Shown: positions 1 to 64,000 of the stretch, piece after piece
Layout of the letters: each line of letters opens with the position of its first letter
How positions within the stretch are numbered: position 1 is the first letter of the stretch
NCBI RefSeq assembly: GCF_052425735.1
Contig: NC_135769.1
Span: 30,194,001-30,258,000, forward strand
Direction of reading: 5' to 3'
Length of the DNA: 64,000 nt
Source: Oculina patagonica
Lineage: Eukaryota
Translations under genes and position numbers: made by a program
Notes under the pieces: generated by a model
The model's database searches: none
What the model was told of the DNA's origin: nothing
What the model saw: only the letters and a program-made list of their open reading frames with translations

Positions 1-1869
1 GAAAGTTAACGTAATAAAGAATGTCTTTCTTGCATTCGGATCAAGGCGCAAAACGGCTAGCAACTTGACACCTTCAGGAAAATAAGTCATGTTTTTGTGC
101 AAGTCAGGTTTGGGCATAAAGTGGAATTCCAATTTCTTTAACCTTCAAGGAAAACAAAAATTGGTTCAATCGGAAATTGAGAGCTCGAAGTTGGCGTCGT
201 ATCGCCACCAAGTAGGCAAAACTTAATATATAGAAATGCTATCACTTCCATTTTTTTGTAGATATAAATCTTTCTTCAAATCATGCCAGTTATGTTTACT
301 CAACTACGATAATGGGTGGACGGCTATTGCCTCTTTTCAGCCTGAAGACTGTTCTTTTAAAATGTCATAATTTTTTTTGTGCTTTGTTGGTAGTTGTATA
401 AAGTATGTCAGTTAAAAAAACTGATTTATTGATTAAGGTCTTACAGTTGGGAAAAAAATAATGCGTTGCAAAAACAAATCGAGTGGGAAGTGTTTCTAGA
501 AAAAAACGAAAACTTTCCCAGATATTCTTGAATAGATTATTACACACATGATAAGATGAGTCTTTTTCCGGTTGTACTACAAAAGTTTAATTGAAAACTA
601 GAATCTTTGCAATGTCACTGGCTTGCCAAATGAGTAAGGGAAACGCTACTAAAAGAATAACATTTGAACAAAGTGATGTTGCGTTGCAGAATATTCCTTC
701 AAACACGAGCTCATACTTTAAATTCACTAAAGTCGTATATTATTTTTTTTATTTCGCAATATTGTTTCCGTTGAGTTGGTTGGCATCGACCCACGTTGAA
801 GTTTTAGCTTTGATACCAGATATGAAACTGCCAGAAGGGTAATATTTTTATTTTTGACGAGTGACCCCTGGATTTGCTAAAATTTTGCGATTTACACGTA
901 GTTGTTGAACGACCATTCACTACCCCTAAAGAAGGAAATAACAATTGTCGCAAAAGAAGGTTTTGGTGAACAAAACTCAGGAAATTGGACATTTTAAGTC
1001 TTTGTGGGATTTATTAATGTCGGTCAGTTCATTAGTCGTTGTTTGTTTTTTCCAAATTGGAAAAAACTCAGTGTGTCGGCTAGCAAACAAAACAAGTCAT
1101 TAAGTATTAGCAGTGCCGGATTATTTCGACACCGATGTCTAGTTAGCGCTGTGTTAGAATTTTAAAAGAAGATGAATCAAAAGTTCGCTCTCCATTCTGT
1201 TTGCCACACACTCTTTTAAAATTGTAGTCCTGGTAAATCAGTGGCACATCAATATACCTGTTTTTAAGTTGACCATTTTTTGGTTGTCGTTCTTGTCACC
1301 TGTCTGTTTGACATTGGTTGATATTGTTATTACTAAATAAATTTCCATATTATTATTTTCACACATCCGTACATTTTCACAAGTCTGTACCTTTTAAAGC
1401 CACGCGGTTGTTCGTCGGAAAAAAAAATATAGTATAGGTTATAGGGGGAGAGGGAGACGAAGATTAGATTTGTAGGTGGTAGGGTGAAAGTTCACTTAAT
1501 TGGAATATGAGTTTTATTTACTTTATTCTTTTTTTCGTGCTACATTTAATTTAAGTTAATTCGGCGAAGGAAAGACGCCCGAAAGGCGCTAACCGTTACC
1601 CTAAACCCTAACTTAATCACGAATAAAGACTATCTTCCTTAAAACACGAGTCACGTTTATTGTTTGACCATTTCACGAATGATGCATTTAATCATTACTA
1701 AAGAAAATGAGCTTTGAGCTGATTAGTTAATTTTTCTGGAATTTACCTATCAATAGCCTAGTGGCAAGGCTTGGTCTCTCAGGCGAGCTGACAGCTCGCG
1801 ACATTTTGGTTTTATGATTCGCGCCGTTTGTCAATTTCGCTTTACTTCTCTGAATGGGAAAACTCATTA

Positions 1870-2124
1870 CTGTCGATTGACACCTGTGAACGACGCGCGA
1901 AACTGCATGATGTCACGTAGCGGGTGACGAGAGAGTGACGACGGGAACAACATCGGGAAATGGGGAAGAAGAAAGAACCCGAGAAACGATGCGATCGGTC
2001 GAAGCAACACAGGACGAATCAGTGAAGCGCCCGACAGTGGGTGAGAGAGGCAAAGGCGCGCGGCAAACCACAGGACAGAAAGGACGGACGGAAAACGGGC
2101 GGGCACAGGTAGAGCAATCGACAG
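1870..2124. other. T-depleted GC-rich segment bounded by ~22-bp imperfect inverted repeats (MITE-like, TA flanks)
   Basis: Left ttactgtcgattg-ac-acctgtg versus reverse complement of the right end ttactgtcgattg-ctct-acctgtg; interior strongly A/G/C biased. Confidence 0.55.
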
Positions 2125-3753
2125 TAAGTATTCCGTCACTGTTGTTTCAAATCAGTGTTTTACACCGTGATTAATTGAGGCCTACTTAGTCTCTCCTGGC
2201 TCAACGATTAGCGGTTTTATGAACAATAAATGCTCTCAAACCGATAGAACTTTAAATTGTTTATTTTAAGGTAGATAAACACCAAAGCAGATAACAAATT
2301 TACCAAAAATAGTATGCCTAGCGCGCTTTTGAATGTAGAAAAACATTAACCCATTGGTAATGAATTTCTAAAAGCAATATATTGACTGAAATCAAAAACA
2401 TTCACCAAAATTCATATGTAAAAGCAACAGAACTTATAAAAAACGCATAACGATGTGATAGGTGGATTAACACGTCGCGATTCGTGTTGAAGTCATGGCG
2501 TAAGCGGTCATATGCGATAACCGTGGGCGAAATTGTAACGTCAAATAAGCCTCTTTGAAACATAGAATATATTTTTTTTTAATGGGAAATCACAAAAATT
2601 AATCTAGCCTTCCAGGATAAAAACTCGCATGAGCCCGAAAGAAATGCAGTGGTGTTGACTAATAATATATGAGAAGTCCCTAATTATTTCAGATTAAAAA
2701 GTCATAAACTGAGACTTTTTACGGAATAATTACAATGTAAGTCATTTTAACTCACATCGTATTGCCATCTTGTGTAATAATCTTCAAAAAATGAGAGCTG
2801 TAAAATGAAACAATGAACCCTTCAAGATCCATGATTTGTATCAGTTTAGTTTTACTATTTTTATTGCATTTTTTAAAATTAAAAATTTAACAAACCGAAT
2901 ACCAACATAACTTAGCAATGATCAAGCTTAATGTGCAAACCGACAGAAAGTCTGAAGTTCTAAAGACTGTTTTTAATTATTTATGGCAAAATTGTCCTCA
3001 GGTAAAAGATAAAAATATAAAACGATGCAAAGTAGTTGTTATTTGTCATTTTGTCGCAAAATGTGCTTCAGACTCGCAAAGTCTCTTATAAGAGATTGAG
3101 TCATTTATCAAAACATGAAAGAGAATAAAACACCATGATTACCGTACGTTCATTCGGCCTTCTTTCTTCCCCGAATTGCCTTAGCTTGCCTTGGATCAAT
3201 ACGAGTCAATAAGTCGACATTTGCACAAGACAGATTAACGTTATTATAAAAGCTGTCATCTCGATGGCTTGTTAAACACGGCAGCTGCTTCAAACTGCTC
3301 AATGTGTATGATCACAAGACCATCACAAAGTCTCGGATTACCGGTACTTAAATTGAGAGTTTTGTATTTTATTATATAAGCGAGTCATTAAAGTCTGTCA
3401 GTGACAAATTTACACAGAAAAACACTGATGTACAAAATGAGCTCTTACCAAACGGGTTTATTAACTGTCAGTTAATAATCTTATTCTGCATATTTTTTAC
3501 CTTTTGATTTTAATACAGAGGCGTTTATTTCTCACGTTGGTCTGTAAACTAAAGGAGAGTAAGGCCATAGAAAGGTAAGTGTAACTAAGGAAGTATAAAT
3601 TAAACCAACTTTCATGTAATGAAGAACAATTGTTCAGAGGGATAAAATAAACAATAAGATGCATGAGAAAACCAAGGCGCTGTTTTGAACCTTCCACTTA
3701 TCGTTTATGTGAGTTCGGTTAAAGTATATGGCAAATGCATAAAATCATATTAA

Positions 3754-4887
3754 GCGGAAATCCGCCAGGACTTCGAGTAGTTATTGGACAAAATTATGTA
3801 CCAAAACTATTTACACCTGATTGCAAGCTTTTGTGTTACTGCTTCAAATATCTTATCGAAAGAAATCTTTTCTAACAACACCACACATCGAAAACACATT
3901 TTGAAGTTCCGCTGAATTCCACTGAATCGCTTAAAAGATGTAAGCTTTTGCCCATAGCTTGTGAACTTTAAATATCATTTTCTCAGACTCGGATAAGAAA
4001 TTGTTGTACCAGAATTATTTCCACCTTATTGCAAACTTTTTTGTTACTGCTTCAAATATCTTATCAAAAGAAATCTTTTCTAACAACACCACACATCGAA
4101 AACACATTTTGAAGTTCCGCTGAATTCCACTGAATCGCTTGTCATGACAGAACAATGCCCACATGCACACGAGAAGACGCGAGAAGCGGAAAACGAACGA
4201 AGAGAAGGCCACGAAACGGGACGACAGGAAGGAAGGAGGAGGACGATGGTGGAAGACGACGCAGACGAACGACCGCACGACGGACGACGAACGTCGAGAG
4301 AACGAGACGCCCGGACGACGCAGCGCCCGCAGAGAGGCCCAAGACGAAAGGCGTGGGAAGCAACGCAGACGAATGGGGGAGAGGACGGCGAGGACAGAAA
4401 GACGGAAAGCACGGCAACGCCACGAGCGAGAAAGAGACCGGACAGCGGCACAAGAACGGACGACACAAAGCGAGCAGCGGGACGAACACGACGGCACGAG
4501 ACGCGACCACACACACCGGCGGGCGGTCGGCGGCGCCACAATGACGCACAGCGACACCGAGCGCCACGAAGAGGCGGCACACCGCGAGATGTCCGAACTG
4601 AACTCGGGAATGGGCCAACACGGGGCAAAAAAAAAAGAATCTGTTTTGACCTTTAAGACGAATATACAAAATGGCTACACGTGAGATTTTTCCTATGCCT
4701 TGTGAACTTTGAAATTCATTTTCTCAGACTCTGATAAGAAATTGTTGTTGGTGTTATCACGGATAATTACTTACATCTTTACCTTTTATTAAGGGTAGGA
4801 AATAACGCAATAGGATTTAAATTATTCTGGAAATTGATTTTTGTCCAACTTTAATAAATATTACTCGACTTCCTAGTGGATTCCGTC
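3754..4887. mobile_element. Kolobok-like non-autonomous DNA transposon, copy 1 (carries a ~510-bp insertion)
   Basis: TTAA on both sides (3750-3753, 4888-4891); imperfect TIRs gcggaaatccgccagg / cctagtggattccgtc; internal ~208-bp tandem unit; near-identical to 33766-34385 apart from the insertion. Confidence 0.75.
4141..4650. other. T-depleted insertion inside the Kolobok-like MITE
   Basis: Absent from the sister copy at ~34152. Ends gtcatgacaga / tctgttttgac (9/11 inverted match) with ctt on both flanks. Almost no T on the + strand. Confidence 0.8.
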
Positions 4888-5419
4888 TTAAGCTCTTACG
4901 CTATATCCAAAGCAAAACTTTTGTTTTCTTCTAGCGAGTAATTTTCCTTATCAGTAGTGCAAACAAGACTACTGGTTTATTTGTAGCTCTCGTATAAATA
5001 TAGCCGATGCTTAATAGATACTTTAAAAATTGGTAACTTTAAATGCTGTGTCCTCGGTTCGGATCTGATCCAAAATGTGACAAAGTCTCGGTGTAAGAAA
5101 TTTGTGTTGTGTCTCCTCTCTGTCATTTCAGTGTTGCTCAATGAAGTCGTTTGTGGAAGAAGAAGACTGAAAGGATTGTTAACGAAAATTTTACAACGCA
5201 AACTCGTTCATATGCAATAGTCGTTACAAAGAACTAGTCAGACACAAACAAAATCTACATTATTAAGAAATAAATTTACTTATCAAAAAACTTGGGTAAA
5301 CGATGAAAAGGTGAATAAGAGCATACAAAAACGGATGGGAACAAGGACATGCACACTCTTAGTTCTTAACAGTTTTCGTATTGTGATTTATTTAACATGT
5401 ATTGCAGTTTAACACCACG

Positions 5420-8400
5420 ATGTCGCTTTACACGGACTCAGACGCAGCCCAGATTGGCATAACCACAATGTTCTCCATTCTTGTGAGCACAGACCTGATC
5501 GGAAACACCATTGTCTTCCTTGTGATTATTTTGAACCGAGATATGAGGTATTTTTCCTGTTGTGAAATAAAAATGTGAATAGCTTGTGCTTTTCGTTAGC
5601 AATATCTTATTTTTCAAGACAACCGTTAATTTCCTTAGGTTGTTATATATTTTGAATGAAAGAATTCTCTAAATCAGATATTAAGTAATTATTGGATGAG
5701 GCTGAGTACGATATGAAGAATTATGCAGATCAACGAGGGTGTTATCCGCCGAAGCCGAAGGCTGAGGTGGATAACACCCTCTGAGATCTGCATAATTCTT
5801 CAGATCATATGAAAGCAGAATTCAATAATTGTTTTATTATTCATTCAAAATATTTCCAGAGCCCCAAATGCACAAACTGAATTTAATAGAGTTTTGACAG
5901 TAGACAAAGTACACAAATACACAACAACGTTCGCTTTTAAATTTGATTTAAACTTCAAAAACTCGGTTACCTTCATTAAATTTCTTGTCCTTTATAATGT
6001 CGATATTTAGCACTTGCTTGAAGTGTCTATTGAAGCTAAACTGATGAAACAAAGCGATGTTTTCGAGTACAGGTTTCCATCGTTCTTGCTTAATACTTCG
6101 ACGTAGAATTTTCGTAAAACCGCTCCAAGTCCTCCGCTGTGGCTGGATCAGGGATCTTTCCCTCTTGAAGATACGCTTTCAAAATCGATCGACTCCCCTT
6201 TGTTCCTTTTTCCATGTTGTGACTTTCCTTGTCTTCTAATAACTTTAAATTTTACCTCTTCGTAATGCTCAAATCTAGCGGCCATTTTCGCTTTTCAATT
6301 CAGTCGCGTGACGTCAGCGGTTCTTGGGAACGAGGTTGCGATCGGATAATCATCCTTGAAAACGAGGTTGCGGTCCAATAATTTTTCATATTGGACAGTT
6401 GCGATCCAATAATTGGAATTTCCTCCAAATTTGGTCGGTGCTAGCCGAATAGCTGGAATTAGCCGGGGATCGAAAGCCAATCAGAAACACAGAAATATTT
6501 TGAATGAATAATAATCATTCTTATTCCATTCCAGCTCTCCATTTTTGCTCCGTAACCTCTCTCTTGGAGGTTGTAAAAGCACATGTACCTTTTAGTACAT
6601 GATGAACGACTCTCCATTTTGCAAATCCCTACCTCTTGCTCCGTAAACCTCTCCCTTGGACGTTGTAGAAGCACAGGCACCTTTCTGTACACGCTGAACA
6701 ACTCACCTTTATTGCAAATTCCTACCACAAGCAGTTAGAAAATTGAAAAAAAGAAAGAAAATTCGATTGAACCTGCAGTTGTGTTTTCAAACAGGACTCC
6801 CATGAACATTCTACTACTGAACTTAGCTGTGGCAGACATGATGGTTGGCTTATTCATCGCACCACGCTTCATTTTGATTCACCTTTTCAAACATCCAGAC
6901 GGACTGACCGGTACGATGTTCTGTAAGCTGCTGACTGGAGGTAACTTGACATGGACTGGAGGGGCCTGCTCGGTGTTCACTCTGGTGGCCATCGCTTTTG
7001 AACGCTACTATGCCGTGATGTATCCGTACGGAAATAAAGGAAAACTTACCTACAACAAGCTGAAGGTACTTACTTGTTAGACAATAAAAACACTGGAGTA
7101 AAAGATAAACAATTTTTTATGTGTAAAGCCCCTAAGAGACATTTTTTTATTAATTTCACCACACACAGAAAACTACTTCAAAATACTATTACTAACACAG
7201 TTCACATTACAATTTATTACAATATATTCTTACAATACGACCACTTGCGCTAATTATACTTTAAAAATAAACGTATGCGCTACTTACAATACTGTTATTC
7301 ACACTGCTATCCATGCCATTTTTTACTCTACTTACAAAATTCCGGATAACGAATTTTTCTTAAGAAACAGGGGGGAGATTAACATTCCAGATTGAAATGA
7401 ACAGTTGTAGAATTCAAAAAGCCATTTTATGAATTATGTTTTAACAGATCATCATCCCTTTGTCATGGATTTCCGCAGTGATCCTCAACATCCCTTTATA
7501 TTTGACAATCTACTTTGATAAAGAAGCCGACTTCTGCATGGAATATTGGCCGAGTCCAGAATGGCTTCCCAAAGCTTACAGCTCCACCTGGTTTTTTGTT
7601 GCCGGCATCATTCCTGCAACGATCATGACTGTGTTGTACTCGAGAGTGGTGTATTCATTGTGGTTCAAACGAGGAGAAAACAATCCAGAGAGCACCCAAC
7701 AGGTATGTATTAAAGAAAGAGAGAGAAAATCTTCCGCTTTCTCATCGCTTTGACACAGAATCACGGGAGGAAATTTGGAAGAACGAGAGATGACGCATAA
7801 AAACATGAGCCTCAGGCGAGTGTTTTCACGCCGTTTTCGAGTTTCCCAAACCTACAGGAGTGTTCCTATTTCATAATAAGACTATTCGCTCTTGATTTCT
7901 ATAGAGTGAGTAGATGAATCGGTCTGACTCCAATATGAAAAGGAGGAGGATGCTCGGTGTCTTGCTTAGGGTTGTACATTAATTAGGGATTTTGGTCTCA
8001 CTCAGGAGGTAGCGTAGAACGCCAATTACTTTTAGCCGTTTAGTTTCTTCGTGGGTGCCACCTGGAGAAGACAACGCGCCGTCATAAAGAAACCACGTTC
8101 AGTGTGCAACCGCCGACCCCCCTCCCCCACCCGGGGGATGCTGAAAGAAAGGACCGAAAGAGGATCGCTTGAAAGAACTCGTCTAGTCTTTGTAAACCAA
8201 CCAACAAGTTTCTTCTTATTTTCTTAGGGTGTGATGAAAGTAAGAAAGAGAGTCACCAAGATGGTCTTGGCTGTGAGTATCATTTACGGACTGTGCTGGA
8301 TGCCAAACCTAACCATCTATGCACTGAACTACTTCAGTCCTTCGCAGAACTATGGTGATGTCACCTACATTACTTCCATCGTTCTGGTTACATGCAATTC

Positions 8401-8620
8401 CACTGTAAATCCTTTCGTCTACGTATTCGTGAACCAGAAGTTCAGACGCAAGATGAAGAGTTTGATATGCTGTGGCAGTTTTTGTAACAACAGAGTCAAC
8501 GTACCAAGTGACTCGACTAATTACTCGAATGACCACACTAATACAATCACTCAGCCCACCGTGGAAGAAGAAACTGGTCTTCGAGCGTCTAACCGCGAAC
8601 CGACCGCCTTATTAGATTAA
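5420..8620 (+). CDS. Class A GPCR paralog 1 (neuropeptide-receptor-like), 4 exons, ~348 aa
   Basis: Exons 5420-5547, 6795-7065, 7448-7702, 8228-8620, all GT-AG, intron phases 2/0/0, joining in frame (1047 nt). Motifs: TM1 GN, TM2 NLAVAD, TM3 C...ERY, ECL2 Cys, TM6 CWMP, TM7 NSTVNPFVY, helix 8 FR plus CC. Confidence 0.93.
5683..6515. mobile_element. Non-autonomous repeat with terminal hairpin and asymmetric inverted repeats (Crypton/Helentron-like) in intron 1 of paralog 1
   Basis: Long palindrome at ~5687-5830; ttattattcattcaaaatatttc (5834-5856) is inverted at 6492-6514. Confidence 0.6.
6536..6727. repeat. Degenerate ~90-bp tandem duplication
   Basis: ttgctccgtaa(a)cctctc(t/c)cttgga(g/c)gttgta(a/g)aagcaca... 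occurs twice in succession. Confidence 0.65.
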
Positions 8621-10277
8621 ACGCTAGGCTGGTTAGCATTTGCTAACCTAGTGCAAACGCAAGTAAATTTCTTAGTATAAAAGCAGGTTTAATGTTTTGT
8701 GATAATGTTCTGAATGCATGTGTTAGGAGCTTCCCAACACGAGAACAGTTGAGTAAAATACGTTTACTCTGCTTGTTTTCTTTTACATATTCTTATGTTT
8801 GCTCTTCTAAGGCAAGTGAGAACCACACCTTAACACAAACTCATCGCCACATGCATGCCACTGTTTTAAAAAAAAGAAGGTCCAGTATAAAAGAAGCATG
8901 GATCTCAATGTAAACAATGTAAACAATGTGTCTGAAACCACAAAGCGCTTCAGTTTCGGTAAGAGTGTTCTGTTGAATCATTTGAATGTTTTACATTTTA
9001 ATTTTGTTAATAGTATTTTTTCGAGATTTTAAGCAATCCTATTCTGCAGGTTGCTTAACCTCGCTATGTGCATTGACTGCAACAGTACAAATTTGCAATT
9101 GGCACCGAGAAAGTGTAAAATGTAACGTAGGAGGTGTCATCCTTTTTACAACGTAACCGTTAGAAAGACAGTTCTTTATTTTGACGAAAGTTGAATTACC
9201 CGTCAGAAAAAAATAGGGTCAATTTCATTCAACTTGAATGTATTGAATCTCAGCATCGTTTAAAACTGTAAGTGGCGTAGATTTCGCGTTATAGGAGATA
9301 AAGTCAAGTTAGCTGTGATGTCACAGACTTTCATAAGTCACTAGTGTCTGACGATGCTAAGTTTCATGCAAAATGTATATAGTTGTTTATATTAACTAAA
9401 AATATACGAAGAACTGTAACATCTGTGTTCTCTCTGCAGCTTTGACAATAGTAGTGTCTTTCATATTCATAACATCACTTCATTTACTGATAAAGCATAA
9501 GTACATTTAATGAAAAAAAAAAAAATGTTGGAAGACACGTCACTTGCAATTTCTACAGGGCAATATTGCAAACGATAATTGTACTAATTTAAATATAACA
9601 ACTTTACAATAAGAGTACATAAACAATAGAATAATGTTACCAATATAATATTAAATCACAGTTTACCGGGGAAAAATACCCAAGAAAAAATTAATGTGTA
9701 TCATCAACTAAAACTGACGATCGACTAAAGCGCCCCAATCACATACAATATACAATAATGTATGTAAATAGTACTGTTTGCATAACAGTGTGTGTCTTTA
9801 AGCCGTTCTTTGGAAACAAGTTGAAATATTAACAATTAATAAATTGTGGTTGTTTTTCCATCTTTCAGTTATTATTTAACGCCGTTCGTTGTTAATAACG
9901 ACTCAGCGTTTCCTGTAACAATATTCAGGCCCGGTGTAGGAGTTGAGAGGAGGGGGAGGGAGGGGTTAAGTTCTGCTCCATCATTGAAGTTAAGTAATTT
10001 TTAAATATTATACAATAACCACGAAATATGCTCGCTTTGCGGTTTCCGATGTAATCAGTTTCTGACAGCCATGTTTTACTTAATTGGCATTTTTTATTTA
10101 ATCTTTTATGTCTAGGTCTTCCGATTGCATTTTTGTTTCACTTAATTTGGCAAAAATTTCATTTTAACTTTAAATTTAGCCAATAAAACTAATGCGCGTT
10201 TATGTGCTCGCTTATTAGGTCGCACTGAGATGCTCAATTTCCATAGCTGAGATGAAATTGTACATTGGTACTAGACT

Positions 10278-10673
10278 CATCCTCGGAGACCCAGGGACAG
10301 TTTGTGGGGGCGAGGTAAGGGCGAAACTGCGGGAAAAAAAAATTGGCGAAGAAAGTTGGAGCAATAGAAAAGTGTCGTCGGGGAAAGAATATACGAGGCC
10401 AGTCCCAGACAGCTGTCAGCCGTGTGAAAACACACGAAGTGATTCTATAGTTACTGTTCGCCGATTGAGGAGAATAATTCAAAGAGAATACAAATGACTT
10501 TTTCTGCCCAATCAGGGAGCAGCATTCAGAGAGCTGTTTGAAACTGGCCTGGTAAGACCCTTTCCCCAGTTGTTTCTTTCTATCGCACAAACTTTTCTTC
10601 ACCGAACTTTTTTCCCCGCAATTTTGCCTTTCCCTCACCCCCACTTAAACTGCCCGATGGTTCTCAGAGTATT
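10278..10673. mobile_element. MITE with a 9-bp TSD (AcademH-like)
   Basis: TSD tactagact at 10269-10277 and 10674-10682; degenerate TIRs starting catcctcggagacccaggg. Confidence 0.65.
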
Positions 10674-12321
10674 TACTAGACTAGAAATTTTAGTTATTTT
10701 TCTAAAATTTTGATGACGATGACGACGACACCAAAACTACGACAAAGATGAATTGTATTTTATTATTAAATTCAGTATTTATAAAATTGATTAGTCTCGC
10801 TTTTACTGAACCTTTTCCAAACTATTGCTCTACTTTTCCATATGTAATTCAACTATCCTTTATGTTTATTTGTTATATGAATTTATCTAATTGTAACTTC
10901 TGTGATATAATATGCCGCTTCCTTGGCAATATTTTCGTATCCTTTTTTCTGCTAGGCATCAGTTTATCCTAGCTTTTCTGCTTAACAAGAACTTTTCCTA
11001 TCTTTTCTGTTTCAAATAGCAACATATTTTAGAACAATGGTGTTATTTTCTGACTTGTAAGGACTTTGCCACTGAGGCAACACGAGTAAATGATTGCGGC
11101 GGAAATAATGCTAACGGTTTTGCCAAATTATTCAACAAGAGCAAACAGAACCGCCACTAATAATCTAACTTGTCATGTGCACCTGTCGTTTCACGCGCTA
11201 ATTAGAAACGACATGTACACTAATAAAATTTAAGTCAGAAACCATGAAATTAAGGTTTTCAGTAACTCTAGAACCGCTTCTAACTGTAAGAAGGTAAAAA
11301 CTCAGGATAACTTAATTTCTCGCAGAAAATCGTCACAGAACTCGGGTGGCAAGTAAGTGTCTGATTTTTCAGGGTTGGGCTTAAGAGCACCAAGGGGTTT
11401 TGCCGTTATCCTCCTACATCGCTTTCGAGTCTCTCGTGAGGTTTTAATGTTTAAATGTCCTGTTAATGATTATCCCAAACAGCTTACTTCTGATAAGAAA
11501 GTTACACTAACACGATGGAGCCCTCATGTAGTTTTTCTTATCACCTAGATGATATGCTTCTGGTAAATGTAAAAGCTGTGTTCTAAACGGTATGAAACGT
11601 CTAAAAAACGCTTCTTAGAGTAAGCAGTGTTAATTGTAACTTGTGTGTACACAAGACGCATACATTCAAAATGCAAAAGCATTGCCCACGATAACAGTAT
11701 TGTAGAAATAATCTTCTTCGCTGGCCCTCCTATCTATAAATTGATAAGGAAATAAATGCGTTCGATGGTTTCGAAAACAACTCTTTCCCCTAAGCATTTC
11801 AGGTGACGTGTTATCAACTTCATGAGATAATCTTCTTTCACGAATTAGCGGTACAGTTTTCGAAGTATTTTGGAAGGGAATTTTTCATCAACAATCTTTT
11901 ATAAGTCTGGTTTGTTTTTACGCTAGACTGTAACCCCTGCTTGGGATGGTTCCAATTCTTGCAGTTTTCCCCGCTGATTTAAGTTAAATCACGAAAAAGT
12001 AATAATTAAAAATGAAAAGAAAACGTACATTTCAGCTGAAGATTTAAATAAGCTGGCGGGACACTTTATAATTCGATTTAGCAGTCCTGGTTTCAAAGTA
12101 ATAAGTTATGTCCACAACAGGATGTTACGGCGAACAAAAAACAAACAGCAGCATTATTAATTTTTTTTCATAAGATCTCTCATTCATTAGTTGTTTTTGG
12201 TTTTCAAATTGGAAACTGAATTGGATGCGTAGGTACAAGATTTTACTATGCGGGATTGTTTAAATATGCTTTGGGAGAACCGAACAGAAGTAATCCCAAT
12301 ATTGCCTTTTGAAGTCTCCAT

Positions 12322-13498
12322 GTATAAAATTACTAATTCTGATTGGCTAACGAAGGCGTGCAGCTTTCGTTTAACACGAGTGCAAAAATGTGTAACACGG
12401 GTGCAAAGTTGTAATAACAGTGCAAATTACAAATAAACACGGACGAAAACAACGACCGGGGTTTTTAGTAAACAAAAATTTGGTTTCACTAGAGAGACAA
12501 CAGTATAACACCTAAAAAATAGTTCTAAGAAACCAAACACAATTATTGGGACTTCGTTCTGGCTAAATGTTTGGAAAACGTCTTGCGAAAAGAAAAGAAA
12601 TATCGCCAACAAAATAGATGAAAACGAGCCAGCCGAACTAAAAGTTCTGCCCTAAAGTAAAAAGACAAAATACTGACGACTTGTCTTCGAACCAGACAGA
12701 TTACAGAGTGATGATAGCTACACTCGGCAGGCATGTGATAAACAAGGATACAAGTTTTCAATCAACCAAGTAAGTCCTTTGCCAAGTTCTTCTTGCTGGT
12801 CCGTCATCGGAAAACGTCCAAATAAAGTGCGAAGTTCAATCAAAGAAGACGTCGAGGTGCTATGCATGGAAGTAGGAATTTTCGGTGCCAAAACACCAGA
12901 AGCATTTACATAACTGTATCATATAGTTTGTGGTGACTTCTTGCATTTAACAACTGCCAGGTTTCTTTCATCTTTGGCCGCTCGGGGCTTACATCTCGGT
13001 TTTCAAAACGGCCGCCGTCCAGTTCTTGTTTACGCCGAGCTTTCACAATCTAAGATGTACGTTGTCTTTAGTCGATTATTATTAACCGAGTTCTGCTTCA
13101 AAAACGTATGAAAAACCTGAAAATAATCCTTCCAAATACCCAAGTTTACTGTACAGCTGAATGAATTTGAATATTTCGCTCTTGTGAAAGCTTGAAATTG
13201 ACATGTGTTTGCTGTGCTTCAACCAATCACTTGAATGAACATCAGAAAAGGCGCGCGGTTTCAAAATTCAACTGGTATTCGTTTTCTTTCTGTCCCTTTT
13301 TTTCATGTATATTATTAATAAGTAATCGCATGCTTTTTCTCCAGCAATTAGGAATAAATAAGCACGTGCAAATATTTTCAAAGACTACAAATTGCACTCG
13401 CCCTACGGGCTCGTGCAATTTTGTTAGCCTTTGAAAAATTTACTCGTGCTAATTTATTCTTAATTGCACTTGAAATCATGTGATTACCTATACTAATA
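12322..13498. mobile_element. Crypton/Helentron-like non-autonomous repeat with a 3' palindrome
   Basis: Starts with a ttctgattggc motif and ends in a ~185-bp imperfect palindrome (13313-13498) centred on gccctacgggc; same architecture as 5683-6515. Boundaries approximate. Confidence 0.5.
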
Positions 13499-14661
13499 AC
13501 CAAACACTTATATTTATTTTACTTCTACGAATTGACTGGAAGTAAGATCAAGACAGCATATTCAATTGAAGATTTTTCTTATTTATTCTTTAACCTGTCT
13601 AGCATGAAAAAACACTCAAATGCGTTAATTTAAATTACGAACGAGAAAATTAAATGACCAACTTTATATTAAGCTTGTATAGGTGACGATCAAATAGACC
13701 CGAGTTACGGGAAAAACTTCTTAAAAAGCTACAAATTTTTCGATTTTCGTATTACTAAGAAAATCGAAAAATTGGTGGTTACAGGATAATTTATTAATTT
13801 GCTTTTTGCGTTGCAACTAACAAACCAATGCAGTTTAAAGTTATCGAACATCCTTTAATCCCACAAGAAAATTCACAATATTTGCATACAGTGATCAAAG
13901 TAGCTTACGCCTTCGAGTTAGTCACTGTCTTATAAAGGGGTAATTGGCGACACTTACTGGGAGTTTAGATTATTCCAATGTACATTTAAACGTAGCAATA
14001 GCAATAGTTATTAAATTGGTCATTACAAAAAAATGTATGTAAATTTTAAAACAAATATGTATTAGCAGCGTAGCGTAAACCATGCTCTTGCCATGACGAA
14101 ACGATGGTGGCTACACAATGGCCAGTTCCCTCTATGAGACGCGCCTGAAGCGTCAAATCATGGTAAATGTATTCAGCGAAACATGCACGAGACTTGGCAA
14201 TTTTTAGTACAACTATGATTCCCTGCAGGAATTTTTCATAGAGGGAATTGGCTATTAGCACGATTAAAACAACCTGAAAAGCTTGCGACTAGGTGAAAAC
14301 TTATTTTTCTCGTCAAGGCCCTAATTTTTAAACCCCATATCGTTTCAGGTTTACATCAAGGCTGTGTGGTACATAGAATCCTTTATGAAAAGTATTTTTC
14401 CTAAGTACCCAGGTATGTTTTTATTTTGCAAATACAAACACATTGAAATTTTCTTTCGCATTGCTCTGTTCTTTGTTCCCGAAAGTTCTTCTAGCTTGAT
14501 TGTCCAGCAAATTAATTATTGTCAAATTCTTGATTATGCAATCCGCGATTTGTTGTGCTAAGGCATGACATTGGCTATAGTTTTTTTAGATAGCTTTTGC
14601 TCTGTAAGGTTGTTTTTAGCTATTTATATTATTATGACTTGGTATTCAGGTTCAAGCTGTT

Positions 14662-17350
14662 ATGTCGCTGTACACGGATTCAGAGACAGCCCAGATTGGA
14701 ATAACCACAATGTTGTCCATTATCGTAATCACAAATCTTCTTGGAAACACAGCTGTATGCTTAGTCATTGTATTGAATAAAGATATGAGGTATGTTATCG
14801 GCTTTAAAATGAAACTATGCGGATGTACGTTATTATGCTTTGTCTTTGCTGTAGTATGTTTGTCACGACACTGATTTTCAAAGACTGTATATATTTTGAA
14901 AGCTTATGGAAGTCGTATTAATGAAAAACCAATTTTATGCTGTGGTAGCGATTTTTTCGCAACATAAACGTCTGGGGGGGGGGGGGGGGGGCGGTGCTGA
15001 GCCCCCAAAAAGATTTCGTTTGGGGTCTACAGCCCTCTACCCCTGCCCACCTGTTAAAAAAAGAAAGATATGAGACACTCCGGTCTTGCACAGAAAACTA
15101 GAAGCAAAAAAAAAAAAAAAAAAAAAAAAATCGCGAAGCTTCAAATTAGCTACCCCCCCCCCCCCAAAAAAAAAAAAAGAAACCACCACTACCGCCACCA
15201 CATCATTTGTAATGAACAATTCCTTTGTATAGAGGCAATGGTCCAAATTCGTGTCATTGCCGGTATTTAAACACACAAACAGAATTTTTATTGACAGCTA
15301 CGGGACTCATAATTGCTGCTACCATTACTACCATTTCTAAACGTTGTTTTTTTTTACCCGAGATTTTTACAGCTGTAAATTGTCATGCGCGTTGTCCTTG
15401 TAATCAAACAGGACTCCCATGAACATCCTACTACTAAACTTGGCTGTGGCAGACATGATGGTTGGCTTATTTATCGCACCACGCTTCATTTTCATTCACC
15501 TCTTCAAACATCCCGACGGACTGGCCGGCAAAGTGTTCTGTGAGCTGCTGACTGGTGGTAACTTAGCATGGTATGGGGGAGTTACCTCGGTCTTTACTCT
15601 GGTAGTAATCGCTTTTGAGCGCTACTATGCTGTGATGTACCCGTATGGTAATCGAGGAAAATTGACGTACAACAAATTAAAGGTACAGCGTATGTTAAGC
15701 AGACACGGTGCTTTTATACGAAAACGCGCTATGGCACTTTTGACGCTTTTGGATGCGGCGCTTACTCCAGGGCCAGGTACGCGCTAATACTGGGTGGGGC
15801 AGCAGGTACGCGCTACGATGTGTTGAGAAGTGTGGTGCTTATGTGAGGGTGCCGCTTCAGCGAAGGGGGAGCTTATTCGAGTAAATGCGCTTTATAACTA
15901 TTGAGCGAAACTAGATGTTTTATTTGAACAACGCGAAGGAATGTAACGACGTAAAAAAGAGTTCTACATAAAATACCTCATTTTATTGATACAATAACTA
16001 TGTTTGGTACACGAATAAGGCTTAATTTCAGTAGTAAAGGTCGTCGCTCATCAGGTCTCTCCATCAAATGTCTGAGAAAAAAAAAAAAAACAGGATAACA
16101 ATCACTTTGGGCTGTTGCTCGAGTATCTAGTTTTTTCTAAGCCACATCTGGAGCGGAATCACGCCGAAGTGATATTATCCACAGATTGCATAGTCCTGAA
16201 AACTGAAACTTTTACTCAGTGATCATCACTTTATTTATGATAAATACCACCTAACCATGCTTAAATATTTCGTCAACAGATCATTATTCCTACCTTATGG
16301 ATCTCCGCAGCCATCCTTGTCAGCCCTCTTTTCCTGACGATCTATTTTGACCAAGATGCCGACTTCTGCATCGAACACTGGCCAGAACAGTGGCTTCCCA
16401 AAGCATATAGTACCATCTGCTTCTTTTTTCTTGGTTTTATTCCTGTGACGGTGATGACCTTGTTGTATTCCAGAGTGGTGTATTCACTGTGGTTTAAAAA
16501 AGAAGATCACGATTTGGAAAACACCCGACAGGTATAATAATATGATTCCATCAATATAAACACTAACGTTCCAAGGACGTTTTGAGATGATATGCTTAAA
16601 TTATAACCCATTTGCCATGTACGTTTTATAGAATCGGACTTTATTTTGAAATTGTGCTTATAAAGATTATGATATAACATCTTTGGTGAACTACCCATCC
16701 ACACTGAAAAAAAAAAAACAACAACAACAACAGACTTTGGGTAAAATATTGTGCGTCACACTTCTGAACGAAAACAGTCATAGTCACCTTAAGTATGTTA
16801 ACAAATACAGTCTGATTACACTGAGAGACAAGGACAAAGTCTTGCAGTAATAAATCACCCATAAGTTGCAATTCAACCTAATATATATGATTAATATATA
16901 ATTTAATTGACCAAAAACGTATCTTTTTACCGTTTTTTTCGTCAGGGTGTGATGAAAGTGAGGAAACGTGTCACCAAGATGGTTCTTGCTGTGAGTGTGA
17001 TTTATGGATTGTGTTGGATGCCAAACCAATTCATCTACGTGTTTAACTATTTCCTTCCTTCACAGAACTACGGAGATGTCATCTATATAGTTTCTATTGT
17101 CCTTGTTTCGTGTAATTCCACTGTGAATCCTTTTATTTATGTCTTTGTGAATCAGAATTTTCGACGTAAGGTTAGGAGCTTGATATGCTGTGGAATGCCT
17201 TGCAGTAGCAGGGTTGAGGTCTCCACTGACTCTAATAATAATACGAATGATCACACCAACACCAGTACTCAGCCAACCCGGGAAGGGGTAAATTGTCAGG
17301 GAGAGCCTAACCAGCAAGCAAACCCCTTGGGTCTGATTTCCGTGGCATAA
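14662..17350 (+). CDS. Class A GPCR paralog 2, 4 exons, ~351 aa (closest to paralog 1)
   Basis: Exons 14662-14789, 15412-15682, 16280-16531, 16946-17350; GT-AG; in frame (1056 nt); GN, NLAVAD, ERY, CWMP, NPFIY motifs. Confidence 0.93.
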
Positions 17351-17370
17351 GTGTTCAGCGGTCGTTGTGA

Positions 17371-20300
17371 CAGGGCCGTAACTAGTAAAAAGCAAGGCGA
17401 GGCACCTGCCTCGTCTTGATTTTAACCCAAAATTAAAAACAAAATATGTTTGGTTGGGAAAATAATCCCCAGTTGAACAGATTGATTCTTTTAAAGAAAT
17501 ACCTTATGAAAAATGTTTAAGAAAGAGTTTCAGAGTTAGTCAGGTGCCCAGGAGTCCAAAATGTGACACCCACGGGCATTTTTGTCTGATTTTTGGCAAC
17601 ATTGCTATTTTTACTAAATCGAGTACGCTGATTTCGAAAATCAATGTTGCCAAGCTTAATTCTTGCGTTAAGATGATGTTTTGATGCATTTAATTATGAC
17701 GTCATGGTCCAAATAAGGAATTTTCTTTCCTTTAGCTATTTTAAGCATAATACATCCAGAAATTCATTTAAAGCATTGTTAGTGTGCTGTAAAAATGATT
17801 TCAAGAGTTTTCTGAGAGTTTTTACGTTTCTGTGAAAATCAAGCCCTTCAGTGACAATTGACCACGCCCTCTTAAACAAACATCACCATATCGCGGGAAC
17901 CTTATCACGAGTGTAGTTTTGTTATTTTGTCAAAGAACAAATGCGATATTTGTATTAACAAATCGCTATAGTTGCAATAAGAAAGAAAAATATGGTCGTC
18001 GTGCCACGCTGAAGCTAAGAGCTAGCGAGCATCAAGAATGACGCCATTACAATTTTCGTATATCGAGTTTCCCTTGTTTCAGCATTTCGTTTAAGTTTTG
18101 TGGTAAACTAAATGAAAATAACATCATAGCTAATGTCGTAATATATCATCGTTGTTTTAGTTAGAGATAAAACTTTATTGATTGTCTTGTATATTGCTGA
18201 ATCTAACTTATTTCACAATGCACTTTGTCTGTTATAGGCTCATGATAAAGACTTTGGTTGAACGCATGTAAAATTAACGAATTTAAAATGATCATAGCAT
18301 TGCTCTCAGGTTTAAATCTGTCTATAATATTTTTAATCAATATCGGTAAATATTTTTAATATATCTTCTGAACTTTTTTAAAAACACTGAACTAATATTG
18401 CTTTTTAAACAAGTTTCTTTAAAGCGCTTTAGCGCAGTTTGATATAGCAATTAGCGTCGGTCTTGGTGCATCCACACAGCCCAGTGCACATGGCATGCGT
18501 TTATCTAAATTCATAGCGAAGAGGCACATATATAGCCAGTGGTCAGATCGGATTTCATACATTCAACAAATAAACGTTTTCTGCGGAGGTAGTGGTGTCA
18601 GCTTTGAGGACATCTTCGCCGACCGAGAAGAGAAAAACAAATTTTTCTGTGATAACTCTCCACAGATGAAAGAGGTGCTGTTACAGCCGGTGATGGTGTG
18701 AGATGGTAACAATGAACTTGACGAGTTATTAGGAAGATTTGCTGAGACATCCTCTAAAGTTATTTACGTTAGATTCTCTGAAGTTCCTGCCCATATCCAC
18801 ACTGTTGACGAGAGCTTAGCGCGATCGATGTGCCAGGAGAAGTAACAGCAAGTCTGTGCCTCGAGTGGAAACTATAATGTTGTCGACTTGCCCGCTATGA
18901 CTGACTGCATAACGAACAAACTTCTTATCGGCTTCCTCTTGGTTGGATCTCAAAAAGGCTACATCTAGGACAGAATCTGAGCAGAATCCACTTCGTATGA
19001 AAAACCACCAGATATACTACGATTGCAGAGTCAGTGCCTGCGAGATAAGTTCATCTGAGAGAATCCGTGCAAAGTCCGCTTTGTTGTCTCCTAGTGCCAA
19101 AAATGCTCGCCACTTCATCGTCTGCAACTGAACCTCTCTTACGTACTTCAATGACTCTGCTCACAGGCCGCGCCGTGTTCTCGGAGCGTCGACTTCTTGT
19201 CGTTGCTTTTATGGAGTGCCTCCCATCGAGTAACACATCAATCCTCTGGTATCCAGAACCTTTCCGTAAAACAGTGTTTACGTAACATTTCGCAAACCCA
19301 CCGAAAGCATTTGCATTTTTTGGTTTGCCAATAGCTGCCACCATAATTAGTATGCTGCCACCAGGGCGAAGCCATCGAAGAACAAACTGACTCTAGGCAC
19401 TTGACCTTTTCTTCTGAGAACGTCTTCTAAAATTGACTTGTTTCACACTTGTGGGGTTCATTTCTGCGAGAAACAGTGGCACCGGCATTATACCTCAGAT
19501 GCTACAATATGGCTTGCATGTTTATATCGCGCTTGCCTTCATACACCGTGACTAGACAACATAGGATACTCTGGTTTCCATGCAAATTTAAAGTCTTTCT
19601 CTTTTTGCGGCTAGTTGCAGCACTTTTAACTTCATAAAGGCTGGCAAATAGAGGTGGATTATTCTTGCGAACAGGGTCACGAAAGTTTGTCTTCCATCCC
19701 TTCTTCCCGTTCCCGTTCTTCCTCTCTGTGTGAAGATAGTAGCCTCCATTCCACGAATCGTTCAAGCTGAGTCTGTCCAATCGAAACATCTTGTTTATTT
19801 CTAGAGTCACGAGATCTTTCTTGACAATTTTTTGCAATGTCTCATTTGTCCGTGACAAGAACAACCCGGATTTTGTTGTGTGGAATGTACAGAATTCTCA
19901 GCTTCATTATCTTGCTTCTGTCTCTCCTTGCCACTCTCTTTGTGGATAAAAGCATTCGTTATGGTGTATTTTAAACATCGCTGATGTTTGTGGAGCAATT
20001 CAATTACTACTTTTTATTAATACAAGAATCACATTCATTTTTAAACAAAATGTTAACACTATACCCGTGATAAAGTGATTTTTTATGAGAGGGCGTGGTC
20101 AATTCCCACAAGACGGCTTGATATTCATAGAAACGGTATAACAACAATCAGAAAATTCTTAAAATCATTTTACAGTATACTAATAATGTTTTGAACGAAC
20201 TTCTGGATGAATTATGCTTAAAATAGCTAAAGGAAAGAAAATTCCTTATTTGGACCATGACGTCATAATTAAATGCATCAAAACATCATCTTAACGCAAG

Positions 20301-20520
20301 AATTAAGCTTGGCAACATTGATTTTCGAAATCAGCGTACTCGATTTAGTAAAAATGGCTATGTTGCCAAAAATCAGACAAAAATGCCCGTGGGTGTCACA
20401 TTTTGGACTCCTGGGCACCTGACTAAGTTTCTAGTTTTTCAAACTTTCTGAAGGTCATGACCCCAGAACCTCCTAGCAAAATCTTGCCTCGTCTATGCCA
20501 ACGGTCTAGGTACGACCCTG
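17371..20520. mobile_element. hAT5-like MITE (5-bp TSD) interrupted by an Academ insertion
   Basis: TIRs cagggccgtaactag / ctaggtacgaccctg; tgtga duplicated at 17366-17370 and 20521-20525. Confidence 0.7.
17537..20425 (-). mobile_element. Internally deleted, decayed AcademX DNA transposon (XPG-like nuclease and Cys-rich remnants)
   Basis: TAG...CTA termini; 3-bp TSD agt (17534-17536, 20426-20428); ~215-bp near-perfect TIRs with a diverged extension to ~420 bp; minus-strand remnants RIDVLLD..SIKATTRSRR, NQEEADK, TDLLLLLL, HTITGCNSTS, CTGLCGC. Confidence 0.8.
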
Positions 20521-20837
20521 TGTGATTTGTATCTACGGCAACTAGTATCAACAATTGCCATGCAATAGCGTAATTAGTTGTTTTAAGTTTACGAACGCTC
20601 TCGTGGAATCAGTTGTAAAACCAGTAAACAGTGTAAACTGACAAAACGTATTACACTGTTCGTAAATGAACTATTTATTATTCTTTATTCAACGTCAATT
20701 AAGTATCGCGTTTCTTGGAAGTGAAAGCAAAGAGTTGAAGGCCATTCAAATCTCACATGTATGATTGGATTGGATTCAAATCTTAAATCTATAGTGAAAC
20801 GAGCTCCAAAAGGATTTGGTGTAAGAATAAGTCATAA

Positions 20838-20952
20838 GCACTCGCTCCGGTATCGCCGAGGTCACGGGTTCGGATCCCGTTGAAGCCAGTTTCTTTCTTT
20901 GCAATTTCTTTTATTTAATTGCAATTCACTGCGAGGATCATTTATTCACTTT
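20838..20952 (+). mobile_element. tRNA-derived SINE fragment
   Basis: B-box-like gggttcggatccc preceded by ccggtatcgccgaggtcac; no complete cloverleaf. Confidence 0.55.
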
Positions 20953-21842
20953 AAAATATAAAGTGTATATATTATAAGTGTTATTCTTAAGTATCTCAAT
21001 GTAAAGGAATTCCTTGCTCAAAAGGTTTGTTTAGATTTTCAAGAGGTGTACGGATGTGCATGGAATCAACTACTTATCTTTTCACTAAACAGATAGGAAA
21101 TGAAGTACAAAAATAAAATACAAAGTAACAACATTATATAATAAGATAACATAATAACAAAATAATCAAGCAAATCAACTACGGTACATATAAAAAATTC
21201 TTAAACATAGTTATTTTATACTAATTATAAGAACCAAACAGAAATCTCTTAGGAAATGCTCAGGGCAGATTTCTCATTAACTATCTTAACTTGAAACTAA
21301 TCTAATCTCTTCTTGGGTTTTAGTACAAGAAAAGTATTGTATTTTTGTCCTATAAATTGTCATTTATATATAGTATAAATATTTATCCAAGTGCAGTGAG
21401 ACTTCCATATAACAAAGTGTCAACAGGGACTGGAGGAAGTGGGGCGGGGGTGGTTATACAGGGCTCTGTTTTCGTGTAATGAACTGTTATAAACGTTGGC
21501 CGGACTAAAGAATACCTTTCTTTGCACCGGAAAATTCATTACAAAGAATTTTTAATATATTGGTAGTCCATTAGATATATACCTAAATGTCCTTTTTGTG
21601 AATCGAATAAGCCCAATACATGGCGACCATTATAGCTCCCTAACAATGAAATGTGTCGCCTTTGGAAAACTAAGTTCGTTTCTTGTGCAAAATAGTTTCC
21701 AGTTGTACATGCCTGGGAAATTAAAACAATTTTTCCATAAAAACACTTTATAAAAATAGTAGTATATGGAAATTATCATTTTTAGAAATGTAATAACCGA
21801 GCTTGCGAATTTGCTTGTTTATTACAGCGATAGCTCAGGATC

Positions 21843-21973
21843 ATGTCACTACATAAAGACGTCACACACATCACTTCAATCGCCTTTGTTGCGTAAACTC
21901 TTCCGTCAATCCTTTCATTAATGTTTTTGTGAACCAGAAGTTTCGACGAAAGATGAAGGGTTTGTTATGCTGT
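21843..21973 (+). pseudogene. Collapsed GPCR remnant: start of exon 1 fused to the TM7/helix 8 part of exon 4
   Basis: An acceptor-like ttacag precedes ATG TCA CTA CAT AAA GAC (MSLHKD, compare MSLYKD/MSLYTD), followed directly by VTHITSIAFVA*, a frameshift, and SSVNPFINVFVNQKFRRKMKGLLCC (paralog 1: VTYITSIVLVTCNSTVNPFVYVFVNQKFRRKMKSLICC). Confidence 0.8.
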
Positions 21974-23732
21974 GTAAGATCTTATAGAAATTGTAAAGAA
22001 CGGTCAAGAGTTTGAGACGCTTTGCAATGTGGGGAAATACATTCCTCTTCTGTTCAAAACTTACTCGCCAATCTCAGAGTTCTTTCTTGAACTAGAGTCA
22101 TGTCGGCCACTTTTCTGCTGTTACTTAATATTCATTTGAATGCAGAGAAGTTCTTTAAATGAGCGCCAAAATTCTGATAATCTGGAAAGAATCAAATATA
22201 CGTAGTTTCGACAAGAAAATGCAATTCACTTTTGGGTAGCCATTTAATGTTAACTTGCCAGATTAACTGACAGAACAAGACCAATTGTGAATAATTTTCT
22301 GTGATCTACAATTTTGTGAACGAAGCGCGCTTCACAAAATCGATGAATTTTACCCTAATGAAACAAGAATTAACGTAGCACCTAATAATTTCTAATACGC
22401 GTTTATTACAGGGTAATAAACAGTAGGAAAAAAATTAAACGTGTTAATTAAGATGTTTTGCGTTAATTTTAAAATACATGTTAAAATACCACCGATCGAT
22501 TCTTGATTATAAAAAAGGCCATGCAGCTGATTTGCTGTGTAAGGTACCTCAAGTCTCACAGCTTGTTAGCAGGTAAAACGTGTTAACAAGACAGCAAAGC
22601 TAATGGTAACAAAGGCAGTCCTTACTATAAAGGCCTACCCAACATTTCATTTTATTTGCAAAACGTATTTACTTGTTAACAGAGAAAAGAGTAGCGAAAA
22701 TTATGTTCTACTTGTGTTTATCAAGTAGATTAGAAAGTAAATTAATTTAAAGAAATTATAATATATGCAAACGCCAAATGTTAATCAAAATACTGAAAAA
22801 AAAATAACAGTCAATATCCAATTGCAGCAAGTCTTGTCAACATTGAGAGTAGGTAAGTTGTATTTTTAGCTAACGAAACGCAAATATAACATTACAGGGG
22901 ACCAAAGCGTACCTTAAAAATGCGTTTGTATGGATTTTAAATTGAGCGTATTATGAGAGTTTGTATGGATTTGAAGATGAATTGAAAATATCTCTTTTTT
23001 TTTCCCTTTAAAAACTACAATAAAGCTTGAAACCTTACCTGATGTCCTTAACTGGTCTTTCTCGTGCTTCGGAAAGCCATACGCACGATTTTCGTTTCAA
23101 CGTCGGGTCTGTCACACCTTTAAAGAGAGACAAGGTTGGAAAGCAAATTTTGAAAGTTTTCCGCACTTCGAAAAGCTCGCTGAACGAATCTAAACCAGAC
23201 ATACCTCGATCTGTTGCTTTACAGAAGCAATAAATGTCCAATCTTTTTATGTGATATAACCGCATGCAAGTTGAAGTTTGGAGCCAAGGAATTCATTCGA
23301 ATTCACAACTCCGGCCACGGCCAACCCATTTTAAAATTCATTATACAAACGCTCATAGTACGCTCAATAAAATACATGCAAGCTCTTATAGTACGCTTTG
23401 ATCATCGGTGATAACACTTGATTCAACGTGAATGGTGGATGAAGGTATCCCATAAATAACCCGCTAGCCAATCTTCTGGGCTTAGACTGAAAACCGTCGT
23501 TGCACGCCACTCTCACTCAGGAATGAATCATCGTAGTGGACCTTTCGAAAACAGTCGTTTACTTCGACCGGGTTAAAACGTCACGTCCGTCAGTTCTAAT
23601 TTGTAGATTTCGATCCATTTTGTTTGTTTCTGTTTTTCACTGTTTGTTGGCTGTCGTAATAATTATGATTGACGGCAGCGAAGCGCAATCTTTATTTTGA
23701 ATTTCAGAGTTCGCATATTATGAAACCGCAAT

Positions 23733-26700
23733 TACTCACTCACTCACTGCCCATTGTGCCCACTGGCACGTAGGGCAGCAACAAAGGTCCTCCACTGCTG
23801 TCTGTCTTTGGCCAGCTGTTGGATGGTGTTCCAGCTTTGGTTTAAGCCCCTCAATTCTGTCTCTACTGTACGTCGCCATGTATTCTTGGGCCTGCCACGC
23901 TTGCGCTTTCCTTCAGGTGTCCAGTATAGTGCTGTCTTTGTGATGGATTCGTTTTCCTTTCGGATGACATGGCCAATTCACCTCCAGCGCCGTTGCATAA
24001 TAATAGTACCCATGTCCTCCTGTTTGCACCGCAAAAGTAGATCCTTGTTGGAAATTGTTTGAGGCCAGAAGATGCGAAGTATTTTTCGCAAACTTTTGGT
24101 ATGGAAGGTTGACAGCTTCTCTAGATCACTTTCTAACATTCGCCAACATTCTGACCCATACAAAAGGGTAGACAGGACACAGCTTTGATAGATCTTGAGC
24201 TTGGTATGTGTACTGTACTGTGATGACCGCCACACATTGCTCAGCATCCTGAAGGTGTTTCTGGCTTTGTTCAGCCGGCTCTGGATATCTATGCCTGCAT
24301 CACCATCTTGCCTGACAATGCTGCCCAGATATTTAAACTGCTTGGTCATTGGGAGGTCTTTTCCATTCACCTTGACGGGCTGAGGGTTAGAGTTGTTTAG
24401 GGTCATGACCTCAGTTTTGGTGAGGCTGATGTTCAGTCTCACCTGGTGAACGTATTTGCTTAAAAGGCTGGTCTTCTCTTGCATGTGGCTATGGGTATGA
24501 GAAAGCAGAGCTAAATCATCCGCAAAATCTAGATCCTCTAAGGTGGAGAAGAGGGTCCACCTGATGCCCCTGGGATGGTCTTCCGTAGTACGACGCATTA
24601 CCCAATCGATAACTAAGTTGAATAGCAATGCAGACATCACGCAACCCTGTCTTACGCCTGTCTTCACCTCAAAACTGATATCACTGTTCTCTACGCTACA
24701 AGGTGAAGGCTGCATAGAAGCTCTGGATAAGTTGCACAATCTTCTGGGGAACACCATAGGCTCGAAGTATGCGCCACAAGCTGTCTCTGTGTATACTGTC
24801 GAAAGCCTTTTGAAAATCTACAACGTTTATGTACAGCTGCCTCTGCCACTCGGTGCACTGCTCGATGATGTTGCGTAGTGTGAATAGTTGGTCTGTACAA
24901 CCCCTACCCCTGCGGAATCCAGCCTGTTCTTGCCTGAGCTGCTGGACTACTGCACTCGAGATTCGTTGGATGACAATCTTTGCCAGGATTTTACTTGGAG
25001 TGGACAGGAGGGTGACGCCACGCCAGTTATTGCAGTCACTAAGTGGACCTTTCTTGTGGATCTTTATGATTGTACCTTTGGTCCAGTCATCTGGCACCTT
25101 CTCCTGCTCCCACACTGCAGTAAACAGGGGCTGTAGAATCCTTGCTGAAAGTTCAGGGTCAGCTTTGAAAAGCTCTGCATTCAGTTTGTCTCGGTCAGGA
25201 GCTTTGTTGTTTTTTAAGGTTTTTATGGCTGCAATGATTTCCTGCGTGTTTGGAGGATCTATGTTCACATCCAGGTCGGTCTCAGCCTCTTGAATGTCAG
25301 CTTCAACTGTGGGTGGAGGTCTGTTGAGGACATCCTTAAAGTGCTCTGCCCAACGAACTTCCTGATCTCTTTCGGTGGTAAGCAGCCTACCCTGTACGTC
25401 CTTGACAGGGGCCAGCTTTCTGCCCCCATACTTGCCGCATACCAGTTTTGTGATTTTGTAAACCTTTCCCTGCTGTCCTCTGTTGGCTGCATTTTCTGCC
25501 TGGCTAGCAAGCTCATCAATATATGCGCGTTTATCAGCTCTGGCCATTCTCTTAACACATCAGTCAGCCTCTCTGTACTGGGTCTTTTAGCGCTCTTGCA
25601 ACCTTTCTGATTTGGTGTCAAATAGTTTCTTCTTCAGTTTTCGTCTGTCCTCGATGGCTCTTAAGGTTGCTGGCTTTATCCACTTCTTTTTTCTTTACAG
25701 CCTTCTTAAAACCTAAACATGCATTGCTGCTCTCTGTGAAAGTGAATGACACTTGCTTCCATATATTGTTGACCTCATCAGGTTCAGGTTCAGATTCGGG
25801 CTCATCAGACAGAACCGCCAAGGATTGGAATCGATTTCTAAGCTGAGTGATGAAGGCATTTCTCACTGATTGCTCTTTCAAGTTGTCTATGTTGAAGCGC
25901 TGGTTGCATGGTGGCTTTCGACCAGTGCTTCTTAGTTTCAGCTTAACATACGCCGTGACAAGGTGATGGTCACTGCCAACATCTGCCCCTCTTCTCATCT
26001 TAACATCTAGAAGTGAGCGTCGCCATGTGCCATTAATCATCAAGTGATCAATCTGGTTCCTATCTCTACCGTTAGGAGAGCACCATGTAAGCTTGTGAAT
26101 ATCACGGTGTGGGAAGATTGTTCCTCCAATGACTAGGTTGTATGCTGCACACAGTTCGGCAAGACGTTCTCCATTTTCATTCATAGTACCACAGCCTTCC
26201 TTTCCCATTGCTCTGTCATAGCTCGAATTATCACTTCCCACCTTTGCATTAAGGTCACCCATTATAACCAGCATGTCATTGCGCGGTAGTTTCCCCAGTT
26301 CTGCTTGCAGTTGTGCATAGAAGCTGTCTTTTGTGGTGTCATCGCTGTCATTCGTTGGTGCATAACATTGGACAAGGGACAGGTTAACATGCTTTCCCTT
26401 CATTCTAGCTGTCATAAGTCTGCTGTTGATTGGTTTCCACTCTAATAGGTACTTTTCCATTCCTTTCTTGAGTATGATGGCAACTCCCTCATGGTGTTGG
26501 TTGTCATCTCTGCCAGCATACAGCACAGTTTCTCCTGTTGATGTTTTCACTATTCCAGAACCTGTCCACCTGCTCTCACTAACTCCTAGAATATGTAAGC
26601 AATAGCGCCTCATTTCAGCTGTTACTTGTGCCAGTTTTCCCGTTTGATACAGGGTTCGCACATTCCAAAAAACCTATTCTGGTCTTAGTCTTTGTGCCTA

Positions 26701-27043
26701 GGACTTTCATAATCCTGTCAGCGGCTTCCTTGCGGAGTTCACCACTGCCATTCATCCGTGTCATTCGAGGTGACTCTGAAAGGCCATGGCAATCAGTTGT
26801 GGTTGTATCCTCTGTTGCTGTTTCCGTAACATAATCATTTTCTACAGGACAGGGTTGTTAGCCCTGTGCCGAACCCCCAACCTGGAGGACCAGGGGATCA
26901 CTTTTTGTCAGGCCGCTACCCTTCGACCTGTCCGGCATGGGTGGCCCTACCAGGAGTACAAGACTCCAGCCGGCATAGCTCTCCGGGTTGCTGGGACACG
27001 CAAACCACCCTACCACGATAAGGTAGTGATCCCATAAGGGAGG
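23733..27043 (-). mobile_element. Full-length RTE-clade LINE (AP endonuclease plus reverse transcriptase), disabled
   Basis: 13-bp TSD atgaaaccgcaat at 23720-23732 and 27044-27056; 3' (GTGA)n tail; APE motifs WNVRTL, GVSESRW, YAPT, GDLNA, IDH, SDH; RT motifs DFQKAFDS, GVRQG, FADD, YLGS. The single ORF is broken by frameshifts near 25680 and 24720 and a stop at 23978. Confidence 0.95.
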
Positions 27044-40918: not shown

Positions 40919-42852
40919 TTTTATCTTCATATGAAAATATATGGGCCAGAAATATGGGCTGATGTATAAACTTCAAAAGAAGTTAACAAATGGAGGGGGT
41001 GTAAATGCTAATGGATGACAATTGTCTCATTAAAGAAGGACCTTTTAATTCAAACAGAACAGTCTTTCATGATTATGGAATAGCTAATGAATGAGATGTT
41101 GAAATACTGCTGCTGTTAAAATATTGGCAACCCTGGCCTGCATCAGCAATGTCAGACCACGGAGAAACATGTAAGGATGCGATCTCTTTAGAACATGCAT
41201 TTATAGATTTTTTAACAAGATTGTCGCTTTAGAACAATTACACACATGAAGCAGATGAAAATAGGCCTTTAACCAAAAAAAGCAATTAACGTTAAACAAA
41301 ACAGAAACAAAACAAAATAATTACCTTGCCATTTAGTACCCCTTGGATGAGATGCTAGCCCATCATGACACTTATTGATTAAGATGAAAAAATATTTAAT
41401 AAAAACAATATGTATATATATTTGCCACAAAGTAGCTAAACCACCCTGCTGCGGCATGTAGCCCTAACCATACCTAATTTTAACTCGTTTTCGCTGCGCC
41501 TTAGTTATATAATAACCCCTTTTGCCGCATAATTATATCTAAAAATACTGTTCACCTCCTTTTTAAAGTTAGGACTGTATGCCTTATGTTTATACACAGA
41601 TTGCTAGCTAATAGTACTGTTGGCCAATTATTTCTTTTTTGATTGATTACCTGACTGATATTTTTTTTGCTGTTGTTTTTGCATCGTTAACATAAAAAAT
41701 AACATATCTTTATGTACTTTCGCGTAAAAATAATAATAATAAAAAACTTGGGAGCTCCGCTTTTAGACTTGGCTGAATCTATTTAATAAAAATAAAAAAC
41801 AATAGCGCATTATGCATTTCCAGGTGGTTGTTATGATTAAAAGAAAATGTTTCTTGTAGAGAAACTTGAACTTTGACAGGAATCATGCAGTAGGAGAAAA
41901 ATAGTCATTTTTTAGCCCAGTAAACATTTCGTCTCTTTCTTACCAATTTTTAAGTAGATTCAGTTTTCACACGGACTCCATAACTGTGTTCGTAATTATT
42001 ATCATTAATTACTTACATAATGGAAATAATGGCAAACTGTCAAAGTGATGTCATTATAAAACACATCTGGCTGCAAATTACGTGTCCTTTTATGCTTTGT
42101 TTGTCATTTTGCGAACGACAAGTTTTCTCCTTCGACTAGTCAAGAATTGTTGCTGAGAGATCTTTTACTTCACGGGTAAGTTAAAGTAAGTTTATAAAAG
42201 CGCTAAAAATACAAGTTATTAGCGAAGAAAGAGTCGTTTATCATTCTTGTTGAGTGCAGATTAATCTGGGCCTAAAAACAACTATTTTTTTCTGACTACG
42301 AGCTTAGCGAAAAGGGTTTCTTGTGTTCGAGCCGCCATGCTGCATAACGTATTTGACCCTATGTGGACTTTCAAACATCTTACCTATGCACAGCATAAGT
42401 TAGGTTTAAATTGGTAAACCTTCCAAGTTTAGTTCAGATACACTTGCTGTAATTAAATTGCGCATGTCACTTTAAATCATTAATAATTAATTCAAACCGA
42501 CCGATAATTCTCGGGGAGATAATTATTCACGAGAGAGCTATATACCGTTAAGGGTTACGCGAAACAATTTAAAGCAACCATCAAATATTTTGTTGCTTAG
42601 GAGGTCGAATAAATATGGAAGGTCAAATTTATAACTAAAACTAAATTTTGAGAAGTAATATTTAAAGTCATTTCTCTGATTACTTCCAAATTGAAGGAAA
42701 CCTCAAAATAATAGTTGTCTAACCTAGAAAAAACAACAAAGGAGTTAAAAAGACGCAAAAAATAACCAAGAATAGTTTCGACTGATGCAGATTAAGACAG
42801 ATTACGATCGACAAACTTGAAAAAACTGGTAAGTTTTTTCAAGTGTTGTCCA

Positions 42853-45048
42853 ATATGGATCGGAGCAAGTGCATCTGCTTTTACTCTGGTCGTCATCGCG
42901 TTTGAACGATACTTTGCTGTTATGCACCCTTATAGCAGCAAAGGAAAACTGACAAAAGATAAACTTAAGGTGGGCAAAGCATAAACAGAAAAGGTTGCTT
43001 ATGACAGATTGACTATTTATTTCCCATTGAATTTATTATCAAATGGCGGGTTTTGTTACTGTCAACAGTCAACTGTCAAGAATATGCTATGTATGAAATA
43101 ATTACAATCAGATAAACACTGATATTTTGCCGATGAACAGTTTAACTTTTAACTCATCTGTGTCCGCATAGGTTGTCTGAGTCACCCTTGCGACACTTCT
43201 ATTATTTATTTAACCCTATTCAGACCGGGCTTTTTTGGACCTTATCAGACCGGAGGTGGAGGGGGGGGGGGGTAACTTCCCCCTATGTAACTTCCAGAAT
43301 ATTTAAGCAATCACCATGAAACTTATAGGATGTATTATATGTCCAAAACTCTTTCTTTTGGTATACGTCACGTTGGATCATGACGTCACATCACGTGATA
43401 ATAACATCATGATGTCAAAACAGCCGCCATCTTGGATCCGCCATCTTGGATTTCAAAATTTTTCCAAAATGCCAGAAATCACTGCAATGTACTCAAAATA
43501 AATAAAAATGTGCTTTAAACCCGTAAAAATGTAAAAATAATTCCATTTAAGTTGACTTTTATTAACAGAAACACGCAAAATTACAAATATGGGAAAACAT
43601 GCCTGTCAAAATGCCGTTGCCATTGTGATGTCAAGTTCCTGACACATCATCCAACCTACCAAATTGTTACCAGATAAATTTTAGGAAAACTCAGAAAGTT
43701 TGGCAGCGTTTGGTTAAATCTTAAAAAAAGTTATTAAAGTTCAAAGACAGCGCGGGCCTCAAAAGCCCCCCCCCCCCGGTCTGAATAGGGTTATAAAATT
43801 AACATATAAATATTTTTTTTTTCTAACATTGCTACCAGTCAGATCCCATTCAGTTTTCTCTTTCTTTTTTAAGCTTAAAGACTTGACTGATACGTTTTGC
43901 CCCAAATAAAATACCAATATCTGGCTTTTCATATGGTCTTTCGTAGTTCGTAGTTCCCACCATTTGGATATCTTCTGTACTCCTCAACGCTCCCGCTTTT
44001 TTCACGAAATACTTCAGTGAACAGGATGACTTCTGTATGCAGCACTGGCCCGAGGAATGGATGGCTAAAGCCTACGGCTTAACATGGCTTGTGGTACTAG
44101 GTGCTTTGCCGATAATTACGATGGCAGTTTTATACTCAAGAGTCGTTTATTTCCTGTGGATCAAACGTGAAGAACAAATTAGTGGTACACAAAAGGAGAA
44201 AAATATTAATTTTAATGTTTGAACTACCTGATTAATACTGTATCAAGAAATGGTCTATTATTAGGTATCAAATTCGCACATTAAGCATAAGACAATAGTG
44301 TTTTTGTTCTTAGCAGCGATGATGGATCTTAGCCATGTTTCTTGAGGTCTGGTGACCAGACCTCAAGAAACACAGTCACTACTGCCTGAAATATGAGCAA
44401 GACTGAGTCAACCTTAACGGCTCCAGTTGTGTTAAAGACTTGGGCCATTGTAGCTTGGAATGTCAATCGCATCTCGCCTAGGCTGAGGGGATGGGGAGGC
44501 GGGGAGTGTGCGGTGAAATCTTTGATTTTTTAAATTCCTATTACACTTATTTGCTTGTTAGTTCCACCTGGTTGGCATAACGATGCGATTTCAAGGCAAA
44601 TTATTGTTTCATAATAACTTTAGTACACCGAGATTTGCGCCGACAAGAAATTAATCAAAATCAAATCGCTCATTTGCTATAATTTCAGGGGGTCATGAGA
44701 GTCCGTAAACGTGTCACTAAAATGGTTGTGACAGTCAGCATTATCTACGGACTGTGTTGGACCCCCGACGTTGTCATCTACGCCTTGATCCTCTTCAGCG
44801 CCAAATACAACCTTGGAGACGTAGCTGATATCATTTCCATCGTCCTGGTTGCATGTAATTCAACCGTAAACCCCGTCATATACGCCTATGTGAATGGCCA
44901 TTTCAGAAAGCAAATCAAGGCGCTTTTTTGTGGCACAGGCGTAAGTGGAAACAGGGTTCACGCCTCCACAAGAGATAACGTGACTGCGGGAAGAAATATG
45001 GAGCCAACGCCAGAAAAAGTTCATCAGGAAGTCTTGGTGATAAGTTGA
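42853..45048 (+). pseudogene. GPCR paralog 4, 5'-truncated pseudogene (sister of paralog 3)
   Basis: Only the 3' part of exon 2 remains (42853-42969, IWIGASASAFTLVVIAFERYFAVMHPYSSKGKLTKDKLK|GT). Exon 3 (43947-44195) is open but ends AAG|GA instead of a GT donor. Exon 4 (44689-45048) is open. I found no exon 1 or TM2 sequence upstream. Confidence 0.82.
43214..43790. mobile_element. piggyBac-like MITE in intron 2 of the pseudogene
   Basis: ttaa|ccctattcagaccggg ... cccggtctgaataggg|ttat; the right TTAA carries one mismatch. Confidence 0.75.
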
Positions 45049-45142
45049 TCGTGGGATATCTGGTCCTGCAACTGAGTTGGGTGGTTTACTTCAGTGACAG
45101 TGATATAAGAAACTGGTTCAAACTAGGTTCAAGATAATCTGG

Positions 45143-45275
45143 CTCACCAAGAGTATCTCGTAGCTCAGTGGTGAGGGAACCCAACTGGTATCTGGGAGGC
45201 CATAGGTTTGAATCCCGTTGAGGACACAGATTTTGTCTTTGTCCCATTATCGTGATAAATGAACATTCCATCTTT
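45143..45275 (+). mobile_element. tRNA-derived SINE fragment (family of 35689-36022)
   Basis: ctcgtagctcagtgg...tatctgggaggccataggtttgaatccc...tttgtccca. Confidence 0.6.
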
Positions 45276-47962
45276 ATAAGAATACTTGCTGAAAACTGAA
45301 TATACTAGGAATTCCAGTGATCGAAAGGCAGGGTTGAAAGGCACCCAGATGTAACAGTACTGCTCGTCACATTTTGATCACTGTACTCCACCACGATGAA
45401 TAACCACAACATTTTTTACGATACTTAAAACATCTCCTCATATGCACGAGGAATTGTCATGACCGTTTCAGTTTCCATGAAGTACTGGCATTACATACAA
45501 TTCGGACGAGACCGTTTTAACTGTAAATAATATTATCGTATCAAAATAAAATAACAATTCACGTGCCAATTCGTAAGAATAAAAAAAAGAAAGAAAAAGA
45601 AAGGAAACTTCGCGTCTCAAAAAAAAAAAAAATGAGTAGGAAAGAAATCCATGTTTCCTTTTAGAAGAAAGTAGGTCTTAATCATGCAAAATCCTTGACA
45701 TCTAACAGACCGATAGTTCAGTAAACAAAGAATGATAACATAAGCATAACAACAACTTGTGTTGACATAACTGGTAAACTAAGAATAGCAAGTTAGTAAA
45801 AGTAAACTTCGGTTAAGCGAGTAATTACGAAGAAACCGCCCCGGTACAAAAAGCAATATCCTTGTTCTTTGGATCAGAGTTTACTTTTCTCTGATGAAAC
45901 GTGCAATTGCATAACCACTAAATTACCCTTCTAGTTATGAAAAATAATTATGAGCTGACAGTTTTTCTACCCAAATTTCCATTGTATGAATAACCTCGCT
46001 GTTATATTGATCAAGTTGGTTACAATTTGCACTTTATCCTGACTGATCTTCAAAGGTATGTATTTGTTACGTGTTTGATAGTATCCTTCACTTTCCTCTC
46101 GATAGATTTTGTATCATTTGTTGGCCTTCACCACAAATTTATTGTTTCTGATTTTTTGAGATATTTAATTTGTTATAAAAAAACAACAGAGTTGCATAGA
46201 AGAGGAAATGCAACCAATTTTATTAATCGTTATGACGTTAGCCTTAACAAGTTGATTACATTCTCGAAGCAATATTTTCTGCAAAAAAGGAAAAATGACC
46301 TAAGCTGTTTTTTGCGACGTCTCCGTCACATTTCCTTTTTTCTGCAAAAAAAAAAATGAATTGAGCGAGGAAAATATAACTTTAAATTTTATCAAGAGAT
46401 CCTATCATCTTTGCCAAATATGAAGGGCGTTATTAGAGTTTTTATTTTCAGATGCGTGCATCATGATGAGAATTAGAAGAAAAATAATTTAAAACTTTAG
46501 TAAAAGCTCAAAACACGGTGATAAATATTGACAACAAATGAATTTATCAATCAAATTGTTAGTCCGAATACCCAAAAAAGATAGAATAATATAACAGAAG
46601 GTCATCTGATCCTCAGTTTCTAATAGCTTTTGGCGTCTTTTCAGCGTTGTACATATAGGCTAAGAAGTCATATGTCGTCCTAAAACGCAACTTAAAATCA
46701 AACTTAAAACCTTGTTTTTCAGAGGTCAGAAAGATCCTCTCATTTTCATTTTAAAAAGGATATTCTAAACAAATCCAACTATTTTGCAGTCTAACAAATT
46801 AGGGCTGTCTCATAATTCAATAGCGACGTGGTATAAAACTTGGTTTAAAAAATTCAGAATGACAAGAGATGAAAACCGGCCTACGGACTTCTTTGAGAAG
46901 TTGGAAGTCTTTGTTTTCCAAGATATTAAACTGACTACCGCTTCAGTAAACAAAGAATGACAACATAAACTTGTTTCATTAACTCTCTCTGATGCTGTTA
47001 CCAAAGGTACATTGGTTCATGCAAACAAAAGTTAGTCAGTAATTTCGGCATTGCACCGCCTTGTTAGGAACAAACTGAGAAAGTTGATTACGAAAAGAAC
47101 TTCAGATCTTAAAGAGATAAAAAAATCTATAGAATTTTGCTTTAAAAAAATTGTGACGCTGCAAAATACCCTACTGAAGAGCCAGTAATAAGCCCTAAAT
47201 GCCCTAAGCCGATTTTCACGAATAAAAAAGGTTCAAAATTATTGGCATTTGTTTGTACCTTAAAACAAAATATTTCTTTGCTTTTCGCAGTCGCTCAAGA
47301 GCACACAACTGATCGTTTGCATGATTGAGCATGGAAATTTCTTTAAAAGAATGCGCAGGGGTTTGGAAATTGAAATTTCCATTCATTACGAAATACTCTT
47401 TAACAAAAGCCGAAAACAAATTTAAGGTTTGGCTTACTTATATAGGAAAGATACTTTGCGTCTAAAAAACCTGTTTACGAAAAACTGTAAAACTCCTGTA
47501 ATAAGCCCAAAATATTATGGACCTATTTGCGTAGTGGCTTATTGACGGAAGGAACTTTGAACTAAAAAAAAGGTTGGCTTATATTTACCGACTGCAAGGT
47601 AAAACTCTCTAAACGTAACAAAAAGCTCTAGGATCAAGAAATGAACAAATTGTCCCTTTGAGATTTGGGGAATTTCAAGGTTGTTTAATTCGGATGGGGT
47701 GAGCTTATTATCTTTTATTCTATGTACTGTTAAGTTAAAACTTTAACATGACAGTTGGCTTATCAGCGCGCCTTAATTCAGCCGGTAAGGCTGTACTCGA
47801 ATGAGTGGTGACGCTATCTGTATGACTTAAAGACTGTTTCTGTCGCAGCTTTTATAAGTTTATTTAAGCAGTGATCGATTATGAGACTCGTAGGGCATTT
47901 CATTATTCCCAATGTAACAGATTTCTACTTCATGCAGGTTATTTTGACTGACATCCATAGTC

Positions 47963-50900
47963 ATGTCTCTGTATAAGGATTCTGACGCAGCTCAGATCGC
48001 CGTAACAACTGTGCATTCCTTGCTGGTTATCTCGAACATCGCTGGAAACGCGCTGGTCTGTGTTGTCATACTGAAGAATCAAGACATGAGGTACGCCGTG
48101 AACCCGGTGAAAAGAAATTTTCGAAATTATGTAATACAATTTATTTTAGTTCTAAGAAGAACTGTTGTTGGTGACTGACGTTTCGACAACCTGAGCGGAA
48201 GTCATCTTCAGAGTCAAGTGAAAAGTTGTTGTCAGTCGATGATGTTATAAGTCTGGTCCGTTGATGTTGATTGGTCAGTTTAGCCGTGATGTTATTGGCT
48301 GTAAGACTCGTGTAGAGTTTGTCGACAGTAATTGGTCAGTTAGTCAAATTAAGTCGTTCTGTTGGCGGTCCGTTTGTCGGTTCTGTTTAAGTCGTGAATA
48401 AGTCGTTTGTAAGGTGCTGGTAGCTGTTGACATCTGTTTATAGGCGTTTGTTCTTAGTTTGTGTACCAGCTTTCCAGAGTCAGTCGTTGAAAATAGTTAG
48501 TACTGTAGGTTAAGCATTCAGCAGAGTCCCAGTCGATGTTGCGGTTAGTAAGTCATGTATAAACAATATCATCGACTGACAACAACTTTTCACTTGACTC
48601 TGAAGATGACTTCCGCTCAGGTTGTCGAAACGCAGTCACCAACAACAGTTCTTCTTAGAACTATTCTCACCCGGACGATCATACTTTACGACCTACTGAT
48701 ACTCCTAGGCTCAAACCATTTACTATACAATCTATTTTCATCAAAATTTTTTCTTTCTTTTTTTTTTTTTGTACGGGCAATTATCTTGGGAATCAGAAGA
48801 AAAAGTGTGTTGTCCGAATCTGGATAACTGAAAAATGCATATTTCAAGCTTAGAAATGGAATTCAAATGTTCCTTCAACCAAAGATTAGGAAATATTTGT
48901 AAATTTCACTTTGAGTATTAACCCTTAATTATAAGAAGAGTTATAATGCTCTCATACATTCATACATTTGGGAACTGAAGTTTTCTTAGGTGACATGTTA
49001 CCTTGAACGTACGTTTTCGATATCTAATTGCCGTTTTAAGGACAATGAAGGCCAAGTCCTTTTTTTTTAGAAACACAACAGCAGCTCGTTCATGTACATT
49101 AGGGCAAATAGATTCGTTCCCTTGATCAAAGTGTTTTAGTTGAAACAGATTAGGAGGGAGAATTTACATCCGATTTCATTGGTACGTGTATAACAACTAT
49201 CTTTTGACCTCCTTTTTTCGACTTGCTTAACAAACACGACGGATCTAAATCCACCAATCACAGCCCACTAGCATCGCTTTCGAACTTGTGGCTCATTTGA
49301 AAGAAACCAACATCGGTATGCATCTGTTTTGATTGGCTCATTTCAAACAGCACGTCAAAAGATGGATGTTGCAATTGAGAGAAAGCCGCTATGCATGTCA
49401 CAATGAAAGCGGGTGTTATTGTCACCATAACCCGATTTTCAAAAGTATCTCGTTCACGTATAATTTTTTTTTCGACTAATAATTTTTTATTGCAACACAA
49501 ATAATACTAATACTTGCAAATTTTCAACAGGACTTCAATTAACTACCTTCTGTTGAACCTAGCTTTCGCAGACATGACGGTAGCAACGTTTTTCATACCA
49601 CAGTACATTTTTACCCACGCTTTCACCCACCCAGACGGGGTCGCTGGGGACGTCTTCTGTAGACTTCTTACAGGCGGAAACTTGGCATGGGTTGGAGGAG
49701 CTTGTTCTGTTTTCACTCTGGTTACTATCGCCATTGAGCGTTACTACGCGGTGATGTATCCTCACGGTAACAAAGGGAAGCTCACCAACAACAAGCTAAA
49801 GGTGTTTTACGACACGTTTTACAGTGGAAAGCTTTAAACAGTACTTAGTTTACTTATCTTCGAATGTTTTGTAATGCCGTTTATGATTTACTTTGACGTT
49901 TTTCTAAATCTTCAAGCTTACAATAATAATTTGTTTATTTGGTTATATTGTGATATGCGCCAGGAGACGTGCTATTCGTCTTAAAATGTTATTTAATCTG
50001 AATGCAGAACAGACGGATATTTTTTTTGAGTATAAATTTCATTCTTTCACGAATAGAAATGATATATATGCCTTTTCCTAATTTGATTTGTTTTGTTATA
50101 AGGTCTCATTATTAGTTAAAAATCCAAAATTCATATTGTCATTACGACTCTTGACTGCAGGGAGTTGTTACACTCAGACAGATAACTCGCCTTCTTAAAC
50201 GCTGGGTAATAATTCTTTACAATAGGAGAAAGTTAACTCTTTAAAGGTGCAATTTTAATAATTTGAGAACAGAATTACCTACTTATGCTTTAAATTTAAG
50301 TTATGGAAATATGTGCAGCATCATACATTTTCCTATTTCGTCGTTGCAGGTGATCATACCTTGTTCATGGATGTTTGGGGTGCTCATGAATACTCCCGAG
50401 TTCCTGGTTAAGAACTACGATAAGGAGCAGGATTTCTGCACTCAGTTCTGGCCTGATGAATGGATGGGAAAGGCCTATGGTGTGGCGTGGTGGTTGGTGC
50501 TTGGAGTTTTCCCTGTTATACTGATGGCTGCCTTGTACTCGAGAGTCGTGTACACTTTGTGGTTCAAACGTGAAGGGTCCAATGAAACCAATACCCGACA
50601 ACAGGTGAATATGTTACCGGCAGTGGTGTTTTTGTTGCGACATGAGAAAACTTCGTTACGTAATGAAACAGCTCATAATGTTTTTCTCTTGCTGTTTGCA
50701 TAGTTTTAACAACTTTTACTGTACTCAGTACACCAATTTATCTCTACAAGTAACAATTTAAAAGGGGACTTTATGTGAACATTTAAAGGAAGAGTATTGC
50801 TATGAATTTCCCAAGCAAATGAAGTGGGAGACGTCTGCACGCAGACTATGAATTAAAATTCTTCAAAGCATGCAGTTGGGTAATTCGCGAAGCGTGTGTA

Positions 50901-51528
50901 ATACCGTAGTCTTCTTTTATTAACAAGTTAGATTAAGAGTGCTTAAATAGATTTTTTCGATGGCAAGAAAGAACTCCATGGAAATCCGGCAAAATTTCTA
51001 TAGCCAGTATTTTCATTAGAAATAACCAAACGTTCAGTTGAAGCCTCCCTCTGAGAACATAAATTATTGCAAAGGCAACATCTTTTCACGGTAGAAACCT
51101 ACCGGAATTTTGTTGTTATCTTGCATAGCTTTAGCATCAGGTTTTTCTAATTCTCAGGCTACATCTTGCAGGGAGTGATGAAGGTGCGGAAACGAGTAAC
51201 CTTGATGGTCATTCTTGTCAGTGTCATCTTTGGGGTGTCCTGGCTTACTGACTCGACTACCTTCTTCCTGGGCTTTTTTACTCCAAGCCACACCTTTGGC
51301 GATGTGACATATGCTACTGCCTCGACGATGATCATGTTCAATTCTGCTATCAATCCGTTTATATATGCATTGGTGAACCAACGATTCAGAGAGAAGATAA
51401 AAGGAATGATCTGCTGCCCATGTCGCCCATCAAACAGGATTTATGCTGAAGGGGAACCGCAGAGAAACGAGGGTACGAACAGCGCAACTAACCCAACCCA
51501 CACAACAGGAGAGAACTCTAAGGAGTGA
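47963..51528 (+). CDS. Class A GPCR paralog 5, 4 exons, ~336 aa
   Basis: Exons 47963-48090, 49531-49801, 50350-50604, 51172-51528; GT-AG; in frame (1011 nt); GNALV, NLAFAD, ERY, TM6 SWLT, NPFIY. Confidence 0.92.
48148..48724 (-). mobile_element. 5'-truncated Penelope-like retroelement with inverted pseudo-LTR, in intron 1 of paralog 5
   Basis: Minus-strand GIY-YIG C-terminus IDWDSAECLTYSTNYFQRLTLESWYTN*EQTPINRCQQLPAPY; ~100-bp inverted repeat (48148-48245 vs 48567-48663); TSD-like atacaat(t/c)tatttt at 48134-48147 and 48725-48738. Confidence 0.88.
48172..48216 (-). ncRNA. Minimal type I hammerhead ribozyme (Penelope-associated)
   Basis: Minus strand reads UGACU-CUGAAGA-UGAC(loop)GUC-GAAA-CGUC-AGUCA: stem I, CUGANGA box, stem II, GAAA box and GUC cleavage triplet. 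Confidence 0.75.
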
Positions 51529-54500
51529 TTGTTCTTTTTTTCGATAACACACATGACATTTAATTCACTGCAGGACAAGCCTGACGTTTTTACTGCAAAC
51601 CAGAGCTCCTATTAGCACTGACATTGTAGCCCCTAGATCGACATTCTCGAGAGCTGATTATTAAGCGCTCATATATCATAAAACTGAATAAAGTTAAACG
51701 TGAACTAGTTTGATAAGAAACAAAACATGACCGCTCTGAGAAGCATTATGTTGTAGTGTTTTTTAGAGTTAAGTAGAAAAAGGAAAATAGCCGGTTTCAA
51801 TTCGACCCGTGAATTTGATTAGCTGTACTATATTATGCGTTATTCTGTTCAAACAAGTTAGACTAAGAAACAAAACCATAAAGATGTATCATGTAAAAAC
51901 TCCCACAAATCAGACTATGTAAATAAATAATATCATGTAGGCATGCCACTGTGCAAAAGCTGGATTTTGTTTCACTAACATCCTTACTCTGTTTCACTTT
52001 ACGTCGCATACGTGGAAAACCGCATAACAGTCAAATAAATAAACCTCATTCATTGACGATGACTCGTGTTAAATTATCTCTACATTTTCTGCCAGTCGGA
52101 CCAAATGTTTGCTAGAGCTTATTTATATGGTTTCAGTAGCATAAGCGACTAGGAGTATTTCAAGACCATCGCAGGGTTACGGCCCCAACATTCAATTCTC
52201 CGGTACCCATTTATACACCTTGGTAGAGAGGTGCTTAAGAGTAGTACCCGTACCAGGTCTCCAACCCTTACCCTTACGTACGCCAGATCTGTTCCTAATA
52301 AACTTTTCAAACAAAATATCCGCTATCCGAAATGAAAAACGAATAACTGAGGACGAACGAATCATTCCGCTTGCGTCCACGGGAAACCCACGGAAAGATA
52401 GGTACATAGCTAGGTAAATAGTATAGGTAAATAATAAGGGAGCGTTCTCCTTTGTCAAATACACACAACGCGTTTTGAGACTGAAACGAAGACCTTATTT
52501 TGAACTGATTAAGGCCTAAATATATATTTCATGCCTACGATTTTAAGGGTTCCAAGTAATTTTAAGAATAGTTATCAAATAAATCTACCTCATTACAGGA
52601 AATTAAAGTTTTTGTTGTTTCGTTTACTTAAAGTTACAACGACCTGACCTGAGTTAGCAAGAATGGTATATATAAACAGTCTAAAGGTTGGTTCTATGAG
52701 AATGAATGATTTTATGAGAACTACTTTCACGCTGGGAGACAATCGGAGCAATCGGGATAAAATCGAAAATTCATTTAAGTGAACAAAGGAAAGTTCATGA
52801 ATTATTATCTCGTTTGATTCCCTTAGCATTATTTACTTTGATTCATGAATTTTATCATATCCCGCATGTAAATTTTTTGGAACTTCGAAATCGCTTATTG
52901 CGTTGAATCTGGTACCAAAATGATTGTTGTCGGGCCTGGCCTTGACAGCGTGGTTTGCTCTTACCAGACGATCAGGGCGATTATGCGAGAATCCCCTTAT
53001 CGCTTCCAGTTGCTGGGATCGTCTCCGATTGTCTCGGCGGTTGCAAACGATCAAAGCGATCGGAGCGATTATACGAGAACCAACATTAAAAAAAGCAAAT
53101 TAATGCTAAAAAGAAGGTACTATTTATTTTCTTATAAATTAACGCGAATAACACTGGAACTACATAAGAACATTTGAAGCAAGATAGGGCGGAACAAAAT
53201 CCTTCGATGTGCCAGCTACCAGGACACCTCTGAGAGTGAAGGTTAACTCTGTGATAGTTCGATTTTAAGATCTAATATGCAACCTGCAGGAGAAAGCTAT
53301 TATCAAAGAGATAAATTTGATTTTATTAAAGGCCGGATTCTTAATTTTGTGTGAAAACAAAATACTGTTGTGGAACTTAATTAGAACGCCATTTTATTTA
53401 TTAGCAACTCGCGATTATTTCCTTTGGCCTTAATTACCTTTAATAAAGTAAAAATAGGCCCTTATCTACATACGCTGCCCTTACGCTCTATTCTAAGTCA
53501 CTCGCCAAGCCGGCTCATTTCACTACACAAAGCCTTTAAATATCAGTCCTAAAACAGGCTAGCGTACGAAATGCAATTTTGTCCCTGCAAAAGAAATTGA
53601 AAAAATTTTTTTTTTCGTGAGGGATTAAACGGAAAGCCGTATTAATCAAAGACAAAGATTGGAAATTCGATTAAATGGTTCATTAGAATGGTGACGTTAT
53701 TGGCAAGATCACACAAAACAATATGTATATATGCTTTGTTTGTTTACGACCTGATGAAATATTAAGAATAATAACAAGAAATTTCCTGATCGCAAACAAT
53801 GTGCAAACGTTTAACCTACATTGTTTGTTTTCTTTTGACGCGTGTCTTAGAAAATATATTTGTATTTACAACTTCCTGTTTCAGATATAGCACGTACTCA
53901 AGGATGAATTTCATCTATCTAAAAGGGCTTTCTTCCAATCCCCACAAAAATGCTTGCACTCTCGCACTCTCAGTCACTCGCTGACTAAACTGGTCATAGT
54001 GGTTAAACCTTCCTTGGTGACATTACCCGTTCTTTTAAAGGTGAGCTAAACAAAATCATCGGTTTTTTTGAGAAGTGTGCATTTACTTTAAGCTGTATGC
54101 ACAGAAAATAGCGATTTATAACCTGCTTCTTGTTTCCAATCACAGCACGTTCTTCTTCTTTTTTTCTTTCTTTTTTTTGCCTGGGACGTAATAGAAAATA
54201 ACAACCCAAGGAGCTGAGCCAACTGATCTTATTATAGAAAACTTTACCTTTGGCTTATGCAACATGTGTATCTTGTTAACATATTTTTAGCATCGCTTGT
54301 AGTCGAGGAAAACAGTATATACGTCCTTTCTACATCAGCTGGGTGGGTTAAAACCACTGCAAGCTATTGTTCAAATAAAGGCTGTTCTATTTAACCATAA
54401 GCTTATCACCTGATAGGTGATAAGCTTCTGATTTAATTGATAGCAAATGAAAAAGGGAAATTTGGGAAGAAAACGCAAAGAAAACGTGAGATATATGATA

Positions 54501-54746
54501 TGTAATTTTATTTTTTTTTAGTGCTCAGGGCTCCTGTTGATAGCAGGTTACTTTTATTTTATCCCCTGAAAGGACAGCCCTTAGCCATATAATTTAAATA
54601 AAGATATGTGTTTTTGTTTCTGTTGTAGGGTCAAACCGTCAACACTCTGTTGGAAATTTAACTTGATTTCATAGCAATATTTCTGGCAATATGAATAAAA
54701 TTGTACATTTAATAGCTCGGCTACATGAGTGTAATGACCTTCCTTG

Positions 54747-54852
54747 GTGACGACTTTTCTCGCGGATTCAGAAACAGCTTAAGTTGCTGTAGTTAGTAAC
54801 ACTTTACGCCTTCGTTATGATAGATGTGATCGGGAACACCCTAGTTTGCATT
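54747..54852 (+). pseudogene. Degenerate tandem duplicate of paralog 6 exon 1
   Basis: Reads TFLADSETA*VAV, then a frameshift, then VTLYAFVMIDVIGNTLVCI; the intact exon reads TLFADSETAQVAIVTVLSILVMVDVIGNTLVCI. No donor site. Confidence 0.8.
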
Positions 54853-54950
54853 GCGACCTTCCGGTCCATAAAGGAAAACTATGCTTTGAATTATAATAGC
54901 TCTTCCACCAGTTTACTGAGACTGTATGTTTTCGTTATTTTTATAGCTTC

Positions 54951-57678
54951 ATGATGACTCTGTTCGCGGATTCAGAAACAGCTCAGGTTGCCATAGTAAC
55001 TGTTCTTTCTATCCTTGTCATGGTAGACGTCATCGGGAACACCCTTGTTTGCATTATCATAATGAGAAATCAAGACATGAGGTATTTCGAGGTTCATAGT
55101 GTAATGCTGTGAATTTACTTTTCAGAAAAAAAAAAAAACTTACCATCGTGTTCGTGTAGTATTTTAAACAGCTTTATTAGCTTTATTAGCTGTGTAGGCC
55201 TTAGCCTAGGGACAAAAGAGATAATCTCGAGGAAGATTATATTAGTCTGAAATGAGATGACAGCTGACATTTCAGACTAAAGGAAGGTTTACATCATTGG
55301 TAATATTAAATGGATCCCATATTCGATATTACTCAAAAAGCGCAGTTAACTGAAAAATAGCTCGCAATGGATGGTCTGATAGGCTAGATGAATAATATCA
55401 AGTAAGCTTCATGCCATTATACAAGGACCACTCTGAAAAGATTACCCGCAATTGTAGCCGGATCCATTGGTGTAGCTCAGTATCAGTCCAATACCGACTT
55501 AATAACGAACTTTAAATGCTGGACTGATCACACGGGGACGATGTTAATCAAAGATTTTGCACAATAAGTTGGTTATATTAAAAAAATATTGGGCTAACAT
55601 CGTTTATAGTATAATCTCTAGTGTTTGAAAGCCACGCATTTAAAGTTTGAATAAAAATCTCGGTTATTCGACTGACAAATTCATGGACTTGAATCCTGCT
55701 TTGACTTGGAATTAATTGATATTTATCATTATGCCGTTGAACTAATATTTCCAAATCCAAATCCTATAGGACTCCAATGAACTATCTTCTTGTAAACTTA
55801 GCAGTGGCAGACTTAATGGTAGCGACGTTCTTTGCACTAATGCACATTTTCATCCATACGTTCACCCACCCCGATGGTGTCACAGGAACAATGTTCTGCA
55901 AATTTTTGACTGGGGGAACCTTCGGATGGGTTGGAGGTGTCTCCTCATCCTTCACGTTGGTTGCAATCGCCACTGAGCGGTACTATGCTGTCATTTATCC
56001 CCATGGTAACAAAGGAAAACTTACAAAGAGTAAACTGAAGGTGTGTTCAAAGGTTTATTGGTATCGACAGAGTTCCTTGACCGTGATTTATTTTAAGCAA
56101 TATAGCTTTTAAATGACTTCTTCCATATGTCAACCGGCTTATCCACTACACTTCCAGCTTTACAATACTAAATAAGTTTAAATTAATAAAACATCAACCT
56201 ATTATTTCAAGCTAAAAATACAAAAGTATTCCAGTCTAGCTATATGTAGAGCTCTGATAAACAATGAAGACATTTTTTTTATCTCATTTCTTCATTATTT
56301 ATTAAATAAACTTTTGATGCAAATATCTAGTTGTTATGATAATTTTTAAACGGTGAGTTATAGTTATTTACTTTTCACGAAACACAACTAGCGCGTTCTT
56401 AGTTTGTATTACTTGCTAAAAAGATATTACTATCTTTCACTTGCATTTTTGCGAACGTGATTTTATTAATTCTCCGTTGCAGGTAATTATTCCCGCCTCT
56501 TGGATTTTTTCTTTGATAATAAATACCCCAGTGTTTCTGAGCATGAAATTGGATAACACGATCGCCTCTTGCCTTGAGAAGTGGCCTGAAGAGTGGATGG
56601 GAAAGGCCTTTAGTATGACGTGGTTTCTTACGTTTGGAGCTTTCCCCATAATGATGATGATTGCATTATACTCCAGAGTTGTGTACAGTTTGTGGTTCAA
56701 GCGTCAACACAGCGAACTTTCGCTTCAACAAAGGGTAGGTTAACAATACCACTGTCATTAGATAGGCCTTTTCCCGAACAGTGTCACATTTAAAACTGAA
56801 AAATGCGTAATGGAATTAGAAAGATCGCTGATTTCATAGCCTGGCCGACGTTCAAAGAGGAGGGAGAAGGGGAATTCCGATTGCGCTTCGCGCTCTCTCC
56901 TCGCACCTCGCGCTTCACGCTCGAACTCCCCTTCTCCTTCCCCTTTGAACGCCGGCCACGCAGGCTACTGATTTCAAGGCAACATCCAGCTTTTTTCCAT
57001 GCGATTCTTCTGAATTTTTTGTACTCGAATAAAATGTTCTGTTAGCAGTCTCAAAAATGTTACACTCACTAAAACCATCACGACGTTTCCATTTCATTTA
57101 TCATCTCTACTTCCAGTGTCAATAACTAGCAGTGAGACATGGAGAGGGTGAGGGGATTAAAACGTATTTCATAGGGCATATTGAACCTTGGCGTGATTAG
57201 ATCCTGGCCTGGATAAGAATATTTGAACTTTACATTATTAATGTGGTTTCAACAGAGTCGGGAACAGTAACTTGAATCAATGGCATTTATTCATAACAGT
57301 TACATGAATCACGCTTCTCTTTTTTCACAGGGTGTGCTAAAGATACGGAAGCGAGTCACTCTGATGGTCGTTACAGTGAGCACTATCTTTGCAATCTGTT
57401 GGTTGACTGACGGAGTTATCTACATCTTGAGCTATTACAGCACCACCAATCGCCCAAACGATGTTACGTATGCCGTCGCTTTCACAATGATCTTGTTCAA
57501 TTCTGCCGTGAATCCCTTTGTATATGCTTTGGTAAATCAACGGTTCAGGGAAAAGATGAAAGGAATGTTATGCCGCACTTGCCGCCATACAAACAGGATT
57601 CATTCCACGAGCCGGAGTGATGAGCACGAAGCTGGCTCTGATAGTAACGTCGCTCACCCGACCCAAACGGTAGAATAG
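54951..57678 (+). CDS. Class A GPCR paralog 6, 4 exons, ~333 aa
   Basis: Exons 54951-55081, 55770-56040, 56483-56734, 57331-57678; GT-AG; in frame (1002 nt); GNTLV, NLAVAD, ERY, TM6 CWLT, NPFVY. Confidence 0.92.
56837..56967. mobile_element. Palindromic MITE with TAG..CTA ends and a 9-bp TSD (AcademH-like)
   Basis: TSD ctgatttca at 56828-56836 and 56968-56976; tagcctg...caggcta ends; self-complementary interior. Confidence 0.8.
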
Positions 57679-58854
57679 TGTCCATCAATGACAAATGTAT
57701 CGAAGAAAATAGCTTAGTAACTGTACCATCACACTGTGCCTGAGAACCTGTATCAATGTTATGTTACAGCAACATTTCACCGAGCGTGGAGCTCATTTCA
57801 CTTAAGTGATGTCTCACTGAGTTAAAATATTTATATGTAATCATTATATGGCCGGTTCTCGCAAGGACTGGGGACTACCGAATTCACGAATTTGATTGAT
57901 ACCTGCTAGTGCTCTCAACCTTCTCTTTTTCAAATTGCCATCCACAGGCAAATTGTCAGCGAGAAGTTTTTTTGTTGTTGCCTGGCCATGTAATAAACAC
58001 CTTATTAACCGAGCTTAGTCGGTTCGTACGGGAGAATATTGACCTCGGTCGTGAGTACTACCTCCACCTCCTTTCTAAGCAAGAGAAAACAACATTCACT
58101 CTGTTCCTCCGATTTTTCTCTGAGCATATCTGAATCCAACACTGACAAATTTATTTTGTTACACTCTATCAGAGTCTCCCACAAACATGTCTATTTTTCT
58201 TAACTTATATAATCAGCGAGAGCGCAAGCTAAGCAAGCATACGAGAGCGAGCGCAAAAAGCGTGACGACCGCAGAGCGAGCGCAAAATGTGGTCGATTTT
58301 TTAAATATTCATTTATCAAAAGGGACTACAGAGCCATTTTTCAAGCAAAAAACTAGATTTTCTACCTAGAACCGTGACATTCATCGAATTTCTTCTCTCA
58401 GCTCACTCGCAGCAGTGCAGCGTACGGAGAAAAATGACGGCTGTATATTTTACCACAGTGCCTTGCAAACCTGGCACATACAAAAGTTTTAGCGTTTTAG
58501 CGAAGTTTGTCCCTGTACTAACAACATTATTCATGCTGGGTTTGAAGTTTAAAGAGCTTTTCTGTGCGTTTTTATGGGCGGATGATGGTTTTCTTATGCT
58601 GAGAATTATGGATAATTGTACCAGTCGCCATCGTTTTCGGATTGAATAGAGAGAAAAAGAAAGAGGCTACCGTGTTCGTTGGGGAAGAAATTGATCGACA
58701 TTTCTTCAGTGCGTGTGCTACTGATTACGGGCGAAATTAGGCACAGCAAAGATTCATAGTGCAATGATTGATGTTTACCTTAATCACCTTCAATAACATT
58801 TTAATGCAATATATAAAAGTTCAGTAGTCGGTAGCACAAAGAGCGGCTGAATAA

Positions 58855-59550
58855 TAAAAGTGATTAAAAAATAGATGTTTCAGCAAATTGTAGATGAGTA
58901 CTTAATGCTTTGCATTGTGACTGGGCGAGTATAGAAGATTGTTAAGAGTTTGGATTTCAGAATATAGAGTAAAGCTTAGTGGTCTAGCTAGTTTATGAGC
59001 CATTAACATAATAACGTTGGAATTAAAGAAAAAATTGTTAAAAAGTAGATGTTTCCGCCATGCAAAGACGAGTATTTTTTTTTTTTCATTGTCACTGGGC
59101 GAGTATAGAAGACCGGATAATGAAAATATATATAAAAAAAGATAACTAAAAAGGGTCAAGCTACGTGGTTTAGATTATGAGTTACTAACATAAATAGAAT
59201 TTGAATAAAAAATGATAAGAAGTGGATTTTTCCAGCAGTTAAAATGAATGATTTTTGTTCTGCATCGTGAGTGGGCGCAGAAGGTAGTTGAGGTGCCTAG
59301 ATAATAAAAGAAAAAAAAAAGGCTTAAGCTAAGTGGTATGGTTTATAAGTTATTTGCATAAATAACTTTTGAATAAAAGAAATGATTAAAACGTGGCTAA
59401 TGCTATCATCAATTGAGGATTGGTACCTATCGTTCTGCGTTGTGACTGGGTGAGTAAGGAAGCTAGTTGAGAAGCTTGGATATTAAAAAATGGCTCAATC
59501 TAAGTAGCGTAGTTTATGAGTTAGTAGCATGAAAGCTTTTGAATAAATTG
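58855..59550. repeat. Degenerate tandem array, ~175-bp unit, ~4 copies
   Basis: A tgcattgtgactgggcgagta-like anchor recurs near 58921, 59095, 59271 and 59446, each followed by shared ttatgagtta...ttttgaataaa-like blocks. Confidence 0.7.
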
Positions 59551-61098
59551 AAGATGAAAGAAGCTCAATATAAGTGATCTAGTTTTTTAATTATCTTTAG
59601 AAGTTAAATTTGCAGAGCGAGTTGTCGAAGCGGCGGATGAATTTGTTACACGGACTACAACATTCGTGTGATTAAGCAATCGTAAAACATCACCAGAGGT
59701 AATAATATGAGTTCATGTTAAATCGTTTGAATATTTTCCTGAAAATGGGGACATTTTTCTAAAAACATTTTCTGGAAATGGTGACATGTTCTTAAAGCGT
59801 AAAGGGCGGCCTTTTTTGTTTCTTATGTTAACTTCCCTATCATATTTTGCTTTTACATGGCAATTTTTCTTACCACTTTAGCTGGAAATCATAAAAATTA
59901 CCCTAATCAGAACCTTTTACCAAAGAAATTATTGAAATCTGTTCAGAAGAAAATTTTGAGCAAATGGAAGCGTCAGATGATCATCTCCCTGATAAGAAAT
60001 AAAAACAGACCAGTTTTCCATAAAGACTGGTTCGCCAAGAAAGTAACAAAAGTCGAGCACTTAATGGACAACTGTGGCAATCTTCTTTAATTCCTTGTCT
60101 TCCAAGATATAACATGAAAGTCAGGCCTTAAGCTTTTATAGACTAACCGGCTACAGTCAAACTCCTGAAAAGCATATATCCCGAAATACAAGGCCTCCGC
60201 TAAGGAATGAAAGTTTCTTGTATAAATTCGTAAAAAATGTCGGTAGTATTGCTTCGAAAAAAAAAAAAACTTAAGGCTATTCTTTCGTTTTTTAGTTTTT
60301 AGTTTGCCGCACCATGTATTTAGTCACGAAATTGTTCGTACGGTATGGACACTTTTTTTTTCACTAAGCGGCGAAAAAGAAAGTTTAATTGTCGCTTTTG
60401 TGGTTAATTTCTTCTATATTACAAAAACCAGCAAAAATATTTGACTTTCAATTATAGTGTACTTCTGTTTCTGTGGCCGTTTAAATAGTAGTTTAATAGT
60501 TTTTCTCTTTAGATCGCGCGACTTTCGACAGTTTTTTGCTTTTAAAGTGACGGATGCGTAGACGGCTTCTTCCCTTCTCACTTCAATCGCTAAAAAAAAA
60601 AATTAATTTGGGTGCAAATAAGTAATTTCTTTACCGTCCATAAACCCGTCTTGTTTCGCTTTTATAACGTTGACGCTGACTCTGCTTATTTTTATTAGAT
60701 AATTTTCGAAGCGGTGCAAAACCGTGCAAAGCCTGCTTTTCTTTCAAGTCCCAGTTCCACGCTTAATATCTCGCATCAAAAGCCGATCAAAGTGCGAGAA
60801 TTCTAGATCTCTGAGTATGCGATTCTAAAAGAAACAAATGATCCTTAACTCCACTGCTAAGCAACGGTTTTAATTAGTTTTAAGCAAAAGAAGGATCATC
60901 GCAGTAATGTACTCAACTTAAACAGTTGAGAAAAGCAAGCCTGAAAAAAAAGTCTCCATGTTTTAATCATCAGCTTAAAATTTCGGTATCTATGAAGAAG
61001 GATTAATCCTTACAGAAAAATAATAAAATGTACAGAGCCCCTTCAATAACACACCTCTATTTCGTTTAGTTTTAGGTAAAAAAAAACATAAAATTTTA

Positions 61099-61188
61099 CT
61101 TGGATTAATATATTAATGAAGATCTCATTAAATCTCTCAGTGGTACTAGTGATTTAATGAGATCTTCATTTTTATATATTAATTCAAG
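61099..61188. repeat. ~90-bp inverted repeat (hairpin)
   Basis: Perfect 20-bp core aatgaagatctcattaaatc / gatttaatgagatcttcatt, extended by cttggattaatatat / atatattaattcaag. Confidence 0.75.
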
Positions 61189-64000
61189 ATTGCGAAGTAC
61201 ATCGATACGAAAGCTGTTGATACGAAAGATGTGGTTGAACGCTAATTCACTTACCGTGTTTGAATTTTGGCTTTGATATGCTTTATCGTATTATAACAGC
61301 AAAGTTTCTGATTCATTCTGTAAATATGAATTTGTTATGGTTTAATTACTGAAATTATATATAGTTCTGTCTAAACGTACAAGAACAGTAATTGTAAGAA
61401 ATTGCTGACCGTTTAACTGTTAAGGAGCGCGAACGTGAGTATTATGAGGCTAAGTTAGTAACCGGATGGAAAGATCGGATTTTACTTCCGTTTTGCACTA
61501 AACAGGCGAATATGAGTTCAGAAAATAGCGAGCGAAATGTCTGCGGAATGGGACAAAATCGTGAACAGGTCTTTAGGGGGGGTATACCCAAATGTTTCTG
61601 GCAGCAAAACGACTCACAGCAGCATTAATTCCCAAGGCTGCCAGATTTATTTGGAGCTGGAGTCGGTAAGCGAGGATTATTTATAAAGAACTAATTATAA
61701 AGAAACCAATTATAAAGAAATGTTTGCTTCCATTCTGTGATCAATTGAACATGGTGTAGGAAGTCGACGAAAGGCTTGCCAGGGTAATTCTATTTCCTTT
61801 GAACAAATTTGTGGGAAAGTATACTCAGATTACCAAAGAACAAATTAAGGCGAAATGTTTTATTTGTTTACAATTCGACTGGAAACGGAAATGAAGAACG
61901 CACGAACATGCTGAAAAACAAATTCAAAAGAGCAAAACTACGGTTGACTTCATATGATCTGACTCGCTATTTGAGCAGGTCTTGGGTTCGAGGGTGACTG
62001 GTAAAATTTATAAAGTTCCTCTTATCGCACCGCGACCAAGCCCTGACCTGGTTTACAATCCATCCAGTTCTGTGAAATGATTTCAATTTCTTCTTGATAA
62101 TGGGTACAGACCGTTCGTGTCTCCGGATACCATTGTCTTTTTTTCTGCATTTGGCGTTGGCCTACAAATACAATATCACTAAACTTACTTTTGGTGGCTT
62201 CTATCTGTACTTATTACTAAACGGGATGTCGTGTTTTATCAAGTCAAGTAGCATGAAGCGAGATCCCGAATATTTTACGTCGTTGCATATAAATTGCGAA
62301 TGGACCGACAAATAAATAAAGGTAACAAATTAAAGTGAATGTGTGCAAATACTCTAAACCTCAATTTACACGTACACAAACGAATCTAATAAGTTGAACA
62401 CAAATGGTCTTGGCCATTTTAACAAACGATCAGAGTCTCTCTTTTGAAATATATACCCAAAATTTCAATTTGTATGGTAAATGAAATAATCATAATAATG
62501 AAAACTGTCAGCTTGTTATAATAAGTAGCATTATTTAGGTGCCATACAATTGCACATGATCAGAGGTAGGTGAATATAAACTAAACAAAAACGATATTGC
62601 CTTTTATTACAAGCGCTTTCTTTCTTTTTGCTTAAGCGTATTTGCTATCATTCCGTCAAATGTGTCAACACAAGTTGATGATGTTGCCATTTTTTTTATT
62701 TGCAATATCTCCTACTTTTTTGATACCAAAGAAGTTTCTTTTTGATGAAGATATTTTGCAGCGTTTTCTACGTGATCATCTCCGTATCTTTATCTTCTTT
62801 ATCTTTACACTACCAGGCAAAAAACAGGAACATTATTAATCGAACTAGTGTTAATTGAAGTGGCGCTAAAAAATTAGCCGAATGAGAGGAAAAACCTAAG
62901 CAAATAACATGTATTTGATTTGTGTACTTTAGTTTTTCCGGTGAGTAACTAGGGTTGACATCTTGACTACCGATGTCATAAAAACTGAATCCGCAAACTT
63001 GTCGATCGGTAAAACGCTTTGAGCTTTTAAAATTATTGGATATCGTTGTTTGCTTTTTATTGTCAAACATTTGGCGTCAACACAATTTATTTTAATGAAA
63101 TGAACTTTCAGTGGACTGATACTCTTTTCCTCATGAAGACGAGAATATATGTATTTTGTTTCTGGATGTTGAGAACCGTTTCACCCAGTCATCAGCCTCT
63201 ACGTACGCTTGGTCAAGGTCTTCACTCCCACTTGCTTCATGCTATGCAACTGAAATCATGTAAGTTCCGTTGTGTTTAAACGAATTAAGAAGACAGCTAA
63301 TATAAACTTTAAGCTATATATATTCAATCACGGTATGGAACGAATGTTGTATATAGGAAAGTAAAATGTTCTTTTAAATCGTTCAGTCCCGAATTCGTGC
63401 TGCGGTATTGTTAACTGAATGAAAGCTCTAAAAACACCTTCACTAAATCTTATTGGATCTATTTTTTTTTTATTTCGACATATACTTTTGTGCTCGATTT
63501 TACTCTGACTTGTTTACAAGGTATAAAATTTAAACTTATCGTTTCGCCTTTCATCTGTCAAAGGACTTGAATCAACTTACCGTAACCTTCATTGAAACGG
63601 CTTCTTAATCTTTCATTGCATAGACTTTAGACGAAACATTTTTTTTTCATTTTCCTGCGAGGTAGAATCCTTCTTTAGAGATATTCGTTTCAACGTATGG
63701 TTATGTAAAAATTGCTTTCAGAATTGAGGCACGGTATGAAACAATCAGTAGATTAAACATATGTTGGTTTTAAACACAGAACGCAAAAAAAAAAGACCTA
63801 AAAAAAGGTCTCAATAATGGTTAAGCATTTTATAGAAATCCTGCCTGACAAAAATCATTGCAAAGAATGAAGTCGAGTTTCAGTCACGGTTTCCAATATG
63901 GGTCTGTTTCGTGCTTCGCTATATAGCCTCCTTGACATTGTGGGCAGGTGGCCGTGGAACATCGAGCTCGAAGTAATATCGTTGAATTATTTTTTGTTCT

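Follow-up and report, generated by a model that had tools for sequence, protein, structure and literature searches.

Polymerase theta, which acts in end joining, is reported to switch among three copying modes (random, snap-back and in-trans), to lengthen single-stranded DNA by over 100 nt in vitro and to favour dATP, with no dTTP exclusion reported; its insertions in vivo only occasionally exceed 25 bp (PMC4912351). Its products resemble the two sequence islands described here in their random-looking inserts, short snap-back inverted tracts, 2-3 nt microhomology and junction-adjacent mutations (PMC4912351), but usual insertions in vivo are shorter than the islands by a factor of 10-20, the islands exclude one base where the enzyme prefers dATP, and at the larger of them (island A) the target shows no loss. 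Given these large differences, we say only that the islands work like filler and claim no membership in that class. N-nucleotide addition by TdT at V(D)J joints is also template-independent and GC-rich, and it takes place at a processed break, sometimes beside palindromic nucleotides; the coral tract differs in being heritable and 0.2-0.5 kb long. N regions measure a few nucleotides and are somatic, and TdT is an enzyme of jawed vertebrates. No eukaryotic process is known to yield 0.2-0.5 kb of untemplated germline DNA.

Other described systems are alike in other respects. MITEs and further non-autonomous TIR transposons are small, end in terminal inverted repeats, have a short target duplication and can be found inserted in another repeat. 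Unlike these, the islands have no second copy in the sequence analysed, islands A and B differ in their termini, and their composition is unmatched by the surrounding DNA. Retrocopies hypermutated by deaminases (APOBEC G-to-A or ADAR A-to-G clusters) have also nearly lost one base on one strand, but the statistics of the islands misfit an edited sequence, no source was found in the window, and near-complete conversion would be needed. Natural reduced-alphabet DNA on one strand is known from irregular telomeric repeats (yeast TG1-3) and from the T-poor cryptogenes of kinetoplastids. The former are made from a short RNA template and draw on a small k-mer set, and the latter are mitochondrial and restored by U insertion; the islands, in contrast, have a large k-mer set, and the locus is a nuclear MITE.

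Here, we analyze a window of 64 kb (the whole stretch of DNA under study, 64,000 nucleotides) from the stony coral Oculina patagonica, in which a sequence-only reading had pointed out an almost T-free insertion.

Results

The insertion and its junctions

The window is AT-rich (31% T, 38% G+C, CpG o/e 0.95) and contains rhodopsin-type GPCR genes in a tandem cluster, several transposons and a single tRNA (35898-35974); MITEs and other TEs are abundant in this host DNA. The GPCR exons near the islands are open and intact, indicating that base-level quality is good. Island A interrupts one of two MITE copies in the window (Table 1). The MITE has a TTAA end, a feature common to Kolobok and other superfamilies. 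Beyond the two copies (3750-4891 and 33762-34389) the flanking DNA is unrelated, and the copies are therefore independent insertions; they have diverged by only 1-4%. As proposed in the sequence-only reading, the window also contains the empty site: the sister MITE is unbroken, and both halves of the interrupted copy match it closely.

Two readings of the junctions differ by a single base. On the empty copy, the two MITE halves aligned by blastn have TT (34151-34152) in common, which gives a gap-free reading with a 512-bp insert (4141-4652) and a 2-bp TT duplication. The earlier claim of a CTT on both sides stands in that CTT is present at 4138-4140 and 4651-4653, and this reading makes the insert 510 bp, exactly arm to arm (4141-4650), but it needs an extra T at 4654 that the gap-free reading with TT avoids. 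TT or CTT is the microhomology common to both junctions, and no MITE bases were lost at the insertion. The insert is bounded by an 11-bp imperfect inverted repeat, as had been noticed, whose arms pair at 9 of 11 positions (P ~1.2e-3 by simulation with island and genomic 16-mers). The first 8 nt of the left arm, GTCATGAC, form a palindrome. The A-run seen earlier near the 3' end is an uninterrupted A10; 14-16 further inserted bases lie behind it, which rules out a terminal poly(A) tail. Directly past the junction, the empty site reads ACGGCGAA. We rejected a match of the last 14 nt of the insert to 3680-3695 (CTGTTTTGA..CCTT), as T-rich words give equally long chance matches elsewhere in the window.

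Differences between the filled and the empty copy are concentrated on one side of the insert. The last 66 bp of the left flank before the insert are identical to the sister MITE, and most right-flank differences form a cluster immediately 3' of the insert (P = 1.5e-4 within the right flank, 8e-6 across both flanks). Four cluster sites can be polarised by the internal paralogue of the MITE (3940-4007), and three of these are derived in the filled copy. The clean left flank and the cluster on the right together place the errors 3' of the island on the T-lacking strand, and this one-sidedness fits 5'-to-3' synthesis on that strand.

Table 1. Coordinates of the islands, their ends and the MITE copies in the 64-kb window.
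Feature	Position	Strand	Description	Basis
Island A, inserted DNA	4141-4652	+	512 bp; 510 bp if the duplication is CTT; missing from the sister MITE	
Three-letter core of island A	4161-4630	+	160 A, 127 C, 170 G, 13 T; 68 CpG	
Duplicated target, left copy	4138-4140 or 4139-4140		CTT (4138-4140), or TT (4139-4140)	blastn overlap and sequence
Terminal inverted repeat of island A, left arm	4141-4151	+	GTCATGACAGA	
Terminal inverted repeat of island A, right arm	4640-4650	+	TCTGTTTTGAC; sole T-rich part of the insert	
A10 run	4627-4636	+	Near the 3' end of the insert	
Substitution cluster	4653-4704	+	Holds 8 of the 10 sites where the right flank departs from the sister MITE; free of indels in the gap-free (TT) alignment	
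Host MITE, left part	3750-4140	+	TTAA end; 98.7% identity to 33762-34152	
Host MITE, right part	4653-4891	+	95.8% identity to 34151-34389	
Host MITE, 30-nt terminal inverted repeat	3750-3779 / 4862-4891			Repeat search
Host MITE, internal 208-bp duplication	3790-3932 / 3998-4140			Direct-repeat search
Sister MITE	33762-34389	+	Unbroken at the homologous point 34152/34153 (empty site)	
Island B core	1889-2103	+	16 T in 215 bases, 10 of these before G	
Island B, left inverted-repeat arm	1867-1888	+	13 perfect bases, 2/4-nt bulge, 7 more	
Island B, right inverted-repeat arm	2104-2127	+		Repeat search, alignment

Composition of island A and a second island

The base composition of island A is 35% A, 27% C, 35% G and 3% T over 4141-4652, with 176 A, 135 C, 177 G and 22 T counted from arm to arm (4141-4650). 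Its core contains 13 T in 470 bases against 31% T in the window (binomial P = 3e-57), and its CpG o/e is 1.48 against 0.95 window-wide, bearing out the description of a T-poor, GC- and CpG-rich stretch. Long ORFs in all six frames had also been reported; they measure 129-182 aa and stay open because stop codons require both T and A. We reject coding sequence, as there is no codon periodicity (phase composition P = 0.2) and three frames have no protein relatives.

A scan of the 64-kb window for stretches poor in one base returned only two GC-rich cases, island A and a second one, island B. Island B is about 215-260 bp long and lies ~2 kb from island A, and it is T-poor on the same (+) strand. 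TA stands at both outer ends of its inverted-repeat arms and is a candidate duplication; no empty site for island B was found within the window. An 11-mer match of one of its arms at 48322-48332 was discarded, the surrounding sequence being unrelated.

The interiors of the two islands show no similarity when aligned on both strands (local score 27 vs 25 +/- 4 for shuffles), and their dinucleotide o/e ratios are nearly equal. In islands A and B, respectively, these ratios are 1.42 and 1.39 for AC, 1.45 and 1.38 for CG, 1.31 and 1.16 for GA, 0.56 and 0.56 for CC, and 0.79 and 0.79 for AG; AA, CC and GG are all under-represented. A first-order Markov chain is the best model by BIC for both islands. 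Across the two, C is followed by G in 51-56% and by C in 14% of cases, and G by A in 43-47%; for island A the transitions are 0.56 for C to G, 0.47 for G to A and 0.14 for C to C, and the step from A to C is enriched as well. Interiors that cannot be aligned and follow near-equal dinucleotide rules point to a common generating process, not to common descent.

Both islands contain few homopolymers (lag-1 autocorrelation z = -4.8 in island A), and their autocorrelation is unremarkable at longer lags, with z = 2.5 at lag 3. The commonest 4-mers of island A are ACGA and GACG, and 312 of its ~435 6-mers are distinct. TRF detects only two weak arrays in it (34-42 bp, periods 7 and 15, scores 40-45), the 7-mer array being at 4256-4297. 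Together with the flat autocorrelation, this agrees with the earlier statement that island A is not a tandem repeat. The same reading had called it a random three-letter sequence, which is nearly right: the sequence is non-repetitive, near-random and unlike a normal TE interior. It is more exactly a three-letter first-order chain, with no periodicity and with no relatives found in our searches.

The few T that remain have a distinctive context. T is followed by G at 9 of 13 sites in the core of island A and at 10 of 16 in that of island B, versus 36% expected (P = 0.016 and 0.03), and core T never stands before A or T and never after C. With 68 CpG still present, the MITE lineage diverged by roughly 1-2% and CpG mutating ten-fold faster, a rough estimate predicts ~9-10 T in the core of island A, where 13 are observed. 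The residual T are as expected for remnants of CpG-to-TpG decay in an originally T-free sequence, and the agreement between rough estimate and count suggests that the original sequence was without any T and that the block aged in the genome alongside its host MITE.

Searches for a template or relatives

Plain and short-word blastn identified no template or source in the 64-kb window. Searches of the window under T>C, T>G, T>A and T-deleted alphabets gave scores equal to those of shuffles, as did an ungapped scan in which T in the template was treated as a wildcard; the unedited source for which a search after C-to-T collapsing had been suggested is thus not found in the window. Neither island, nor their ends, has a further copy within the 64 kb. 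At the protein level, the ORFs at 4144-4653 (+) and 4163-4681 (+) have no relatives in a collection of 5.8 billion clusters, and the ORF at 4083-4628 (-) has none among 1.84 billion representatives. With Rfam, neither the gathering thresholds nor a relaxed cut-off of E = 5 yielded a match; hammerhead (retrozyme) and tRNA-like SINE are among the readings rejected. RNA folding compared with shuffles gave z = +0.31 for the + strand and a marginal z = -1.85 for the - strand. We reject structured RNA, as the + strand folds no better than shuffles, the - strand is marginal and Rfam is null. One 24-mer of island A, a weak test, was missing from metagenome, prokaryotic-genome and viral contigs, and blastn against plasmids and phages gave no match to island A. 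A literature search on T-free tracts, long untemplated germline insertions and the genome of this coral returned nothing relevant.

Discussion

Every point-mutation, deletion or repeat model that we tested fails. Two possibilities then stand for the block: it was synthesised without a normal template, or it is an error that raw reads alone could reveal. Our best reading, which we put forward tentatively, has the + strand synthesised independently of a template at a break, its ends formed by snap-back. Island A would then be a real germline insertion, and island B probably likewise, with interiors that would not have been copied from ordinary genomic sequence. Synthesis would start from a break or from a disengaged or stalled nascent 3' end on the + strand, where a polymerase would add several hundred nucleotides without a normal template, using dA, dC and dG only. 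Each base would be chosen mainly by the one before it (G after C, A after G and, in island A, C after A as well). The new tail may subsequently fold back on its own start and copy ~11 nt (island A) or ~22 nt (island B), generating the terminal inverted repeat, and re-anneal to its original partner via 2-3 nt microhomology, whereupon templated copying would restart at low fidelity for ~50 nt. Later, some CpG would turn into TpG and account for the sparse T of the present sequence. Separated by 2 kb and affected on the same strand, the two islands could, as a matter of speculation, stem from one episode of faulty synthesis on one nascent strand. From these features we infer a polymerase, a break, this order of events and the lack of a template anywhere in the genome.

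We rank untemplated synthesis above a TIR element, two of the four candidate origins that the sequence-only reading had listed without preference. Islands A and B could be small non-autonomous TIR transposons of two families, whose T-free interior came from a strand-biased non-coding region of their parents or is filler from internal deletions in those parents. Island A does span exactly arm to arm between its two CTTs with the target intact, and an exact inverted repeat with a 2-3-bp duplication and no target loss is the classic mark of transposase integration and not of end joining, which commonly loses bases. Island B has its 13+7-bp inverted repeat with TA at the outer ends, and MITEs and other TEs are plentiful in the host genome. 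We nevertheless regard this origin as less likely. The islands share neither termini nor interior, yet have the same unnatural composition; the 64-kb window contains no second copy of the islands or of their ends; and the ORFs in three frames are without protein-database relatives. Such an origin also leaves unexplained why the interior lacks T and why substitutions cluster on one side. A hybrid is possible, in which the terminal stubs of two transposons are linked by de novo filler in abortive gap repair.

Less probable still is an assembly or basecalling artefact, with the noise of one long read, maybe over a hairpin, entering the consensus. It would explain why two blocks within 2.7 kb are poor in T on the same strand, and why they look unnatural, with three letters, first-order statistics and scarce homopolymers. 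The inverted repeats flanking both islands could mark real hairpins, mismatches do cluster beside island A, and the one probed 24-mer was absent from the public sequence searched (metagenome, prokaryotic-genome and viral contigs). Several features of the locus nonetheless weigh against read noise. For the 66 bp up to the junction, the left flank and the sister copy agree at every base, the right flank shows only substitutions and no certain indel in the gap-free alignment, and the neighbouring GPCR exons are open and intact. The ends are sharp and accompanied by a duplication, and the residual T stand in a CpG-decay context in about the number roughly estimated for a T-free sequence of the age of the MITE.

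The sequence-only reading had also suggested a hypermutated retro-copied RNA (A-to-G on the minus strand), which we now consider very unlikely. Here, adenosine deamination of the minus strand, or of the cDNA in an RNA:DNA hybrid, would produce T-to-C changes on the + strand, or the change would be another T-to-X. Deaminase hypermutation does deplete one base on one strand, and the A10 run lies close to the 3' end, although it is not terminal. Core T, never before A or T and never after C, has neighbours that resemble the neighbour preferences of ADAR read on the minus strand. T-to-C editing, however, leaves G (36%) and A (34%) untouched, and no 470-bp window outside the islands reaches these values; the maxima among 542 genomic 470-bp windows are 34% G and 66% purine, and these probably come from windows overlapping the islands. 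After T/C collapsing, the island is 70% purine, with a YY o/e of 0.58, below all 542 windows (minimum 0.79, median 1.05). Converting the common TT to a single base would enrich the homodimer of that base, whereas AA, CC and GG are all low. A fully edited coding sequence is expected to contain ~23% Pro-class (T-to-C) or ~30% Gly-class (A-to-G) residues, as estimated from typical amino-acid frequencies, but the six frames give 0.6-6.4% of the relevant residue (Pro in +, Gly in -). Hyper-edited normal sequence, coding or not, is rejected on the G and purine content, the YY o/e and these amino-acid classes. Editing would moreover have to approach 100%, and the window contains no collapsed-alphabet source.

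Least probable of all is a decayed (ACG)n-like microsatellite or cryptically simple sequence expanded in place by slippage: the enriched steps AC, CG and GA, the top 4-mers ACGA and GACG, the weak 7-mer array at 4256-4297, the lag-3 z of 2.5 and the ACGGCGAA past the junction of the empty site recall such a sequence, but the 512 bp have no overall tandem structure (312 of ~435 6-mers distinct), MITE copies that are 1-4% diverged have not existed long enough for a repeat to become unrecognisable, ordinary decay would add T freely, and island B would require a separate expansion of the same kind.

That a germline process in stony corals writes hundreds of template-free three-letter bases into chromosomes, between snap-back inverted repeats, is a doubtful proposition, if a possible one. 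If real, the islands would represent at least a new, extreme variant of filler insertion, and a dedicated process would be categorically new. The locus offers an empty site in the same window, and island B provides an independent sample of the same statistics. Should reads fail to support the islands, they would show instructively how an assembly artefact can imitate a TIR- and TSD-bearing insertion. Real and untemplated islands would constitute heritable animal DNA never copied from anything, far longer than the filler at end joining or V(D)J joints. A coral polymerase activity would be implied, and its base-to-base preferences could be read from the islands. Such an activity would open a new route to raw sequence that is CpG-rich, stop-free and without ATG or GT on the T-free strand, and would thus be a natural source of wholly new sequence, possibly of new MITE-like elements.

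Island B and its surroundings

A second T-poor, CpG-rich island, island B (1867-2127), lies 2 kb upstream of island A, the T-poor block that splits the host MITE, and on the same strand. It is flanked on both sides by a 13+7-bp inverted repeat. Island B follows the same dinucleotide rules as island A, and the two share no sequence similarity. A short interstitial telomere-like run, two exact CCCTAA units with degenerate units adjoining, occupies 1586-1612, some 270 bp on the upstream side of this island. Such runs are sometimes telomerase leftovers at repaired breaks; this one may be a chance occurrence, the expected number for the window being ~0.01. The low-complexity tract at 39730-39842 is A-rich and T-poor (68 A, 15 C, 23 G, 7 T) and is of a different kind from the GC-rich islands A and B.

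Genes and other elements in the window

Rhodopsin-type (7tm_1) GPCR paralogues form a tandem cluster, apparently with a three-exon layout common to all copies; in the first copy, the exons are intact and the reading frames open. The coding part of the non-LTR retrotransposon is broken into three ORFs, and the element is therefore probably frameshifted. The tRNA-like sequence, which adjoins a 188-aa ORF (35265-35831) for which no Pfam match was found, may be part of a SINE.

Coordinates and annotation of features in the window
Feature	Position	Strand	Details
7tm_1 GPCR paralogues	6781-8620, 15404-17350, 36078-37784, 49521-50703, 54950-57678 and others	+	
Non-LTR retrotransposon	23978-26661	-	Endonuclease/exonuclease/phosphatase domain and reverse transcriptase
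tRNA-like sequence, single	35898-35974	+	ARAGORN: Thr, anticodon GGT; Rfam 33.4 bits, barely over threshold
Internal direct duplication, host MITE	3790-3932 / 3998-4140		Spacing 208 bp; 93-95% identity
Internal direct duplication, sister MITE	33809-33944 / 34017-34152		

Host MITE and sister copy

Compared with the sister MITE, the uninterrupted copy, the 66 bp directly 5' of the insert (island A) carry no substitutions, whereas the 52 bp directly 3' of it (4653-4704) carry eight, which are clustered. A C15 homopolymer (33341-33355) sits directly upstream of the region containing the sister MITE. Since the internal duplication is found in both copies, it is older than their spread.
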